Virus record (IMG/VR): IMGVR_UViG_2609459938_000002
Location: 1-64,000 of that record
From: an uncultured virus (IMG/VR IMGVR_UViG_2609459938_000002)
Taxonomy: Duplodnaviria; Heunggongvirae; Uroviricota; Caudoviricetes
Length of the DNA stretch: 64,000 nucleotides
Direction: 5' to 3' (one strand)
In this document: piece by piece, positions 1-64,000 of the stretch
Position numbering within the stretch: position 1 is the first letter of the stretch
Layout: each line of letters begins with the position of its first letter
Notes under the pieces: model-generated
The model's input: the letters and a program-made list of their open reading frames with translations, nothing else
Told to the model about the DNA's origin: nothing
The model's database searches: none
Made by a program: the position numbers and the translations under genes

Positions 1-1143
1 TCATACTGCTTTTTTACCAACAATGATCCACTCTTTACCGCGGTCATCATTGTATCTGTCAGTCATTTTCATTGTTTTGTGGCCCAATAGTTTCTGGGTG
101 TCTATCCCTTGCTCACGATACAAGCGCTCGGAAAGTGATCTCTGTTCATGGAAAGTCGGAGCTGTTCCCTCTTCCCAGGTTAGACCGCTTTTATCCCGTG
201 CTTTCTTGAACGTTGAAGTAAGTGTCTTGGCTGACACTTGGTCACCACGACTAGCCTGTGAGGTGCTATGGCGAAAATGAACAAGGTATTTACTCACCAC
301 AGCATCTCTACATTTTGAAATAACATCACTCAGAGTAATATTTAACGCTTCATTTCTGAGAGAAAGGGGAATGGCTAATCGAGTTCCTGTTTTCTCCTGC
401 TCAATATGCAGCATATCATCCCATACATCCGAAAACTTCATATTGCAAATATCTCCTAGGCGTTGCCCTGTTACAATGGCAAGCAACATTCCACATTGTA
501 AATAAGGTTGTTGTTGTTCGGCGGATGTATAAATAGCCTTCCATTCCTCCAGAGATAGCCTTTGTCTGCTTATCTTGTTTCGTGGCTGTTTCGTTGCTTG
601 GGCAGGGTTGTATCCTGGCGGAACGTGACCAGCATGTTGAGCCTCCTTAAAAACATCTATTAGTACCATGCGTACAACTTGAGCCATCCTGTTATGACCC
701 TCTGCCTTAACAGCATCTGTTATTTCGGAAATATCAAGTGCTGTAATATCTTTTAGATATTGCATTCCACAATGTTCCCGAAAAAGACGGATTGGTTTAG
801 CTTTCTGTCGAAAAGAGTTTGGGCGCAGCTCGTTGTGTTTCAATCTTTCCTCCTGCACCAATTCATATTTGTCGAGCCATGAAGAAACTGTAATATCCGT
901 GCGGTTTCCTTTCATGCGAGCTAGGCGCTCGTTAATACCAAGGATCTGCCTGGTTCGCTGCTCTGCAATAATAGTATTTGCTTCACTTGCCACCTGCTTT
1001 GCTTCAGCTTCGTCCGTGCCGAGGCTGTGAAAACGACCAGATATCGGGTGTTTGTATTGCCAGTAAACCTTTCCGGTACGTTTATCAAGTTTGCAATATA
1101 GGTTTGGAATAGTGATTTTATGGGTACGCGGTCTAGCTGCCAT
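1..1143 (-). CDS. int: Tyrosine integrase, lambda/phage-21 family
   Basis: N-terminal arm-binding domain MAARPR..NLY; TGQRLGDI, FHEQRSLS, LLGHK and catalytic Y (DRYND). Confidence 0.95.
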   Translation of the reverse strand: MAARPRTHKITIPNLYCKLDKRTGKVYWQYKHPISGRFHSLGTDEAEAKQVASEANTIIAEQRTRQILGINERLARMKGNRTDITVSSWLDKYELVQEERLKHNELRPNSFRQKAKPIRLFREHCGMQYLKDITALDISEITDAVKAEGHNRMAQVVRMVLIDVFKEAQHAGHVPPGYNPAQATKQPRNKISRQRLSLEEWKAIYTSAEQQQPYLQCGMLLAIVTGQRLGDICNMKFSDVWDDMLHIEQEKTGTRLAIPLSLRNEALNITLSDVISKCRDAVVSKYLVHFRHSTSQASRGDQVSAKTLTSTFKKARDKSGLTWEEGTAPTFHEQRSLSERLYREQGIDTQKLLGHKTMKMTDRYNDDRGKEWIIVGKKAV

Positions 1144-1369
1144 CGCTAATTATCCGTCTCAGTTTTGGGTTAACATTTATTGGAAGTTGCGGTTCAGCAA
1201 CTACACCTATAAAACGAGCTTCTTTGTCAACCATCCAGCGCCGTCCGACTCTCATCGGTGGTGGCGCTATCATCTGACCTTTAGCGTATTTTTTTAATAC
1301 TCGCTCGCTAGGGGCTTCACTGCCGAATTCATCTTTCGCCCATTCGAGTAAAGAGACCATACGTGACAT
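1133..1369 (-). CDS. xis: Excisionase
   Basis: 78-aa ORF overlapping the int start; SLLEWA...PPPMRVGRRW motif; similar to the xis at 41104. Confidence 0.85.
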   Translation of the reverse strand: MSRMVSLLEWAKDEFGSEAPSERVLKKYAKGQMIAPPPMRVGRRWMVDKEARFIGVVAEPQLPINVNPKLRRIISDGS

Positions 1370-1397
1370 TTCTTCTCCACATACCGGCTGCACCCGG

Positions 1398-1670
1398 TTA
1401 TCGAACGTTATAAGCACATGACGAGCAACCACCACGAATCCCGTCATTACATCTTCTGCATAGCTGGTGGTCTCGATCATCCTTATCTGTTTCGTACATC
1501 TTCAGTTTGGCAATCACCGTTTTAGATTCTGGGAGAATCTGTTTGCGAAGGTTTGTAACTTCATCGGCTAATTCCATAAGACGGCAATGAAGGTCCTTTG
1601 CTTCATCCTTATACCAGGCTAAATCATCCCGCATACGCCTCCATCGCCGACGCTTTAATTTACTTGGCAT
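1398..1670 (-). CDS. Hypothetical phage protein with C-terminal Cys cluster
   Basis: ORF in the tightly packed leftward operon; CRRC..GCSSC. Confidence 0.6.
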   Translation of the reverse strand: MPSKLKRRRWRRMRDDLAWYKDEAKDLHCRLMELADEVTNLRKQILPESKTVIAKLKMYETDKDDRDHQLCRRCNDGIRGGCSSCAYNVR

Positions 1671-1888
1671 CAGTCATCATCCTCATCATCGTCGTCATCG
1701 CAGGATGCGAGCAATGGATTCATTCGCCGCCCTACCTGGCAGGCGTACCCGCGGCGACCGAGGTTGTGTAGCACGCTGTAGATTTCGAACATTTCGGTTC
1801 GCTCATCACCAATATCAAGCTCACAGGCCAGCGCGTGGCATTCAGTAGCGAGCGCCGATATCTTCTGAAGCAATTCGACTCTATTCAC
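1670..1888 (-). CDS. Hypothetical phage protein with acidic tail
   Basis: ORF coupled to its neighbours. Confidence 0.6.
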   Translation of the reverse strand: MNRVELLQKISALATECHALACELDIGDERTEMFEIYSVLHNLGRRGYACQVGRRMNPLLASCDDDDDEDDD

Positions 1889-2870
1889 CTTTCACCTCCT
1901 GCGGGGCGGCTGGATATGCACTGCCCTCCTGACCAGGCTCATTGCTTCCGATGCAGGCATTTCTATGGTCATTTGCCCGTGGGCATCTCTTATTCCCGCA
2001 ATCAGGGCACACCACAAAGCGCATATCGTTCAAGGTCACGGGTCGGCATGTGAGACACCAGCAATCAGGCTTTTGCTCGCTTACCGGAATCCATCCCGGA
2101 ATAATTTCAGGAATATTTTGTGGTGAGTTTTGTGGCTGCGGGGCGGCTGGCAGCGGCATCCAGTGAGTTGGTGTCCATGACGCGCCGGGGATCAACCAGC
2201 CGCTACTCTGCGCATCAGGGTGGCCAGGGATATACGTTGCCCATTTGCAACACCACCGCGGCTTCTCTCCCCACCAACTCCCGACCAAAACCTCATGACG
2301 ACTTGGCGGCATCTGCTCGCTTACCTGAATCCATCCCTGGCTTTGCGCTGGAGTGTCGCCGTTTTGCTCCGGAGAAACGTGGTTTTGCGCCGGGCAGCAA
2401 TCGGATTGCGCCGGAGAGTTGCCAGGATGCACCAGACAAGGCCAGCGCAGCGAACCATCGCCGCTGGGGCAGGTGCAGACAGGAGAGGCAGGCACTGGCT
2501 GCGCGTGGCGATAGAGCTTAGTGCCAGGCTCAAAGGACTGGATAAGGCGGCGATAAGAAAGCGCATCCCCTCCATCATCGCCAACAATAATCACCGGCTC
2601 GCTGTCAGCCTTGCGGCGTTCCTGCAGCTCACGAATTATCCCGGCAATTAATCCGGGCGTTGCCAGACGCTGAAATTCACAGTAGTAGTTCGGGTCAGAA
2701 TGACAGGTGGCCTCTTGTGAGTACCACAGCAAATTAGATAATTCGTCGTCTGTGTGTGGCTCGCTGTCCATTGCGGCCAGCGCCATGCGGGCCAATGCCG
2801 AAGCATCACCGCATTGCACATGGTCAGTCTCGATAATGTTGAGTAGTGTTTCTCGTGAAAATTCGCTCAT
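1881..2870 (-). CDS. Eaa-like / DUF551-type accessory protein
   Basis: LARMALAAM, GWIxVSEQMP and VTHWMPLP-like (PTHWMPLP) motifs typical of mosaic eaa genes. Confidence 0.75.
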   Translation of the reverse strand: MSEFSRETLLNIIETDHVQCGDASALARMALAAMDSEPHTDDELSNLLWYSQEATCHSDPNYYCEFQRLATPGLIAGIIRELQERRKADSEPVIIVGDDGGDALSYRRLIQSFEPGTKLYRHAQPVPASPVCTCPSGDGSLRWPCLVHPGNSPAQSDCCPAQNHVSPEQNGDTPAQSQGWIQVSEQMPPSRHEVLVGSWWGEKPRWCCKWATYIPGHPDAQSSGWLIPGASWTPTHWMPLPAAPQPQNSPQNIPEIIPGWIPVSEQKPDCWCLTCRPVTLNDMRFVVCPDCGNKRCPRANDHRNACIGSNEPGQEGSAYPAAPQEVKGE

Positions 2871-3043
2871 TTCCGGTCCACCTTAATTTTGCTGAGCGCC
2901 TCAAAGTGCCTGCGCATAGTTGCCTGTACTTCGGGATGCTGCCAGTTGGTATGGATTCCGCCGTCTTCGTCGATGGTGAATTTACCGGCGTTTTCTGTGA
3001 GAACCCTCTTGAGGCGTTGTTCGGAACTTTCGATTTTGAACAT
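2867..3043 (-). CDS. Small hypothetical protein (58 aa, MFKIESSEQR...)
   Basis: Read manually; start and stop overlap both neighbours. Confidence 0.6.
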   Translation of the reverse strand: MFKIESSEQRLKRVLTENAGKFTIDEDGGIHTNWQHPEVQATMRRHFEALSKIKVDRK

Positions 3044-3525
3044 CACTCATCCTCCACCTTGATGCCAGCGGCGCGCATAGCGGCGACATCACCAGCACGC
3101 ACACCTTCAGCCAGTAGCCGGAATGCCCGATTTAGCGTTTTATCGTGAACCTCTGCCAAGTACTCATTGATGTCGGTCAGCTTCACGGTGACGGCGCTTG
3201 ACTCGCTATCCAGCGGCGGCAGGTCTGGGGTTGTCACGCCAAACAGCGCCGCCAGTGCGCGATAGTTCTGCTCACTGTGATAGCGACCTTTGCAGCGGAC
3301 CAGCTTTTCTGCTGCTGCGTTGATGGCCTGCGCCTTCTCCAGCTTTTCACCGGTCGACTCAGCTGTTTTTCTCCACGTTGCGCAAATCCTTTTCTCTGAT
3401 GCCAGCGCCTCTACCAGCGCGAGGACGTCGTCGGCTTTTATGAAAAACAGGCCTTCGCCAAACTCATTTGCTGAAGCAGCTCGACGTTTCAGGCTCTGCG
3501 CCAGTTCGGTGATATTAGTTGTCAT
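3043..3525 (-). CDS. Ead/Ea22-like protein
   Basis: DVLALVEAL motif and C-terminal RAAGIKVE. Confidence 0.7.
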   Translation of the reverse strand: MTTNITELAQSLKRRAASANEFGEGLFFIKADDVLALVEALASEKRICATWRKTAESTGEKLEKAQAINAAAEKLVRCKGRYHSEQNYRALAALFGVTTPDLPPLDSESSAVTVKLTDINEYLAEVHDKTLNRAFRLLAEGVRAGDVAAMRAAGIKVEDE

Positions 3526-3728
3526 GCGGCACGCTCCGCCTTCTGCTTGTTGTATACAGCCCAGCTAAGGGCATCGAGTTTGCGCTGACCGGCTTTGTCG
3601 AAGAGGTGAATGCCGTTTTTGCAGGCGTGCTCGGCCTTCACCTGCTCTTCCAGTTGAGCCAGTTGCTCATAGGTGAGCGTTGCCAGCTTCAGGCGGTTCC
3701 AGCCGAAGCTAGGGATTCGGTTTGTCAT
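3522..3728 (-). CDS. Hypothetical phage protein
   Basis: ATGA overlaps with neighbours. Confidence 0.55.
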   Translation of the reverse strand: MTNRIPSFGWNRLKLATLTYEQLAQLEEQVKAEHACKNGIHLFDKAGQRKLDALSWAVYNKQKAERAA

Positions 3729-4117
3729 TCTGATGCTCCCTTGCGCAGCGAGTCTGCCAGCCACTGCAAATTCATCATCTGCACGCCGATATTGATGAAC
3801 TTCTTCTCCAGGTGAGCGATGGCCTTCTCAACTCCGCGCGCCTCGGTCTCTGCAACAATGCGATCGGTGGCGGGGATATCTTTCAGCGCATAACAAACAT
3901 CGTCAGTGCTGCACGGATCATCCTTTCCGCAAACCTCGCAGAAGTGAACCGAATGACTATGGTCTATAATGGCGTTCTTCAGCGCCATATTCTCCGCCGC
4001 CAGTAGCCGTACCTTTTCACGCAAACCATCAGTGCAGTTATGGTTACCGTTTTTACCGCGATGCCATGAAAAGCCGCAATCACAGTGAAACACGTTCCCG
4101 ATCTCTTTTATGTTCAT
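3725..4117 (-). CDS. Hypothetical phage protein (Cys/His rich, LAAEN coiled-coil motif)
   Basis: ORF in operon; start taken at the ATGA overlap. Confidence 0.6.
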   Translation of the reverse strand: MNIKEIGNVFHCDCGFSWHRGKNGNHNCTDGLREKVRLLAAENMALKNAIIDHSHSVHFCEVCGKDDPCSTDDVCYALKDIPATDRIVAETEARGVEKAIAHLEKKFINIGVQMMNLQWLADSLRKGASE

Positions 4118-4248
4118 GCTGTCCACCATTCAATAAACATGCAGATACCAACGGTTACTACGGCAATCAGCACCCAGCAGATCACATCCAAAATGGCTGC
4201 GAACCGACGGAGGGTGTATTTGCTGTAATTCTCAGGATCAATATTCAT
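4114..4248 (-). CDS. Small single-TM membrane protein (44 aa, MNIDPENYSK...)
   Basis: Read manually; hydrophobic stretch VICWVLIAVVTVGICMFI; overlaps both neighbours. Confidence 0.55.
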   Translation of the reverse strand: MNIDPENYSKYTLRRFAAILDVICWVLIAVVTVGICMFIEWWTA

Positions 4249-5030
4249 ACCGCCTCCCCAAGCACCCAGCGCAGAGCCGCCGCGTATTCACCGCTGGCAC
4301 CTTCGAGGGCTTTTGTGATTTCTTTGCGTGTTTTGAGGCGTGGCTTAGTTTCGCCAAGCACAGCGCGCTGACGCCTGGCTTTTTCATGGCCGGTTGTGCC
4401 AGAAGTTGCCGCTTCGATTTCAGCGACTTTCTCCCGCTGTTCTTCGGGTTTAAGCGATGCCAGCTGACGCGCCTGGGTAACGGTAACTGTGCCAGCCTCC
4501 ACCGCTTCCCTGACGGCCTGGGTGGCATCGAGAAGGGAAAGCGTTGCACGAACGGTCTGAACGCTGCAGCCAAACAACACCGCAACGTCGTCCTCATCGA
4601 GCCCGCGGTCGAGCGCGTCTGACATTTTTTTAGCCCGGCCGAGCGGTGTATCAGGTCGGCGAATTTCGTTTTCGCTGACCATGTATTTAGCCATCTGATT
4701 TGCTGATCCGCGCTTAACGACTCCGGGAACAAGTAGTGGGTCTTTGCCTTCTTTCAGACGGAGTTTATTTGCCTCCAGGGTATGTTTAACGCGCTGACGG
4801 CCAACAACTACGCAGGTGAGCCCTGTTTCAGGGTCTTTCCAGACAATAATCGGCTCAAGAACGCCCTGATCCATGATGTTCAGCACCATTGCCTCGCTGA
4901 TAGGCAGGTGGATACGCTCATCGTAAAGCGGGTGCGTTTTGTCGGTAACCAGGTGCAGGTTTTCAGGTTCGAACGTCAAAACGTTCGTTTTGCCACTGGC
5001 ACCGTATACAACCTTTGAGTCTTTAGCCAT
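4245..5030 (-). CDS. ParB/Srx-like N-terminal domain protein
   Basis: GVLEPIIV..VVGRQRV..ENEIR ParB-like motifs followed by an HTH. Confidence 0.8.
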   Translation of the reverse strand: MAKDSKVVYGASGKTNVLTFEPENLHLVTDKTHPLYDERIHLPISEAMVLNIMDQGVLEPIIVWKDPETGLTCVVVGRQRVKHTLEANKLRLKEGKDPLLVPGVVKRGSANQMAKYMVSENEIRRPDTPLGRAKKMSDALDRGLDEDDVAVLFGCSVQTVRATLSLLDATQAVREAVEAGTVTVTQARQLASLKPEEQREKVAEIEAATSGTTGHEKARRQRAVLGETKPRLKTRKEITKALEGASGEYAAALRWVLGEAV

Positions 5031-5329
5031 CAGAGAGCCTCCACGTTACGGAAGCTGGCGGGGCAAATTGCTTTCAAATCGCGTATAGCCTCTAGAACAT
5101 GCATATTTGTGCGATTCTTGGTGTGTCGCTCGGTCAGACGATCACACTCTTTCGCCCATGATTTGACCTCTGCGAGAAGGGCGTCACTTTCGGTGCGCGT
5201 CTGGCGCAGAGCTACATTCGAAACATCGAGGACGGTAGCCAGTTCCTTAATGATTGCTGCCTGTGCTGGTGGCATAGTTTTGGCTATTTCGTACGCTTGT
5301 TTAATCAGTTGATTTGCTGTCTTAGCCAT
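5030..5329 (-). CDS. Hypothetical phage protein
   Basis: ORF MAKTANQLI with upstream GGAG-like RBS. Confidence 0.6.
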   Translation of the reverse strand: MAKTANQLIKQAYEIAKTMPPAQAAIIKELATVLDVSNVALRQTRTESDALLAEVKSWAKECDRLTERHTKNRTNMHVLEAIRDLKAICPASFRNVEAL

Positions 5330-5416
5330 CTTTTGTTCTCCATCTGACGCGCTGCAACGCGTAAATTTAGGGTGCAGCAACCCAACCCATGAGGATGGGT
5401 TAGATGCTTGGTTAAT

Positions 5417-6340
5417 TTATCGTTTAGCTTCGCCGCCGAGGGCGTTGGTCAAATCAGAAATCAGAGTACTCATTTCACCTGTCATGAGAATGAAATCAGC
5501 ATCGAACCGCTGTGCTACATCCTCACGGTCGATATCATCATTTTGAGATACGAGCTCATCAGCGAATTTAATACGCTTAATGGATACGTCGTCACAAAGG
5601 GTAAAGCGAATACGATCCTGCCAATCGAGGTATAATTTAGTGACAACCTTTCCAGCTTCGATGTGGGTATGAATTTCGTCACTTACGAGGTCTTGTTTCT
5701 TGAAGCGTCCAATACCTCCGGCCTCCAAAACAGCTTTAATCTCTGCTTCATCACCCAGATTAAAACCATTAGGCGCGCTGCCTGAACGAACCCATTCAGT
5801 CATCCTTAGCTCGACAGGCTCTTCCATTGTCAAAGGAACGACGGGAAGAGATCCCAGTGTCTTTCGCAGGAGTGCCAGGGCATCTTCAGCACTGCGCGCA
5901 CTGGAGGCATCGACTATGACCAGGTGATCGGTGGTATTCACCCAGATTCGCGTGATGATATTCCGTGAGAAAGCCCTAGGGAGAAGGCTATGTAAAACCT
6001 CATCGCGTAGAGCATCCTTTTCAGTCTTTTTCAGACGTCGCGCCTGTTCTGATTCAAGCTTAGAAATTTTCTTGTTGAGCTCATCGGTAATGGTTGGGCG
6101 TGGGATAATTTTCTCTTCCCGGCGTATCACGAGCAGAAGCTGACCGCTAACAAAATGGAATAGCTGGTCAGAATACTGACCAAGGGGAGATACCCAACCG
6201 GATTTAGCCATATCCTGACTCCCGCAAGGAGAGAAACGGAATGGTTCAAGCCTGTCTGCCAGATCCGCGATGGTGTGTTCTTCCACGATGGTAATATCGC
6301 GAGAGAGCCGGTAAATAAGAGCATTTTTAAAGAAGTTCAT
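5417..6340 (-). CDS. rdgC: Recombination-associated protein RdgC
   Basis: [37 protein letters not shown]. Confidence 0.93.
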
Positions 6341-6695
6341 TTCGTTTCCTCGATCCGCCACTGCAATGGCATCAGGTTAGTAATCCCCACACAACAGAAA
6401 GAGCACTACCGCGTTCTGCCGTTCCATCCTGGCTTTTGGTACCGCAACGGCTGCGAGATATTTTTTGCATGCCAGCGCTCTTTTGGTTGTGCCCTCGTCT
6501 CTTCCGAGGTGTCACACCTTTTCGCCGCGCTGGTGGGGCGCACGTCGTGCCTGAAACACTTAGCTTGCACATTCCGGTTGTTCTGAGAGGCATGGATAAA
6601 GGGACTCTCAGGCCGCTGCGGCACATGTGCCATATGCCGTAATGCTCACTACCACACCAGAGTATGTAACTACCGGTACTCGTGATGTGATTTAA

Positions 6696-6747
6696 ATGTA
6701 CCTTTAGTTACCAATATGGTCAAGAGAGCTATGTACTTTTTGTTACC
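6696..6747. promoter_or_regulatory. oL operators of prophage 1
   Basis: ATGTACCTTTAGTTAC and ATGTACTTTTTGTTAC match the oR repeats. Confidence 0.7.
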
Positions 6748-6798
6748 TGTAAATTGAAAAAAAAGCCAGAAGGAGATCTGGCTTTAGAAATGAGTAAC

Positions 6799-7458
6799 TT
6801 AAATGTTTTGGGTAATCTGAACCACTTTACCAACAATCCGGCAATTACCATCTATCGGGATGGGTTTAAAGGCAGGGTTAAGTGGCATCAAGTATGCGAA
6901 AGGGCTATCCCATACCAGCTTTTTAACGGTAGCTTCAGCAGAGCCGTCGAGTATTGCCACTACAATTTTTCCGTAAAGGTCATCCAATTGACCATAGTGC
7001 GGTTCAACAATAACGATCGATCCTTCTGGGATGGATGGCAGACCATGAGGGTTAGTCATAGACTCCCCGCGAACTACCAGTCCGAATGCTTCATTAGAAA
7101 CGTTTGCAGTGGTTTGCGTCCATGAAATCACATCAGAAAGCCTTGAGCATGCATAAGTATCAGTCCACATCCCAGCTTGAACAGCGGAGATAATAGGAAC
7201 TGCCGTGGGTGGCTTAAGGAACGGAATAACTTTTGTATCATCCGGCGTTTCCTCACCTCGACCGTAAAGAATCCATTCTGGAGTTGTTTGCAGCGCCACC
7301 GCCAGCTGATGGAGATTCTCACCATCAGGTTTAGTAGTGCCGCTCTCCCATTTTGTTACGGAAACACGGCTTACCCCCAAGCGTTTAGCTAGGGTCTGCT
7401 GTGTTATGTCGAGCTGGACTCGACGGGATCTTATTCGGTCTTTCATCTCTGTTTTCAT
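6799..7458 (-). CDS. cI: CI-like repressor (HTH plus S24 autopeptidase)
   Basis: HTH; VQAG cleavage site; GESM and TVKKL catalytic motifs. Confidence 0.93.
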   Translation of the reverse strand: MKTEMKDRIRSRRVQLDITQQTLAKRLGVSRVSVTKWESGTTKPDGENLHQLAVALQTTPEWILYGRGEETPDDTKVIPFLKPPTAVPIISAVQAGMWTDTYACSRLSDVISWTQTTANVSNEAFGLVVRGESMTNPHGLPSIPEGSIVIVEPHYGQLDDLYGKIVVAILDGSAEATVKKLVWDSPFAYLMPLNPAFKPIPIDGNCRIVGKVVQITQNI

Positions 7459-7521
7459 GTAACCAATGTTACATGGATTCCTTGTAACTGTTGTTTGCTA
7501 TTTAATGTACCTTTTGTTACC
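7457..7521. promoter_or_regulatory. oR operators (TGTA[A/C]C-N4-GTTAC imperfect palindromes)
   Basis: ATGTAACCAATGTTACAT, TGTAACTGTTGTTTGC and ATGTACCTTTTGTTACC between cI and cro. Confidence 0.75.
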
Positions 7522-7550
7522 TTTAAGGCGTAAGTTAACCAGGAGGAACC

Positions 7551-7748
7551 ATGCGTAAATCAGAAGTTATCGAACACTTCGGAGGCGTATCAAAAACCGC
7601 AAGTGTTCTTGGTATTTCCCACCCGGCAGTTTGCCGATGGGGTGAAGTCATCCCTCAAAAACAAGCATTCGTCATCGAACGAATTACGAAAGGCAAGCTG
7701 AAGTACGACGCCAGCCTTTACCAAAAGGCTACAGATTCAGCTGCTTGA
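7551..7748 (+). CDS. cro: Cro-like repressor
   Basis: 65-aa HTH divergent from cI. Confidence 0.88.
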   Translation: MRKSEVIEHFGGVSKTASVLGISHPAVCRWGEVIPQKQAFVIERITKGKLKYDASLYQKATDSAA

Positions 7749-7773
7749 AAGTAACTACAAAAGGAAAATCAAT

Positions 7774-8235
7774 ATGGTAGAGCCAAACCTCAAAGAAGCC
7801 GTCAAAGCGATGTGCAAAGCATATCCAGGTGGGCGTGAAGCAATGGCTGGCGCACTGGGAATGACCGTGACGCAGTTCAACAACAACCTCTACGAGAAAA
7901 ACGGCTGTCGATTTTTTGAAGTATCGGAGCTGGAAGCGATGGAAGACATTTCCAACACGTCACTACTGGCAGACTACTTCGCCCGCCGTCGTGGTGCTCT
8001 GCTGGTGGATGTTCCGCACCTGGAAGAGCTGGATCGCGTGGACTTGTTTAGCCGGGCAATGCGTACCTCTGCCGCCAGAGGGCAGGTTGATCAGATTATC
8101 GAACAGGCGCTTGAAGATGGCGTTATTGAAAGGCATGAGGCCGAAGAAATCATGGTGCATCACCGCCGCCACCTGGCTGCACGTGAAGAAGAGATTGCGG
8201 CAATTATCACGTTATTTGCACGCAAAAAGAAGTGA
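7774..8235 (+). CDS. YmfL-like regulatory protein (CII position)
   Basis: YPGGREAMAGALGM..FNNNLYEKNG motif; position after cro. Confidence 0.75.
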   Translation: MVEPNLKEAVKAMCKAYPGGREAMAGALGMTVTQFNNNLYEKNGCRFFEVSELEAMEDISNTSLLADYFARRRGALLVDVPHLEELDRVDLFSRAMRTSAARGQVDQIIEQALEDGVIERHEAEEIMVHHRRHLAAREEEIAAIITLFARKKK

Positions 8236-8472
8236 CGCCAGCGAGTTGCAGCTCCTGGCGTCGTGGCGTGTCGTTATCAGTGGAGATTACTAACGCATGA
8301 ACAGTTTATCAACACAATACCGCAGGTCGCAACTTGTAGCGCGGCCAGTTCCTGGAGGAGCAGGGCCGGTGCAGTTCGTGTATGGGGTAAGAGTACCAGG
8401 CGGATTCGAACCTGTCTGCTACCAGTTTGCTCAATGGGCGGTAGATGACTTTAGAAGTCAGGCGGAAAGCGT

Positions 8473-8652
8473 ATGCGAGAACTTAACCGATGGTTCAGAG
8501 ATCACTACGGAGTCCCGGTCAGGGTCATACGCTGGGAGCCCCAGACACAGCGCGTTATATACCTGCGTGAAGGGTACGAGCATGAATGCTTTAGCCCCCT
8601 TGAGCAGTTCAGACGTAAATTCAGAGAAATAAAGGACGATCATGAGCACTAA
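8473..8652 (+). CDS. Small DUF4222-like protein (59 aa)
   Basis: Read manually: MRELNRWFRDHYGVPVRVIRWE...CFSPLEQFRRKF. Confidence 0.65.
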   Translation: MRELNRWFRDHYGVPVRVIRWEPQTQRVIYLREGYEHECFSPLEQFRRKFREIKDDHEH

Positions 8653-9595
8653 ATTAACAGGATACGTCTGGGACGCTTGCGCATCTTCGGGGATGAAACT
8701 ATCCAGCGTGGCAATCATGGCGCGCCTGGCTGACTTCAGCAACGATGAGGGTGTTTGCTGGCCTTCTATTGCGACCATATCCCGTCAGATTGGCGCTGGT
8801 GAAAGTACTGTCAGAACGGCGATAGCTGCACTTGAGAAAGAGGGGTGGCTCACTCGCACACAGCGCCGCAACGGCAACCGTAATGCATCGAACGTCTACC
8901 AGCTCAACGTTTCCAAACTACAGAAAGCGGCATTTTCTCACCTGTCAGTTTCTGACACGTCAAAATCTGATGCGTCAAAATCTGATGCGTCAAAAATTGA
9001 CCCCTCAAAATTTGAGGCGTCGGAATCCACCAAAAAAACCGGTTTTGACCCGTCAGAATCTGGGGGGGATCCGTCAGTAAAATCAACTACTGATCCATCA
9101 GATATAAATCCTTCTTGTCCGGACGCTTCGCAACCGGACGAACAGGGCTCTGCAGATGATTTTCTGTCACGACATCCTGACGCGGTGGTGTACAGCGCTG
9201 CAAAGCGGCAGTGGGGAAGTCAGGACGATTTAACCTGCGCCGAGTTCATTTGGGGGAAAATTATCAGCATGTACGAACTGGCCGCTGAAAGTGATGGTGA
9301 GGTAGTTCGGCCTAAAGAACCAAACTGGACCGCATGGGCGAATGAGGTGCGCCTGATGGTGATGCAGGACGGGCGAACCCATAAACAAATTTGCTCACTT
9401 TTCAAACGCGCCAACAAAGATTCGTTCTGGTGCAAAAACGTGCTTAGCCCGTCGAAACTTAGGGAAAAATGGGATGAGCTGTCGTTAAAACTTTCTGCTC
9501 CACTCAATAGCTCCCGCCAGGAGTCGTCCATTTCGCGAGCCAGCTTCGACGGGGTTGATTACTCATTGCCAGAAAACTCGGGGTTCCGCACATGA
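8642..9595 (+). CDS. Phage replication initiator (N-terminal wHTH)
   Basis: LADFSNDEGVCWPS motif; internal iterons; C-terminal FWCKNVLSPSKLREKWD. Confidence 0.85.
   Translation: MSTKLTGYVWDACASSGMKLSSVAIMARLADFSNDEGVCWPSIATISRQIGAGESTVRTAIAALEKEGWLTRTQRRNGNRNASNVYQLNVSKLQKAAFSHLSVSDTSKSDASKSDASKIDPSKFEASESTKKTGFDPSESGGDPSVKSTTDPSDINPSCPDASQPDEQGSADDFLSRHPDAVVYSAAKRQWGSQDDLTCAEFIWGKIISMYELAAESDGEVVRPKEPNWTAWANEVRLMVMQDGRTHKQICSLFKRANKDSFWCKNVLSPSKLREKWDELSLKLSAPLNSSRQESSISRASFDGVDYSLPENSGFRT
8944..9025 (+). repeat. Replication-origin iterons (15-bp tandem units)
   Basis: About five TCAAAATCTGATGCG-like units inside the initiator gene. Confidence 0.75.
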
Positions 9596-10401
9596 GCAAG
9601 CCATTTCTCAAATGGGCTGGTGGAAAGTATACCCAGCTGGCTGATCTGTTCGTGCATATCCCGGCAGGGAAACGCCTGATAGAGCCATTCGTTGGTGGTG
9701 GGTCTGTGTTCCTGAACAGCGAAAAGCACGCAGATTACCTGCTGGCGGACGTTAACCCGGACCTGATTAATCTGTATCAGATGTTAGCGGTGGTGCCGGA
9801 TGAAGTGGAATTGAAGGCCCGCTGGATGTTCGAGCACATGCGGTCACCAGATGGCTATGAGCTGATCCGTTCCGAGTTCAACGCACAGACGCTGGATGCT
9901 ACTGAACGCGCAGCTGCATTCCTGTATCTCAACCGGCATTGCTTCAATGGCCTGATGCGCTACAACCAGGCGAACAAGTTTAATGTGGGCTGGGGAGGCT
10001 ACAAGGCCCCGTATTACCCGATGGATGAGATGAAAGCCTTCGCGGCTATGGCGCATAACTGCGTATTCATGACCGCTGACTATCGCCGGACAATCAGCCT
10101 GGCCGGGAAAGGGGATGTGGTTTACTGCGATCCGCCTTACGAACCGATGCCTGGAACAACCGGATTCACCGCCTACGCCGCTGGTGGTTTTAACTGGGAG
10201 TGCCAGGTAGACCTGGCGAAGCAATGTGTATCTGCCTTTCACCGTGGGGCTCGGGTAGTAATTTCAAACTCATCTGCACCGAAGGTTCTCGACCTGTACC
10301 GGGAGCATGGTTTTAACCTGCAATTCATCAATGCGCGCCGTTCGATCTCCTGCAAAAGCAGTACGCGGGAAGTCGCAAAAGACGTTGTAGCGATCCTTTA
10401 A
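9592..10401 (+). CDS. dam: Dam-family DNA adenine methyltransferase
   Basis: LKWAGGK, EPFVGGGSV, YCDPPY. Confidence 0.92.
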   Translation: MSKPFLKWAGGKYTQLADLFVHIPAGKRLIEPFVGGGSVFLNSEKHADYLLADVNPDLINLYQMLAVVPDEVELKARWMFEHMRSPDGYELIRSEFNAQTLDATERAAAFLYLNRHCFNGLMRYNQANKFNVGWGGYKAPYYPMDEMKAFAAMAHNCVFMTADYRRTISLAGKGDVVYCDPPYEPMPGTTGFTAYAAGGFNWECQVDLAKQCVSAFHRGARVVISNSSAPKVLDLYREHGFNLQFINARRSISCKSSTREVAKDVVAIL

Positions 10402-10410
10402 GGGGGCTAA

Positions 10411-10788
10411 ATGAAACTGACTTTACCATTTCCACCGAGCGTAAATAGTTACTGGCGCGCCCCGAGCAAGGGACCGCTGAAAGGCAGGCATCTGGTTAGC
10501 GAGACAGGGCGCAAGTTCCAGCAGGCAGCGAGAGCGGCGATTATTGAGCAACTGCGGGCCGTTCCCCGGCCATCCTCTGATCTGGCCGAGGTTCACATAG
10601 TGTTGTATCCGCCGGATCAACGCCGTCGGGATATCGATAACTACAACAAAGCGCTGTTCGATGCCCTGACTCTAACAGGCGTCTGGGAAGACGACAGTCA
10701 GGTTAAGCGCATGCTGGTGGAGTGGGGGAACATCGTGAAGAAAGGGAAAGTAGAAATCACCATCCGACGTTTTCGTGCAGTTGCCTGA
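10411..10788 (+). CDS. rusA: RusA Holliday junction resolvase
   Basis: LPFPPSVNSYWR, RRDIDNYNKALFDAL, DDSQV. Confidence 0.92.
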   Translation: MKLTLPFPPSVNSYWRAPSKGPLKGRHLVSETGRKFQQAARAAIIEQLRAVPRPSSDLAEVHIVLYPPDQRRRDIDNYNKALFDALTLTGVWEDDSQVKRMLVEWGNIVKKGKVEITIRRFRAVA

Positions 10789-10800
10789 CGTGGAGATGAT

Positions 10801-11781
10801 ATGAGAGCACTACTAACCCCTGAGATTGCCCCACGCATGGGCGTTGTTCTTCTTCGCCCAGGTGCTGATCTCATGCCGATGTTCAGGAGAGGGCGGGTAC
10901 TGATTGAGCCTGCACCGGAAAAATACAGCGACTACGCAACCGGCGCCATCCCTCCCGCCACGCAGCCACTGGCAGAAGACCCGGTTTTGAAGCCAGTCTT
11001 CGAAAACAAAGACGTCATTCTGCGCGCGGGTGGTATCAGCTCGCTGGAGGCCGAGCTGGAGCGTCGTTTTGAATGCCAGTATCCCCACGGCTCTTGGCAC
11101 AGCGAAAATTTTACGCTGTTCCGGCATGAGCCTGGCAGCATCCGCCTTTGCTGGGCCTGCGATAACCTGGTGCGTGATCAGTACACAGAGACGCTGGCAG
11201 GCATTGCGCGTGAGAACCTGGTATCCTGGCTGATAACGGTCATCCGCTCACAGCTGGGGTTCAACGAAGACCATCAACTGACGATCCCCGAGTTGTGCTG
11301 GTGGCTGGTGATAAACAATCTGGCACACGTCATCCCTGAATCGCTGGCCCGGAAAGCCCTGCGATTGCCGGAAATACAGCATAAGCCGGTGATGAAGGAG
11401 AGCGATATTGTGCCGGAGCCAGCGGCGAGCGAAGTGGTGCAGAAAAAGATTCTTGGTCTTCGCGTAGATCCTGAAACGCCGGAATCATTCATGCTGCGAC
11501 CAAAGCGCCGCCGCTGGGTAAACGAGAGCTGGACGCGCTGGGTTAAGTCTCAGCAGTGTGTCTGCTGTAACAAACAAGCAGATGATCCCCATCACCTGAT
11601 AGGCCACGGACAAGGTGGAATGGGAACAAAAGCGCATGACCTGTTTGTGTTGCCGCTTTGCAGAGCGCATCACGACGAGTTGCACGCTGACACCGTGGCA
11701 TTTGAGGAGAAGCACGGCTCACAGCTGGAGCTGCTGTTTCGATTTCTGGATCGTTCGCTGGCAATTGGCGTGCTGGCATAG
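10801..11781 (+). CDS. DUF968/YdfU-like protein with C-terminal HNH-like Zn motif
   Basis: CVCC..ADDPHHLIGHG..PLCRAHH. Confidence 0.85.
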   Translation: MRALLTPEIAPRMGVVLLRPGADLMPMFRRGRVLIEPAPEKYSDYATGAIPPATQPLAEDPVLKPVFENKDVILRAGGISSLEAELERRFECQYPHGSWHSENFTLFRHEPGSIRLCWACDNLVRDQYTETLAGIARENLVSWLITVIRSQLGFNEDHQLTIPELCWWLVINNLAHVIPESLARKALRLPEIQHKPVMKESDIVPEPAASEVVQKKILGLRVDPETPESFMLRPKRRRWVNESWTRWVKSQQCVCCNKQADDPHHLIGHGQGGMGTKAHDLFVLPLCRAHHDELHADTVAFEEKHGSQLELLFRFLDRSLAIGVLA

Positions 11782-11794
11782 TGGAGAACGCATA

Positions 11795-12373
11795 ATGATT
11801 AACCCGTCCGAGGTTGGAAAAGCTGGTGAAATGGTCAGGCTGAAAACGCTGGAGGCCATCTGGATTCAGGGGAAGCTGCGCATGTGGGGCCGTTGGTCCT
11901 ACATCGGCGGCGGTAGTGGCGGCAATATGTTTAATCAGCTGTTGTCGTCAGGGAAGATAACGAAGACTGCTATAAACGATGCGTTGCGCCGTATGAAAAA
12001 ATCAGGCATTACCAAGCCAGAGCTGGAAGCGTTCTTTAAGGAAATCCTCAGTGGTAAAAATAAAAGCGGTCTGGCTTTTTGTACTGACGAGGAAGGGTTG
12101 ATAATTGATTCTGTGCTTAGTGCTCAGCTTGTGCGTTCCGGTAATAAAGCTCTCTATAAGTTAATCAAGGATCGATATGTCTACCGCATGAGTAAGAAGG
12201 CGATGGCGAAAGAGCTAAACGAAAAGCATCCAGAATGGTGCTTGCGGACTTGTGAGAGCAGGATCGATGTTTGGTTAAATCTTGCAGAATCGATGCTTTA
12301 CGCACCAATGTGTGACGCATTTGGCACAAATGGCGACAGATTTTACTTGAATAGTTGCGCGGAAAGTGCTTGA
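11795..12373 (+). CDS. Late antiterminator Q-like protein (DUF1133 type)
   Basis: Position before the late promoter region and lysis genes; WIQGKLRMWGRW. Confidence 0.7.
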   Translation: MINPSEVGKAGEMVRLKTLEAIWIQGKLRMWGRWSYIGGGSGGNMFNQLLSSGKITKTAINDALRRMKKSGITKPELEAFFKEILSGKNKSGLAFCTDEEGLIIDSVLSAQLVRSGNKALYKLIKDRYVYRMSKKAMAKELNEKHPEWCLRTCESRIDVWLNLAESMLYAPMCDAFGTNGDRFYLNSCAESA

Positions 12374-12424
12374 ATTGTGATAAGCTCGGGACGTTAAAGC
12401 GAACTGAGCAGCAAAACAAAACAT

Positions 12425-12450
12425 AAGCCCGCCACCTGTGCGGGTTTTTT
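12425..12450 (+). terminator. Intrinsic terminator after Q (tR'-like)
   Basis: AAGCCCGC-CACCTGT-GCGGGTTTTTT. Confidence 0.7.
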
Positions 12451-12530
12451 CATTTCTGATTTAAAAAACATTTCTGACATAACCGTTTTGGAAATATGCT
12501 AAATCCACACATCAACAAATAGGTGGATAT

Positions 12531-12863
12531 ATGCAGCAGATTACAAATCATCAAATACCTCTTAATGGCACAAGCCCATCAGATTTAAATACTCTGAAAG
12601 GTATTATCGAATCCAATGCGGGTGTGTTCGACGAGCATCTCCTTACTGGTTTTGGTGGTGATGCGCGGTACTCAGTCATTGATGGTTCTTTTAAAATCAC
12701 AATGATAGCTGAAGGCTTTTTTGAATATACAGCTGAGATAAATTTCTACGCTGGGTGCGCAGACATGGACGACACCAGCACTATCAATGGGACTATGGAG
12801 TTTGAAATCGAAGGTGACAATATCATCATCGACTTGGATGAAACTGTCTGGGACGTCAGATAA
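12531..12863 (+). CDS. Acidic hypothetical moron protein
   Basis: Own RBS (AGGTGG), low GC, followed by terminator at 12889-12914. Confidence 0.7.
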   Translation: MQQITNHQIPLNGTSPSDLNTLKGIIESNAGVFDEHLLTGFGGDARYSVIDGSFKITMIAEGFFEYTAEINFYAGCADMDDTSTINGTMEFEIEGDNIIIDLDETVWDVR

Positions 12864-12958
12864 AAAAGTAACTATCTATCAACAGAGCAAGACCTCTTTT
12901 TAGAGGTCTTTTTTATTCCCCTCATTCTGAGAGGATTCACAGCAATTGAGGGGGACCG

Positions 12959-13345
12959 ATGTCCGAACCAATAACCGGCACAGGCTTAGCTGGTGGCGCT
13001 TTAACTGGGGCGAGTGTTTACGGGCTGTTAACCGGTACTGACTACGGTGTTGTGTTCGGGGCATTTGCCGGTTCTGTCTTTTATATAGCGACAGCGGCAG
13101 ATTTGAGCGCCCCACGACGGATGGCCTATTTCGTTGTGTCCTATATCGCTGGAGTTCTGTGCTCCGGGCTGGTCGGTTCTAAGCTATCCGACCTCACCGG
13201 GTATAACGATAAGCCTCTGGATGCTATTGGTGCCGTAATCATTTCGGCATTAGCCGTGAAAATACTCACTTTCCTGAACAATCAGGATATTGGCTCGCTG
13301 GTGGCGCTAATAACGCGCCGGGGAGGTTCCGGTGGTACTAAATGA
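12959..13345 (+). CDS. Putative holin
   Basis: Multi-TM; DYGVVFGAFAG motif; first gene of lysis cassette. Confidence 0.8.
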   Translation: MSEPITGTGLAGGALTGASVYGLLTGTDYGVVFGAFAGSVFYIATAADLSAPRRMAYFVVSYIAGVLCSGLVGSKLSDLTGYNDKPLDAIGAVIISALAVKILTFLNNQDIGSLVALITRRGGSGGTK

Positions 13346-13613
13346 TCCTACTGCAACCATCAATGCGCTGTTATGTGCTGGTGTCGTTGTTACGTTGATG
13401 TTCTATCGCCGCAGAGACTCACGTCATCGTAAGTGGGTGTCGCGGCTGGCATGGCTGATAACAGTGATATACAGCTCTGTGCCGTTGGCGTATCTGTGCG
13501 GCATCTATCCCTATTCATCATGGCCCACCATTGCGGCCAATATCATGATCCTTGTTGTGCTGCTGAGCGTAAGAGGCAATGTAGCGCGGCTGGTTGATGC
13601 ACTGAGGCACTAA
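13332..13613 (+). CDS. Second holin-family membrane protein
   Basis: Three TM segments, C-terminal RGNVARL. Confidence 0.75.
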   Translation: MVLNDPTATINALLCAGVVVTLMFYRRRDSRHRKWVSRLAWLITVIYSSVPLAYLCGIYPYSSWPTIAANIMILVVLLSVRGNVARLVDALRH

Positions 13614-14242
13614 TGAATCAAACACAATTCCAGAAGGCGGCTGGTATTAGCGCCGGGTTAGCTGCGCGCTGGTTTCCGCATATTACAGCCGCGATGAAAG
13701 AGTTTGGCATCACTGCTCCACTCGATCAGGCAATGTTCATTGCCCAGATGGGACATGAGTCCGGAGGCTTTACCCGACTGGTGGAAAATCTGAACTATTC
13801 AGCAGATAGCCTTGTGCCTACGTTCGGTAAACACCGTATCACCGCCCAGCAGGCCGCAGCACTCGGCAGAACGGCAACACAACCAGCTAATCAGCGAGCA
13901 ATCGCGAATCTGGTGTATGGGGGCGAGTGGGGCAAAAAGAATCTCGGTAATCAGGTTGCCGGTGATGGCTGGAAATATCGCGGTCGCGGCCTGAAACAGA
14001 TTACCGGGTTAGCCAACTATCGCGACTGCGGAATCGCATTAAAGGTCGACCTTATTACTCACCCTGAGCTGCTGGAGCAGGACTCATACGCAGCTCGATC
14101 GGCAGCGTGGTTCTTTGCCTCTAAAGGGTGCCTGAAATGGTCTGGTGACCTTGTTCGAGTCACACAGATTATCAACGGCGGACAGAACGGCATTGATGAC
14201 CGTAAAGCCCGCTATCTCCTGGCAAAAAGCATTTTGGTTTGA
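13613..14242 (+). CDS. Glycoside hydrolase family 19 endolysin
   Basis: AQMGHESGGF, YRGRGLKQITG, INGGQNG. Confidence 0.92.
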   Translation: MNQTQFQKAAGISAGLAARWFPHITAAMKEFGITAPLDQAMFIAQMGHESGGFTRLVENLNYSADSLVPTFGKHRITAQQAAALGRTATQPANQRAIANLVYGGEWGKKNLGNQVAGDGWKYRGRGLKQITGLANYRDCGIALKVDLITHPELLEQDSYAARSAAWFFASKGCLKWSGDLVRVTQIINGGQNGIDDRKARYLLAKSILV

Positions 14243-14249
14243 GGGAAAT

Positions 14250-14426
14250 ATGAACTATCTCATTAATCGGCTGAAAGAGCCTTCCACCTGGCGCGGCATC
14301 ATCCTGGTCATTGCTGGCGTATTTGGCTATCAGATGCCTCCAGGCATTCAGGAAACCGTCATCGCTGGCGGCGTAGCGCTGGCTGGCGTTGTTGGTGCGG
14401 TGATGCCGGACAGCGTTAAGAAGTAA
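14250..14426 (+). CDS. 58-aa two-TM membrane protein (EPSTWRG motif)
   Basis: GAGG RBS; directly after the endolysin. Confidence 0.7.
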   Translation: MNYLINRLKEPSTWRGIILVIAGVFGYQMPPGIQETVIAGGVALAGVVGAVMPDSVKK

Positions 14427-14447
14427 CCTGGCCAGAAACCTGCAGGC

Positions 14448-14630
14448 CTACAGTAACCCACTTTCCTTTAGTTTTTTAGCCAATAAGTAATTGGTGATTA
14501 CTCCAAGAGAAACCCCAACAATCCACGGCACAGCTGAATTAAGCATTAGCGAGTTGTTCACATTAATGCTGGCGGTGATGCAGGCATAGGTATTTGTAAA
14601 AGCAAACCATGTAAAAAGTATCTGTTTCAT
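14448..14630 (-). CDS. Small membrane protein, antisense moron
   Basis: GGAG RBS; two hydrophobic segments; low GC. Confidence 0.5.
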   Translation of the reverse strand: MKQILFTWFAFTNTYACITASINVNNSLMLNSAVPWIVGVSLGVITNYLLAKKLKESGLL

Positions 14631-14996
14631 TTGGTTATCTCCATGCTTTCCCTCCCAACAATATCCACCTACGAGCTAGTAAAAGCAAACCAGTTACAAC
14701 CGAAAAGGCTACGAAACATGTGAAGTAAAACCTCTGGACGGCGGCACTGTAAAGGCTACCGAACTCTATCGCGCGGAGTCAGTGTAATCGGGATAAAGGC
14801 GATATCAGAAAAACTGAACAACTACGAGCGGGAGATAAATGGACCCATCCCTGAGGTCCATGGATGTAAACGCAAGGTAAGTCATTTATGGCTCTCTTAG
14901 CCTGGCACTTATCCACGGAAACAACAAGCGTAAGCGGTAGGTATTTATGATTTTTTTTCTGCTGCTTTATCCACAGCAAACCGAAGGAACTACGAA

Positions 14997-15290
14997 ATGA
15001 GTGAAGCAAAACCGCAGGACGGAAGCACTGTAAAAGGCTACCGCACATTAACCGCTGGCGACATTGAGCGCATGAACCGCCTCAAAGGTGTCAGCCGGCA
15101 CTTCTGTAGTTTGCTTGATACCGAGCGAGGTGAATTGTTGGCTGTGCGTAATGGCCCGGCAATGTTAAGTGCTGAGCAGGCTCGGGAGATTGATGAAGCT
15201 ATGCGCTGTCTGGCAATCGCCCGCACCAAAATGCAGGAAGCTTGTATGTGGGCATGCCGCGCAGTTGCCCGGCCAGATGCTGACTGTTAA
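14997..15290 (+). CDS. acb2: Acb2-like cyclic-nucleotide sponge (anti-CBASS)
   Basis: KGYRTL..MNRLK at the N-terminus and RCLAIARTKMQEACMWACRAVARP at the C-terminus match the Acb2 family pattern. Confidence 0.8.
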   Translation: MSEAKPQDGSTVKGYRTLTAGDIERMNRLKGVSRHFCSLLDTERGELLAVRNGPAMLSAEQAREIDEAMRCLAIARTKMQEACMWACRAVARPDADC

Positions 15291-15350
15291 CCCCGCCAAG
15301 GGATAAATCACCAACTATCCCCTCCCGAGGATAAAGCAATGAAGCAATAA

Positions 15351-15557
15351 GCGGACAGACCGCAGCCGAAAGGCAATGGAGCAGTCGTGATGCTTCCCTG
15401 AGTCGCCATTGAGCGAGCCTGTGTAGTGACGGGTCAAGGTTCTTATATCAAAAGCAGCTCCGGTAAAGCAGCGCGAATGCCAAACGTGCACCGGTTATGA
15501 GCGGCGATGATGCGACAGCAACTCAAGGGCATGAGCGTGGCCACTCCGGGAAGTGGC
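15351..15557 (+). ncRNA. Candidate multi-stem structured RNA
   Basis: No ORF; eight or more nested helices identified by eye (see findings). Confidence 0.5.
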
Positions 15558-15630
15558 AATGCATTACAGCAGGCATTCACTGAGTGCCTGTGATAATGTC
15601 GATGCGTTACTTAATCGAGAGGGCAAGTAA

Positions 15631-15837
15631 ATGCAATGGACATCAGTAAAATTTCAATTACCACAGCCGACAAAACAGGTTTCTTGGTATATCGTAAATA
15701 CGGTTAAAGGTGTTGGCTTTGCGGAATTCAATCCCCTAACCGGATTTAGCAATGTCGTGATTATTGATAACAGCCAGTTTTTTAATCTTGAAATAACTCA
15801 CTGGATGCCTTTACCTCCGCCACCGTCAAGCAATTAA
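15631..15837 (+). CDS. DUF551-like protein
   Basis: WTSV..LP and ITHWMPLPPPP motifs. Confidence 0.7.
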   Translation: MQWTSVKFQLPQPTKQVSWYIVNTVKGVGFAEFNPLTGFSNVVIIDNSQFFNLEITHWMPLPPPPSSN

Positions 15838-15909
15838 AATACCTTGCTTTCTACCGAGTCATTACTGAGCCACTAGCTTTCGCTGGTGGCTTTTTTTATT
15901 GGAGTGAAT

Positions 15910-16200
15910 ATGGCAACTAATTCACCCTGGCATCACCTCTATAACACCAAACGTTGGTACCGGCTGCGTTATCACCAGCTTCAGAAGCAGCCACTCTGCG
16001 AGTTTCACCTCAGGCGAAATCAGGTGATATCCGCAACCGTTGTTGATCACATCAAACCTCACAAGGGCGATGAAACCCTCTTCCACGACCCGGACAATCT
16101 TCAGTCGCTATGCAAGCGCTGCCACGACTCGGTTAAGCAACGCATGGAGAAGGGCGGAACGGTTACCGAGTTCGACAATGAAGGCAGGGTAATCTGGTAA
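15910..16200 (+). CDS. HNH endonuclease (terminase-associated, gp74-like)
   Basis: VVDHIKPH..NLQSLCKRCH; position before terS. Confidence 0.88.
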   Translation: MATNSPWHHLYNTKRWYRLRYHQLQKQPLCEFHLRRNQVISATVVDHIKPHKGDETLFHDPDNLQSLCKRCHDSVKQRMEKGGTVTEFDNEGRVIW

Positions 16201-16212
16201 CAGGAGCGCGCA

Positions 16213-16422
16213 ATGCAAGACCTGAAGATTGAATACCGGGATGGCAAGCTGGTGGAACTGAGCATTGATGGTGTGAGCTTTCTTTCTGCATCCTCCATCT
16301 CCTTCAGTCATACAGCAAACGAGACGCTACCAACGATCATCCTGACAATGTCTGTCGGTGTCGGTGAGCGCCTGGAGCCACCCAGTCCTCCTCGTGAAAA
16401 CCTGCGGATCATCGAGAAATGA
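16213..16422 (+). CDS. Hypothetical protein
   Basis: GGAG RBS; ORF. Confidence 0.6.
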   Translation: MQDLKIEYRDGKLVELSIDGVSFLSASSISFSHTANETLPTIILTMSVGVGERLEPPSPPRENLRIIEK

Positions 16423-16444
16423 TAGCTTTTCTCATTATCAGCCC

Positions 16445-16520
16445 GACAGGGTGGGGGGAGGGGTAAAACTCTGGCGGCAATCGTAAAAAGACCGCGCCCC
16501 CAGTTTTCTTTTCAAAAACG
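16445..16520. other. Probable cos region of prophage 1
   Basis: G-run/C-run element (GGGGGGAGGGG...ACCGCGCCCCC) between HNH and terS, the usual cos position in HK97-like phages. Confidence 0.45.
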
Positions 16521-16543
16521 TCCAGAAAAAAAGGAAAAAAGCG

Positions 16544-16978
16544 ATGGCACAGCGAGGCAGAAAATCTCTTGCCGCGACGACGGCTGTGTCGCTTCCGGCT
16601 CTGGCTGAAAGCAGGCTGCAGCCCTCGTTACACCTTAGCGATCCAGAGATAAACGTCTGGATCAGACTGGTTAACGATAACCCGGCCAGCTCATTTACTG
16701 AAACACATCGCGACATGATGGAAATGTACTGTCGGCATGTGGTGCAGGCGAGACTGTTAACCACTCAGATCGAGGAGTTTGAGCTGGAGTGGCTGGCTCG
16801 GGATGATGGGCTGAAGCGCTACGATAAATTGCTCACGATGCGCGAACGTGAAGTACGGTCTGCGTCTTCACTGGCAACGCGACTGCGTATCACCCGGCAG
16901 GCGACTGCTGATCCTAAAACAGTAGGACGCGCCAACAAAAATCTGCCGCGGGAGAAAAAACCCTGGGAAATTGAATAA
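16544..16978 (+). CDS. terS: Terminase small subunit
   Basis: Position upstream of terL; RGRK N-terminus; LATRLRIT. Confidence 0.75.
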   Translation: MAQRGRKSLAATTAVSLPALAESRLQPSLHLSDPEINVWIRLVNDNPASSFTETHRDMMEMYCRHVVQARLLTTQIEEFELEWLARDDGLKRYDKLLTMREREVRSASSLATRLRITRQATADPKTVGRANKNLPREKKPWEIE

Positions 16979-16987
16979 GGCTCTTCG

Positions 16988-18520
16988 ATGGCTAAAAAAA
17001 CTCTGACAAGAGCCGAGAGGAATATCCTCTGGTGCGAAAGAAATATTTATATTCCCGAAGGTAAGTTTGTCGGCCAGCCGCTGAAAATGGCTGAGTTCAT
17101 GAAGGATGACTTCAGAGCCATTTTCGACAACAAGCATGGTACACGTCGCGCAATCATCAGTCGCGGGCGAAAAAACGCCAAAACGGTGGAAACCGCCATG
17201 CTGATGTTGCTCTACCTGGTAGGGCCCGAGGCTGCACCGAACTCGCAGCTGTATTCTGCGGCACGGTCACGCGACCAGGCGGCCATTCTGTTTAACCTGG
17301 CCTCGAAGATGTGCCGGATGAACCCGGTACTAATGCAGTACGTTGCGATCAAGGATTCAGCTAAAGAAATCCACTGCCCTGAGCTGGGTTCTTATTACCG
17401 CGCACTGAGTGCCGAAGCTACCACGGCCTATGGTTTCTCGCCGCGATTTGTTGCACACGACGAACTGGGCCAGGTTCGTGGGCCGCGAGACCCGCTTTAT
17501 GAAGCGCTGGAAACCGCCACCGCTGCACAGGATAACCCTATTTCGATAATCATCAGCACCCAGGCGCCCGATGCGAGCGACCTGCTTAGCCTGCTGATTG
17601 ATGATGGCCTGACCGGAGCCGATCCCCGGACGGTGGTCCGGCTTCAGACCGCGCCGGAAGATATCGATCCTTTCTCTGTCGAGGCCATCAGGCTGGCAAA
17701 CCCGGCCTTCGATGTGTTCATGAACCAGAAAGAAGTGCTGGATATGGCCGCCAGTGCGAAACGCCTGCCGTCTCGCCAGGCAGAGTTTGAGAACCTTGTG
17801 TTAAACCGCAGGGTTGAAGCGAAAAGCCCGTTCGTTAGCCAGAGTGTATGGCATATGAACAAGGAGGAACCCGGCGAACTTGCGGGGGCTACCGTATGGG
17901 GCGGGCTCGATCTTTCCAGCGTGTCAGACCTGACCGCACTGGTGCTGAACACCACGCAGGGAGATGTGCACTGTAAATTCTGGCTACCGGAGGAAGGGCT
18001 GGCAGATAAGGCGCGTAATGATCGTGTGCCTTATGACATATGGGCGAAGCAGGGCTGGCTAAACACGACACCTGGTAAGGCTATCGAGTATGGATTTATC
18101 GCGAGGGAGCTGCGGCGCGTTTTTGATCTCTGTAACGTCAGGGCGCTGGCGTTTGACCGCTATAACATGCGCTTCCTTCGCCCGCATCTCATCGATGCTG
18201 GTTTCACCGATGTGGAGCTCGAACGATTCGTAGAGTTCGGTCAGGGGTTTGTTTCCATGTCGCCTGCTCTCAGGGAGCTGGAAGCCAAACTGCTCGGTGC
18301 GCAGCTGAAGCACGGCAATCATCCGATCCTCGAAATGTGCGCCAAAAACGCCACGGTAATCACTGACCCTGCCGGTAACCGCAAGTTTGTGAAAGGTAAG
18401 TCGAGCGGACGTATCGACGGCATGGTAGCGCTGGCGATGTCTATTGGCGCGCAGACCAGTGACGAGGTAGAGGAGCAGGGGGACGTTAATGATTTCATTT
18501 ACAACTTTTTGAGCGTGTAA
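16988..18520 (+). CDS. terL: Terminase large subunit
   Basis: GRKNAKT Walker A, HDELG Walker B, GLDLS, RIDGMVA. Confidence 0.93.
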   Translation: MAKKTLTRAERNILWCERNIYIPEGKFVGQPLKMAEFMKDDFRAIFDNKHGTRRAIISRGRKNAKTVETAMLMLLYLVGPEAAPNSQLYSAARSRDQAAILFNLASKMCRMNPVLMQYVAIKDSAKEIHCPELGSYYRALSAEATTAYGFSPRFVAHDELGQVRGPRDPLYEALETATAAQDNPISIIISTQAPDASDLLSLLIDDGLTGADPRTVVRLQTAPEDIDPFSVEAIRLANPAFDVFMNQKEVLDMAASAKRLPSRQAEFENLVLNRRVEAKSPFVSQSVWHMNKEEPGELAGATVWGGLDLSSVSDLTALVLNTTQGDVHCKFWLPEEGLADKARNDRVPYDIWAKQGWLNTTPGKAIEYGFIARELRRVFDLCNVRALAFDRYNMRFLRPHLIDAGFTDVELERFVEFGQGFVSMSPALRELEAKLLGAQLKHGNHPILEMCAKNATVITDPAGNRKFVKGKSSGRIDGMVALAMSIGAQTSDEVEEQGDVNDFIYNFLSV

Positions 18521-18522
18521 AA

Positions 18523-19800
18523 ATGGCAGATACCGATTACAGCATTGACCTGCGGACGCGATCGCCATTCTGGGCGCGCATGGCCTCTATCCTGACCGGC
18601 GGCCGCCTGGTGACACCCGATAAGGGCTCGCAAATGGCGGGTACGTCAGCGCACGGTGTGGTTGGTGATTCTGTTGTGACTGATGAGCGTAATATGCAAA
18701 TCAGTACGGTATGGGCCTGCATCAGGTTAATTTCCACCGTAACAGCATCTTTACCACTCGATGTTTATCAGACCAAAAATGATCAGCGCACGAAAGTGGA
18801 CAACAGTCACCCCCTGGCGAAACTGCTGAGATTCCGTCCCAACAACTTCATGACCGCTCTTGAGTTTCGCGAAGCAATGACTATGCAGCTATGTGCCTAC
18901 GGCAACGCCTATGCACATGTTGAGCGAAACGGTGTTGGTGACGTGATTAGCATGGTTCCACTGATGAGCGCCAATATGGAAGTTCGGCTCAGCGATAACG
19001 GTAAAAATATTATCTACCGCTACCGACGGGACACTGAATACGCTGACTTTTCACAGAAAGAAATTTTTCATCTCAAAGGATTTGGCTTCAATGGTCTGAC
19101 TGGTCTTTCGCCGCTGGCGTTCAGTGCGAAGTCTGCTGGTGTGGCCATAGCGATGGAAGATAACCAGCGTGAATTTTTCGCCAACGGTGCGAAGTCTCCG
19201 CAGATCCTGATGACTGACGGCAAGGTGCTGACGAAAGAGCAGCGTGGGCAGCTGGAGGAAAACTTTAAGGAGATTGCTGGTGGTCCGGTCAAAAAGCGGC
19301 TTTGGATCCTTGAGAGCGGCTTCACCACGCAACCTATCGGCGTTTCGCCTCAGGATTCAGAAATTCTGGCTGCGCGTAAATTTCAGGTCGCCGAACTGGC
19401 GCGATTTTACGGCGTGCCTCCACATCTGGTCGGCGACGTGGACAAAACCACCTCCTGGGGATCGGGGATTGAACAGCAAAACCTGGGCTTTCTCCAGTAT
19501 ACCCTCAAACCCTACCTTGATCGGTGGGAGTACAGCATTGAGCGCTGGCTGGTCAAAGAGTCAGAACAGGGCATCATTCACGCCGAGCATAACCTCGACG
19601 GGCTGTTGCGCGGTGATTCAACAAGCCGGGCATCATTTATGCAAATCATGGTCAATACCGGGATTCGGACCGTTAACGAGGTTCGAAGGCTCGATAACCT
19701 GCCGCCGCTGCCCGGAGGTGATGTGGCGACACGGCAGTCGCAGAACGTGCCCATTACCGATCTCGGAACAAACAAAGAGCCCCGCAATGCCGGGGCTTAA
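18523..19800 (+). CDS. HK97-family portal protein
   Basis: STVWACIRLI, GNAYA, GLSP, ARFYGVPP, TVNEVR. Confidence 0.93.
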   Translation: MADTDYSIDLRTRSPFWARMASILTGGRLVTPDKGSQMAGTSAHGVVGDSVVTDERNMQISTVWACIRLISTVTASLPLDVYQTKNDQRTKVDNSHPLAKLLRFRPNNFMTALEFREAMTMQLCAYGNAYAHVERNGVGDVISMVPLMSANMEVRLSDNGKNIIYRYRRDTEYADFSQKEIFHLKGFGFNGLTGLSPLAFSAKSAGVAIAMEDNQREFFANGAKSPQILMTDGKVLTKEQRGQLEENFKEIAGGPVKKRLWILESGFTTQPIGVSPQDSEILAARKFQVAELARFYGVPPHLVGDVDKTTSWGSGIEQQNLGFLQYTLKPYLDRWEYSIERWLVKESEQGIIHAEHNLDGLLRGDSTSRASFMQIMVNTGIRTVNEVRRLDNLPPLPGGDVATRQSQNVPITDLGTNKEPRNAGA

Positions 19801-19814
19801 TTTTTATGGGGGCT

Positions 19815-20486
19815 ATGATGCCTGACATTCAGAAGACGCTGGCTTTCGACCAGACAGAAATCAAGTTCATCGGCGAAGGCAGTAAGGGAACATTTGAAGG
19901 GTATGCCTCGGTTTTTAATAACACCGACGCCGATGGCGACATTATTTTGCCAGGTGCTTTTGCTGGTGTGATTGCTAACCAGACCCGCAAGGTGGCCATG
20001 TTCTTTAACCACCAGACACGCGCTATCCCGGTCGGTAAATGGGATGCCATGCATGAAGATGACAAGGGGCTATTTGTCCGTGGTCAACTTACTCCAGGGC
20101 TTAGCCTGGCCGAAGACCTGAAAGCTGCCATGCAGCATGGCACGGTTGAAGGGATGTCAGTGGGGTTTTCCGTTGGGCCTGATGATTACACCGTTGGCAC
20201 GTCAGGGCTCATCTTCAAAAACATCTCTTACCTGCGGGAAATTAGCGTCTGTACTTTCCCGGCTAACGAGCTCGCTGGCGTAACGGCCATGAAGAGCATC
20301 GACAGCATCAAATCTATTCGCGATGCGGAGGCCTGGCTGAGGGATTCAGTCGGGCTTTCGCGTTCTGAAGCACAGGCATTTATCGCCCGTGTTAAGTCTG
20401 CAGGCCGAAGCGAGTTCGGTAGCGACGACATTGACGCGCTGGCACAGCGCATTAACTCATTTGCCGCTAACCTGCGGACACCTTAA
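19815..20486 (+). CDS. HK97 prohead protease
   Basis: FEGYASVF, FFNH, GMSVGF, EISVCTFPAN. Confidence 0.92.
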   Translation: MMPDIQKTLAFDQTEIKFIGEGSKGTFEGYASVFNNTDADGDIILPGAFAGVIANQTRKVAMFFNHQTRAIPVGKWDAMHEDDKGLFVRGQLTPGLSLAEDLKAAMQHGTVEGMSVGFSVGPDDYTVGTSGLIFKNISYLREISVCTFPANELAGVTAMKSIDSIKSIRDAEAWLRDSVGLSRSEAQAFIARVKSAGRSEFGSDDIDALAQRINSFAANLRTP

Positions 20487-20497
20487 CGGAGTAACAC

Positions 20498-21661
20498 ATG
20501 TCTGAATTATCTGTACTGGAAAAAGCTATCGAAAACTCCCAAAAAGAAGTAAAGGAGCTTATCGAAGAACAGCGTAAATCCATCAACCAGACCGGTGAAA
20601 TCAACAAGCAGCTGCAGATCGATCTGACGAAAGCACAGGAAGAACTGAAAGCCACCGGCACCCGCCTGTTCGATCTTGAGCAGAAACTGGCCGGAAACTC
20701 TCCTGATCAGACTGCGCAGAAGTCATTTGCTCAGCGCGTATCTGAAGACCTGATGAAGGGCTGGGACGGCTCGCGTACCAAAGCGAAAGTTACCAGTTTT
20801 GATAAAGCGATTGGTTCGGGCGCAGCGTCGGCAGGTGCCCTGGTCCTGCCGCAGCAGCTGCCGGGTATTCTTATGCCTGGTCTTCGCCGTCTGACCGTGC
20901 GTGACTTGCTGGCACAGGGGCGTATCACCAGTAACGCGCTGGAATACGTGCGCGAAAACGTGTTTACCAACGCTGCAGCACCAGTGGCAGAAGGTACCCT
21001 CAAGCCGGAAAGTAATATTACCTTCACCAAAGAAACGGCGAACGTGAAAACTATCGCCCACTGGATCCAGGCATCGCGCCAGATCATGGATGATGCCCCG
21101 GCGCTCGAGTCTTACATCAATTCCCGCATGATGTACGGACTGGCGCTGGTAGAAGAGAACCAGATGCTGAACGGGGACGGTACCGGCGATAACCTGCAGG
21201 GGCTCAACGTAGTGGCGAACGACTATGAAACCACACTCAACGCAACCGGAGATACTGGCGCTGATGTTCTGGCACACGCCATCTATCAGGTATCGCTGAG
21301 TGAGTTCGAAGCCGACGGCATCATTCTGAACCCGGCGGACTGGCACCGTATTGCTCTGCTGAAGGACGCTAACGGCAATTACATCCTCGGTGGCCCGCAG
21401 GCGTTTGCCTCGAAAGTGCTTTGGGGGCTTCCGGTGGTGTCGACCACGGCGCAGACGGCAGGCAAATTCACCGTTGGCGCGTTTGGCCTGGCGTCGCAGG
21501 TTTGGGATCGCATGGATGCCACCATCGAGATCAGCAACCAGGACCGCGATAACTTCGTTAAAAACATGCTGACCATCCTTTGCGAAGAGCGCCTGGCGCT
21601 GGCCCACTATCGCCCGGCAGCGATTGTTACGGGTGATATTGCTGTCAGCACTGGAGCATAA
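20498..21661 (+). CDS. HK97-like major capsid protein
   Basis: Coiled-coil delta domain; LKPES; FVKNMLTILCEERLAL. Confidence 0.95.
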   Translation: MSELSVLEKAIENSQKEVKELIEEQRKSINQTGEINKQLQIDLTKAQEELKATGTRLFDLEQKLAGNSPDQTAQKSFAQRVSEDLMKGWDGSRTKAKVTSFDKAIGSGAASAGALVLPQQLPGILMPGLRRLTVRDLLAQGRITSNALEYVRENVFTNAAAPVAEGTLKPESNITFTKETANVKTIAHWIQASRQIMDDAPALESYINSRMMYGLALVEENQMLNGDGTGDNLQGLNVVANDYETTLNATGDTGADVLAHAIYQVSLSEFEADGIILNPADWHRIALLKDANGNYILGGPQAFASKVLWGLPVVSTTAQTAGKFTVGAFGLASQVWDRMDATIEISNQDRDNFVKNMLTILCEERLALAHYRPAAIVTGDIAVSTGA

Positions 21662-21697
21662 CAAAAGGGCGCGGCCAGCAATGGCCGCGTAAACGCG

Positions 21698-21940
21698 ATG
21701 AAAATTAAAGCTCTCCGTATGTTCTCGCATTATCACCTGGGTACGGTATCTCAGGGGGAAATCCGCGAGGTGCATAAAGAAATCGGCGAAGTACTGGTGA
21801 AACTGCATCTGGCCGAGGCGATTGAGCCGGAAAAGGCAACGGACTCTGGTTCTGCAGAGCCTGCAAAAGCCAAACCAGGGGGTAAAGGTGGAAATAAGCG
21901 AGGAACAGCTGGCGCAGATAAAGGCGCATCTGAAGGTTGA
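21698..21940 (+). CDS. Hypothetical head-region protein
   Basis: ORF after capsid. Confidence 0.55.
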   Translation: MKIKALRMFSHYHLGTVSQGEIREVHKEIGEVLVKLHLAEAIEPEKATDSGSAEPAKAKPGGKGGNKRGTAGADKGASEG

Positions 21941-22214
21941 TGGTGACGACGAAGATACGCTTATTGCTGCCTATGCTTCGGCCTCCGTCGATTATGTTGA
22001 GCGGTTCTGCGACGGTGCGCTGGTCGAAACATTAACGCCGCCAGTGGAAGGGGAAACTCAGCCCCGTGAGGTTATTTTTACTTCCGGCATCTGGGCGGCA
22101 ATGCTTTTGCTGATTGGACACTGGTATGCGAACCGCGAAGCGGCAGCGCAGAACCTATCGGAAGTTCCGCTGGGCGTTGAGGCGCTGCTGATTAGGCACC
22201 GGAGGTGGAACTAA
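21888..22214 (+). CDS. Head-tail connector (gp6-like)
   Basis: IKAHLKVD, AMLLLIGHWYANRE. Confidence 0.88.
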   Translation: MEISEEQLAQIKAHLKVDGDDEDTLIAAYASASVDYVERFCDGALVETLTPPVEGETQPREVIFTSGIWAAMLLLIGHWYANREAAAQNLSEVPLGVEALLIRHRRWN

Positions 22215-22274
22215 TGGGCTGCTCAGGATGTGCTAAACGGCGTGAGTGGTTAAAAAAGTGGACGAAAATAGCCT

Positions 22275-22472
22275 ATGAACGAGCAACTGGTAAACGCGCT
22301 GATAGCAGCGCTGAGAGAACAAACAGCAGCACAGCGAGAGCAGACGGAAGCGATAAACCGCCTGGCTGAGTCTAACGTCGCCCTGTCCGATGTAATTATC
22401 CAGTCGCTTGCCGGCGATCTCGATGAGGCGCCAGAGCAGCAAACCTATCTGAGCGGGAAACCCAGGGGGTGA
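22275..22472 (+). CDS. Hypothetical coiled-coil protein
   Basis: ORF between connector and head closure genes. Confidence 0.55.
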   Translation: MNEQLVNALIAALREQTAAQREQTEAINRLAESNVALSDVIIQSLAGDLDEAPEQQTYLSGKPRG

Positions 22473-22473
22473 T

Positions 22474-22806
22474 ATGCAGGCCGGAAAATTGCGTCACAGG
22501 ATCACCCTGCAGGAACCGGTCAAAGAACAGAACCCGACAACGGGAGCCGTAATTAATACCTGGCGCGATGTCGCAACCCTTTGGGCCGAAGTCGCTCCTT
22601 TATCCGCACGTGAGTTTATCGCCGCCCAGGCCTCTCAGGGCGAAGTTACCACCCGGATAACGATTCGTTACCGTGAGGGTGTTACCCGCAAACATCGGAT
22701 CCTGTTTCGTGGCCGCATCTACAACATTGAGGGCGTTTTACCTGATCCACGGAGCGGCAGGGAATACCTGACACTGCCTTGTTCAGAGGGGGCTAACGAT
22801 GGCTGA
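22474..22806 (+). CDS. Head closure (head-tail adaptor) protein
   Basis: AGKLRHRITLQ, ITIRYR. Confidence 0.88.
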   Translation: MQAGKLRHRITLQEPVKEQNPTTGAVINTWRDVATLWAEVAPLSAREFIAAQASQGEVTTRITIRYREGVTRKHRILFRGRIYNIEGVLPDPRSGREYLTLPCSEGANDG

Positions 22807-23338
22807 TGGCGTGGAAGTAAACCTGACCGGCCTCGATTCCGTCCTGGGGAAACTGGATGCCGTCTCACAGGTCACTCGCGATAAATCCGGTCGTGCAGCG
22901 CTGCGTAAAGCGGCAAACGTGATCAGGGACAGAGCGCGCAATAATGCCGCGCGGGTTGATGACCCTCTCACCAAAGAGGCTATCTACAAAAACATTGTGG
23001 TCAGTTTCAGCAGCAAGGCATTTCGCAGAACCGGCGATCCAACGTTTCGTGTCGGGGTGATGGGCGGCGCCAGGCAATACGCCAATACAAAGGCCAACGT
23101 CCGAAAAGGCAGGGTGGGTAAAAGCTTTAACACTGCCGGAGATAAAGGTAATCCCGGCGGGGATACCTGGTACTGGCGATTCCTGGAATTCGGCACAGAG
23201 CACGCAGCAGCAAAGCCTGTTTTGCGACCGGCGATCAATGGTGTTGATACCGACGTAATTAATATTTTCGCAGCGGAGCTCGAAAAGTCCATCGATCGCG
23301 CTGTACGACGGGTGGCTAAAAAAGGAACTCCGGTATGA
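22799..23338 (+). CDS. HK97 gp10-like tail component
   Basis: YWRFLEFGT..PVLRPA. Confidence 0.88.
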   Translation: MADGVEVNLTGLDSVLGKLDAVSQVTRDKSGRAALRKAANVIRDRARNNAARVDDPLTKEAIYKNIVVSFSSKAFRRTGDPTFRVGVMGGARQYANTKANVRKGRVGKSFNTAGDKGNPGGDTWYWRFLEFGTEHAAAKPVLRPAINGVDTDVINIFAAELEKSIDRAVRRVAKKGTPV

Positions 23339-23700
23339 TTGCTCCAATATTTGCAGTTTGCGCAGCCAGCCAGGCAGTCAGGGATTTGTTAGGTTCTAAT
23401 CCCGTGCGGCTTTATCCGTTCGGTATGCAGGACGATAATATCGTTTACCCCTATGCAGTCTGGCAAAACATAGGCGGCTCACCTGAAAATTATCTGAACC
23501 AGCGGCCAGATGCAGATCACTATTCTCTGCAGGTTGATGTCTATGGTGATACTGACACCGACGTGATCGCCGTTGCCCGTGCTTTACGCGACGCAATTGA
23601 GGGCAAGGCCTATATCACCCGATGGGGTGAACAAAGCCGCGATCCTGAAACAATGCGATACCGCTATTCCTTCGATGTTGACTGGATAACGACCAGATAA
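23335..23700 (+). CDS. Tail terminator (DUF3168-like)
   Basis: YPYAVW, LQVDVY; position. Confidence 0.8.
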
Positions 23701-23756
23701 CCAACAACCCCAAACTGACCCGCCTTGTGCGGGTTTTTCTTTTATGGAGACAAAAC

Positions 23757-24248
23757 ATGTCTGTATTAACGCAAGGCACGCAGTTTTTTGTGCTCAAGTC
23801 TGGCGTGGTCAGCGAGGTTGAATGCATCACCAGTTTCAACCCCGGCGGGAACCCTGCCGATCAGATTGAAGATACCTGTCTGAGTGAGCGGGACTCCAGA
23901 ACCTACAAAAAGGGGCTTAAAACGCCTGCGGCCGCAACCGTCGGGCTTAACGCTGATCCGGCGAACGCCAGCCACATTATGTTGCATGGCCTCGCTGAAG
24001 CGAATGACCAGACGCCGTTAACTTTTGCGGTTGGCTGGTCAGATGGAACCAGTATCCCGACAGCCGCCGCTTCTGGCGCTGAGGATGCTGTTGATGGTCT
24101 GGTGCTGCCATCGGATCGCACCTGGTTCATTTTCCAGGGTTACGTTTCTGACTTCCCGTTTGATTTTCAGGGTAACGCTGTTGTGACGACCTCCGCCACG
24201 ATCCAGCGGTCTGGCTCTTCCGTATGGGTGCCGAAGGCCGCAGCGTAA
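23757..24248 (+). CDS. Major tail tube protein
   Basis: QIEDTCL, FQGYV; strong RBS; flanked by terminators. Confidence 0.85.
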
Positions 24249-24291
24249 TTAATATGCCCGGTTATCCGGGCTTTTCTATTCAGGAGCTGAA

Positions 24292-24645
24292 ATGCAACTT
24301 ACTCTCGATACGTTAAAAGAAACCGGTGCTTTTACCGGGCGTCCCGTGGAAAAAGAAATTAAGTGGAAAGGCCGTGACGGGAAAGAGCATATCGCAACCG
24401 TCTATGTGCGCCCGATGGGCTACCACACCACTAAAGCTGAACTGCTGGCGTATAACGGGAAATCGGACCCGATTGCTGAGCGCATTGCGGCGCATATTTG
24501 CGATCAGGACGGCGCCCCAGTGTTTACCGCGGCTGACATTCTTGGGACTGCATCCCCGGATCGTGGGGCGCTGGACGGTCCGATTGTTATGGCCCTCCTG
24601 GCTGCAATTCATGATGTAAACGAACTGGGAAAGACTACGAGCTAA
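24292..24645 (+). CDS. Tail assembly chaperone G
   Basis: Position between tube and tape measure; ends at slippery G GGA AAG. Confidence 0.85.
   Translation: MQLTLDTLKETGAFTGRPVEKEIKWKGRDGKEHIATVYVRPMGYHTTKAELLAYNGKSDPIAERIAAHICDQDGAPVFTAADILGTASPDRGALDGPIVMALLAAIHDVNELGKTTS
24627..24633 (+). other. Programmed -1 frameshift site GGGAAAG
   Basis: Same heptamer as lambda G-T; the -1 frame is open to 24941. Confidence 0.85.
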
Positions 24646-24941
24646 CCGGCGAGGATGAATTCTGGTGCGAACTGGTGATGAACGGCATCGGCGGCCGCAC
24701 CATCGCAGAGGCTCAGGAGCGGATGAGTCGCAGGGAATTTCTGGTTTGGCTCAAGTACCGTGAGAAGTACGGACCGCTCAATATCATGATGCGTACCGAG
24801 TGGGGGGCGTCGCTGGTGGCGTCTGTCCTGGCTAACATCAATAAGGCAAAAAACACGCCGCCGTTCAAGGTAAGTGACTTTGCACCGCACATCAACGAAG
24901 CGCCATTATCTCTGGAAGAAGCTATGAAAAGTTGGCATTGA
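24633..24941 (+). CDS. Tail chaperone T portion (GT fusion)
   Basis: -1 frame DYELTGEDEFWCELVMNGIGG... Confidence 0.8.
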   Translation, partial: DYELTGEDEFWCELVMNGIGGRTIAEAQERMSRREFLVWLKYREKYGPLNIMMRTEWGASLVASVLANINKAKNTPPFKVSDFAPHINEAPLSLEEAMKSWH

Positions 24942-25004
24942 TGACTTTTAAATCGCTGCAGTGATCACTATCATCAGTACAACAATAACCACTGGGATAG
25001 GGAT

Positions 25005-25397
25005 ATGAAGAAAATAGCGATTATGTTATTTGCATTATTGTTAACTGCGTGCGCAGCAAATCCACCTAGCCAAGTTCAGTTGCATTCGGCTGATTATGGG
25101 GTGCTACCGGATAACTATCAGCAGCAGATAAAGGATTGGTGGGGAAGGATGTTAAAAGACCCATATTCTGCTCATTATACTTTTGGTACACCAGAGAAAG
25201 CATGGTTTAAGGATGGCATTTTAGCTGAATCAGGAGGGGCTATGCGATATGGATGGCTTATTCCAATAACCATTAATGCTAAAAACTCTTATGGTGGATA
25301 TACAGGTGCTGAAGCACATACTATTTTTTACTCTCATGGGAAAATAGATTCCGCTGATGCTCAGGTGAATGCGGGCTATACGGGAAAAGTTAAATAA
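25005..25397 (+). CDS. Lipoprotein moron
   Basis: Lipobox LLTAC; LKDPYSA and NAKNSYGGYTG motifs; low GC; terminator at 25422-25447. Confidence 0.8.
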   Translation: MKKIAIMLFALLLTACAANPPSQVQLHSADYGVLPDNYQQQIKDWWGRMLKDPYSAHYTFGTPEKAWFKDGILAESGGAMRYGWLIPITINAKNSYGGYTGAEAHTIFYSHGKIDSADAQVNAGYTGKVK

Positions 25398-25466
25398 TTT
25401 TAACCAATATATAAACAAACCAAAACCTCGCTTCGGCGGGGTTTTTTGTTGCCTGGAGAAAATTAA

Positions 25467-27902
25467 ATGGCTGGCAAGTCCCTCGGTACGTTAACAATCG
25501 ACCTGATCGCTAAAGTAGGTGGATTTGTTCAGGGCATGGATAAAGCCGAAAGGGCATCCCAAAAATGGCGTGACCAGGTAAAAAAAGACGCCAAGGAAAT
25601 AAGCACCTCCATTATTGCTATTGGAGCAGCTGCGGCAACTGCCGCTGTCGGGATTGGCGCTGCTGGGCTGGCGATTGTAAAAAATACAGCTCAGCAAGTG
25701 ACCGAGGCAGATCGCTGGGCTAAGTCATTAAAAATGTCCACCCAGGATTTGCTATCCTGGCAATACGCAGCTGAACAGGCAGGTTTAACCGGCGATAACA
25801 TAGCCGATATTTTCAAAGACATTAATGATAAAGTCGGCGATGCGGTCCTGAACAAATCAGGTGAGGCTGCGCAGGCTTTGGACACACTCGGGCTTTCAGC
25901 TCAGAAGCTGGCTCAGCAATCCCCTGATAAACAGTTGCTGGCTATTAGTTCGGCATTACAGAAAATACCCACTCAGGCTGGGAAAACCAATATACTTGAA
26001 AGCTTAGGGAATGACCTGTCAAAAATGCTGCCGTTGTTTGACAACAACAACGAAAAGCTAAAGCAGTTTATCCAGCTATCAAAAGATTTTGGTGTCGCAC
26101 CACCGCAAGAAGATATTGACAACCTTGTTAAGGTTAATCAGTTCTTTCAGGATATAGAGACTAGCGCCCGCGGTCTTAAAATGGAAATTGCTTCAGGGCT
26201 GGCTAAGGTTGACCTTACGCCATTGCAGGATGGGCTTGATGACATTCGTGACGTCTTCACCGATCCTGCTGTTCTTCAGGGGCTATCAGACCTGGTTGGA
26301 GAAGCCATAAGCCTTGCCGGGGTTGTGGGGCGTATTGCTGGTGGCTTGGGGGCCATTGCTACTTATACCCGCTCTCGTATCGGTGCTGTATCTGGTAATT
26401 ATAACGCTGCTGATGAAAGTGATATTGCACAGCGCATTGAATTCCTTAACAAACGAGGGAATCAAAGTAAGGAACAAAAAGACGAATTAGACTTTTTAAC
26501 TAAACGCCTTCAATTTCTTCGCGCGATAAAGTCAAGCATGACTCCGGAGCAGGTAGATAGAGGAGCGAAAGGGCTCACCTCTCTACTTTCTGATCTTGGC
26601 ATTGACACTTCTAAAGATAATGATTTTTCGTTGGGCAAAGGGGAGTCTAACCAGAACCACCCAAACACAAAACCAAAAAGCAATCCGACTGACAATGCTT
26701 TCAAAAATAGACTGCTTGATTTACAAAAGCAGGCCGCCCTAATTGAAACAACAGGTAAAAAAACCGCAGAAGTAACCGAGCTGGAGAAGATTAATTTTGA
26801 TATAACCAGCGGTAACCTGAAAAAATTATCAGAAGGGCAGAAGGAACAACTTCGAACTGCGGCTAAAACCCTTGATTCCAAGAAGGAAGAGTTACGGCTT
26901 AATCAGGAAAATGCGAAAGTAGCTGAATATGTTTCAGATCTCGAAAGACAGAATAAGTTAGTCCGCAAAGGGTTTGATAACCAAATAGTTGGCCGTTATT
27001 CTGGTAGTCGTGAACGTTCACGCATGCAGGATAATAATGATATTCAGCAAGATTTTGCTTCTCGACAGGAAGAGCTTTTAAATCAATTCCAGTCTGGAGA
27101 TATTGATAAAAGTCTATACGATAAAAAGAAAGAAGCGCTTCAAAACTCGCTGAATGAAAGGCTAAGAATTCAAGAGGAACATTATAAGAAGTTAGATGAG
27201 TTACAAAGCGATGGTGTTGCAGGTTTCGTTTCTGGAATATCAGATCAAGCTGCTGCATATTCAAACCTATATGCAAATATGCAGCAAGTAGGTGCACAAA
27301 CGTTTAGTAGTTTAACTGATATGGTAATTAACTGGGCGGAAACCGGTAAATTAAACGCTCAGGACTTTGCGGCGACATTCATTCAATCTGTTGGGGCTGC
27401 ATTACTGCAATATGCGGCTGCTCAGGTAGCAATGGCAGCGTTGAGTGCCTTCACTGCCTGGATTGGTGTTCCCTATGTAGGGCCTGTGGTGGCGTCAACC
27501 CAAGCAATAGCTGCGGCAGCTGCTGCTGGTGTGTTCATGACTGCTATCGGATCGGCGCTTCATGGCCAGGCTCACGACGGTATCGACTCTGTGCCCGAAA
27601 CGGGAACCTGGCTCCTGCAGAAAGGTGAGCGCGTTACGACAGCTAAAACCAGCGCAAAACTGGATGCCACTCTGGATCGAGTTGCAAACCAGTCAACAGG
27701 CGGCGGCGCGATTTATTCGCCCACAATCAATATCCCCATTAATGGCAACCCGTCCGATGCGACAGTAGCCCTCGTGCGCAAAGCCGCTGCTGAAGGTGCT
27801 GAGCGCGGCTACCGAAAAGCTGTCAACTCGGTGACTACCGGGCAAGGTGATCTGCATAGGGCACTTATGGTGAAAACCAACTCGGGGAGGAAAATTCGCT
27901 GA
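25467..27902 (+). CDS. Tape measure protein
   Basis: Long Ala-rich helical ORF; LGTLTIDL N-terminus; AHDG...LQKGERV C-terminus. Confidence 0.92.
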   Translation: MAGKSLGTLTIDLIAKVGGFVQGMDKAERASQKWRDQVKKDAKEISTSIIAIGAAAATAAVGIGAAGLAIVKNTAQQVTEADRWAKSLKMSTQDLLSWQYAAEQAGLTGDNIADIFKDINDKVGDAVLNKSGEAAQALDTLGLSAQKLAQQSPDKQLLAISSALQKIPTQAGKTNILESLGNDLSKMLPLFDNNNEKLKQFIQLSKDFGVAPPQEDIDNLVKVNQFFQDIETSARGLKMEIASGLAKVDLTPLQDGLDDIRDVFTDPAVLQGLSDLVGEAISLAGVVGRIAGGLGAIATYTRSRIGAVSGNYNAADESDIAQRIEFLNKRGNQSKEQKDELDFLTKRLQFLRAIKSSMTPEQVDRGAKGLTSLLSDLGIDTSKDNDFSLGKGESNQNHPNTKPKSNPTDNAFKNRLLDLQKQAALIETTGKKTAEVTELEKINFDITSGNLKKLSEGQKEQLRTAAKTLDSKKEELRLNQENAKVAEYVSDLERQNKLVRKGFDNQIVGRYSGSRERSRMQDNNDIQQDFASRQEELLNQFQSGDIDKSLYDKKKEALQNSLNERLRIQEEHYKKLDELQSDGVAGFVSGISDQAAAYSNLYANMQQVGAQTFSSLTDMVINWAETGKLNAQDFAATFIQSVGAALLQYAAAQVAMAALSAFTAWIGVPYVGPVVASTQAIAAAAAAGVFMTAIGSALHGQAHDGIDSVPETGTWLLQKGERVTTAKTSAKLDATLDRVANQSTGGGAIYSPTINIPINGNPSDATVALVRKAAAEGAERGYRKAVNSVTTGQGDLHRALMVKTNSGRKIR

Positions 27903-28381
27903 TGGCAATCACCACGACACTTTACTACCCCGCTGATGTTCTCCCTGGGCCGTTGAAAGACGGCTTTGGAATGAAGCCGAAATCCCCGGTAAAAATCACC
28001 GAGCTCGTAACGGGGCGTAAAAGAATACGGCGTGGCTATACCTCTGTTCCTACGGAAACAGATGTAGCCTGGATTTTTACTGACGCGCAGGCCCAGGCTT
28101 TTGAGGCATGGTACCGGGATGTTCTTAAAGACGGCAGCGCCTGGTTTAACATGCCGCTACTGACGCCAGTGGGGCAAAAAAATTACGTTTGCAGGTTTAA
28201 CGATATTTATGAGGGGCCTACGCCTGAAGGAGGCTTGTACTGGCGGTATTCAGCATCCCTTGAGTTATGGGAACGGCCGCTGCCGGCGGTTGGCTGGGGA
28301 GAATATCCGGAGTGGATTGTGGGGAGTTCGTTACTCGATATAGCTCTGAACAGGGAGTGGCCTAAGCATGACAGCGATTAA
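27902..28381 (+). CDS. Minor tail (distal tail) protein
   Basis: Position; AFEAWY..GSAWFNMPL. Confidence 0.75.
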   Translation: MAITTTLYYPADVLPGPLKDGFGMKPKSPVKITELVTGRKRIRRGYTSVPTETDVAWIFTDAQAQAFEAWYRDVLKDGSAWFNMPLLTPVGQKNYVCRFNDIYEGPTPEGGLYWRYSASLELWERPLPAVGWGEYPEWIVGSSLLDIALNREWPKHDSD

Positions 28382-28850
28382 CCGCCTTTATGCGTCCTCC
28401 GGGTCGGAGGTCATCATTGGTACGTTGCAGATCGATATTGGCGGCCAGACGCATTATCTGTGTGAGGGGTACGAGGACATTACGGCGGTTACCGAGAGGG
28501 GCGAAACCGTAACGTTTATTGCCTGTGCCATTGTCCTATCCCTTCCTGCCAGAAACGAAGACGGGACGCAGGACCTGAAGTTTATGCTGTGCAACATCGA
28601 CGGCGTTGTATCCACGGCTATTCGCAAGGTCATTGATGCCATGTCCACTGCCAGCATCACATTCAGGAAATACATTTCCACTGACCTTACCGCGCCAGCG
28701 GAGCCGCCTTACGTCATGCCGGTTAAAGGAGGCTCCTGGACGCCGCTGACTGTAAACGTCACTGCTGGTTTTAAAAATATGCTCGATTATGCCTGGCCAC
28801 GTGACAGGTACACGTTGACGTACTTCCAGGGTCTTCGTTACACACGATAG
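28368..28850 (+). CDS. DUF1833-like minor tail protein
   Basis: RLYASSG, WPRDRY..FQGL. Confidence 0.75.
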   Translation: MTAINRLYASSGSEVIIGTLQIDIGGQTHYLCEGYEDITAVTERGETVTFIACAIVLSLPARNEDGTQDLKFMLCNIDGVVSTAIRKVIDAMSTASITFRKYISTDLTAPAEPPYVMPVKGGSWTPLTVNVTAGFKNMLDYAWPRDRYTLTYFQGLRYTR

Positions 28851-28857
28851 GTATCCC

Positions 28858-29238
28858 ATGATCAACATTGATAAATACCTGACCGTCCGCTGGCAGATGG
28901 GCGGCCGCACTTTTCCTGTTCTCGACTGCTACGGCATTGTACATGAGGTCCGCCGGGACCTCGGATTGCCTGAATGGCCTGCGTTTGAAGGTGTGATAAA
29001 GGATGGCGATGAAATGCATATTGCCTGCAATAACTTCCGTCAAAACGTAGTGCGGTGCGAACCCTGCCCGGGTGCGGTTGCCGCCTGCTATATGGGTGGG
29101 GTAATCGGTCATCTCGGCATCGTGGTTGAGCTGAGCGGCCTGCTTTATGTGATGGAATGCAATCCCCGGCGCAACGTGACCATTCTTCCCCTGGCGCGTT
29201 TTGAACGTCAGTTTCTGAAAGTGGAGTATTACCAGTGA
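28858..29238 (+). CDS. NlpC/P60-like tail assembly protein
   Basis: GGR..LDCYG and HLGIV motifs. Confidence 0.75.
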   Translation: MINIDKYLTVRWQMGGRTFPVLDCYGIVHEVRRDLGLPEWPAFEGVIKDGDEMHIACNNFRQNVVRCEPCPGAVAACYMGGVIGHLGIVVELSGLLYVMECNPRRNVTILPLARFERQFLKVEYYQ

Positions 29239-32200
29239 CAATCCGCCTTTACCCGTCGCGTTTGCCTGGCGAACCGCTGGAGACGCATGAACACAGGGAT
29301 ACGACCATACATGACTGGATGCTCCAGCATGTCGATAACTACCGTAACGATATGGTGCAGCGTGTTACGTTTGAGGTGAATGGTAAACCGGTCCCACCGG
29401 CAGAATGGCCTTTATGCTTTATCAGTGCTGAGAGCGATGTAAAAGTTTACCCGATCCCTGGTGAGGGGGTGACGGCAACTACTATCGCTGCCTGGGCAGC
29501 GGCGGCCATCGCTGCAGCCTCGGCTGTGTATGTACTGATCACCATGTCGAACATGGATAAAGGCGGCTATTCATCCTCCAGTGGTCTGGGGCTGGATTTA
29601 AACCCAGCCAAAGCGAACCAGGCGAAACTTGGCGACCCAATCCGCGAAGTGTTTGGCCGTTGCCGTATCTATCCAGATTATGTCGTACAGCCAGTGACGC
29701 GCTTTAATCCTGATGATCCAACGCGAATGACCGTCGAAATGATGGTTTGCCTTGGAAAGGGGAATTTCGCGTTTACGAATGGTGATATCCGTGTGGGTTC
29801 AACACCTATTTCAGCATTAGGGGACTCGTTCAGTTACAACGTTTATTCACCTGGAGCAGATGTTTCAGGAGATCGGCGAAGTGAAAACTGGTTCAACTCG
29901 ACAGAGGTAGGTGGTACTTCCAGCGGGAGTGGGCTTGATATGGCGCAGACCTCTCCAGATTCGACAGATATCAACGCCGATAGTATGACCGTTTCTGGCG
30001 CATCCGTGACGTTTAACGGGCTGGATGATGGCAACGATGATGACGATGAAGGCAATGCGTTGCCTGAGTCGTGGGTTGAGGGGGCCATTGTTACGATCGT
30101 CGCACCGATGAATTTTCTGGTTTCAACCTCGTCGGGATATAGCGTTCTCGCCAGTAACTCTCTGGGTGAAATTAATCCCTATCCGGGGATGCCGGTTACC
30201 CTGGAAATCAACGGCACTGAATATGAACTGGTTATTGCAACTTATACGGCAAAGCAGGACGCGATACCCGGGGTGGGTGGAAATGCGGCCGGCCTGAAAG
30301 CAAATGCCTCCCCATCAACATATGATTACTCCGGTACCGGCCAGACTTTTACGATCACCTGGCAGGGACATGAGTACACTATTTCCCTCGTTGCAGACTA
30401 TGTGAATATGCCCGGCCTGCTGGCGGTGATAAACGATGGCCTGACCGGGTCAGGATTACTGGCGCAGGATAGCGGCGGTGTTGTGCTGATTGCTGAGGCA
30501 TCAAGCCCCTGGCTCGGCGGAAACATTACCTCATCATCGCTCCCGGTAGCCGTTTTTGGCGACAGTCCTGTATTTACCTCCGGCACCGCGTCCAGCGGAG
30601 GCAGTCCGGCAATAACTGCTAACGTTACGCTGGCGTATGGGAGTGCAACCGGAGTGGCATTTTCCGGGATACCGGAGGGAACACAACGCCTGGCGCTGGC
30701 TCACCGTGGCAACGAGTACCGCATTGCGGATGCGGACGGTACGACCGCAACGGTTCAGCGGCTGATTGATGGAGTGGTTGATCCTTCCTGGTCTGGCTTC
30801 TCACCCCGCACGATGATTGACTATCAGGCTACAGGGATCAGCGACAACAATACCTGGATGGGGCCGTTCCTTGCCTGCCCGGAATCTGAAGTGGTGGACG
30901 CTTTCGAGGTGAATTTCTCCTTTCCGTCTGGCATTTGCGGATTCGACAGCAAAGGCAAAAAACGCATCAGGCATTGTGAGTGGGAAATACAGTACCGTGT
31001 TTATGGATCTGGCTCTGGCTGGACGAGCAGGCAGGGGGTTTACGCGCTTAAAAATATCAACGGGTTGGGTTTTACAGAGCGTTTTGATCTCTCTTCTCCT
31101 GGGCTGGTTGAGGTGCGCTGCCGCCGCCGCAATGAGCAGGGTAGCAATAACGCGCGTGACTCGATGTACTGGCAAGCGTTACGTGGTCGTTTGTTAGCTC
31201 GGCCAACATCCTATGCTGGCGTCACCCTGATGGGGGTTACGGTTGAGACGGGGGGCAAATTGGCGGCTCAGTCTGACCGGCGCGTAAACGTTGTGGCCAC
31301 GCGCATTTATGACTCCGGCGTTGCCCGTAGTATCTCTGGTGCGCTTTATCACGTCGGCCGTTCTCTTGGTATGGAAATGGATACTGAGGCAATAGATGCC
31401 CTGGAGCAGACTTACTGGACCCCGAACGGCGAGTATTTCGATTTTGCCACGGGTGACAGTATTTCTGCGCTGGAAATGTTTCAGAAAATCGCTGCAGCCG
31501 GAAAGAGTTATTTTCTGCTAAATACCCAGTCTGTAGCTTCAGTGGGTCGTGAAGGTGTTAAACCCTGGACCGGGGCTATCACCCCTCACGAGATGGTATC
31601 CGAGATGCAGACCGATTTCGTCACGGTGACTGACGACGATTACGATGGTGTTGACGTAACCTATATCAACGGATCGACCTGGGCAGAAGAGACGGTGCAA
31701 TGCCGTCTGCCTGGCAACCCAACGCCGCTGAAAATAGAGGCATACCGGGCTGATGGGGTAGGCAATCCTGATCACGCATATCAGATTGGTATGCGCCGAC
31801 TCAGAAAATACCAGCTACAGCGCATGACGCATAAAACAACGACGGAACTGGATGCGCTCTGTTACAACGTCGGGGATCGTATTGTGTTGACCGATGATAT
31901 CCCTGGCAGCAACACCATTTCGTGTTTGATTGAGTCGATGGCTACTGCTGGTGGGGTGACCACATTCGATGTGTCGGAGCCGCTGGACTGGACTTTTGCA
32001 AATCCACGTGTCTATTTGCGTTACCAGGATGGAAAAGCATCACGGCTGTTTGAAGCATCACCTACAGGTGACAACTATCAGGTATCCGTCCCGTATCAAT
32101 CTGAGTTCGCCGATATCCTGCTGGATGACCCGATAATTGAGCCTCCCCGGTTAATTTTCTGTAGTTCTGAGAGCGACCTGTATCACGCCATTGTTTCCGA

Positions 32201-32303
32201 GATAGTGCCGCAGGACGATGGAACCTGCGAGATAACTGCCCGGCAATACCGCGCTGAATTTTATGACTACGATGACGCCACATACCCCGGCGACGTCGCG
32301 TAA
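29235..32303 (+). CDS. Tail tip / host-specificity protein
   Basis: 1022 aa; PIREVFG..YPD; position. Confidence 0.82.
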   Translation: MTIRLYPSRLPGEPLETHEHRDTTIHDWMLQHVDNYRNDMVQRVTFEVNGKPVPPAEWPLCFISAESDVKVYPIPGEGVTATTIAAWAAAAIAAASAVYVLITMSNMDKGGYSSSSGLGLDLNPAKANQAKLGDPIREVFGRCRIYPDYVVQPVTRFNPDDPTRMTVEMMVCLGKGNFAFTNGDIRVGSTPISALGDSFSYNVYSPGADVSGDRRSENWFNSTEVGGTSSGSGLDMAQTSPDSTDINADSMTVSGASVTFNGLDDGNDDDDEGNALPESWVEGAIVTIVAPMNFLVSTSSGYSVLASNSLGEINPYPGMPVTLEINGTEYELVIATYTAKQDAIPGVGGNAAGLKANASPSTYDYSGTGQTFTITWQGHEYTISLVADYVNMPGLLAVINDGLTGSGLLAQDSGGVVLIAEASSPWLGGNITSSSLPVAVFGDSPVFTSGTASSGGSPAITANVTLAYGSATGVAFSGIPEGTQRLALAHRGNEYRIADADGTTATVQRLIDGVVDPSWSGFSPRTMIDYQATGISDNNTWMGPFLACPESEVVDAFEVNFSFPSGICGFDSKGKKRIRHCEWEIQYRVYGSGSGWTSRQGVYALKNINGLGFTERFDLSSPGLVEVRCRRRNEQGSNNARDSMYWQALRGRLLARPTSYAGVTLMGVTVETGGKLAAQSDRRVNVVATRIYDSGVARSISGALYHVGRSLGMEMDTEAIDALEQTYWTPNGEYFDFATGDSISALEMFQKIAAAGKSYFLLNTQSVASVGREGVKPWTGAITPHEMVSEMQTDFVTVTDDDYDGVDVTYINGSTWAEETVQCRLPGNPTPLKIEAYRADGVGNPDHAYQIGMRRLRKYQLQRMTHKTTTELDALCYNVGDRIVLTDDIPGSNTISCLIESMATAGGVTTFDVSEPLDWTFANPRVYLRYQDGKASRLFEASPTGDNYQVSVPYQSEFADILLDDPIIEPPRLIFCSSESDLYHAIVSEIVPQDDGTCEITARQYRAEFYDYDDATYPGDVA

Positions 32304-32379
32304 TACCCCATAACAACCCCTAATTAACTCTTTTCGCTCAAACCCTCGTTTGGGCGAAGCCTCTTTTTGGAGCAAAAAC

Positions 32380-34983
32380 ATGGCCTTTAACCCGGAGCTG
32401 GGGAGCACGTCTCCCGCTGTGTTGCTCGATAACGCCGAGCGCTTGGATAAGCTGGTTAATGGTCCCGCCGCAGATGTTCCCGACCGTGGTGGTGACCCTC
32501 TTTATTCATGGCGCCAGATGATGGCGAAAAACGATGAAATTCGTCAAAACCTCGTACCTCTCAGCAGGCAGTATATGACGCTTGCTGATGCACAGGCGGA
32601 TATCGCGAATATTCCAGAAGGCAGCAGCACCTATGTTCGCAGTCAGGACGGAAGCTCTCTGGCCGATGAGTACATCAACAATGGTGGCACCCTGACTGCT
32701 ACCGGACGGAAGATGCCATCCTGGGCCGCAGTTGAACTCATGTCAGATACCGTCCAGCGTTTAATGACGGCGCTGCACGTTATGGCGGAGGGCGGCACAA
32801 GCTCTGGTTCAGGTAGTGAAAGCAGCGATACAGTGCAGAATCTGATGACCGGATTTAACGTGCTGGCTGAGTCAATTAATAATCTGTCAGTGGGAAACCA
32901 GCAAAATGCCAGCGGATTATCCAGGCTGGTCTCATCAGTCCAGATTTGCACTGAAATGCTGAACACGCTGGCGGCTGAGATCGTAACTCCTGACGGCGCA
33001 TCACAGTATGGTTATGTGGCATTTTCCGTGCCCGGTACAGTCAACGCTGGTAACGGGTCGTTTGGCACCGATACACGCTACCGCAGGACCGGGATGATCC
33101 CGGTTCGCAAGGGTGACGTTGTGCGCCTCACTGTTTACACCACATCGGCAACCGCAGGCCACGCAGCTGCGCTGTACGATTCATCAGGGGCGTACGTTGG
33201 CCCGCTGGGGATTATGTGCGCGTCGTATGCGGCGTATCAGGCACGACATTACCAGTGTGAAATTGCTCAGGACGGGTTTGTCGTTGCGAACACGCTGGAC
33301 CAGGGCGCGTCCCCCTCTGCTGATGTCACCGGTGCGGTACTGACGATTGACCACCGTCTGCGTGGCCGGGCTGCAGATGCTGTTCTTAAACTGTCAAAAT
33401 CCGATTTAATCCCTGTCCGTCTCGATAACGGAAATATCAATGCGAGTTCTATCACGCAGGACGGTATCGTTAACTACTCCACCGGGCTGTATTCCTGCAC
33501 TGGCGGAAGACTCCTGTTCAGTGGCCTGCCTGTAGCCTCGGCTCCAGGGCAGAGCAGTAGCCTGTATAACGTGGTTTTCTACGATGCAAATAAGGCGCTT
33601 ATTGCGTATCGCCCGGTTTTCTCCAGTTCGGGTTATGTGGTCATCCCTGAAAATGCCGCGTACTGGGCGCAGCAGATAATCACCGACAGAACGCCGGACT
33701 GGTCTGCTGTCTCAATCGTTTATTACAATTATGTCTATAAAGACGAGTTGCATAAACTTCTGTCTTCGGAGCGCGAGCGTCTTGGGCTTGATTATCCGAA
33801 CGAATACTGGCTGCAGGATTTCAGCGGCGCTACGGACATTGAGTGGATCCAGAACGCGATGGACTGGGTGCATGACGCGGGCGGCGGATTGCTGATAATT
33901 TCATCTGACTATGTGAAAAAGCAGTTCATCATCTCCGAAGCCGTCATCCACCGCAGTAACGTATGGGTTGTACTGGATGGCGTTGAAATTAAATTGCAGG
34001 ACGGCGTGCATGACAACCTGTTTCGTGCGGCAGGGGTTATTGTCAACCCAGCCGATCCGTTTGGTCTGTGTCTGGACCTGGAAATAACGGACAACGTCCG
34101 CTTAATTGGCACAGGCTATCCGAAACTCAGTGGCGCTGACGTGGCGTATTACGCCGATATTCCGGCAGGTGCCGGGCCTCGCTACTGGATTGGTGATGAA
34201 TACGGATGGCGAGGTACAGGGCTGATTTATTACGGTACGCAGAATTTTGAAATTGGCGGCTTTAAACTCCAGAACGTAAAAAACTGGGGAACCGATTTCG
34301 GTTATGGTGCCAAGAATGGGTACATCCATGATATTGACCTGTGGCAGCCGAACAAAAACGGCGACGGCATCCACTTCACCAACGGTGCCAGCCACATGCG
34401 CGTCCGTCAGATTTTCGGCTATGCGCGCGACGACTGCTTAGCGATGGTCAATAGTGATGACTCTCTGGTTTACGGTCCTGACAAAATCCCGACACCAGGC
34501 TCAATTCGCCAGTGGATTTATCCAACCTGTCCTTTCTGGTACGGGTGGGCGGGGAATGAGGCTGTGGGAACCAGCAACGATATTCACGATATCACTGCTA
34601 CGAATATCGGGTTAACCGGTAACGAGCAGGTCAGCACCATTCTGACCACGCAGTTTAAAATCTACAACGTGACAATCAGCGGTATCAGCAGCGTCAACTA
34701 TATGACTCCGGGCCGTGGCTGGGATGAAGTTAATGCGATTCTGAAATCGTATGCAGGGTTTGGGGATGCTTCCCGCTATAAGGCAGGTAATGTCAGCAAT
34801 ATCAGCATTAATAACATCATTGAGTGTGCGTCGAAAAATTACAGTATCGATATAACGCTGGAGGGGAGGAATATCCGCGTCAATCGTTATATGAAACTGG
34901 ATACCCGTGCGAAAACAAAAGGTGCGCTGAACATCAGCAGCTCAGCGGCCCCGTACGTCACAACCTCTAATATTGTGGAATAA
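32380..34983 (+). CDS. Tailspike with beta-helix (pectin-lyase/GH28-like) domain, putative polysaccharide depolymerase
   Basis: Phage anchor N-terminus (LLDNAERLD); NGDGIH and RDDCLA resemble GH28 NTDG/GDD motifs. Confidence 0.75.
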   Translation: MAFNPELGSTSPAVLLDNAERLDKLVNGPAADVPDRGGDPLYSWRQMMAKNDEIRQNLVPLSRQYMTLADAQADIANIPEGSSTYVRSQDGSSLADEYINNGGTLTATGRKMPSWAAVELMSDTVQRLMTALHVMAEGGTSSGSGSESSDTVQNLMTGFNVLAESINNLSVGNQQNASGLSRLVSSVQICTEMLNTLAAEIVTPDGASQYGYVAFSVPGTVNAGNGSFGTDTRYRRTGMIPVRKGDVVRLTVYTTSATAGHAAALYDSSGAYVGPLGIMCASYAAYQARHYQCEIAQDGFVVANTLDQGASPSADVTGAVLTIDHRLRGRAADAVLKLSKSDLIPVRLDNGNINASSITQDGIVNYSTGLYSCTGGRLLFSGLPVASAPGQSSSLYNVVFYDANKALIAYRPVFSSSGYVVIPENAAYWAQQIITDRTPDWSAVSIVYYNYVYKDELHKLLSSERERLGLDYPNEYWLQDFSGATDIEWIQNAMDWVHDAGGGLLIISSDYVKKQFIISEAVIHRSNVWVVLDGVEIKLQDGVHDNLFRAAGVIVNPADPFGLCLDLEITDNVRLIGTGYPKLSGADVAYYADIPAGAGPRYWIGDEYGWRGTGLIYYGTQNFEIGGFKLQNVKNWGTDFGYGAKNGYIHDIDLWQPNKNGDGIHFTNGASHMRVRQIFGYARDDCLAMVNSDDSLVYGPDKIPTPGSIRQWIYPTCPFWYGWAGNEAVGTSNDIHDITATNIGLTGNEQVSTILTTQFKIYNVTISGISSVNYMTPGRGWDEVNAILKSYAGFGDASRYKAGNVSNISINNIIECASKNYSIDITLEGRNIRVNRYMKLDTRAKTKGALNISSSAAPYVTTSNIVE

Positions 34984-34987
34984 AAAA

Positions 34988-36082
34988 ATGACTATATTAA
35001 TTCAGGATTCATTACGTCGCGCCGTTGAAGCTGCCTCCGGCGGTGCGCAGACTGTACTTTATACCAGCGCCGGTGACCCGTCGTTTGTGAATATTATTCC
35101 CAAATTTGACGTCAGCACGATTGATGCATCGCTGGGTTCGGGAACGCATCCGGCATTTATTGTGAATGGCGTCGAGGTTGATCAGATATTCGTTGGGACA
35201 TATCCAGGGAGCATTGTAAATGGTCAGTTGCTGTCTCTGCCGGGCCGCGCCCCGGCTGTATCGGTTTCATACAATGACGGTATCGCCCGGTCACTGGCGT
35301 GCGGCCCGGGCTGGCACGCCATGACTAACGCTGAGTGGGCTGCAATCGCATTACTATGCTATTCCCGGGGCCATTCCCCGCGCGGCAATACAAAATGGGG
35401 GCTGTCATCTGACAATATCAGTGAAAAGGGGCGGCGGATTGATGGCATGACGGCCGGGGCAGAGTCAGGGACCGGCCTTACGCTAACAGGTTCTGGTCCT
35501 GTCAGCTGGCGGCACAACCGTGACTATGCAGGCATTGCAGATTTAGCCGGCAACGTTTGGGAGCAGGTGACGGGAGTCCGATTCTGTGGTGGTGAGCTGC
35601 AGATTATGACGAATAACAATGCGGCGATGGGCTCTACTGACCATTCCCTGTCGTCAACTGCGTGGAAGGCGGTAAGCGGTGTTGATGGTTCACTGTTGAC
35701 GCCAACAGGAACGGGCACGGCAGGGACGGATTCCTGGGTACCGACAACGGCCAACTCTGTTCGAATCGACACATCGGGGACAGGAGATTACACATTGATT
35801 TACGGTGAGAACACATTGTTCACCAGTGCCAGGAACCCCGGAACAACGCCGGTATCGGATACGGCGCTCCGGATGTTGCGCAAACTAATGTTGTTCCCGC
35901 TGGCGGGTCTGGTTTCCGATGATTCGCTGTCGTACTCAAAAGGAGGCGAGGTGATGACACTGCGAGGCGGTGCATATTCGAACGGTACAGGCGGCGGCGT
36001 CAATGCGCTTCTCGCTAACCGTGGGCGCACGTCTGTTGGCCAGGCTAACTCTGGTGTCCGTCCGGTATATTACAAGCCTTGA
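34988..36082 (+). CDS. Mtd-like / FGE-sulfatase (CLec-fold) protein
   Basis: MTNAEW, DLAGNVWE, RGG...GVRP motifs. Confidence 0.75.
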   Translation: MTILIQDSLRRAVEAASGGAQTVLYTSAGDPSFVNIIPKFDVSTIDASLGSGTHPAFIVNGVEVDQIFVGTYPGSIVNGQLLSLPGRAPAVSVSYNDGIARSLACGPGWHAMTNAEWAAIALLCYSRGHSPRGNTKWGLSSDNISEKGRRIDGMTAGAESGTGLTLTGSGPVSWRHNRDYAGIADLAGNVWEQVTGVRFCGGELQIMTNNNAAMGSTDHSLSSTAWKAVSGVDGSLLTPTGTGTAGTDSWVPTTANSVRIDTSGTGDYTLIYGENTLFTSARNPGTTPVSDTALRMLRKLMLFPLAGLVSDDSLSYSKGGEVMTLRGGAYSNGTGGGVNALLANRGRTSVGQANSGVRPVYYKP

Positions 36083-36288
36083 AATTAATGCGCCATACGG
36101 CGCATTGCTTTCCTCTTTCCCGTGGTGACAGAAGATGTTTATGAGGATTAGCTTTAAAAAATCGAAATGGTCCCTATTATTATTTACTAAAATGATAACA
36201 GTAGCAATGTTGACCCATTTATTTGGTATTGGATGGGGATTTCTGGCTGTTGCGATAATAGATTCTCTCCCATCCATTAAAATAAATA

Positions 36289-37134
36289 CTAGTTAAGTTT
36301 TTTACTCATTTCACCAACGTAGTTGAAAGGATTTGCCTTATCAATTTTTCTAAGTGATATTGCAGAGGTAAATGTGATAAATGTATTTATTCCAAATACT
36401 GTCGAAGCCAGAACGGCAGATGTTTCAGAAAGTCCAATTCCTTTTGCGCCAACATAAGCAGCGCCGGCTTTAGTAGCAATCTCCGGGAGATTAAAATTGA
36501 GTTTAACTTCTGATAAGTTGAATTTAATCCCTCTTTCTTTGTATAGTCTTATAATCTCAGCGCATGCTATGTCTATTTCATTTATAACTGTTTTTAATTC
36601 ATGATCTTTGTTTTCAGCTTTCATAACCTTTATGTTTAATGTGTTTAGGGTATCCATGAGGTTTTTTAGATTGTCTTTTCGTTTCAGCCTGAATTCAAGA
36701 ACATCATTGATATTAACGCTTTCGTCTGGCTCTGGGATTGCATTCACTAAGGTTAGCAATTCACCACCGTATTCACTGACTTCAATTTTGTTGTTTATTA
36801 ATACCTTGCTGGCATCGCTTGCAATGAAATTTATGTCTTTTCTTGCGAGAGAGTCAATCAAGAATTTCATATTTGCATCGTATATTGTGCTTATTGTTCC
36901 ATTGATAATGTTAAATTTTACCTCTATTAGGATACCTTCTTTTTTTAGCAATGAAACTCCAGGAGCACCATCGTATGATATATAAATAATATTATTGTTT
37001 GTTGTTATTATTTTATCCCAATATAACGCATTTATTAGCAGTTTTCTATAATCTAATCCTGCATTGGATATGTGGATGCTTTCGCTTGTCGAGTTTATAA
37101 ACATATCTGGGAACATTAAAATATGATTTTCCAT
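36289..37134 (-). CDS. Low-GC cargo protein (DUF6236-like)
   Basis: LYWDKI..NN and IPEP..DVLEFR motifs; start could be further upstream (37242). Confidence 0.65.
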   Translation of the reverse strand: MENHILMFPDMFINSTSESIHISNAGLDYRKLLINALYWDKIITTNNNIIYISYDGAPGVSLLKKEGILIEVKFNIINGTISTIYDANMKFLIDSLARKDINFIASDASKVLINNKIEVSEYGGELLTLVNAIPEPDESVNINDVLEFRLKRKDNLKNLMDTLNTLNIKVMKAENKDHELKTVINEIDIACAEIIRLYKERGIKFNLSEVKLNFNLPEIATKAGAAYVGAKGIGLSETSAVLASTVFGINTFITFTSAISLRKIDKANPFNYVGEMSKKLN

Positions 37135-37279
37135 ATACTCACCTATGAACATTGTTGCAATAATATAAATATATCTAATAAAGCACATCATTTTACTAAA
37201 TCTGATAATTATAGACATAAACAAGCTAAAACAAACATACATTCTATGTGCTTACGCAAAAATTAGAGTTGATCAAGAC

Positions 37280-37600
37280 GCAGCGAGGGAGCACGGGAGA
37301 ATCGGCGGCCGCCGCCAGGTTGTAACCAAAGAAGTAGTGGAACGATGCTGCAGAATGCTGGATATGAGGGCAACCCGGCAGCTGGTCGCGGAAAAAACTA
37401 CAGCAAAGGCGTTCTGGCGAGCACAAGCGCCGTTAATGCGTCTGGCAAAATCCCAGGCACGATGTCACGTACGTATCCCTATCGGCACCCGCTATACCGC
37501 TGGTTACAGCGCCACCGGCGCAGACACTGACGGAATGGTCGGGCGAATTCGCAACTTTGGGTACGCCACCGAAGAGCAGGTGAAGGCGATTTCACAGTGA
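37280..37600 (+). pseudogene. Remnant of a serine DNA invertase C-terminus joined to a tail-fibre-like C-terminal fragment
   Basis: AAREHGRIGGRRQVVTKEVVERCCRML resembles the Pin/Hin hinge and HTH; then ...GRIRNF..TEEQVKAI. Confidence 0.6.
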
Positions 37601-37815
37601 TCATAAGCTTAATCTGCATTGCGTTCAGTGGCTGACTTGATATCATGACGTTACATCTATCGTGAAAACTGATTGATGTAACTTAATATGATTATTACAT
37701 TGTCAGGATTATATTCGCTTGCCGCCTAACTTTCTCAAGGGTCGGTAGGCAAGCGGTTGCATATTTAACAAAGCATTAGTTTTTAAGTATTATGTGGTGG
37801 TATCATTCGCTACAA

Positions 37816-38574
37816 TCAAAATAACTCTGTAATCCCAGCGGCAGGCACAATTAGACTATTAACTTGAGGGAACACGATATTACCGTCATAAAAAAAATCA
37901 AAAACAAACCTTACTTCTTTTTCTTTTTTAAACTCAACAGGCTTGATAAATTTTACATTTTCAAATAATGATATCAACGTTTCAGACATGGCATCTATGT
38001 CTTTATTTCCTAAATACAAGTCTCTCGTTTGATAAATTATATCTTGAGTATAAGAACGTACTGTTATCTTGCTTGGATCATTATAACCACTACCAAAAAT
38101 CATCTCCCCTGAAGAAATTAGCTCCTTAACCTTTTGTAAAACGTTTTTTTCCATTGCTTTTTTCATCCATGCTATTTTTTTATAATCAACTGACCAGTTA
38201 TCATCGTAACCACTAAATATATCTTGTGCGTCTTCAACTCGTTCTACTTTAGTTATGCAAAATATAAATCTATTTAAGTTTACCCACTCGTAATTAGCTT
38301 GGTAATCAACAAGAACACTCGCTCCATCATTCCCCTTCATTGAAAGGGATTTAACATATCCGCGAAAATAGCTGAGGTGTGAGTTGTTCAAATGGTTGAA
38401 TAAGTCGATACTTATCCATTTATCTTTAAGGTCGAAATTTATTCTATAAAAACCCTCCTCTCTGTCTTCAACCTGCTTGTTTTCTAAATGTCTATACTCG
38501 GTTAAAGAACCAATTCTTATTGTTCCTGATGTGTTGGGATGGTGCTTTTTATTGCAACTTTTAACTAAATACAT
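37816..38574 (-). CDS. Low-GC hypothetical cargo protein (252 aa)
   Basis: AGGA RBS; intact long AT-rich ORF. Confidence 0.8.
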   Translation of the reverse strand: MYLVKSCNKKHHPNTSGTIRIGSLTEYRHLENKQVEDREEGFYRINFDLKDKWISIDLFNHLNNSHLSYFRGYVKSLSMKGNDGASVLVDYQANYEWVNLNRFIFCITKVERVEDAQDIFSGYDDNWSVDYKKIAWMKKAMEKNVLQKVKELISSGEMIFGSGYNDPSKITVRSYTQDIIYQTRDLYLGNKDIDAMSETLISLFENVKFIKPVEFKKEKEVRFVFDFFYDGNIVFPQVNSLIVPAAGITELF

Positions 38575-38943
38575 TTTTTATCCTAAAATAAATTGACGTA
38601 GATATACCAATATTAAATCACGGTGCATATAAACAACTCATGATATAATGTGTATTGTTTCTTCTATAGTGGAATTTATACCTTAAAAATTCATTTGTCA
38701 CGCAACCCTGAAGAAATAAATGGTTAAAACCCAGCTTCAGCTATGTCCTAGCCGTATGTAAGCATCAGCACAGGAGATGGAGCGTAAAATCGAGAGGCGG
38801 TTGTGCATTGGTGACCTTTGTAATATGGGAGGGTGTGAAAACGATCTGCAGGTAGCTGACACCTTTTCAATAAACATTATGTTGCGTCGGTGCGCCTGAT
38901 TGATAGCTGGAACCTGTATTGATTAGATCTGCCAATGAAACTA

Positions 38944-38959
38944 CTGTATATAAAAACAG
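38944..38959. promoter_or_regulatory. LexA (SOS) box
   Basis: CTGTATATAAAAACAG. Confidence 0.85.
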
Positions 38960-38979
38960 TACTTTCCAGGAGTGGAACT

Positions 38980-39219
38980 ATGCCGCGAAAATCAGATATC
39001 GAAATAGCCTGGCGTCAGGCGATAGTGATTGAGCCAAATGGCCGTCGCACTGTGACAACGTCCAGGTTTATCCGTGAACTCGCAAAAGTTAACTGGATAT
39101 GGTCACCGCGCCAGGCTAACCAGTGGATAGAGCACTATGTGACGACATTCCGGGATGTCTCAACGCAGGAAGGCGATGAGCGCACGTTCCAGTTATACAA
39201 CCCGAACGGAGGGCTATAA
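38980..39219 (+). CDS. SOS-regulated hypothetical protein
   Basis: AGGAG RBS directly after the LexA box. Confidence 0.75.
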   Translation: MPRKSDIEIAWRQAIVIEPNGRRTVTTSRFIRELAKVNWIWSPRQANQWIEHYVTTFRDVSTQEGDERTFQLYNPNGGL

Positions 39220-39220
39220 C

Positions 39221-39547
39221 GTGGGATTTCCGTCGCCAGCAGCAGACTATGTAGAAGTACGACTGACCGTCGATAAACTCTGCGGTACCGGCCCAAATAC
39301 TAGGCTCGTTCAGACAGAAACTGGTTACACCGTAGTCGATGTCTCCGTTAAACCAAAGCAAGGAGATACCGTTTTAATTCAATACGGCGGCGGCACTGAC
39401 TTTGCAAAAATTATGGGCCGGGCATTTATTACACGAGACGGTGAGGCGCTGGAAGGTGAGGCACTGGATGATGTTACAGTTGTCGGGGTAGTGACATTCA
39501 TTATCAATCGGACAGGGGAGGATGATGATGATTGTCCGGTGTTGTGA
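39221..39547 (+). CDS. UmuD-like (GFPSPAADY) protein
   Basis: GFPSPAADYVE N-terminus and VVGVVTF C-terminus; no GDSM catalytic motif seen. Confidence 0.7.
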   Translation: MGFPSPAADYVEVRLTVDKLCGTGPNTRLVQTETGYTVVDVSVKPKQGDTVLIQYGGGTDFAKIMGRAFITRDGEALEGEALDDVTVVGVVTFIINRTGEDDDDCPVL

Positions 39548-39713
39548 GACATAGATCCGTGAGCATGAATATTGATAGCTATACTTTCCCCAAAATGAAG
39601 AATTACATAAGCTAAATCAATGGGTTGAAAATGGATGCTTAAGGTAAAAAATTTCCTTTAAACTGATAGAATAAATAATAAAAACAATATGTTAGCTGTT
39701 TTGGTAGTAGATA

Positions 39714-39878
39714 TTGCTGCGCCACATGCAGTGGTTCGAAGCCGCAGACCTGATCGTCAAAGGCATGGAAGGCGCTATCGCCGCTAAGACCGTGACCTAT
39801 GACTTTGAACGTCTGATGGAAGGCGCTAAACTGCTGAAATGTAGCGAGTTTGGCGACGCAATTATCGCGAACATGTAA
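39714..39878 (+). pseudogene. icd: Duplicated 3' end of icd; att junction between the two prophages
   Basis: [54 protein letters not shown], with no 5' part. Confidence 0.95.
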
Positions 39879-39900
39879 TCTGCCCCTCAGATTATGTCAG

Positions 39901-39927
39901 AACGGGAACCTAGTGGTTCCCGTTTTT
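39901..39927 (+). terminator. Terminator after the icd 3' end
   Basis: AACGGGAACC-TAGT-GGTTCCCGTT followed by T run. Confidence 0.8.
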
Positions 39928-39946
39928 ATTATTAGTTTTCGAACGG

Positions 39947-39979
39947 TTATCAAAATTTTATCAAAACAAGTTATCAAAA
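39947..39979. repeat. Three direct TTATCAAAA repeats, probable integrase arm-type sites
   Basis: Copies at 39947, 39958 and 39971 between the att core and the int stop. Confidence 0.65.
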
Positions 39980-39995
39980 TCCCTCCCGAAAAACC

Positions 39996-41123
39996 TCATA
40001 AGGCCACCTTTGTCCACCCCTTACCTCGATCATCATGGTACCTATCCGTTTGTTGTTGAGTTTTGTGTCCAAGTAAATCTTTCGTGTTTATACCCTGGGC
40101 TTTATATAACCGCTCGGAAAGCGATCTTTGTTCATGGAAAGTTGCCGGTGTACCTTGTCCCCAGTCAATATTGGCACTGTCCCTTGCCTTGCTGAAGTTC
40201 ATGGTCAGTGTTCTGGGTTTCACCTGTGCTCCTCGCTCAGCCTGTGAGGTGGTTCTAAAGAAATGAACCAAATAAGGGCTTACTGCATAATCCCGGCAAC
40301 GACTGATTACATCTCGTAGGCTCCAGTTGATTGCGTTGCAACGCAGAGCTAATGGTATAGCGATTTTGCTTCCGGTTTTCTCTTGCTCAACGTGTAGATG
40401 ATCGTCCCAGATGTCCGAGAATTTCATACGGGATATATCACCTAGTCGCTGTCCTGTTACTATGGCTAAAAGCATGGCGTTCCCCATGTATTTGTGATTT
40501 TCATCGGCTATATCAAAAATCTTTTGCCATTCCTCAAGAGTGAGGCGCTGGCGAGTGATCTTTCTACGAGGTTGTTTAGTTGCTAGTGCAGGGTTATAAC
40601 CAGGAGGTACTTCTCCCGCATGCTGAGCTTCTTTAAAAACATCTATTAGGACAGAGCGAATGACCTGAGCCATTCTGGGTTGTCCCTCCGCTAAATATTC
40701 ATCAAGAATTTGCGCAACATCTCGAACATTGACAGCGGATATTAATTTCATTCCTACTCGTTCCTTAAGCAGAGATACTGGTTTTGCTTTTTGTTTGATA
40801 GTGTTTTCTTTAATATCTCCGGACTTTAATCTTTCCTGCTGAATCTTCCAGTAACGTTCAAGCCAAGTGTTAGTTGATATTGATTTTCCTGAGCTGGTGG
40901 AAATTCTGTCAGTGATTGCCATTATCTGGCGGGTTTGTTGTTCCGCCAGTCTTTTATTTGCTTCAATAGCTATTGCCGTGGCCTCTGCTTCATCTGTTCC
41001 TAGACTATGAAACTTACCGGTTATCGGGTGCTTATAACGCCAGTATACTTTATTAACCTTCCTGCTGAAGAGCGGGTATAAATTTGGAATAGATATATTA
41101 TTTTTACGTGGTCTGGCAGCCAT
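39996..41123 (-). CDS. int: Tyrosine integrase, paralogue of the one at 1-1143
   Basis: TGQRLGDI, FHEQRSLS, LLGHK, DRYHD. Confidence 0.95.
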   Translation of the reverse strand: MAARPRKNNISIPNLYPLFSRKVNKVYWRYKHPITGKFHSLGTDEAEATAIAIEANKRLAEQQTRQIMAITDRISTSSGKSISTNTWLERYWKIQQERLKSGDIKENTIKQKAKPVSLLKERVGMKLISAVNVRDVAQILDEYLAEGQPRMAQVIRSVLIDVFKEAQHAGEVPPGYNPALATKQPRRKITRQRLTLEEWQKIFDIADENHKYMGNAMLLAIVTGQRLGDISRMKFSDIWDDHLHVEQEKTGSKIAIPLALRCNAINWSLRDVISRCRDYAVSPYLVHFFRTTSQAERGAQVKPRTLTMNFSKARDSANIDWGQGTPATFHEQRSLSERLYKAQGINTKDLLGHKTQQQTDRYHDDRGKGWTKVAL

Positions 41124-41349
41124 CGTTCAAAATCCTCTGCAAAAGAACAGGGTCGCTTTTCTTTACTACAGGAGTGGTCAATGTACCGACCAACTCAGCA
41201 TCCTCCCTGACGCGCCAGAATCGACCTTCTTTTTTGGCTGGGGGAGAAAACATATTCTGTTTAGCATAATTCCTGAGAGTGGAAACACTTGGAGGATTGC
41301 TTCTGTATTTCTCGTTTGCCCACTCTTCAAGGGTTAACATCTGGAGCAT
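41104..41349 (-). CDS. xis: Excisionase
   Basis: TLEEWA..PPAKKEGRFW; overlaps int start. Confidence 0.88.
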   Translation of the reverse strand: MLQMLTLEEWANEKYRSNPPSVSTLRNYAKQNMFSPPAKKEGRFWRVREDAELVGTLTTPVVKKSDPVLLQRILNDGCQTT

Positions 41350-41401
41350 ATGTTTTACCTCATTATGGCCCATTGCTGGGCCAGTATCTGAAAATAAAAA
41401 A

Positions 41402-43540
41402 TCAGTTTTGCATCAATTTTTGCAGTACCTGATTGCCGGCAATTATTCGCTGCCAGATCGCTGATACATAGCGGGCCTGATGAATAGCATCAGCGAGGGC
41501 ATTGTGACGAGACCCTTCAAACGGGATCGTTGTTTTGGGGTCGAAGCTAATGGCCTGGCCGAGCTCTACCATTGTTCGTACGTCCCGATCGTTCCAGTAT
41601 TCCCACGGATAATCTTCAGCAATGCAATCGTAAGAAGAACGCAGAATAGAGTTGTCGAATGACGCACCGTTACCCCATACCTGCGCCTTTTTGCTCCCAC
41701 CAGTGACATTATCAGAAACAAATTCTCTGAACTGGAGTAATGCATCCTGCAACGGGATAGCATCATCATTTACGATCGCAGAGCGTGCTTCGGAGGACTG
41801 CTTCAGCCACCAGATAACAGTAGATGGATCGATTACGGCGCCCCAGTTCACAGAGGATTCAAGGCATACGACTTTATAGAAACTTTCTCCAATAGAGCCG
41901 GTTGCCGGGTCGAAAACAACCGCACCAATAGCGACGATAGGGGCGTTATGTTTTTTACCCATGGTTTCCAGATCAACCATAACGTGAACATAATCAATTG
42001 GCTGATCTTCCTCCTTATTATGATGACCGGGTTTAATATCTACAGCATCCGTTTGATGAATAACTTCATCTGTTTTTTCTTTTTGGTTAACCTTGCCCGT
42101 AACGTCAACAAGACCTTCAATGGAAAATACTCCGTCCCCAATTTTTGAAACTTCAGGCTTCCTAGTCATGGTAAGGTCTTCGGTTGTCCACTTCGGATCA
42201 GTAGGGTCGCTAATCCCTTCAACATATTCGCCGCGCTCGGCGGCCAGAACCTGATTAGCGTCTGGACGTTGCTTTTGAGCCTCTTTTACCAGTTCGGTAC
42301 CAACTGCTTTAAAGTCGGAGGAGAGTGTTTCCAGTTTTGCGCTGTTATCCTCTCCGGCGATTGCTTGGTTTATTGCATCCAGAGTGACTGCAGCAGATGG
42401 AATATGTCCCGCCTTAGCAAGCGTTTCAGCGCTCGGGGTATCATGCTTATGTTCAGTCAGATTCGCGTTGATGTAGCCTCGCAACCGATCTGGAAAAGGA
42501 GTTATTCCACTGGATGCTTCCCTGATCAGTGCAAAAATCGCTGCACGGGAATAATCAAGGATGCCTGGTGTGCTCCGTAATGCTGCAGACCATTCTTTAA
42601 ATGGACTTTCTTTCTTCTGTACTATTTCCTTCGCGCGGCGGTGGACTGATGCCGGAAAATTATAGATATCAAAATCCATAGGCATCGTCGCAAGGGCGAT
42701 CTCTATATCCAGAGTATCCAGCGAATGCTGATAATCCGGATTGCGGTCAGTTTTGTTACCGCCACCAGCATTGGCGCCGGTATCGGTTTTGTTTATTGAG
42801 ATGATATAGTTTCCAGCAGCCCATTCCTTTGTAAGGATCCCGCGGTCAATGTGTGACGTTTCAAGCCACAATTTGGCGAACTGAATTTGCTTGCCGAGCT
42901 CATGGCGTTTCCCCACAGGAAATACGCTCTTAAATGCACTGGTAAATTTCCACAGGCCAGGCATATCATATTTTTTAAGCTCCGGAATATTTTCTGCCGT
43001 CAGCAGCAGATTCTGCACACCGTGATTATCCGTATCCATTTCCATCGCTGAAAGGCGGTTACGATGAGGAATGCTAATGTGATACACGTGACGCTCGTCG
43101 GCCATATACTGGGCAAGCAGCTGCGTGCGGAATGACATTTCCGCCAGGTTGAAGAGTGCTTCTTCATTGTTCGAATAGTCTTCTTCATCACTATTTGCAG
43201 GAGAGATATCGTTTTCTGGTTTACTGGAGGGCTGTGGTTCAGCAGCCGCCGGCACAACGATTTTTTGCCATGTCAGCCCGTCTTCACCACCAAGCTCGTA
43301 GCGATCGCACCAGGTGTCATCCAGTACACCTTCTTCCGGTAAGTCATCAACGATGAGCCAGTTGGTGCGGATCGGCAGCTGATGGCTGGCGCCGCGGCCA
43401 ACGTTAATTTCAGCGTCTTCCAGGATGTCCAGGATTTTGCGCTCGGCGCGAGAATCGGATTTAGCAGAGAACCAGCAGAAGAGGCTTTTCGCTTCGTTTG
43501 CTTTTGCCTTAGCTTTAATGAGATACGGGTAGTTGTTCAT
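41402..43540 (-). CDS. Exonuclease VIII (RecE)-like N-terminus fused to a DEDD 3'-5' exonuclease domain
   Basis: DLPEEGVLDDTWCDRY, GGGNKTDR; C-terminal VDLETMG..WGNGASFD..HNALADA. Confidence 0.82.
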   Translation of the reverse strand: MNNYPYLIKAKAKANEAKSLFCWFSAKSDSRAERKILDILEDAEINVGRGASHQLPIRTNWLIVDDLPEEGVLDDTWCDRYELGGEDGLTWQKIVVPAAAEPQPSSKPENDISPANSDEEDYSNNEEALFNLAEMSFRTQLLAQYMADERHVYHISIPHRNRLSAMEMDTDNHGVQNLLLTAENIPELKKYDMPGLWKFTSAFKSVFPVGKRHELGKQIQFAKLWLETSHIDRGILTKEWAAGNYIISINKTDTGANAGGGNKTDRNPDYQHSLDTLDIEIALATMPMDFDIYNFPASVHRRAKEIVQKKESPFKEWSAALRSTPGILDYSRAAIFALIREASSGITPFPDRLRGYINANLTEHKHDTPSAETLAKAGHIPSAAVTLDAINQAIAGEDNSAKLETLSSDFKAVGTELVKEAQKQRPDANQVLAAERGEYVEGISDPTDPKWTTEDLTMTRKPEVSKIGDGVFSIEGLVDVTGKVNQKEKTDEVIHQTDAVDIKPGHHNKEEDQPIDYVHVMVDLETMGKKHNAPIVAIGAVVFDPATGSIGESFYKVVCLESSVNWGAVIDPSTVIWWLKQSSEARSAIVNDDAIPLQDALLQFREFVSDNVTGGSKKAQVWGNGASFDNSILRSSYDCIAEDYPWEYWNDRDVRTMVELGQAISFDPKTTIPFEGSRHNALADAIHQARYVSAIWQRIIAGNQVLQKLMQN

Positions 43541-43681
43541 TGCTTTTGGGCTCCTTTGGATTGTAAGATACCCGGCAGCTGATGGCAGCCGCCCTGGTGG
43601 TGGTCATTGGTCAAAACTCGATTCCGGAAAGCTTTGGTCGGCTGACCGGGTACTTAACCCGCCTTGCGCGGGTTTTGTGCT

Positions 43682-44026
43682 TTATGGGGCTGGCGAATCG
43701 CCCCGCAGCAGCTGTGATACGCGAACGTCGTCAAGCGCTCGCAGGATAGGCTCAAAAGTTTTATGGGCTGGCAGTTTAGATACCGCAGTGATCACTTCTG
43801 TAACGGTGATGTCATCGCCGCGGGGGCTATAACCACCACCTGGGCCACGCTGTGAAATAACCAGGTTACCCGCCCGCAGCTTTTTGAAGATCTGCTCAAG
43901 GTATGAAGTAGACAGCTTTGACTCTTTACTGATGGCCGTCAGTGAAACGGGCGAGCCGTCATAGAGCTTATTCAAAGTGGCGGCGGCCTGGACAGATGCC
44001 AGAACGCGTTTCATTCCAAATTCCAT
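43682..44026 (-). CDS. Rrf2-family wHTH regulator
   Basis: SYLEQIFKKLR..SQRGPGGGY. Confidence 0.85.
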   Translation of the reverse strand: MEFGMKRVLASVQAAATLNKLYDGSPVSLTAISKESKLSTSYLEQIFKKLRAGNLVISQRGPGGGYSPRGDDITVTEVITAVSKLPAHKTFEPILRALDDVRVSQLLRGDSPAP

Positions 44027-44068
44027 AATCACTTCTCCGGCCGTAACGGCCATTGGTCAAAACTCGAT

Positions 44069-44263
44069 TCAAAAACTCACTGCAGGCTGTTGGTCGTCAG
44101 CCATGTTTTGTGCATTTCGGTAGGGGAGGCACTGGCCCTGTACTTTTTGTTCATCGGCGTTGCTGTTGCAACTGGCCTCTGATGGATAAACACCGACCAG
44201 AACATCAGAGCATTCACCAGTGAGAGCACAAAGGCTGATGACAAGGGCAAACAGGGTATTCAT
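44069..44263 (-). CDS. DUF1482/YebW-like protein
   Basis: LFALVISLC..GVYPSEASC..CLP. Confidence 0.75.
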   Translation of the reverse strand: MNTLFALVISLCALTGECSDVLVGVYPSEASCNSNADEQKVQGQCLPYRNAQNMADDQQPAVSF

Positions 44264-44382
44264 GCCTCAGCCTCAGGGTTTCCTTTCTGCGCCAGCAAGT
44301 AACACAGCTGGCGTAGTCTCACCTCGAACCAGTTCAGGCGGGTCGCCTGGTTCCCGGTAGGTACTCGGGCAAAATCCTTCAT
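44260..44382 (-). CDS. Small early protein (40 aa, MKDFARVPTG...LLAQKG)
   Basis: Read manually; GGAG RBS; ATGA overlap with next gene. Confidence 0.6.
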   Translation of the reverse strand: MKDFARVPTGNQATRLNWFEVRLRQLCYLLAQKGNPEAEA

Positions 44383-44421
44383 AGTTATCTCCAGTTAACT
44401 CAGTATTAGGATGTGGTTTTG

Positions 44422-44561
44422 CAATGCGGCGCCGGGTGCCTCCCGGTGACGGCAGCCAGTTAACAACTACCGCCGACAACTTTTTCCCCACAACGTGTGA
44501 ATAACCGCCATGTTTACTTTTTTAACTGTGTCGCGTGCGCATAGCCGCATTCACCGCATTG
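44422..44561 (-). ncRNA. Structured RNA motif, copy 1
   Basis: GCGGTG-AAT...TCACCGGGAGGCACCCGG-CGCCGC; covaries with copies at 55554 and 56047. Confidence 0.6.
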
Positions 44562-44653
44562 AAAAGCCTGATAGTCGTCATGCCTGTCTTTTCACCACTT
44601 CAGGCTCGGTGGTATTCTTGGCGCTCTCACACAGCCAAATAAAAGAGAGCAAA

Positions 44654-44968
44654 ATGTCTCGTAGCCCTATACCTGTCTTCTGGTACGAAAATCCCGCTCA
44701 CTACGAAGAATTCCAAAAAATCCTTTTAGATGCTTACGTCCTTCCCTTTGACTACCACGACTGGCGTATCCGCACCGATAGCATGGTGGAGCGCTACGAA
44801 AACAGCGGTATCCAGGCTGTGAAGGTGGTAGCCAGCACTTACGATTTCATCACCTGGTGCCAGGCCCATGGACGTGATATCAGTACCAAAAGCTGCAATG
44901 ATTACGCGGTCTCCGAATCGGGCCTCCAAATCCTGCGCGACAGAGAGTTTGATTGGGGAGACGAGTAA
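44654..44968 (+). CDS. Hypothetical moron antisense to the pL operon
   Basis: 104-aa ORF with GAGAG RBS, oriented against its neighbours. Confidence 0.65.
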   Translation: MSRSPIPVFWYENPAHYEEFQKILLDAYVLPFDYHDWRIRTDSMVERYENSGIQAVKVVASTYDFITWCQAHGRDISTKSCNDYAVSESGLQILRDREFDWGDE

Positions 44969-45297
44969 AAAGTAAATTTTCCCTATCTTGGATATATCTA
45001 TTCTCATAGTGATGTCCTATCTCATGCCTGTAACGCCGGCCGGCGGAACGTTTAAACCTGCTGCGAATTCTTCTTGTCGTCATCTCATCCGGTGTTTCGT
45101 ATGCCGCCGGCAGCTACTTCGTGGGCTTCCTGCCTCGATGACCCATACTGCTTTGTGTGTTTTGAAGTTTCACATGTCGTGAAATTGTTGTCAATACAAA
45201 ATGTGAAATCAAAATTACTCATTTTGTGTAATTTATTGGTAAGGGTACAAAAAAACCGGCTCAAGGCCGGTTATGCAATGCTTATTTTTTGATTGAG

Positions 45298-45681
45298 TTA
45301 GGTGGGGTTGTATCTTCCGCGTAGGTATTTTTCTACATACTCATCAATTTCTTTAAGTCTAAGCTCAAAGGTATCAATCATGCGTTCCTGTTCAGCTTCA
45401 GGCAATTGATTGAATAGGGAAAGAACCCTTTTTTGTTTGTCTGTTAACCAGTTCGATGGATCACTTTGTTCGCCAAATAAAATCATAACGGGCGTGGTGC
45501 CTAATGCTTTCGCTAAGGACAATGCATCATCTACACCAACGTTTCGATTGCCATATTCATAATTGGCGACACGCGACGCCCCAGACCAGCCACATAATTT
45601 CGCAAGCTGCCCTTGGCTCATTCCTTTCTCAGTTCTTAGCGCCTTGATGCGCTCACCGATTTCTTCAGCAAGTGTCTTCAT
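45298..45681 (-). CDS. DicA/RacR-like repressor (HTH, no S24 domain)
   Basis: HTH SQGQLA..VANYE; divergent from cro. Confidence 0.85.
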   Translation of the reverse strand: MKTLAEEIGERIKALRTEKGMSQGQLAKLCGWSGASRVANYEYGNRNVGVDDALSLAKALGTTPVMILFGEQSDPSNWLTDKQKRVLSLFNQLPEAEQERMIDTFELRLKEIDEYVEKYLRGRYNPT

Positions 45682-45691
45682 ACCCTCACTT

Positions 45692-45755
45692 TATCACGAA
45701 GAGTGAATATTGGTGATTCACGTTTTGTATTGACATAAATTTCACGATATGTGAA
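45692..45755. promoter_or_regulatory. oR operators of prophage 2 (TCAC-N5/6-GTGA) with TTGACA -35
   Basis: TATCACGAAGAGTGAAT and TTCACGATATGTGAA; similar site TTCACATGTCGTGAA at ~45169 (oL). Confidence 0.65.
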
Positions 45756-45782
45756 CATCGTTTTACACAACAGGAGAACTGT

Positions 45783-46007
45783 ATGAACTACATTTCGCAT
45801 CTACGGAAAAAAGCCAACATTTCGCAGCAAGCCTTGGCTAAGGCGGCTGGTTGGAACCAACCTCGGTTAGCCAACTATGAAAAATCCTTACGCGTTCCAA
45901 GCCTGGCTGATTCTCGTCATATCGTGGCCGCACTTAATACGTTAGGGGTTAGTTGTTCGCTTGATGATGTATTCCCTCCAGAACCCTCAAATCCTAGGGA
46001 GAAATAA
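45783..46007 (+). CDS. cro: Cro-like HTH protein
   Basis: 74-aa HTH, AGGAG RBS. Confidence 0.82.
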   Translation: MNYISHLRKKANISQQALAKAAGWNQPRLANYEKSLRVPSLADSRHIVAALNTLGVSCSLDDVFPPEPSNPREK

Positions 46008-46009
46008 AA

Positions 46010-46564
46010 ATGCAAACCATCTCTTTTGAAAATTATACCCAAGACATGGCGGTGCAACTGAAAACCAAAAATCACTATTCGCTGACGCGCCGCGATCGCC
46101 AGAAGTGTAGGGCTATTTTTGCCGCTGTTCAGGAATGGGAATCTTCGTTACCTGGTCGCGCGCAGGAGCACGTCGCACAGCAGGTGGCCGAACAGTGGGA
46201 GAAACAAAACGGTCGTGGCATCAGCGTTAATAAACAAAATCTGTACCGCTACCTGAAAAACGAATCTGGATCAGAGAAGTACACCAGTTACGTCATGCAG
46301 CTTTCAGGAGCGATCGCTGATGCGATGCCTATTGAGATTGCGCGCAAACACAAATTGAAACGTGGATTGACTGAAAGCGAGCTGGTGGCTCATGCAATCA
46401 AAGAGTGTAGCGAAGCGCACCAGGCAAAATTGCTTGGCGCTCCGTTACAAAAGTTAGAGCGTGAAATTCGGGAGGCAGCAATTGCACTTTTTAACATGCT
46501 TCCTGCAGATGCGGCGGGACCACTACTGGCGAGCATAAGCGCCGTAGCGCCACAGTTTTTTTAA
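46010..46564 (+). CDS. YdaT-like (CII-position) protein
   Basis: AVQEWE, KECSEAHQAKLLGAP. Confidence 0.75.
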   Translation: MQTISFENYTQDMAVQLKTKNHYSLTRRDRQKCRAIFAAVQEWESSLPGRAQEHVAQQVAEQWEKQNGRGISVNKQNLYRYLKNESGSEKYTSYVMQLSGAIADAMPIEIARKHKLKRGLTESELVAHAIKECSEAHQAKLLGAPLQKLEREIREAAIALFNMLPADAAGPLLASISAVAPQFF

Positions 46565-46608
46565 TCGAGTTTTGACAATGAGTACCGTACAGAAAATAGG
46601 GGGGCTTC

Positions 46609-47595
46609 ATGAGCATTGACGCAATGCGATGGGCCAAAAAAGTCAAGACAGGGAAGTCCTCTGCAAAAGCTGTTCTGACTTGGATGGCCGACATGTGCGG
46701 AGCTGATCTCTGTGCTTTTCCATCCATTCCTGCGCTGGCAGAAGCAACTGAGTTGGATAAGAAAACGGTCCAGTCGAGCCTGCAGTATCTGGTTTCGATC
46801 GGGCTTATTGAAGATACAGGTGAACGGCGTGGAAAGACTAAACAAATCCCGGTTTACAGGCTTCTTGGTGTGGAAGAAAGCGTTGCCGAAATTGAACACA
46901 CCCAAAAACGGGAACATTACCAAAAACGGGATCGTTTAAACGCACCCGAAAACGGGACTGTTTCCTGTACGCAAAACAACCAAACGATCCCGTTTTTTCC
47001 GTCAAACGATCCCAAAAACGGGATCCGGAATCTACCAGAGGAACCAAAAGATATAACCCCCACACATAGGGTTCTGGTCGAACCAGTTATGCCTGACTAT
47101 CCGAATCAACCGGGAATAGTTCCTGGCGAAACACAAGCATTCGGAAAATTTGCGATGTATTTCGGGTGGAAACCTTCCGAGGATTTTCCCCGACTGGCAA
47201 CGATTTGGGGAATGCCATTAAGACCGGGGATAAATCTTGCTGCCGAGTTGAGCAGTTTCATCGCGTACTGGCAGGCTGAAGGCAGGGCGTTTCACCAGGT
47301 GCAGTGGGAGCAAAAACTAGCAAGACATCTTAACCGTGCGGAAGTCCGCCAGAAAAAACCAGTGAATGGGGGTAACGATCATGTGGGAGTACGAGCAGAG
47401 CCAGCAGCATCCAGAGCTGTTCAACAGATTCGAGCCGCCCGTAAGCAACGGTTGCGAGTTGCAGGATCAGAAGGCCGTAGAAACGTCGTGGCACCTATGG
47501 GAAGTGATGGGCGAAATCTTTTCGAACCGATGGATTCTGAAGAACGGAGAGGAACCATCAGAACTCTGGATCGCTCAGATTGGGTCGATGAGTGA
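46609..47595 (+). CDS. Replication initiator (wHTH plus DnaT-like domain)
   Basis: [26 protein letters not shown]; internal iterons. Confidence 0.8.
46900..47027. repeat. Origin iterons CC(A/G)AAAACGGGA, direct and inverted
   Basis: Four direct copies and one inverted (TCCCGTTTTT) inside the initiator gene. Confidence 0.75.
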
Positions 47596-48037
47596 AGCCC
47601 AGATTACGCTTGTTTGCCGGCAGTGCATGGAACGTTGCGCCGCAGGCAGCACATGGCCGCCGGATCTTGCTGAGTTCGTTGCGCTGGTGTCTGCCAGCGG
47701 TGCTAACCCGTTCAATCTGACATCCGAAGCTGTAATGGCGGAATACAAGCGCTGGAGGAATGAGTCTTACCGATACTCGGGCAGCGACAAATACCCATGG
47801 AAACAGGATGTTCTGTATCACATTTGCATTGAAATGCGCAGAACCGGAGTTGAGAGGAACCTGACTGAGGGGGAGCTGAAAAAACTGGCAGAAAACTTAC
47901 TCACGAAATGGACCAAACACCTGGCTAACGGGTTTTCGATTCCCCCGATTCGCCGACAGCTTGAAGCGCCGCGACATCCGGCAGGGCCGACACCAGCACA
48001 GCTTCTGATGGAAGAGTACAAACGCCGCAAGCGGTAG
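47366..48037 (+). CDS. Replication protein P-like; start uncertain, overlaps initiator
   Basis: [12 protein letters not shown] motif; position. Confidence 0.7.
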
Positions 48038-48146
48038 ATTTAACCAACTGATCGCATACTGGCCAATGACCAAAACATTAACCCAAAAAGAGCAGATAGA
48101 AGCATGTTATACTAACATAAAGATAAAAATGGGTATGCTTAATTAT

Positions 48147-49295
48147 ATGAAAGTAATAGATTTATTCGCGGGAGTTGGTGGGCTTAGCTTAGGCGCTGCT
48201 AGAGCAGGGTTTGACGTTTCCGCCGCTGTTGAGATTGATTCGCATGCTATTGAAACGCATCATGTTAACTTCCCAAATTCACGACATTTTATGGAAGATG
48301 TATCTTCCATTGATGGAAAGGAATTACTAAAAAGTATTAATTTGGAATCACTTGATTGTTTAATTGGTGGTCCACCTTGTCAAGGTTTTAGTAGCATTGG
48401 TAAAGGAAATGTTGATGACGTAAGAAATGAATTATATTTTCATTTCTTTAGAATCATTAGCGAAATACGACCATTATGCTTTTTGGCCGAAAATGTGCCA
48501 GGTATTATGAATGAGAAATATGATCCAATTAGAAATAAAGCATTATCTTTAATTAAAGATGATTATTATATTTTGCCACCTTTGAAAGTGAAAGCTTCAG
48601 ATTATGGTGCACCAACAACAAGAACTCGTATATTTTTTATTGGCTATAAAAAGACACTTGGTAAAGACCTACTGGATATTAAACAATTCACCCCGAAAAA
48701 AGGTGAGCGTATGATTACAGTCGGTGATGCCTTAGCAGGCATTAATTTTATGGTAGAACCAAGTTGGCAGACTGATGCTGAGGCTTGGCATAAAGTAGAA
48801 CGCCATTTTAAAGGCTCTTTTTACGATAAATTGTGGGGTGAGATACCTTCTGGGGTTGGGGATAAAGAAACGCTGTATAAATTGAAACAGGGAAAAGTTT
48901 CTGGATTTTTGGGCACTCTACATAGCCATGAAGTTCAGAAGCGTTATAACAATTTACAATTTGGAGAGACTGATCGTATATCTAAATCTAAACGTTTAGA
49001 TCCTAATGGATTTTGTCCAACATTAAGGGCTGGTACAGGGAAGGAAAAAGGCAGTTTTCAAGCAGTTAGACCTATTCATCCATATCAACCACGTGTTATT
49101 AGCCCAAGGGAAGCTGCTCGGCTTCAAGGCTTCCCTGATTGGTTCAAATTTCACCCAACAAAATGGCATAGTTTCAGACAAATTGGTAACAGCGTTTGCC
49201 CTATAGTTGCTGAAGCAATGCTGTTACCATTAGCTGATCTGTGCAAAATGTTTAGTCAGAATTGCACCTTAGAAAACCAAGGTATTGCTCTTTGA
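48147..49295 (+). CDS. C5 DNA cytosine methyltransferase (in-frame upstream ATG at 48066)
   Basis: DLFAGVGG, GGPPCQGFS, ENVPG, RTRIF, RQIGNSV. Confidence 0.93.
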   Translation: MKVIDLFAGVGGLSLGAARAGFDVSAAVEIDSHAIETHHVNFPNSRHFMEDVSSIDGKELLKSINLESLDCLIGGPPCQGFSSIGKGNVDDVRNELYFHFFRIISEIRPLCFLAENVPGIMNEKYDPIRNKALSLIKDDYYILPPLKVKASDYGAPTTRTRIFFIGYKKTLGKDLLDIKQFTPKKGERMITVGDALAGINFMVEPSWQTDAEAWHKVERHFKGSFYDKLWGEIPSGVGDKETLYKLKQGKVSGFLGTLHSHEVQKRYNNLQFGETDRISKSKRLDPNGFCPTLRAGTGKEKGSFQAVRPIHPYQPRVISPREAARLQGFPDWFKFHPTKWHSFRQIGNSVCPIVAEAMLLPLADLCKMFSQNCTLENQGIAL

Positions 49296-50260
49296 TACTC
49301 AATAAAGGTTTTTAATTGATTAATTGTTTTGGGTTCTGTCTCAGAGAGATAGAATCCCATTGACTCAATAATTTCTTCAGGGGTGCTATTTGGAAGTTTC
49401 GATTCAATTTCAAACCGCTCTTTTAAAGACATCGTAGGAATACTTATATTTCTCGGCTTATCCCACGTTTTATCGATAAATGGCCAATGTTCTAAGCGAG
49501 ACCTTTTAAAGAAACGATTGATTTTTGATTCATCATTTTCTAACAAAATTCCAGTAGCTGTGAGCATTGTTTGGCCATCAGCATAAATAAAAGATGATAA
49601 TGGTTGCATAAATATATCAGACCTAGTGGATAATCCCATATTAACTGCTTTACGAATTGCGTGAAGTAATGTTGTTGGATACCTTTTTGAATTCGTATGA
49701 TCTGGAGTTATTGGATAAGGTGCATATCTATCTAATATGGAACTTAAATTTGATGCACGATAGTCTTGGGGAGTTGCAGAGTAAGGTGCGTTGGGATCGC
49801 GACCAAGCGTTTCAGCGTGAGCGTTAACAGTAACTTTTAATATGTCGTAGGCATTAAGTTTGTTGCAGAGTAGTTCAATTTCGCCTAATTGGTCGTTCAA
49901 CATAGAAGGCAAAGTGTAATCGAGCCATACTACATGCCGAGTTCTTTTTTTAAAGTTATAATTTGTAAGGAAATTTTGACTTGTTTGTGGCTCTTTCCCG
50001 ATATCTATACAAGAATTCGGCATATTAAATTTCTGACGCTTATGTGTATTTTCAACAATCTCAAGAGAAATCATTTTTTTTATTTTTAGTACGCTATGCA
50101 TTACTTTGAAATCCTCAAGAAAAGGTCCTCCAAAACCAGCGTATACATAGTCAGATATATTTTTACAATTGTTTACCTTTCCTAATAGATCGATGAACAG
50201 ATTCCGGTCAACGGCTTTATTATGCCTAAGATGGTAAGGTATGCTGTTTCCATTACTCAT
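49256..50260 (-). CDS. Putative SAM-dependent methyltransferase-fold protein
   Basis: YAGFGG glycine loop, ISLE, VVWLDY; overlaps the ATPase stop. Confidence 0.6.
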   Translation of the reverse strand: MSNGNSIPYHLRHNKAVDRNLFIDLLGKVNNCKNISDYVYAGFGGPFLEDFKVMHSVLKIKKMISLEIVENTHKRQKFNMPNSCIDIGKEPQTSQNFLTNYNFKKRTRHVVWLDYTLPSMLNDQLGEIELLCNKLNAYDILKVTVNAHAETLGRDPNAPYSATPQDYRASNLSSILDRYAPYPITPDHTNSKRYPTTLLHAIRKAVNMGLSTRSDIFMQPLSSFIYADGQTMLTATGILLENDESKINRFFKRSRLEHWPFIDKTWDKPRNISIPTMSLKERFEIESKLPNSTPEEIIESMGFYLSETEPKTINQLKTFIEYQRAIPWFSKVQF

Positions 50261-51704
50261 TTTCTAAAGCCTCTTTTAGCATTTTATCAAATGTTTTTCG
50301 CCCAACGTCAACAGCTGGTACATTAACATCATCGAATAGATATTCTGCCACTTGGTTAAACTCGTCAATTTCAACGCTATATTTTATGAGTTTGGTTTTG
50401 TTAATAACTTTTGGCAATGGAAGTGTGGGTTTGTATATTTTTCCTCCAAATGGCTTAGGATTCGCTTTGAGTTGTTTTTTAGGAATCATATTAATAAGTT
50501 CGCTTGAAGTCGCAGGGAGCGACTTATTACTCATCGATTTTATAGTGTTATTACTGTTACCGTAGGATTTCCATTTATTAGTAAAGTTAATGAAGGTTTT
50601 AAGACCTTCACGCATATAATCTTTTACGGCTAGGTAAAGATCTGAATTGCCATCAATTCCGCGTTTTGTAGTGGTTACGGGTAGTAAACTGGCATCATTT
50701 GAAGTGAATTTTACTACGCCTGCAATGCCAATAAATTGGGTGTGATATGCAGGTACTCCCGCTTCTCCCCACCCTGTTAATCTTGTTTTATCAGAATAGA
50801 TGACAACGCGGTCATTACAAATAACCGTCCAACCAGCCTTTTCGCTAGAAGTTTTAGATTCTAAATACTCTACATCTTCATCATCTGTTGTAAGATCTCT
50901 ATAGAACCCGACAGATAACTCTATACTAACTCCATTTTGTTCATTAGTGTAAACATAAGGAGTTATTCCATCCCCATTTTTAAAAGCATTTTCATCATAA
51001 AGAAGAGTTGTGAGGCTTGGTTTAATCACTTGGCCGTTTAAACTAATTTTAAAACCTTTGTTTATAACTATTGCGAAATGATTGGATATGACATTCATTA
51101 GATCTGATTGGAAAACAATTTTATCTCCTAATAGTCTAGATATACCATCTCTTATCTGGGTTATTTCAATTCTAGTGCCATTATGATTTAATCCGGTGGC
51201 TTTGTGTGTTAATGGCAAGTACCAATCACTATCATCGATTAACCATTCTGGGCGAATCTCGACTTCATATTCATCTTCGTCTGTTTTTGTCGAAACAATG
51301 GAGTGAGAACCCATTTTAAACATTGCCCTTTTCATACCAATACCATATACACCTATGGTGGGTACTGTTCTTTCTTTACCAAAATTTGTGTTACCTAATC
51401 GGAATGCCTCATTTTCCGCACGTTCAGCAGATATCCCGCCACAGTTATCCTCGATAATGAATTTATCCTTGTCCATTATCAAATTTGTGTAGAACCCGTT
51501 ATAGTTTTTATCGGGATTGGTTGATATTGATCTCATTGCGCCGTCAAGACAGTTATCAACAAGATCAAGTATTGCATCTGTAAGTTCTATATCTCGTGTC
51601 AGCATATCCACAAAAAACTTTTTCGCTGGCGAAGCATTAACTGGAGTGTTGTTCAATTTCATTTCCTTAGTAGATAATTGAGACATTACTGCTTGATAAT
51701 ACAT
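50253..51704 (-). CDS. GHKL (MORC-like) ATPase; start 51704 or 51662
   Basis: DLVDNCLDG, EDNCGG, GVYGIGMK, GTRIEI. Confidence 0.88.
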   Translation of the reverse strand: MYYQAVMSQLSTKEMKLNNTPVNASPAKKFFVDMLTRDIELTDAILDLVDNCLDGAMRSISTNPDKNYNGFYTNLIMDKDKFIIEDNCGGISAERAENEAFRLGNTNFGKERTVPTIGVYGIGMKRAMFKMGSHSIVSTKTDEDEYEVEIRPEWLIDDSDWYLPLTHKATGLNHNGTRIEITQIRDGISRLLGDKIVFQSDLMNVISNHFAIVINKGFKISLNGQVIKPSLTTLLYDENAFKNGDGITPYVYTNEQNGVSIELSVGFYRDLTTDDEDVEYLESKTSSEKAGWTVICNDRVVIYSDKTRLTGWGEAGVPAYHTQFIGIAGVVKFTSNDASLLPVTTTKRGIDGNSDLYLAVKDYMREGLKTFINFTNKWKSYGNSNNTIKSMSNKSLPATSSELINMIPKKQLKANPKPFGGKIYKPTLPLPKVINKTKLIKYSVEIDEFNQVAEYLFDDVNVPAVDVGRKTFDKMLKEALENE

Positions 51705-51881
51705 TACAAGTAATGCGCTTTCATAGCCAAAAAAAAATTTTTATGAATGAACGCATTGATTTTATCGAGAATCCATATGTTATAGATATCTAGGTGTAAA
51801 TATAATTCAATGCTAATTATAACGCTTTGTGACTATTATTTGATAATCCTTCTCGTTTGTACACATTAGGCTGAATATGAA

Positions 51882-51897
51882 CTGTATATAAATACAG
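51882..51897. promoter_or_regulatory. LexA box
   Basis: CTGTATATAAATACAG. Confidence 0.8.
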
Positions 51898-52071
51898 CAT
51901 TTGAATTTCACTTTTTCGCTCGCGACGGTTCTTATCGGAGCACCTCTTGTTATTTTCACGCACGAAAGAAACCGTATCGTAAATTGGTGTTTTCGATGTG
52001 AAATTATTATCCAATCAAGTTTTTAACAATTCGTGCTGTTAAGCCGTTGATCAATCTCACTCAGAAGTGTA

Positions 52072-52087
52072 CTGTATAAACATACAG
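52072..52087. promoter_or_regulatory. LexA box upstream of the dinI-like gene
   Basis: CTGTATAAACATACAG. Confidence 0.85.
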
Positions 52088-52107
52088 TAAAAGCAGCGGA
52101 GGCAATT

Positions 52108-52341
52108 ATGAAGGTTGAATTAACCATTGATCGCACAAAAGAACTTCCTAAGGGCTCGGTCCTGGCACTAGAAAAAGAGTTATTTAAACGACTCCAGAAT
52201 CAGTGCGATGGATGCCGTCTGGCTATAAGCCGTGCAAGCTCGGATAGGCTAAGTGTTTACGGTGGCGAAAAGGAAGTTGAAAATAAGGTTGAGGAAATCC
52301 TTCAGGATACCTGGGAAAGTGCTAACGACTGGTTCTATTGA
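52108..52341 (+). CDS. DinI-like protein
   Basis: ALEKEL, EEILQDTWESANDWF; SOS box. Confidence 0.88.
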   Translation: MKVELTIDRTKELPKGSVLALEKELFKRLQNQCDGCRLAISRASSDRLSVYGGEKEVENKVEEILQDTWESANDWFY

Positions 52342-52384
52342 GTAGAGGTCCAGTGGCTGACCTGGTTTATTTGAGGATTTTGCT

Positions 52385-52642
52385 GTGGCTAAAAAACAAC
52401 AAATGCCGAACACCGGCTATGTAGTAATCAGATGCGATGACGGGGTAATTGTTGCCCGTCTCACCTCTTTTCCCGTATGTGAGCGCGCTTTAATGTACCG
52501 TCGCGGTGATACTGTTTCGTTTATGCCTCTGCAGCCCGATGAGATCGTGGGGACTCTCTCGCTGTTTTCGCAGATGATTGAAAGAGCAAAGACCGGAGGG
52601 GGTTACCAAATTCCTCCGGGCTCTGTTACACTCCCGTCATAG
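52385..52642 (+). CDS. Hypothetical phage protein
   Basis: GAGG RBS; ORF. Confidence 0.6.
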   Translation: MAKKQQMPNTGYVVIRCDDGVIVARLTSFPVCERALMYRRGDTVSFMPLQPDEIVGTLSLFSQMIERAKTGGGYQIPPGSVTLPS

Positions 52643-52682
52643 GCCTGAACAACCTATACCTGCTGCGTCGCGGAGAGAAACC

Positions 52683-53075
52683 ATGACGCAAACCCCCGAA
52701 GTATCAAAATCCCATCAGACTGGTGCTCCTTCATCGAGCGCCGGTTTGCTTTCGTCTTCAAAACTAACTTTTCGACAGCAGGAAGTTTTCGATCTGCTGG
52801 TGGCCTACATCAATCAGCATGGCTACCCACCTACGCTATATGAGCTGGCCGATATGCTGGGCGTTAGCTCGTCTAATGCTGTCCTGTTGCATCTGCGTGC
52901 GTTAGAGAGAAAAAATTTTATAAAACTCTCTCGCCGTGTCTCCAGAGGAATTTCAATCGTCGGGCGAAAGGAGCCTATGCTCGCCGTGCAGCTGCTGCAG
53001 GAAATGATCGCTGAAGAACCCGGCGCGCGTGAAAGAGCGATTGAGTTTTTGCGACTGTTCGGTGATCAGCCATGA
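52683..53075 (+). CDS. LexA DNA-binding-domain protein lacking a peptidase domain
   Basis: LTFRQQEVFD..GYPPT..EL..LGVSSSNAV..HLRALERK..SRGI. Confidence 0.82.
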   Translation: MTQTPEVSKSHQTGAPSSSAGLLSSSKLTFRQQEVFDLLVAYINQHGYPPTLYELADMLGVSSSNAVLLHLRALERKNFIKLSRRVSRGISIVGRKEPMLAVQLLQEMIAEEPGARERAIEFLRLFGDQP

Positions 53076-53275
53076 AGAAAAGTTGGTTTTTACACGAGCA
53101 ACTGTCAGAGGCTGAGGCTACAGAGCTGGTGGAGCGATACCGTAAAAATAACTGTGTGGTTGAGAAAAGCTTGTCCAGAGACTTTGCATCGTGGGAGATC
53201 CGCGTGCTGTTGCCGGAATCGAAGAAGCCGCCACGGATTGACAGGACCTACATACAGAAGATGTGGAGGGACTGA
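53072..53275 (+). CDS. Hypothetical phage protein
   Basis: ATGA overlap. Confidence 0.65.
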   Translation: MKKSWFLHEQLSEAEATELVERYRKNNCVVEKSLSRDFASWEIRVLLPESKKPPRIDRTYIQKMWRD

Positions 53276-54306
53276 TGCGAGCTTTGCTTAACGTGGATAT
53301 TGCACGCCATCTTGGAATTGTGCTGCTTAAGCCGGGTAGTGAATTAATGCCGTTATTCGGTGCTGGCCGAGTTCTTGTTGAAATACCGCCGGCAAGCATG
53401 AAAAAGATACCCAGTGGACGTCTTCCTGATGCCCGGCAGCCGTTGCGGGATGATATGGGGATCAGACCTTTTTTCATGAAGAAGGCAGTTATCACTGCAG
53501 CTGGTGGGGTTAGTGCCCTCGAGTCATGGTTGCGCCGGCAGGTTAAAAACTGTCAGTGGACACATTCCGATTACCATCACCGTGAGCTCGTCCCGTTTCG
53601 CCATTCGACGGGTGTAATAATCGCATGCTGGCACTGTGATAATGAGCTGAAAAACCAAACGGAACAAACCCTCGATCAACTGGTAGGTGTTAATAACGCT
53701 GACTGGGTAATCGACACTGCCCGCATCGCGCTTGGCTTGGACGCTCAGCGGGCACTGTCACTGGCAGAGTTATGCTGGTGGGCGGTAGGCGCCGGGATTG
53801 GCGATGAAATTACAGAAGAAATGGCGCGCCGATCCCTGCGTATTAAAGACGATGGGATTAAATCGGTTTACAGGGAGAGTGAGATTGTTCCGTCGGTACC
53901 GGCCACCAGCATTCTTTCTCCCCGTCTCGAAAAAGCAATCAGGCCAACGGCAAAAACAACGCCGGGCAAACCTCTGGTTCCTGTAAACGTCGATCCTGTT
54001 GCACCGGCGACACTATTCGCGAGACCTAAGCGGAGCCGGTGGTTATCAGCTGACTTTATCTCATGGGTTAAAAAACAGCCGTGTATGTGCTGTGGGCAGC
54101 CTGCAGATGATGCACATCATCTTATTGGCTGGGGGCAGGGCGGCGTAGGCACCAAGGCCCACGATATTTTTACGATCCCATTATGCCGCAAGCACCACCG
54201 CACTTTGCACCATGACCCTGCCGCTTTTGAGCGTGAATACGGCACCCAGCCCGTATTAATTATTAAATTGCTGGACCGGGCATACTCGCTCGGCGTTCTG
54301 GCGTAG
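53275..54306 (+). CDS. DUF968/YdfU-like protein
   Basis: Homologous to 10801-11781; CMCCG..ADDAHH..PLCRKHH. Confidence 0.85.
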   Translation: MRALLNVDIARHLGIVLLKPGSELMPLFGAGRVLVEIPPASMKKIPSGRLPDARQPLRDDMGIRPFFMKKAVITAAGGVSALESWLRRQVKNCQWTHSDYHHRELVPFRHSTGVIIACWHCDNELKNQTEQTLDQLVGVNNADWVIDTARIALGLDAQRALSLAELCWWAVGAGIGDEITEEMARRSLRIKDDGIKSVYRESEIVPSVPATSILSPRLEKAIRPTAKTTPGKPLVPVNVDPVAPATLFARPKRSRWLSADFISWVKKQPCMCCGQPADDAHHLIGWGQGGVGTKAHDIFTIPLCRKHHRTLHHDPAAFEREYGTQPVLIIKLLDRAYSLGVLA

Positions 54307-54322
54307 TAAGGAGAAGAACAGA

Positions 54323-54925
54323 ATGACACCACGTCAACGCCGTCTACACCGTGCAGGATTAGAAACAGTGGCCGCCGCCCCGCGCAAAAGCTGGCTGGGC
54401 CGATTCACTCCCCTTAATGGCATTCAGTCCGCCTGGATAAAATCTCTGCTTACTGTATGGGGAGAAGGTATGAGAGGAGGTGCGGCCCCTCGCAAACCAT
54501 CAGGACATTCATGCTGGCGAGGTATGAAGGGTGATCAGTGGTCAGATAGAGCATTAGAGCGCTTTACGGCAGCAATCGAGCAGGCAAGGAGTGAAGGCTA
54601 TCGCGGGCGGCAGGCACTAAGCAGGGCGCATGCCATTTTGTGGCCAAAACCTCCAACTGTCGCCATTGACGCTGCGATCACTGAGGATGATGTTGAATTT
54701 GTTGAACGATGTGTACTGGCGATATTTGAAACGGGTGATCCTGTTTATCTCGTTGGCGTTAACTATTACACCACCCGCAAAAAAATCTCAGACATAACAC
54801 GGGAAATACAACTGGTGGCTCCATGGTTAACAGACAGTGAGGCCCGGAAAAGAGTGCGCTGGTGCCTTGAAATATTCAGAGCAAAAGCTTTCCTTTCTGT
54901 TCATAAGGCGATTCATGCGGATTAG
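54323..54925 (+). CDS. Q-like late antiterminator
   Basis: Position before late promoter region and terminator; WIKSLLTVWG. Confidence 0.65.
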   Translation: MTPRQRRLHRAGLETVAAAPRKSWLGRFTPLNGIQSAWIKSLLTVWGEGMRGGAAPRKPSGHSCWRGMKGDQWSDRALERFTAAIEQARSEGYRGRQALSRAHAILWPKPPTVAIDAAITEDDVEFVERCVLAIFETGDPVYLVGVNYYTTRKKISDITREIQLVAPWLTDSEARKRVRWCLEIFRAKAFLSVHKAIHAD

Positions 54926-55045
54926 CAAAAAGTGCTATGTTGCCTTTTTGGTATTGAAAATGGGCCAGAAAGTTAGATAATTCCTTCATGCTTGGCAGAG
55001 CTGCGCCACTCGGCAGCGACAAAAAGCGACAATCTGAATATAACG

Positions 55046-55070
55046 AAAACCCCGCCCGTGCGGGGTTTTT
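55046..55070 (+). terminator. tR'-like terminator
   Basis: AAAACCCCGC-CCGT-GCGGGGTTTTT. Confidence 0.8.
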
Positions 55071-55168
55071 GCTTTCCGGCGATACGACAGGGGTATTCGC
55101 GAGATGCGCTGCATCAATACCCCTGTCATATCGTCGTATTGCATACGCAATCTCACATGCTTCAGCAT

Positions 55169-55372
55169 TCACTGAGGATTTTTAGTGATTTTTTTGAAGA
55201 TCTCTAGGGCTTCGGTTGTTAACTGATCATGTTCGCTAAAGTAACTGTCACATGCTGCCTGCTTTTGAGCAGGGGATAGATTAGGGTTGCTTGTTAATTC
55301 AGCAGTTTTAGCTGCTATTTCTGCCAAACGTTCAAAAATCTCTGAAATTCTTTGGTTATCAGTAGATAGCAT
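55169..55372 (-). CDS. Small hypothetical moron protein
   Basis: GAGGT RBS; 67 aa; low GC. Confidence 0.65.
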   Translation of the reverse strand: MLSTDNQRISEIFERLAEIAAKTAELTSNPNLSPAQKQAACDSYFSEHDQLTTEALEIFKKITKNPQ

Positions 55373-55553
55373 TTTACTTACCTCGTATTTACCTGATATC
55401 AGTGAGTGCTACATTGAGTCAGGGCTTCGCAATAGCTTTAAGTATTAGAATGTATACAATTTAAGTGGGCGTTGTTGGCTTATATTATGGCAGAGGCGCT
55501 GGCGGTATGGTCAGATATTGACACTTTGAATGTTTGCATCATAAATTATCGAG

Positions 55554-55662
55554 GTGGTGAATCCCCCTATGCGGAGGGGCGACCAGTCAGTTACAGAAAC
55601 CTGTAAATGCAGCGCGGGCCATGCCGACTGGGGCATGCTCACCGGGAGGCACCCGGCACCAC
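55554..55662 (+). ncRNA. Structured RNA motif, copy 2
   Basis: GTGGTG...CCGGGAGGCACCCGG-CACCAC; TTGACA (55518) and TAAATT (55542) just upstream. Confidence 0.65.
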
Positions 55663-56046
55663 ACTAATGCCTTAACATAGTGACTGTAATGACAAAAGCC
55701 TTGCTCTTTTTGTCTGTCAGGCTATGGTTAACGAACGTAACGGTAAAAAAAGAAGGCTTTCCTGGTAAATCGGTAGCTCGGACTATTAGGTGCACCTTCC
55801 TTTCGTTACAGCCTTGGTTGCCAATTTTCTTCCCGCTTCTCTGGCGGTTTTTTTTATTCATAATCTGCCCAAAAAAACATCAAAGCAAGGAAGGCGATGG
55901 ATTCATTTGCAGGAACTCCTTTCCCCTTCAACGGAGACAGGCTCAAAGCAATAAGAAGCGGAACAGAAGGATGCTTTGCGCCGAAAAATTAGGTCATAGC
56001 GACGCATGGCATTGAAGAGACGTTATTGAGATGTTAAGTTTTATGG

Positions 56047-56149
56047 GTGGTGAATCCCCCTAGCGGAGGGGCGTAAACAGTTAGAAGCGAATCCTCAGCG
56101 CGAGTCACGGTGACTGACCAACGACTTACCGGGAAGCACCCGGCACCAC
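56047..56149 (+). ncRNA. Structured RNA motif, copy 3
   Basis: Same ends as copy 2 with a different middle; TTGAAG-17-TAAGTT upstream. Confidence 0.65.
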
Positions 56150-56341
56150 AACTTCACCTCAAGCCCACGTTAACGCGTGGGCTGTTCTTTTCCAGCGGAT
56201 CTATTCAAAGGCTGCGCATTTGCGTGGCCTTTTTCATTTCAGGCTCACGGGAATCATCATCGATACGGCTCGTTGTTAAATCAGCCCGATGGGCCTGACC
56301 CCCTACACGCACAAAGCACCCCGTTAATCCGGAGGTGGAGT

Positions 56342-56557
56342 ATGTATCGAATGGACAAGCTAACAACAGGTATTGCCTACGGAACGTCCGCAGGTAACGC
56401 GGGGTTCTGGATGTTGCAATTGCTCGACAAAGTATCCCCATCCCAGTGGGCCGCTATTGGTGTTCTGGGAAGTCTGGTATTTGGCTTGCTGACATACCTG
56501 ACGAATCTGTATTTCAAAATTAAAGAAGACCGGCGAAAAGCTGTGCGAGGTGAATAA
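56342..56557 (+). CDS. Phage-21-type pinholin with dual start (Met1/Met4)
   Basis: [18 protein letters not shown]...[13 protein letters not shown]. Confidence 0.92.
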
Positions 56558-57054
56558 TGTCTCCGACACTACGTAAAAGCGTTCTTGCTGCAGTCGGCGG
56601 TGGAGCCTTTGCGATTGCGTCTGCACTCATTACTGGCCCGACGGGTAATGATGGGCTTGAGGGAGTGCGATACGACCCTTATCAGGATGTGGTAGGTGTC
56701 TGGACGGTTTGCTACGGCCACACAGGTAAAGACATCATGCTCGGCAAAACCTATACCGAGGCAGAGTGTCGGGCGCTACTAAATAAAGACCTGAATACCG
56801 TCGCCAGGCAGATCAACCCTTACATCAAAAAACCGATCCCAGAAACTATGCGTGGGGCTTTGTACTCGTTCGCCTATAACGTCGGAACTGGTAACTTTCA
56901 GACCTCCACACTGCTTCGCAAAATCAACCAGGGTGACCCTAAAGGAGCGTGCGATCAACTGCTCCGCTGGACCTATGCCAAAGGTAAGCAGTGGAAAGGA
57001 CTTATTACCCGGAGGGAAGTTGAGCGTGAAGTTTGTTTATGGGAGCAAAGATGA
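56557..57054 (+). CDS. SAR endolysin (GH24, R21-like)
   Basis: N-terminal SAR helix; [18 protein letters not shown]. Confidence 0.93.
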
Positions 57055-57401
57055 GTCGCTTAACCGCCGTTATCATCGCTATAACAATCCTGCTGGCCTC
57101 TAACGTGATTTCGTGGCGCTCAGGCTGGAGTTCTCACGCTGATCACATCAATGCTCAAGCTTCAAAGAAGAGAGAGAAGGCCGAGAGTACCATTAAGCCT
57201 GTAGAGGAAAAGGCCGCTACTGCTAACGAAGCGGGTAAGGTCATCTACAAAACAATAACACGTGACGTGGTGAAATATGTTCAGTCTCCGAATCGTATTG
57301 TATGCAGGTTTGATGATGATGCTGTGCAGCTGCGTCAGCGCGCCATCGATGCTGCCAACTCCATCCCCGGATTTGATGAGCCCGCCGTGCAAAGCAAGTG
57401 A
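57051..57401 (+). CDS. Rz-like i-spanin
   Basis: N-terminal TM followed by helical domain, after the endolysin. Confidence 0.72.
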
Positions 57402-57519
57402 CGCCGCGAAGGACAGCGACGAAGATCTGCAGGCTGATATTGAAAGCACTCAGTGCTTGCGGCAACTGAGATTGGATAAGTACCGCTGGCAGGCTTATTA
57501 TAAAGCTATAGCCGGATAG
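57277..57519 (+). CDS. Rz1-like o-spanin (overlapping); start uncertain
   Basis: Lipobox-like LCSC followed by Pro-rich segment. Confidence 0.65.
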   Translation: MFSLRIVLYAGLMMMLCSCVSAPSMLPTPSPDLMSPPCKASDAAKDSDEDLQADIESTQCLRQLRLDKYRWQAYYKAIAG

Positions 57520-57570
57520 GTTATTTTCTTGTTGAGTTCAGTCCCTGCCTTGCTTATATCCTACCCAAAA

Positions 57571-57974
57571 ATGAGTGGGTGGATTGTGATTAAAAAATGT
57601 TATGCAAGAATGTCTGATCCAGCTTCAGGTGACAAACTGTCATTGGCAGTACTTGTATCAGATGGTGGACTTAAGATTTTTATCTATTATTTTAATAAAG
57701 GAGTTGGGCTCTCTCTCATGGTATAAAAGATAAGCATGGTAAGTATATTTTACGAGGTGAGCAGAATGCTTGGAATATCAATCTTGTCAGAGATAACACG
57801 ATTGATTACACTCTTTTGGTGGTTAATGATTACACCGGTGGAAATGGTGATTCCGATAAATCCTCCCCTATGCTTTGCGCATTGCGCGAGGGGCAGATAC
57901 TCATTATCGAATGCAAAAATAATTTTATAAGAAAACCATTAAGGCTTGATGAGCTCAGGTTTGAATATAACTAA
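57571..57974 (+). pseudogene. Low-GC moron gene frameshifted in a CT repeat
   Basis: Removing one CT from CTCTCTCTC (57709-57717) joins two open frames into 133 aa. Confidence 0.55.
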
Positions 57975-58481
57975 TCATCATACGCGCCTTATATGTTCGA
58001 AGGACATAACAACTCTTAGGTATCCTGTTTCTGGATATCCTGGAAATGTGCTGCTGGTGGGCTTAGTTCTTGGAGCCTTTTGTCCAGCAGTTTCAGGTTA
58101 TAAAAAACCCCGTGGAGTAAATCCGACAAATTGACGGGGTGCTGCAGGGGCAGCCAATGTAGGAGTGTAGTCAGATTGCGGGATGTTTTTCTACTGGTTT
58201 TGAGAAAAAATGGAAGGCCAGATACTACAGGAAGTGGCTCATCCCTGAGCTCACAGGTAGAATGACGGACTTTGTCGTGGCAGAGCAAAGTCATTAGATA
58301 GTTTAGACAACACTCCGGATATAACAAGTGTAGCGGGTGTAAATCAGTTAACGGAGCTCAGCGGCTAAGGCATCAAGCATTCCCTAAGTGGCTTTGATAA
58401 TGCTATAGTTCGCCAGAAAGAACAGATTGCATGGTGTCATACGATACAGCTCATATTTAGAACGTCAGGGTTAAGTTAGCG

Positions 58482-58670
58482 GTGAATATAACTATTAATA
58501 GTGGGTTTTTTGGTTATTTGCTTTTTTTATTGACTATGTGGCCAGTTTTTATAACGCTGTGTCTAGCAATGTCTATAGCATTTTACGGAGTCTTAATGAA
58601 GAAGACTGCACTTGCCTGGCTGCTTTCTGCTTTATTTTTTAGCATATTTGGGGGGCTGTATGGGTATTAA
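58482..58670 (+). CDS. Small membrane protein
   Basis: Highly hydrophobic 62-aa ORF. Confidence 0.55.
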   Translation: MNITINSGFFGYLLFLLTMWPVFITLCLAMSIAFYGVLMKKTALAWLLSALFFSIFGGLYGY

Positions 58671-58774
58671 TTTACTGATATTGAGGTTTTTTTCGAAGTC
58701 TGCAAGAATTCATTGCTGTCGTCATCCATCGAATTCATGTATGCTGATAAGGATTTTTAAAGGAAAAGGAATGG

Positions 58775-58999
58775 ATGATGAATACCCAGAAGCTTCTGGA
58801 TACATACATGTTAGTTGGTGCCGGTCTTTCTCGCGTCAAATATGAGATTTTCACGGGAGATGAAGGGTCATATGCATTTATTACGATTTATGCATATGAG
58901 CCTCATTTCCATATTAAGGGCTATGATTCCTTAAAGTTAGACGAAACTGTTGATGTCAGATCTCAGATCGAAGGGCATTTCGCAGATACCTACCAGTAG
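58775..58999 (+). CDS. Hypothetical moron protein
   Basis: AGGA RBS; terminator at 59024-59047. Confidence 0.65.
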   Translation: MMNTQKLLDTYMLVGAGLSRVKYEIFTGDEGSYAFITIYAYEPHFHIKGYDSLKLDETVDVRSQIEGHFADTYQ

Positions 59000-59152
59000 C
59001 CAAAACCATATTTCTGAATCTACAGCCCCGCTTATGCGGGGCTTTTTATTGGGGTGAATATGGCATCAAGTTCACCCAAGTTCACCCTGGCATCATCCCT
59101 GTAACACAAAACGGTGTTAACGACTGCGTTATCACTAACTTCGGAAAAAGTT

Positions 59153-59515
59153 ATGCCTCCACGCGCTAAACGACCTTGCCGGCACAAAGGATGCACGGCA
59201 GTAACGAATGATGTCAGTGGGTTCTGTGAGATCCATCGGCAGCAACACGCCGGTGATGGCTGGCGTAACTATCAGCCCGGAAAAACTCGGCATGAACGTG
59301 GTTATGGTCGTCCGTGGGAAATTAAACGGGCCCGTATCATGAAGAGGGATAAATACCTTTGTCAGAACTGCAGGCGAGACGGTATTGCCACGAAAGCCTC
59401 AAGTGTCGACCACATCATTCCTAAAGCTCATGGCGGTACCGATGAGGACTTTAATCTGGAGTCATTGTGCTGGACCTGCCACAGCAAGAAAACAGCAACA
59501 GAGAGAACCCGATGA
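59153..59515 (+). CDS. HNH endonuclease
   Basis: RGYG..W, CQNC, VDHIIP, NLESLCWTCH. Confidence 0.9.
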   Translation: MPPRAKRPCRHKGCTAVTNDVSGFCEIHRQQHAGDGWRNYQPGKTRHERGYGRPWEIKRARIMKRDKYLCQNCRRDGIATKASSVDHIIPKAHGGTDEDFNLESLCWTCHSKKTATERTR

Positions 59516-59784
59516 AGAGTTTCAAAATTGAATACGTTGATGGCGTTTTGACCGTTCTGGAGACTGATGGTCAGTCACGAATGAATGAAGCCGTGCATGG
59601 CATCCATTTTGAGCATGTCCAGGGCGGCCGCCCACTGCTGAAACTGACGATTGCGCATGATATTGCACCGGCACCAGCTGCTGAGTCGGCTCAGGAACCT
59701 TTAGTGGGTGAGTTGGTACAGGATCAACAATCTCCGTTTCCCCGCGGTCGTCGTTCCCGCCATCGTAGGGGAGGTAAGCAATGA
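59512..59784 (+). CDS. Hypothetical protein
   Basis: ATGA overlap; N-terminus resembles 16213-16422 (KIEYxDG). Confidence 0.6.
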   Translation: MKSFKIEYVDGVLTVLETDGQSRMNEAVHGIHFEHVQGGRPLLKLTIAHDIAPAPAAESAQEPLVGELVQDQQSPFPRGRRSRHRRGGKQ

Positions 59785-60203
59785 TGTATAAACGCACGGA
59801 TCTGACGCTCTCCATGTTCTATGCATCCAGCGCTGATGCAGACGGGAACAAAGTGGCTACGTTGACGATGCAGGTAATTGCAGCAGAGGTTGGAGCCGTC
59901 CAGACCAGCCAGCTGCGATGTATAACCGATAGCGCGAAGAAAAAAACGTATAGCGTAGGTGAACAATCTGTCAGTAATGGTTCCGATCCGTTGCTGGTCG
60001 CGATTGAGAATTACTGGCGTCAGAGCACGGATGTCGTCGTTAAAGGATTGATCGCCGAGGTGACCGACTTCATTGCAGGGAACATCAACTCAGTTAGCAC
60101 CTGGATCGGTCAGTTTGGGATGAAGGTTTTCGAGAATCAGCCATTAGCTGAACGGCTACCAGAAAGTGTACTGCAGGCCGATGGCAGTACGCCCGAAAGA
60201 TGA
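59781..60203 (+). CDS. Hypothetical protein
   Basis: GGAGGT RBS; ORF. Confidence 0.65.
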   Translation: MMYKRTDLTLSMFYASSADADGNKVATLTMQVIAAEVGAVQTSQLRCITDSAKKKTYSVGEQSVSNGSDPLLVAIENYWRQSTDVVVKGLIAEVTDFIAGNINSVSTWIGQFGMKVFENQPLAERLPESVLQADGSTPER

Positions 60204-60276
60204 GCATTCACAGAGGTCGTTCAATGAGCGGCCTCGATAATTGTCCAGCAATTACAAACGATAATCATTATCTAAT

Positions 60277-60323
60277 GGGTCCTCCCGGCGGGGTGGCCTT
60301 CCACGGGGCGGCGCGCTCGCGGG
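60277..60323 (+). other. Lambda-like cos (cosQ GGGTCCT 60277-60283; predicted 12-nt cohesive end GGGCGGCGCGCT 60306-60317)
   Basis: Aligns with lambda GGGTCCT...ACGGGGCGGCGACCTCGCGGG; directly upstream of terS. Confidence 0.85.
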
Positions 60324-60434
60324 AATCGGCTGGTTTTCTGGATCCATGGTCATCATCATCATTTGCACAGGTTGTTGATTTTATTGATGCCTGTTTTGCA
60401 ATGATGTGGAAATGGTTAAAAAGTGTTCACCATC

Positions 60435-60923
60435 ATGGATCAGGAAATCGCTTCTCTGAAGCTGAATATCAATCAGCTGGCGGGCATAACCAATGTCCAC
60501 CGTCAGACAGTGGCCGCCAGGCTGAAAAATGTTGAGCCGGCGCCAGGCAGCAACAGCAAACTAAAACTGTATTTAGTTACCGACGTTCTGGCTGAGTTAA
60601 TGATCCCCACGGTTTCAACAAATCTTGAGGACATGCCGCCGGCTGACAGGCTGGCGCACTGGAAAGCAGAGAACGAGCGGATCAAGTTTGAGCAGGATAC
60701 GGGGCAACTGATCCCGGCAGATGAAGTTGCCAGGGAGTTTTCAGTAATGGCAAAAGCTGTAGTGATGGTGCTTGAAACCCTCCCTGATGTACTCGAGCGC
60801 GATTGTGCGCTTCCACCTGCAGCGGTTTCCCGTGTTCAAAGTGTGATTGACGATTTGCGCGACCAGATGGCCCAGAAGGTCATGGAAGCCGAAGCAGAGG
60901 AGGATGAGCCAGAGGAGGACTGA
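60435..60923 (+). CDS. terS: Terminase small subunit (DUF1441/Nu1-like)
   Basis: LNINQLA..HRQTV; position after cos. Confidence 0.85.
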   Translation: MDQEIASLKLNINQLAGITNVHRQTVAARLKNVEPAPGSNSKLKLYLVTDVLAELMIPTVSTNLEDMPPADRLAHWKAENERIKFEQDTGQLIPADEVAREFSVMAKAVVMVLETLPDVLERDCALPPAAVSRVQSVIDDLRDQMAQKVMEAEAEEDEPEED

Positions 60924-63025
60924 TGGCAAAGCGGGCATCCGCCAGGGGGATCCGTCGGGATGTCTCCGGAATTTTACGCGCGCCACGCCGCATGCTGGTT
61001 GCCGACGCGGTGGCCGAGTATATGCGTGTGCCAATGGGCGCCGGTAACTCGGTCCCGTGGGATCCTAATCTGGCCCCTTATGTTATCGAGCCAATGAATT
61101 GCCTGGCGTCACGCGAGTATGATGCTGTGGTGTTTGTCGGCCCGGCACGAACGGGTAAGACTATTGGCCTGATTGATGGCTGGATTGTATACAGCATCGT
61201 TTGTGACCCGGCTGATATGCTGGTAATCCAGGTCTCCGAAGAGAAAGCGCGCGAACATTCAAAAAAGCGTCTTGATCGCACATTCCGTTGCAGCCCGCAG
61301 GTTAAATCAAGACTGAGCCCTCGCCGTAACGATAACAACGTTCACGATCGCACATTCCGTGCAGGTAACTATCTGAAGCTAGGCTGGCCTTCAGTCAATA
61401 TTATGTCCTCGTCGGACTATAAATTTGTTGCTCTCACCGACTACGACCGCTTCCCGGAGGACATCGACGGGGAGGGGGACGGATTCTCGCTTGCCTCCAA
61501 ACGTACCACCACATTTATGTCATCGGGGATGACCTTGGTCGAAAGCTCACCTGGCCGCGACATTCTCGATACGAAATGGCGGCAGAGTTCACCCCATGAA
61601 GCACCGCCCACAACGGGCGCGTTGTCGCTGTATAACCGCGGGGACCGCCGGCGGCTTTACTGGCCTTGCCCGCATTGTGGGGAATATTTTCAGCCTGAAG
61701 TTGCCAACATGACTGGCTACCGTGACACGACGGACCTGGTCACAGCCAGCGAAGCGGCCTATCTGCAATGCCCGGCCTGCAAAGGAAAAGTGCTTCCTGC
61801 GATGAAGCGCGAGCTGAACATGAAAAGCGTCTGGCTACGTGACGGGCAGTCAATTGATCGGGATGGAAACATTACAGGGGAGGGGCGGCGGTCACGCATT
61901 GCTTCTTTCTGGATGGAAGGGCCAGCAGCTGCTTACCAGACCTGGTCACAGCTAATTTATAAATATCTGGCGGCTGAACAGGAATACGAAAAAACCCATA
62001 GCGAAGAAACACTAAAAACGGTCGTTAACACTGACTTTGGTCGCCCTTATCTGCCGCGGGCGAGTACCGAACAGCGTAAAAGCGAACTGCTCGAACAGCG
62101 GGCCGAAGATGTCCCGAAACGTTGTGTGCCTGATGGTGTTTGTTTCCTGGTGGCAACGGTTGACGTTCAGGGGGGACGTAATCGCCGCTTTGTCGTTCAG
62201 GTCACTGGCTACGGAAGCATGGGCGAACGGTGGCTGGTGGACCGTTATAACATCCGCCAGTCACTCCGCTGCGACGCTAACGGCGAAAGCCTGCCCATCG
62301 ATCCAGCCAGTTACCCGGAGGACTGGGATCTGCTGCTGACCGATGTCTTTTACAAGACGTGGCGAATGGCATCCGATCCCCGCCGGTGTATGCGCCTGAT
62401 GGCAATGGCAGTCGATTCCGGCGGTGAGGATGGTGTCACCGATAATGCCTACCGATTCTGGCGTAAATGCCGTCGGGAGGGAATTGGCCGGAATGTTTAC
62501 CTGTTTAAAGGTGACGGTCATCGACGCGAAAAGCTGATCACCCAATCCCTGCCAGATAACACCGGCCGTTCGGCGCGCCGGGCGAAAGCCGCTGGGGATG
62601 TCCCGCTATATCTGCTGCAAACCAATGACCTCAAAGACCGGGTAAACAATGCCTTGTGGCGCGAAACACCGGGGCCGAATTACATCCATTTCCCGAAGTG
62701 GCTGGGGAGCTGGTTTTACGACGAACTGACTTACGAGGAGCGTGATTCTGATGGCAAATGGAGCAAGCCGGGTCGCGGCGCCAACGAAGCTTTTGACCTG
62801 CTGGTTTACGCTGATGCGCTGGTTATCCTTCGCGGATACGAAAAAATTAAATGGCCTGATGCGCCTGACTGGGCGCGGCGGGAAACGTGGATGGAGAACG
62901 TGCCGCCGGAAACTGGCGAAGAAGCACCCCCGGCGCCAGCGCCGGTGCAGACCAAAAAGCGCAAACGCAAAAAAACCGTAACTGATGATGCTAACCCATG
63001 GGCCACCTCAGGAGGCTGGTTATGA
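60923..63025 (+). CDS. terL: Terminase large subunit (gpA family)
   Basis: GPARTGKT, CPHCG, VDVQ, NEAFD. Confidence 0.93.
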   Translation: MAKRASARGIRRDVSGILRAPRRMLVADAVAEYMRVPMGAGNSVPWDPNLAPYVIEPMNCLASREYDAVVFVGPARTGKTIGLIDGWIVYSIVCDPADMLVIQVSEEKAREHSKKRLDRTFRCSPQVKSRLSPRRNDNNVHDRTFRAGNYLKLGWPSVNIMSSSDYKFVALTDYDRFPEDIDGEGDGFSLASKRTTTFMSSGMTLVESSPGRDILDTKWRQSSPHEAPPTTGALSLYNRGDRRRLYWPCPHCGEYFQPEVANMTGYRDTTDLVTASEAAYLQCPACKGKVLPAMKRELNMKSVWLRDGQSIDRDGNITGEGRRSRIASFWMEGPAAAYQTWSQLIYKYLAAEQEYEKTHSEETLKTVVNTDFGRPYLPRASTEQRKSELLEQRAEDVPKRCVPDGVCFLVATVDVQGGRNRRFVVQVTGYGSMGERWLVDRYNIRQSLRCDANGESLPIDPASYPEDWDLLLTDVFYKTWRMASDPRRCMRLMAMAVDSGGEDGVTDNAYRFWRKCRREGIGRNVYLFKGDGHRREKLITQSLPDNTGRSARRAKAAGDVPLYLLQTNDLKDRVNNALWRETPGPNYIHFPKWLGSWFYDELTYEERDSDGKWSKPGRGANEAFDLLVYADALVILRGYEKIKWPDAPDWARRETWMENVPPETGEEAPPAPAPVQTKKRKRKKTVTDDANPWATSGGWL

Positions 63026-63234
63026 ATAAAAGTGATATTGAGGCCATGATCCAGCGCTATGCCGAAGCGGAGATGGCGGTACTGGATGGCAAATCCATCA
63101 AATTTAACGGTCAGGAAATGACTATGGAAAACCTGTCCGAAATCCGTAAAGGGCGGCAGGAGTGGGAGCGGCGTCTTTCTTCCCTGAATAATCAGCGCCG
63201 GGGGCGGCCTGGCTACAAACTGGCGAGGTTTTAA
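63022..63234 (+). CDS. gpW-like head completion protein
   Basis: Small ORF between terL and portal. Confidence 0.75.
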   Translation: MNKSDIEAMIQRYAEAEMAVLDGKSIKFNGQEMTMENLSEIRKGRQEWERRLSSLNNQRRGRPGYKLARF

Positions 63235-64000
63235 TGTCTTTACTTGATGATGCGATAGGTGTCATTTCTCCCGGCTGGAAGGCTGCGAGGCTAAGATCCC
63301 GCGCCATGATACAGGCATATGAAGCCGTTAAGCCCACCCGCACCCACAAAGCCCGAAGAGAGAATCGTTCCGCTGACCAGCTCAGCAAGATGGGGGCCGT
63401 CTCTCTCCGTGAGCAGGCGAGGTGGCTTGATAATAACCACGATTTAGTGATTGGCATTTTCGATAAGCTTGAAGAGCGGGTGGTAGGTAAAAGCGGGATT
63501 ATCGTGGAGCCGCATCCGAAGCTCAAGAATGGCAAGATCGCTAAAAAGCTGGCGGCGGATATCCGGCAGAAATGGGGGGAATGGTCTATTCGACCGGAAG
63601 TGACCCATCAGTTTACCCGCCCCATGCTGGAGCGCCTGATGTTACGCAGCTGGTTGCGCGACGGGGAGGTTTTTGCACAGATCGTCAGCGGCACAGGCAA
63701 TGGCCTGACGCCTACCGCCGGGGTGCCGTTCTGGCTGGAAGCGCTTGAGGCTGATTTTGTTCCCCAGACCAGCAACGAGTCAGACAAGCTAAATCAGGGT
63801 GTATATACCGATAACTGGGGCAGGCCAAAGGGCTATCTGGTTTATAAAAGCCTGCCGGTCTCTGGCAGGCAACTGGAAACGAAACGGGTTGATGCGGAAA
63901 ACATGCTCCACCTGAAGTTTGTCCGCCGGCTGCATCAGACGCGCGGAACGTCGCTTTTGTCCGGCGTTCTTATGCGACTCAGTGCTCTGAAAGAATACGA
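63234..64000 (+). CDS. Lambda-family portal protein (partial)
   Basis: AYEA, LREQAR.L..N, RDGEVF, QTRG; runs off the window end. Confidence 0.9.
   Translation, partial: MSLLDDAIGVISPGWKAARLRSRAMIQAYEAVKPTRTHKARRENRSADQLSKMGAVSLREQARWLDNNHDLVIGIFDKLEERVVGKSGIIVEPHPKLKNGKIAKKLAADIRQKWGEWSIRPEVTHQFTRPMLERLMLRSWLRDGEVFAQIVSGTGNGLTPTAGVPFWLEALEADFVPQTSNESDKLNQGVYTDNWGRPKGYLVYKSLPVSGRQLETKRVDAENMLHLKFVRRLHQTRGTSLLSGVLMRLSALKEY

Follow-up and report, generated by a model that had tools for sequence, protein, structure and literature searches.

The question raised by this locus is what occupies the gene-free stretch between an Acb2-like gene and a DUF551 gene in a lambdoid late operon, and what role it plays there. 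The window, meaning the whole stretch of 64,000 nucleotides that was analysed, comprises positions 1 to 64,000 of the IMG/VR record IMGVR_UViG_2609459938_000002, an 86-kb provirus that carries one copy of the element according to a search with covariance model R1. The element is a portable leader RNA of Enterobacterales mobile elements, here flanked by lysis genes on its 5' side and by an HNH gene, terS and terL on its 3' side, with approximately 20 kb of co-directional structural genes 3' of it, reaching about 36 kb. The main features of the locus are:

13613-14242, GH19 endolysin gene, one of the lysis genes upstream of the cassette
14997-15290, + strand, Acb2/Tad1-type gene outside the cassette (Pfam PF24729, E 1.4e-17, exceeding the cut-off; phrog_717)
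15327-15558, + strand, whole cassette: Shine-Dalgarno site, mini-ORF and structured RNA core
15631-15837, DUF551 gene, downstream neighbour of the gene-free stretch
15867-15892, + strand, intrinsic terminator, an 11-pair stem followed by a T run

The original prediction, made from the letters of the DNA, had placed a large structured phage non-coding RNA at 15351-15557, GC-rich, free of genes, adjoining an Acb2-like gene and unlike a tRNA or a terminator. Most of this description stands: 15291-15630 holds no + strand ORF of 30 aa or more, the upstream gene matches the Acb2 family, ARAGORN found neither tRNA nor tmRNA genes in the window, and a scan of 14400-16600 found no terminator-like site falling on the element, the listed terminator lying 310 nt 3' of the cassette, inside the late operon and ahead of the HNH and terminase genes. 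The same scan found no promoter-like site, consensus scans of this kind being weak evidence. The GC content is raised modestly (0.53-0.55, against 0.38-0.55 in the flanks), and the predicted coordinates cover the core and miss the 5' part, the unit starting with the Shine-Dalgarno site at 15327 and the mini-ORF at 15339-15350. The pentamer GAGCG does occur three times, at 15411, 15499 and 15533; the repeat is no feature of the family, the third copy alone being invariant.

At the 3' side, contigs of the RNA runs X1 and X2 begin exactly at 15561 with different sequence upstream, which marks this position as the right-hand mosaic joint of the cassette; they cover 15561-16300 only and not the element. 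Directly 3' of the joint, an 11-pair interrupted hairpin (15561-15598, -21.2 kcal/mol) forms a second conserved module, perhaps a sequence that marks a module boundary or the leader of the DUF551 gene. Its identity is 95-100% in numerous Klebsiella phages and in phi80, mEp390 and ZF40, where the cassette is often missing, and phage vB_EcoS-733R5 has two copies. On the other side, between the Acb2 stop codon and the Shine-Dalgarno site, lies a GGGATA...TATCCC hairpin (15300-15321) common to the post-lysis subfamily of relatives, its place being taken by a true terminator in the post-Q subfamily. Two further observations concern the window at large. A 68-nt segment at 14698-14764 is a partial duplicate, at 79% identity, of 14978-15045, where the Acb2-like gene has its ribosome-binding region and 5' end; it precedes the real gene by about 280 nt. 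The prophage small RNA STnc100 (Rfam RF02076) is present in two tandem + strand copies, at 55523-55717 (78.3 bits) and 56018-56189 (68.9 bits).

Relatives of the element are widespread. A blastn search against phages found the core (approximately 15338-15551) at 76-93% identity in 14 records, corresponding to about 8 phages of Escherichia, Klebsiella, Hafnia and Providencia, where it is almost always unannotated and occupies varied genome positions. The element is present in 122 of 5426 complete E. coli genomes (about 2%), again annotated almost never, in at least 120 IMG/VR contigs scanned with the invariant joining strand CTCAAGGGCATGAGCGTG as the pattern, and in 19 plasmid records. Among sampled species genomes it occurs in 34 of 401 Enterobacteriaceae, the family of a Kluyvera genome, where BLAST matches spanning the 3' half alone proved to be full-length members of a divergent subfamily, and in 2 of 150 from the rest of the order; in a class-level sample it was not found among the 150 other genomes searched. 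A 16-mer scan of genome contigs returned mostly chance matches (approximately 280 expected by arithmetic), with the element in 6 of 120 loci, and was set aside. From 128 sources an nhmmer profile gave 120 matches, 110 of them near full length and 97 distinct, which form the set of relatives used here. Model R1, with 234 model positions, 45 base pairs and 7 branch points, aligns end to end with 15327-15558 (245.7 bits, E 6.7e-75), its sole match in the window.

The fold was modelled by column covariation in the MAFFT alignment A2 of the 97 distinct sequences, together with inspection. The core after the mini-ORF is 207 nt long and pseudoknotted, with about 10 helices:

15351-15354 with 15360-15363, + strand, P1 hairpin with a conserved loop; 89-90% of cells paired, low variation and few compensatory cases
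15365-15374, + strand, P2 hairpin, peripheral and variable, with a GAAA loop here; 3 of 3 pairs change on both sides
15378-15383 with 15391-15396, + strand, P3 with loop GUNRUGA; 6 of 6 pairs change on both sides, 96.5-97.1% of cells paired
15397-15399 with 15437-15439, + strand, junction helix enclosing P5 and P6
15403-15406 with 15413-15416, + strand, P5 local hairpin; 97.6-97.7% of cells paired
15418-15422 with 15429-15433, + strand, P6 hairpin; pair 15420:15431 is UG in 51, AU in 39 and GC in 5 relatives
15425-15427 with 15457-15459, + strand, pseudoknot formed by the P6 loop; 87-89% of cells paired
15460-15464 with 15490-15494 (outer) and 15471-15475 with 15485-15489 (inner), + strand, P7 two-part hairpin, its loop with a near-invariant GCCA
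15502-15514, + strand, P8 small bulged hairpin, the weakest helix; 80.7% of cells paired, 2 of 4 pairs change on both sides
15522-15539, + strand, invariant joining strand CTCAAGGGCATGAGCGTG; 13 invariant positions among the 97 relatives
15540-15557, + strand, P9 3' hairpin; 98.4-99.1% of cells paired

Pairing is preserved in the homologues. In A2, standard pairs make up 94.9% of 4192 cells, a share that drops to 32-37% once the partners are slid, and both sides change in 31 of 44 pairs. Covariation scores 0.355, where the slid controls give 0.025-0.057, and 0 of 500 shuffles attain the observed values. An alignment reduced to 52 representatives less than 90% identical (A3) gave closely similar figures (93.4% of cells paired, 32 of 48 pairs changing on both sides, score 0.358). 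In the inner part of P7, 5 of 5 pairs change on both sides and 98.5-99% of cells are paired (95.4% in the outer part), and P9 appears as CCAC/GTGG, TCAC/GTGA and CTAC/GTAG among other variants. In P5, pair 15405:15414 is GC in 55, UA in 25, CG in 7 and AU in 3 relatives, and in the junction helix pair 15399:15437 is CG in 68, UA in 28 and UG in 1. One pseudoknot pair is AU in 55, CG in 26 and GC, UA and UG in 3 each, and another is GC in 66 and AU in 27; part of this signal may be due to subfamily structure. Variation is concentrated in the peripheral helices P2, P6 and P8, while loops and joining strands are near-invariant: P2 varies in length and is missing from some members, P6 has an insertion of 18-20 nt in one subfamily (A2 and A3), and P8 is swapped for larger hairpins in subfamilies. 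In three IMG/VR contigs (L046 1663-1838, L080 1181-1356 and L020 1681-1854) a 176-nt insertion stands in place of P2, with P1 and the rest kept; this insert shows no resemblance to the immunity region of HK022 and may be an added RNA domain.

Of the nine helices in the original prediction, six are backed by the relatives, namely GCGG/CCGC (P1), GCC-GAAA-GGC (P2), GGAGCA/TGCTTC (P3), CCGGT/ACCGG and GCGCG/CGTGC (both P7) and GCCACT/AGTGGC (P9). The three long-range ones, CCTGAGT/ACTCAAGG, TCGCC/GGCGA and GAGCCT/AGGTTC, find no support: their covariation is 0.053, where shuffles average 0.048 and a slide of +3 gives 0.103. TCGC pairs locally with GCGA in P5 and not with the distant GGCGA, 15397-15399 pairs with 15437-15439, and 15526, the partner proposed earlier for 15399, is unpaired in 68 of the 97. 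Other candidate pairings were discarded as well. RNAalifold on the MAFFT alignment gave 32 pairs only, some of them doubtful, and its long-range CGC/GYG helix and CTCA/TGAG hairpin, composed of invariant bases, were not adopted; pairing of the P1 3' strand with GCGG at 15501-15504 was dropped because there are subfamilies without that GCGG.

The original prediction was to be refuted by a folding energy no better than that of shuffled controls, and single-sequence folding gave just that, with z scores of -0.15 on the + strand and +0.38 on the - strand. This null result is outweighed by the conservation and covariation among the 97 relatives, because of which the element is regarded as real rather than the product of chance. 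The + strand is the RNA strand, since G-U pairs are frequent (for example UG in 25, 17 and 30 of 52 at three pairs of A3) and would be A-C mismatches on the opposite strand. The Rfam search proposed with the original prediction, run against Rfam 15, found nothing on the element at gathering thresholds, and at E<=10 the single match was NiCo, at 13.9 bits against a gathering score of 64.5. Literature searches outside supplementary files found no published description of the element, and the preprints on the Pas sRNA and on Minerva are, in their available parts, unrelated to it. The cassette is almost certainly a real structured RNA family, widespread and well defined, which supports the original prediction of a large structured phage RNA, and it is uncatalogued, being absent from Rfam.

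The 5' part of the unit consists of translation signals, with a strong ribosome-binding site:

15327-15330, + strand, Shine-Dalgarno site GAGG, 8 nt ahead of the start codon
15339-15350, + strand, mini-ORF ATG AAG CAA TAA, three sense codons, ending directly at P1

A Shine-Dalgarno-like motif is found in 93 of the 97 distinct relatives, with a modal spacing of 8 nt. As aligned, the start codon is ATG in 89, GTG in 3, TTG in 2 and ATA, ATT and TAT in 1 each. The four GTG and TAT rows can be read as ATG starts in an offset position. The mini-ORF has 1-3 sense codons in 88 of 97, its stop lies 0-1 nt before P1 in 58 of 97, and where the first stop is missing an in-frame UAG occurs in the P1 loop. 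Two divergent members (94 and 85 bits) retain the Shine-Dalgarno site, the ATG and an early stop, and the plasmid copies retain the mini-ORF too. Its position is conserved while its codons vary, with 45 different sequences among the 97 relatives, indicating that the encoded peptide itself is not conserved. Going by the size of the ribosome footprint, a ribosome halted on the mini-ORF would cover P1. Start-stop and two-codon minigenes, of which lambda bar is an example, likewise have a Shine-Dalgarno site followed by an ORF of 1-3 codons; the cassette differs from them in that codon identity is unconserved and the ORF is fused to a large structured RNA.

The cassette is co-oriented with its flanking genes at every locus examined. 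The nearest same-strand ORF upstream, counted over 78 loci that were not de-duplicated, encodes a Q-like antiterminator in 18, a CI-type repressor in 10, an Rz spanin in 9, an Acb2-like protein (phrog_717) in 7, and RexB, BstA and a Nun-like protein in 1 each, with no informative family in 31. Downstream ORFs, tested at 55 of the 78 loci, are N-like in 6, holins in 6, TerB-like in 3, HNH in 2 and terS in 1. In both directions the neighbouring ORFs are heterogeneous. There are at least four recurrent slots: after Q and tR', in the pL leader before N, at the lysis-packaging junction as here, and at the heads of plasmid T4SS or pilus operons. The original placement in a lysis-to-packaging moron zone fits the present copy and describes one of these positions. 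Common to all the slots is a location just ahead of a long co-directional gene array of a mobile element.

A tR'-like intrinsic terminator abuts the Shine-Dalgarno site in 32 of 97 distinct flanks, the cassette then lying downstream of it, a terminator lies within 110 nt downstream in 23 of 97, and 13 of 97 have terminators on both sides. In about 14 flanks the terminator starts within approximately 25 nt after P9, and this proximity, together with a size, complexity, pseudoknot and conserved junctions typical of aptamers, could suggest a riboswitch-like sensor of a ligand or of translational status, controlling a downstream terminator or ribosome-binding site. Such a sensor is highly improbable given that the downstream genes range over N, holin, TerB-like, HNH, terS and pilus or T4SS genes and show no consistent class, that 74 of 97 flanks have no nearby terminator, and that a conserved linker stands between P9 and any terminator that follows, so that no expression platform overlaps the aptamer.

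Identical left ends of the cassette adjoin different terminators, which, along with the four or more genomic slots, the sharp boundaries and the mosaic joint at 15561, is what might be expected of an RNA that is selfish or catalytic, such as a self-cleaving ribozyme not yet described, and that spreads between module boundaries. The odds are strongly against this explanation, as neither a target duplication nor a mobility gene travels with the cassette, no ribozyme family in Rfam 15 matches it, and mosaic exchange among lambdoid phages accounts for the spread.

The neighbouring Acb2 gene had led to the suggestion of a possible anti-defence function. This is unsupported, because only 7 of 78 loci share an Acb2-like neighbour, and 6 of the 11 plasmid copies examined head conjugation operons. 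It would be one form, as a decoy, of a stable trans-acting RNA of lytic growth or transfer, with a conserved host machine, for instance the ribosome or a nuclease, as its binding partner. The near-invariant loops do suggest a conserved host partner, the Shine-Dalgarno site could tether the RNA to 30S subunits, the cassette adjoins an Acb2 gene here, and the 23 flanks with a close downstream terminator, 13 being terminator-flanked on both sides, resemble discrete RNA genes. A stand-alone small RNA gene or moron would have its own promoter and terminator, but 14400-16600 contains no promoter-like site and the downstream terminator is confined to those 23 of 97 flanks. Strict co-orientation and operon-head position are not required of a trans-acting RNA, the expression timing differs between the early pL and the late contexts, and conjugation operons would be an odd home for a decoy against anti-phage defence, leaving a trans-acting role rather unlikely.

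Contexts were examined for 11 of the 19 plasmid records. In four MOBP/MPF_I-type plasmids (one from Rahnella, two from Pantoea and one from Pectobacterium) the cassette lies directly upstream of the type IVb pilus operon, in a Yersinia frederiksenii plasmid and in Erwinia pET49 it lies directly upstream of a VirB-type T4SS operon, and the remaining 5 of the 11 are phage-like contexts. The Yersinia plasmid has a promoter-like -10 element ending about 10 nt before the cassette and, approximately 1 kb 3' of it, a strong 10-pair terminator with a long T run (L260 5233-5255), located inside the T4SS operon between a small ORF and a VirB1-like gene. The scan there counted 10 terminator-like sites, against 2.7 +/- 1.5 in shuffles. 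In Pectobacterium atrosepticum pLPa1526 (L263 1936-2445) a gene for a NusG paralogue, with a strong terminator behind it, precedes the pilus-operon cassette by about 1 kb, and the paralogue and the cassette could work together. A leader dependent on RfaH and ops was rejected, as an ops-like 8-mer occurs within 400 nt at 1 of 126 loci only.

Expression was followed in RNA reads from a related strain, 90-99% identical (stranded raw-read run X23, of which about 13 in 100 was read and 28 reads aligned). In most stranded libraries a first mate on the - strand signifies + strand RNA, and the first mate is on the - strand in 28 of 28 reads. The reads span 14994 to approximately 15510 without a break, at a depth of 2-11, and show no pile-up of read ends, 28 reads being too few to judge ends or levels. 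This shows low-level co-transcription of the cassette with the upstream gene in a relative, and no more. Run X7 covers 14990-15140 and 15175-15424 at a depth of 2.

Long foreign operons classically need processive antitermination. RNA-based antiterminators that head phage and conjugation operons are put, EAR and conAn2, in the account given in the available part of PMC8191782. As the slots precede long co-directional arrays and RNA-based antitermination is known for long operons, we propose, with a probability of roughly 40%, that the cassette is a cis-acting RNA, put-like in role, that would keep transcription processive. The nascent cassette RNA would fold and act in cis on the RNA polymerase that made it, and elongation would become resistant to Rho and to intrinsic terminators. 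The mini-ORF would load a pioneer ribosome, which would shield the 5' flank from Rho and RNase E and gate the folding of P1.

Several observations agree with a put-like role. The plasmid cassettes directly precede pilus (4) and T4SS (2) operons, the Q/CI/Rz-type neighbours upstream and N/holin neighbours downstream place the cassette in operon leaders, and the Yersinia plasmid has its promoter-like -10 element on the 5' side and its strong terminator about 1 kb into the operon. In the present provirus, the 11-pair terminator and some 20 kb of co-directional genes lie 3' of the cassette. Against this, most phage hosts of the cassette encode N or Q, making antitermination redundant there, the cassette lies after and not before the tR' terminator in 32 of 97 flanks, and here it is in mid-operon and does not adjoin a promoter. 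We know of no antiterminator RNA with a translated mini-ORF, which also counts against it. The 28 RNA reads from the relative show transcription continuous with the upstream gene and are silent on function.

The position data are fitted equally well by a 5' mRNA stabiliser. In that case a ribosome parked on the start-stop ORF and the compact fold would together block 5'-end-dependent RNase E on the downstream mRNA; as a processing module, the cassette would instead define a processing site between operon modules. Ribosome-based 5' stabilisers include ermC and Stab-SD, and the Shine-Dalgarno site and mini-ORF at the extreme 5' side of the cassette resemble them; operon heads and module junctions are fitting positions, and the cassette would form the beginning of the transcript on the Yersinia plasmid. 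A stabiliser would have no need of near-invariant loops, a pseudoknot and an invariant strand of 13 positions, and the reads show no pile-up of starts or ends, few as they are for such a judgement. Stabilisation or processing is thus a possible function, though not a likely one.

The put-like proposal concerns role and not descent. The cassette is classed with leader RNAs of long mobile-element operons, and like putL and putR of HK022 it is cis-encoded, co-oriented with the operon it leads and sited at the pL and pR slots, where long phage operons have their leaders. Independence from any phage protein is proposed for both. The region 24000-33000 of HK022 presumably includes both put sites, which are unannotated in that record, and nothing was found there by nhmmer (E<=10) or by R1 (E<=1). 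Homology with put was therefore rejected, there being no sequence or model similarity and an unrelated fold, and the lack of similarity also weighs against the put-like reading. The cassette is approximately 230 nt long with 10 helices and a pseudoknot, about three times the size of put, which is small and has two stems (PMC8191782, available part). It further differs in its Shine-Dalgarno site and mini-ORF and in its presence in phages with N and Q and in plasmids.

The conAn2 RNA of pLS20 and other Gram-positive conjugative plasmids is similar in standing at the start of a conjugation operon with internal terminators, in its length of a few hundred nucleotides and in acting in cis, as is proposed for the cassette (PMC8191782, available part). 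According to the same partial source conAn2 is poorly conserved, whereas the cassette, whose hosts are Gram-negative, is highly conserved and opens with a mini-ORF. The conAn system is bipartite, the RNA being paired with a gene for the ConAn1 protein; the ORFs beside the cassette are heterogeneous, and no ConAn1-like gene was noticed among them. EAR, the eps-associated RNA of Bacillus, is likewise a structured RNA in the leader of a long operon, where processive antitermination is attributed to it (PMC8191782, available part), but belongs to a different phylum and context. A cmscan of the cassette at E<=10 gave no EAR match, which counts only if EAR is in Rfam 15. The short RNA of lambda pR'-tR' (6S), StxS of Stx phages and the lambda N leader occupy the same slots, after Q and tR' or at nutL-N. 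These are short leaders or RNase III stems, whereas the cassette is an added portable module present in a subset of phages only. ROOL and GOLLD are 2.5-4 times larger than the cassette. They too are conserved complex RNAs, prophage-linked and with no assigned function in the available part of bioRxiv 10.1101/2024.12.08.627333, but they have Rfam families, lack a mini-ORF and are not tied to operon heads.

A bolder form of the antitermination proposal, which we consider doubtful, is that RNA and ribosome together make a new class of processive antiterminator needing no phage or plasmid protein. A pioneer ribosome would dock on the nascent RNA at the start-stop ORF, the core with its pseudoknot would then link this ribosome, or the RNA itself, to the elongating polymerase, and the complex would be proof against Rho and terminators. 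Such a device would be portable between the early and late operons of phages and the conjugation operons of plasmids throughout Enterobacterales. Participation of the ribosome in the mechanism could make the cassette a categorically new kind of element.

Should the cassette be a self-contained processivity RNA, it would be without precedent in Gram-negative conjugative plasmids. It would then also be the first RNA antiterminator to open with a translated start-stop ORF, and would add no more than a fourth type to the RNA-based antiterminators put, EAR and conAn2, by the count in the available part of PMC8191782. Builders of synthetic operons could use it as a small, portable part, either an insulator or an antiterminator. 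Even with the mechanism wrong, it represents a well-defined, widespread structured RNA family missing from Rfam. With the mechanism right, it would explain how long acquired operons, including those for T4SS, pili and phage morphogenesis, escape Rho.

Follow-up and report, generated by a model that had tools for sequence, protein, structure and literature searches.

What kind of RNA is the structured motif that recurs in the window, the whole 64,000-nucleotide stretch of uncultured Caudoviricetes DNA analysed here, and does it play the same part wherever it stands? The initial annotation had described three look-alike RNAs and suspected that a functionally unannotated Rfam model might already cover them. 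On both points it was right: exactly three copies are present in the window, and the model is RF02076 (STnc100).

55554..55662, plus strand: core of late copy 1 (Rfam 78.3 bits, R1 98.2 bits, minimum-free-energy fold)
56047..56149, plus strand: core of late copy 2 (Rfam 68.9 bits, R1 71.5 bits, minimum-free-energy fold)
about 44418..44565, minus strand: divergent third copy, in the early-left leader (Rfam 35.6 bits, R1 75.9 bits)

The 17-mer ACCGGGARGCACCCGGC marks the same three places, with sites at 44431-44447 (minus), 55641-55657 (plus) and 56128-56144 (plus) against 0.00 expected in the window from 100 shuffles. The Rfam scan at gathering thresholds returned two matches, both to RF02076, at 55523-55717 for late copy 1 and 56018-56189 for late copy 2, each above the cut-off of 47 bits. 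A permissive scan of 40000-64000 placed the third copy in the same family on the minus strand (44375-44583, E 1.6e-4) with a score under that cut-off, and gave one further row, a sub-threshold match to RsmY (20.7 bits versus a cut-off of 57). The covariance model that the initial annotation had proposed was built from 80 relatives and is called R1; with filters off it found exactly three matches in the window, and its fourth-best, at 13.5 bits, is on reading no copy. The source record is an 86-kb provirus of which the window is a part, and no further copies were found in that record. GGTGAATSC, with 7 sites against 1.17 expected, was rejected as a marker of extra copies, as its four extra sites are not copies according to R1 and to reading.

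Judged by these scores, the two late copies can be securely assigned to the STnc100 (RF02076) family. The third copy can be classed as homologous to them, a divergent sub-type that lies below the Rfam cut-off and lacks the portion of the Rfam model that holds the terminator. The family is that of the STnc100/EcOnc27/PasD-like small RNAs of lambdoid prophages of Enterobacterales. A match to a catalogued RNA was to count against novelty by the initial annotation's own criterion, and with RF02076 most of the novelty is gone.

The core shared by the copies runs in the order P1, AAU, P2, pseudoknot with the loop of P4, variable insert and P5, with the following parts.

55554-55559/55657-55662, plus strand: P1 of late copy 1 (minimum-free-energy fold)
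55563-55578, plus strand: P2 of late copy 1, preceded by AAU (minimum-free-energy fold)
55583-55588 with 55626-55631, plus strand: pseudoknot CCAGUC/GACUGG of late copy 1 (helix tests)
55591-55606, plus strand: variable hairpin of late copy 1
55616-55640, plus strand: P4 of late copy 1 (minimum-free-energy fold)
55642-55656, plus strand: P5 of late copy 1 (minimum-free-energy fold)
56047-56052/56144-56149, plus strand: P1 of late copy 2
56078-56082 with 56112-56116, plus strand: pseudoknot of late copy 2
within 44418..44565, minus strand: P1 of the third copy, about 14 pairs with one mismatch
44533-44548, minus strand: P2 of the third copy
44522-44528 with 44457-44463, minus strand: pseudoknot of the third copy
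inside 44431-44447, minus strand: P5 of the third copy

The closing stem P1 is GUGGUG/CACCAC, with GCGGUG/CGCCGC instead in the minus-strand copy, and the AAU linker follows it directly. P2 carries a bulged A and occurs as CCC-CC/GG-A-GGG or as GCG-GC/GC-A-CGC around the loop UNNGC, which is common to the core. The last hairpin, P5, has the form CCGGG-A(G/A)GCA-CCCGG (loop AAGCA in late copy 2) and abuts the 3' strand of P1. Reading and relatives both uphold the architecture first described (P1, AAU, P2 with its bulged A, terminal hairpin), and the compensation reported among the three window copies is indeed seen in P1, P2 and the pseudoknot. Minimum-free-energy folds of all three copies give P1, P2, P4 and P5, with unremarkable folding-energy z-scores of -1.88, -1.00 and -1.28. 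Because z-scores from -1.0 to -1.9 fall short of significance, folding energy was dropped as evidence, and the case for structure is made from covariation among relatives instead of thermodynamic stability.

This covariation was read from a model-fitted alignment of 104 relatives among the matches listed, an alignment that leans towards its own model, in which 87.5% of cells were paired versus 74.5% in shuffles; sliding the partners by 1-3 columns lowered pairing to 41-48%. Changes on both sides were found at 20 of 27 pairs among these 104 listed relatives, a count reached by 0 of 500 shuffles, and the STnc100 stems are kept through such compensatory changes. Pairing by stem was 90.5% for P1, 99.4% for P2, 70.8% for P4 and 99.8% for P5, the last with 0 double changes. 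A plain MAFFT alignment gave 90.5% for P1 and 98.3% for P2, together with 60.4% for P4 and 48.7% for the pseudoknot; the two low values stem from indels, and for these elements that alignment was dropped in favour of per-sequence helix tests and the model-fitted alignment. P1, P2, P4 and the pseudoknot are thus predicted helices backed by covariation.

The order of the stems bears on another proposal, that the RNA has a tRNA-like 3' end and may be an RNase P substrate resembling the P1 C4 and P4 CI RNAs, or a decoy for tRNA-directed enzymes. The four-way junction, in which P5 adjoins the 3' strand of P1 as the T arm does the acceptor stem, would agree with it, as would the position of the O157 copies beside phage tRNA genes. 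The CCA, however, lies within P1, where it is not single-stranded, and it is unconserved, with CGCCGC in the minus-strand copy and CACUGC in relatives, while the P5 loop has 5 bases instead of the 7 of a T loop. ARAGORN reported 0 genes (tRNA, tmRNA), and neither the tRNA model nor the C4/CI family of Rfam matched 40000-64000 at E <= 1. Since the predicted transcript starts at P1, there would also be no 5' leader for RNase P to cleave. The tRNA-like proposal is thus highly improbable.

The middle of the motif had been described as an arm closed by CAGT/ACTG. The pairing itself stands; the plain arm does not, since the 3' strand sits inside the loop of the next hairpin, P4, so that the strand following P2 and the P4 loop form a pseudoknot. 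Of 85 distinct sequences listed, 68 form a helix of at least 5 bp with their own partner and 45 form one of at least 6 bp, versus 19.9% and 6.9% with mismatched partners. Mean duplex energy is -10.2 kcal/mol with the own partner versus -6.6 with partners from unlike sequences. At least 60 distinct helix sequences occur among the matches listed, examples being CCAGUC/GACUGG, AUCAGC/GCUGGU, CUGGUG/CACCGG, AAUGAC/GUCAUU and AGACUGAC/GUCAGUCU. The structure line of RF02076 is without this pairing, and neither the pseudoknot nor the early-leader form of the third copy was found in the available text of the STnc100-family papers searched. The words pseudoknot, tertiary, early and leader are absent from the Zhu et al. 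preprint. In its available text, PMC12370729 has both 'STnc100' and 'pseudoknot', and a tested set that includes PK-repZ and ALIL may explain the latter word.

For P5, invariance in the first sample of relatives was forced by the search pattern, so a second sample was drawn through P2. By reading, the exact 18-mer is present in 89 of the 109 distinct sequences listed from it; 11 others differ only in the two bases before the 18-mer, 3 are cut by the locus end and 6 are substituted. Near-invariance in a P2-drawn sample indicates that P5 is conserved as sequence and not only as structure. The Qin copy of E. coli K-12 has a compensated P5 stem, CCUGG/CCAGG, and keeps the loop AGGCA.

An invariant core with variable presumed seeds is the reverse of a classical base-pairing small RNA and fits a protein-binding RNA at least equally well. 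It could accordingly be the conserved core itself that works, by binding, titrating or guiding CsrA, Hfq or another protein, with the variable parts secondary. The near-invariant P5 sequence and the Qin copy, which alters the stem with compensation and leaves the loop unchanged, favour this possibility, and tandem arrays of 3-4 units, found in some viral contigs, would suit a dose effect. The CGGGA of P5 fits the MNGGA motif in a heading of a CsrA preprint, and the available text of bioRxiv 10.64898/2026.08.12.744399 names yjbJ 3'UTR-PasD2 as the most abundant chimera on CsrA. On the other side, the GGA sits half within the P5 stem and not in its loop, the Hfq dependence of the relatives is accounted for well enough by their terminators, and the link from PasD to the STnc100 core is the structural comparison of another group. 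A working core of this kind is unlikely, yet deserves to be kept in mind. Taken further, the core would be a docking module for a conserved host protein and the family a set of modular guide or sponge RNAs, reused before dicB and kil; phages would then diversify only insert and tail, and place the same module in early leaders before small, often toxic genes. This wider scheme is likewise doubtful.

Whether the copies act as independent units depends on their surroundings, which for the late copies are as follows.

54323..54925, plus strand: Q-like antiterminator gene (phrog_753, E 6.3e-55), upstream limit of the moron slot
55518..55547, plus strand: sigma-70-type promoter of late copy 1, TTGACA-18-TAAATT (promoter scan, 10/12)
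55663..55855, plus strand: 3' tail of copy 1, about 190 bases, ending in an intrinsic terminator
55833-55847, plus strand: terminator stem of copy 1, followed by eight T (terminator scan)
56012..56040, plus strand: weaker promoter-like site of late copy 2, TTGAAG-17-TAAGTT (read from the sequence)
56162-56183 and 56207-56232, plus strand: two successive intrinsic terminators after copy 2, upstream of the holin (terminator scan)
56177..57054, plus strand: P21-type holin and lysozyme (Pfam PF04971, PF00959), downstream limit of the moron slot

Both plus-strand copies lie between the Q-like gene and the lysis cassette, which comprises a P21-type holin, a lysozyme and an Rz-like spanin. Of the two sigma70-like promoters assigned to them by the initial annotation, that of copy 1 holds, and its predicted start at about 55552-55554 coincides with the first bases of P1; the site before copy 2 is present, but has 7/12 matches by count and was not listed by the promoter scan. 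A promoter of its own and a rho-independent terminator, within the slot between Q and lysis genes, are found for the two late copies and not for the third. The late copies thus have the layout of autonomous 'moron' units of promoter, core, tail and terminator, with the core at or next to +1. In Klebsiella phages the tail of copy 1 is 76-80% conserved.

Two motif scans of IMG/VR, each covering at least 126 stretches, with at least 122 distinct instances in the first, revealed two sub-types. Type A has the P2 CCCCC-UNNGC-GGNGGGG, and type B has GCGGC-UNNGC-GCACGC and a long P1. Among the matches listed, 90 type-A units with enough flank and 19 type-B units were compared. Of the 90 listed type-A units, 37 are preceded by a promoter-like site whose end lies 3-7 bases from P1 (6.35 expected from shuffles), in the layout TTGACN-17/18-TAnnnT and at the same distance as in late copy 1, and 77 are followed within 260 bases by a terminator-like site, at a median offset of 34. 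For the listed type-B units a promoter at the right place was found in 0 of 19 and a terminator-like site in 7 of 19, mostly distant and weak. These terminator counts replace a stricter search that undercounted (35/91 type-A versus 0/19 type-B). In at least one lineage of type B, L007, reading reveals a terminator with a long-loop hairpin, which the scan missed. The tandem arrays carry their 3-4 units about 250 bases apart (L029, L045, L085). At least 71 distinct tails, 61% A+U, occur among the 91 type-A cores listed; a C/A-rich, GcvB-target-like motif was present in 6 of the 71 listed, with no enrichment. The proposed scaffold with a swappable middle is supported and extended, as the 3' tail is swappable too.

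These tails also bear on the view of the element as a riboswitch-type aptamer controlling the terminator behind it. Its compact pseudoknotted fold, its conserved junction bases and a terminator that follows at a median distance of 34 bases in the relatives listed are what such a device would show. A conserved expression platform is nevertheless missing, since tails and terminators are unrelated between lineages (71 distinct among 91 listed), the type to which the third copy belongs is mostly without terminators, and no riboswitch family was matched by Rfam. A riboswitch is hardly to be expected here.

Transcription of the late copies was assessed in sequencing runs. Of 24 runs listed, 12 are recorded as RNA and contain part of the stretch, and four of them (X1, X2, X3 and X24) were compared over 44000-57000. 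The bins covering 55284-56151 were the deepest of this 13-kb stretch in all four libraries (52.9 in X1; 841 and 1464 in X2; 121 and 124 in X3; 25.8 and 12.7 in X24), although contigs from RNA libraries cannot show ends, strand or level and such libraries may contain DNA. Most other bins were far lower in X1, X3 and X24, while X2 also had contigs of depth about 500-590 over 52246-55283. The region of the third copy had low depth, about 2-35. In the run with raw reads, first mates at the late copies lie mostly on the minus strand (25.8 and 12.7 versus at most 1.8 elsewhere). In most stranded libraries, first mates on the minus strand correspond to plus-strand RNA. The contigs of X1 and X3 both stop at 56157 and continue into adapter letters; this position lies 8 bases beyond P1 of copy 2, ahead of the terminator stem, and hints at an RNA 3' end there. 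Production of the late copies in the lysogen is thereby shown in part. X2 and X3 have other sequence in place of the roughly 90 bases that immediately follow P1 of copy 1 (joints 55661/55665 to 55759/55760); because the swap starts right after P1, the boundaries of homology coincide with the core. A second copy is present in X2 as well, and its promoter spacer differs.

The third copy stands in other surroundings.

44260..44382, minus strand: 40-codon open reading frame, starting about 36 bases after P1 of the third copy (translation)
45298-45681, minus strand: cI-like repressor gene, on one flank of the third copy

The leftward genes on its other flank are those of a RecE-like exonuclease, excisionase and integrase, and the site scan found no promoter-like or terminator-like site nearby. 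Ten type-B loci had full flanks. In 7 of them a cI-like repressor gene stands on one side and early-left genes (Kil-like, excisionase and others) on the other; 2 are flanked by terminase and portal genes, and 1 is a neighbour of terB-like and dnaB-like genes. Downstream of leaders related to the third copy stand Kil-like genes; in E. coli K-12 the gene in this place is dicB, and there R1 matched NC_000913.3 1649451-1649585 (66.2 bits, E 3.4e-18), between dicF, which ends at 1649434, and dicB, which starts at 1649609, where nothing is annotated. The dicBF preprint (bioRxiv 10.1101/2023.04.14.536235) reports RNase III/RNase E cuts on the 5' side of DicF, and no mention of the module was found in its available text. 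With a promoter missing in the third copy and in 19 of 19 type-B units listed, 'trans small RNA' as a single reading misses some contexts. A GTTAACTGG repeat beside the Shine-Dalgarno sequence of the reading frame after the third copy was discarded as a translational switch, being absent from two relatives (L014 and L020).

That copies head both the late region and the early-left leader, with terminators after the late ones, raises the question of a cis-acting leader, one that alters elongation or termination of its own operon like HK022 put or lambda nut. The put RNAs of HK022 are structured and lie in the early leaders of a lambdoid phage without N. The 7 of 10 surveyed type-B leaders between repressor and early-left genes suit this role, and the layout of Klebsiella phage ST16-OXA48phi5.1, where the element follows Q at about 270 bases and nothing intervenes, made a PR'-tR' leader attractive at first. 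As a general rule the late-promoter leader had to be given up, however, since the units have their own promoters and the E. coli O157:H7 prophage copy (138 bits) stands about 2.7 kb past Q, beyond two further open reading frames, an HTH-protein gene and three tRNA genes. Each unit of an array likewise has its own promoter and terminator, and the K-12 module comes after the dicF terminator instead of before it. HK022 itself gave no STnc100 match in 20000-40751 (Rfam, E <= 10) and no R1 match in its whole record (E <= 0.001); its put RNAs thus show no homology, and the late window copies are terminated RNAs. The relatives accumulate as discrete terminated RNAs as well, according to the available parts of PMC8550237 and PMC4104026. 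A cis-acting role as the common function is improbable.

The family extends well beyond the window. The late type lies between Q and holin genes in annotated phages, namely Klebsiella phages and Fels-1; the latter has three R1 matches, and 28 of the 29 matching phage records are Klebsiella phages. Of 5426 complete E. coli genomes, 2861 contain matches to an E. coli-type copy, in up to 12 places each. Genome contigs were searched with the 17-mer, which alone also matches unrelated GC-rich genomes, and R1 was applied to the first 80 of 124 loci, which cover many Enterobacterales genera. Full-length matches (at least 66 bits) were obtained at 47 of these 80, all labelled as Enterobacterales genera save one 388-base contig labelled Prolixibacteraceae, and the other 33 gave weak or partial matches (at most 23 bits), most with only the 16-base hairpin.

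Taken together, STnc100-family membership with the late copies as trans-acting Hfq small RNAs and the third copy as a leader module is the reading that we consider probable. A feature that was tested fails in each of the put-like, tRNA-like and riboswitch readings. By analogy with the published relatives, the late copies would be constitutive prophage 'moron' small RNAs acting in trans with Hfq and possibly CsrA; the core, its 5' end enclosed in P1, might serve as a nuclease-resistant scaffold or protein dock, and target specificity would come from the variable insert and the A/U-rich tail. The third copy would be the same module placed in the leader of the early-left operon, transcribed only with that operon, and probably influences the small gene that directly follows, at the level of stability, processing or translation. 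Pseudoknotted core, sequence conservation of P5 and reuse in early leaders together point to a protein partner and not only to base-pairing seeds. For the window itself the outcome is routine annotation of an already catalogued family. That family is very common and sits beside lysis and toxin genes, and the covariation-backed pseudoknot, the sequence-conserved P5 and the module in early-left leaders, including that between dicF and dicB, can guide experiments.

Among known systems, several resemble the copies in position or concept. Lambda 6S RNA and StxS are short, terminated, constitutive PR'-tR' transcripts in the late leader of lambdoid prophages. In the available text of PMC7873438, StxS is an Hfq-binding small RNA at the 5' end of stxAB. 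Unlike these two, to which no sequence relation was seen, STnc100 units have their own promoters and may lie kilobases past Q. PasE shares only the concept of a protein-docking scaffold with a reprogrammable seed; as described in the available part of bioRxiv 10.64898/2026.08.12.744399, it differs in being 56 nt long and in carrying a 5' seed that is single-stranded besides two GGA hairpins, and the likeness is an analogy only.

PasD1 and PasD2 of EPEC E2348/69 are closer, as prophage small RNAs beside Q that are Hfq-dependent by Northern blot and RIL-seq (PMC8550237, in part) and structurally homologous to STnc100 (bioRxiv 10.64898/2026.05.13.724894, in part). According to the authors of the latter, BLAST from STnc100 cannot find PasD; the likeness is taken here from description. 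For the third copy, the closest known system is the Qin module of K-12. The two share P2 GCGGC.../...CGC, the pseudoknot CAGUUAA/UUAACUG and a place in a repressor-controlled leftward operon just before a small gene; the K-12 module, however, follows the DicF terminator, whereas DicF was unmatched in the Rfam scan of 40000-64000.

For the late copies it is STnc100 itself, which overlaps EcOnc27 (sRNA103), an Hfq-binding small RNA of EHEC encoded just downstream of stx2B (PMC12711010, PMC7873438 and PMC4104026, each in part). The 'sRNA chassis' suggested at the outset fits these Hfq-bound relatives, EcOnc27 and PasD. In the parts available, Tree et al. (PMC4104026) describe, for eight Sakai prophages, convergent small RNA pairs that occupy the moron slot 3' of PR', PMC12370729 reports STnc100 detected in STEC vesicles, and one study (PMC12711010) counts variants of the STnc100 copy downstream of stx2 among its predictors of severe disease. 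EcOnc27-type loci differ from the window in their convergent anti-sRNA partner, as no AgvB- or AsxR-type RNA matched in the Rfam scan of 40000-64000 at E <= 1; on reading, the terminators of the window do not look bidirectional. The Rfam STnc100 model differs from the window copies in being without the pseudoknot, and the third copy falls under its cut-off. The late copies are also set apart by their Klebsiella-phage-like prophage and by the tail of about 190 bases on copy 1, yet they share with STnc100/EcOnc27 sequence and fold, the slot between Q/PR' and the lysis genes, and a promoter and terminator of their own.

Around copy 1 of the STnc100-family RNA, approximately 90 bases immediately 3′ of the closing stem P1 (window 55661-55760) are swapped for other sequence in two RNA libraries, one of which also contains an additional copy with a different promoter spacer and a joint at 55545, and the mosaic boundaries therefore fall at the ends of the conserved core. 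Among the matches listed, three or four STnc100-type units were found in tandem in the IMG/VR contigs L029, L045, L085 and L017, with a spacing of ~250 bases and a terminator for each unit.

A copy of the early-leader sub-type, the kind to which the third copy belongs, sits in the dicF-dicB interval of E. coli K-12's Qin prophage (NC_000913.3 1649451-1649585, corresponding to 6452-6586 of locus L385). This copy carries no annotation, and its P5 stem displays a compensated change. Two ORF calls that overlie the RNA look like mis-annotations of it:

44273-44491, minus strand, GTG frame of 72 codons whose weak PHROG match is confined to the RNA core
L134 (E. coli O157 locus) 3549-3674, strand opposite to the O157 RNA copy, partial "hypothetical protein" pseudogene annotated in RefSeq

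In the third copy and the stretch that follows it, GUUAACUGG is present twice on the minus strand (window 44391-44399 and 44457-44465), one instance supplying the pseudoknot's 3′ strand, the other placed directly at the Shine-Dalgarno GGAG of the downstream 40-codon ORF. The strand 3′ of hairpin P2 could pair with either site; the site at the Shine-Dalgarno is missing from the relatives L014 and L020.

Chance matches to R1, the covariance model built from 80 relatives, occurred inside a low-GC block of the replication/nin region (window 48066-51704) at a GC content of 0.19-0.33. This block, which resembles an inserted moron or defence-type cassette, encodes:

plus strand, C-5 cytosine DNA methylase
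minus strand, putative O-methyltransferase (PF20553)
minus strand, HATPase_c_3 protein

The surroundings of Q contain the following features, the first two obtained by promoter and terminator scans, respectively:

54954-54981, second promoter-like site (TTGAAA-16-GATAAT, 10/12), 29 bases past the Q stop codon
55069-55046, minus strand, terminator
within 52578-54306, just upstream of Q, LexA-DNA-binding-domain protein (phrog_362 repressor)
within 52578-54306, just upstream of Q, DUF968/HNH protein

The true PR′ may be the TTGAAA-16-GATAAT site, which faces the minus-strand terminator as well as two small minus-strand ORFs (region 54876-55372) for which no family matches were found. As in the window, Rac/Qin-type prophages likewise bear a LexA-domain repressor and a DUF968/HNH protein directly 5′ of Q.
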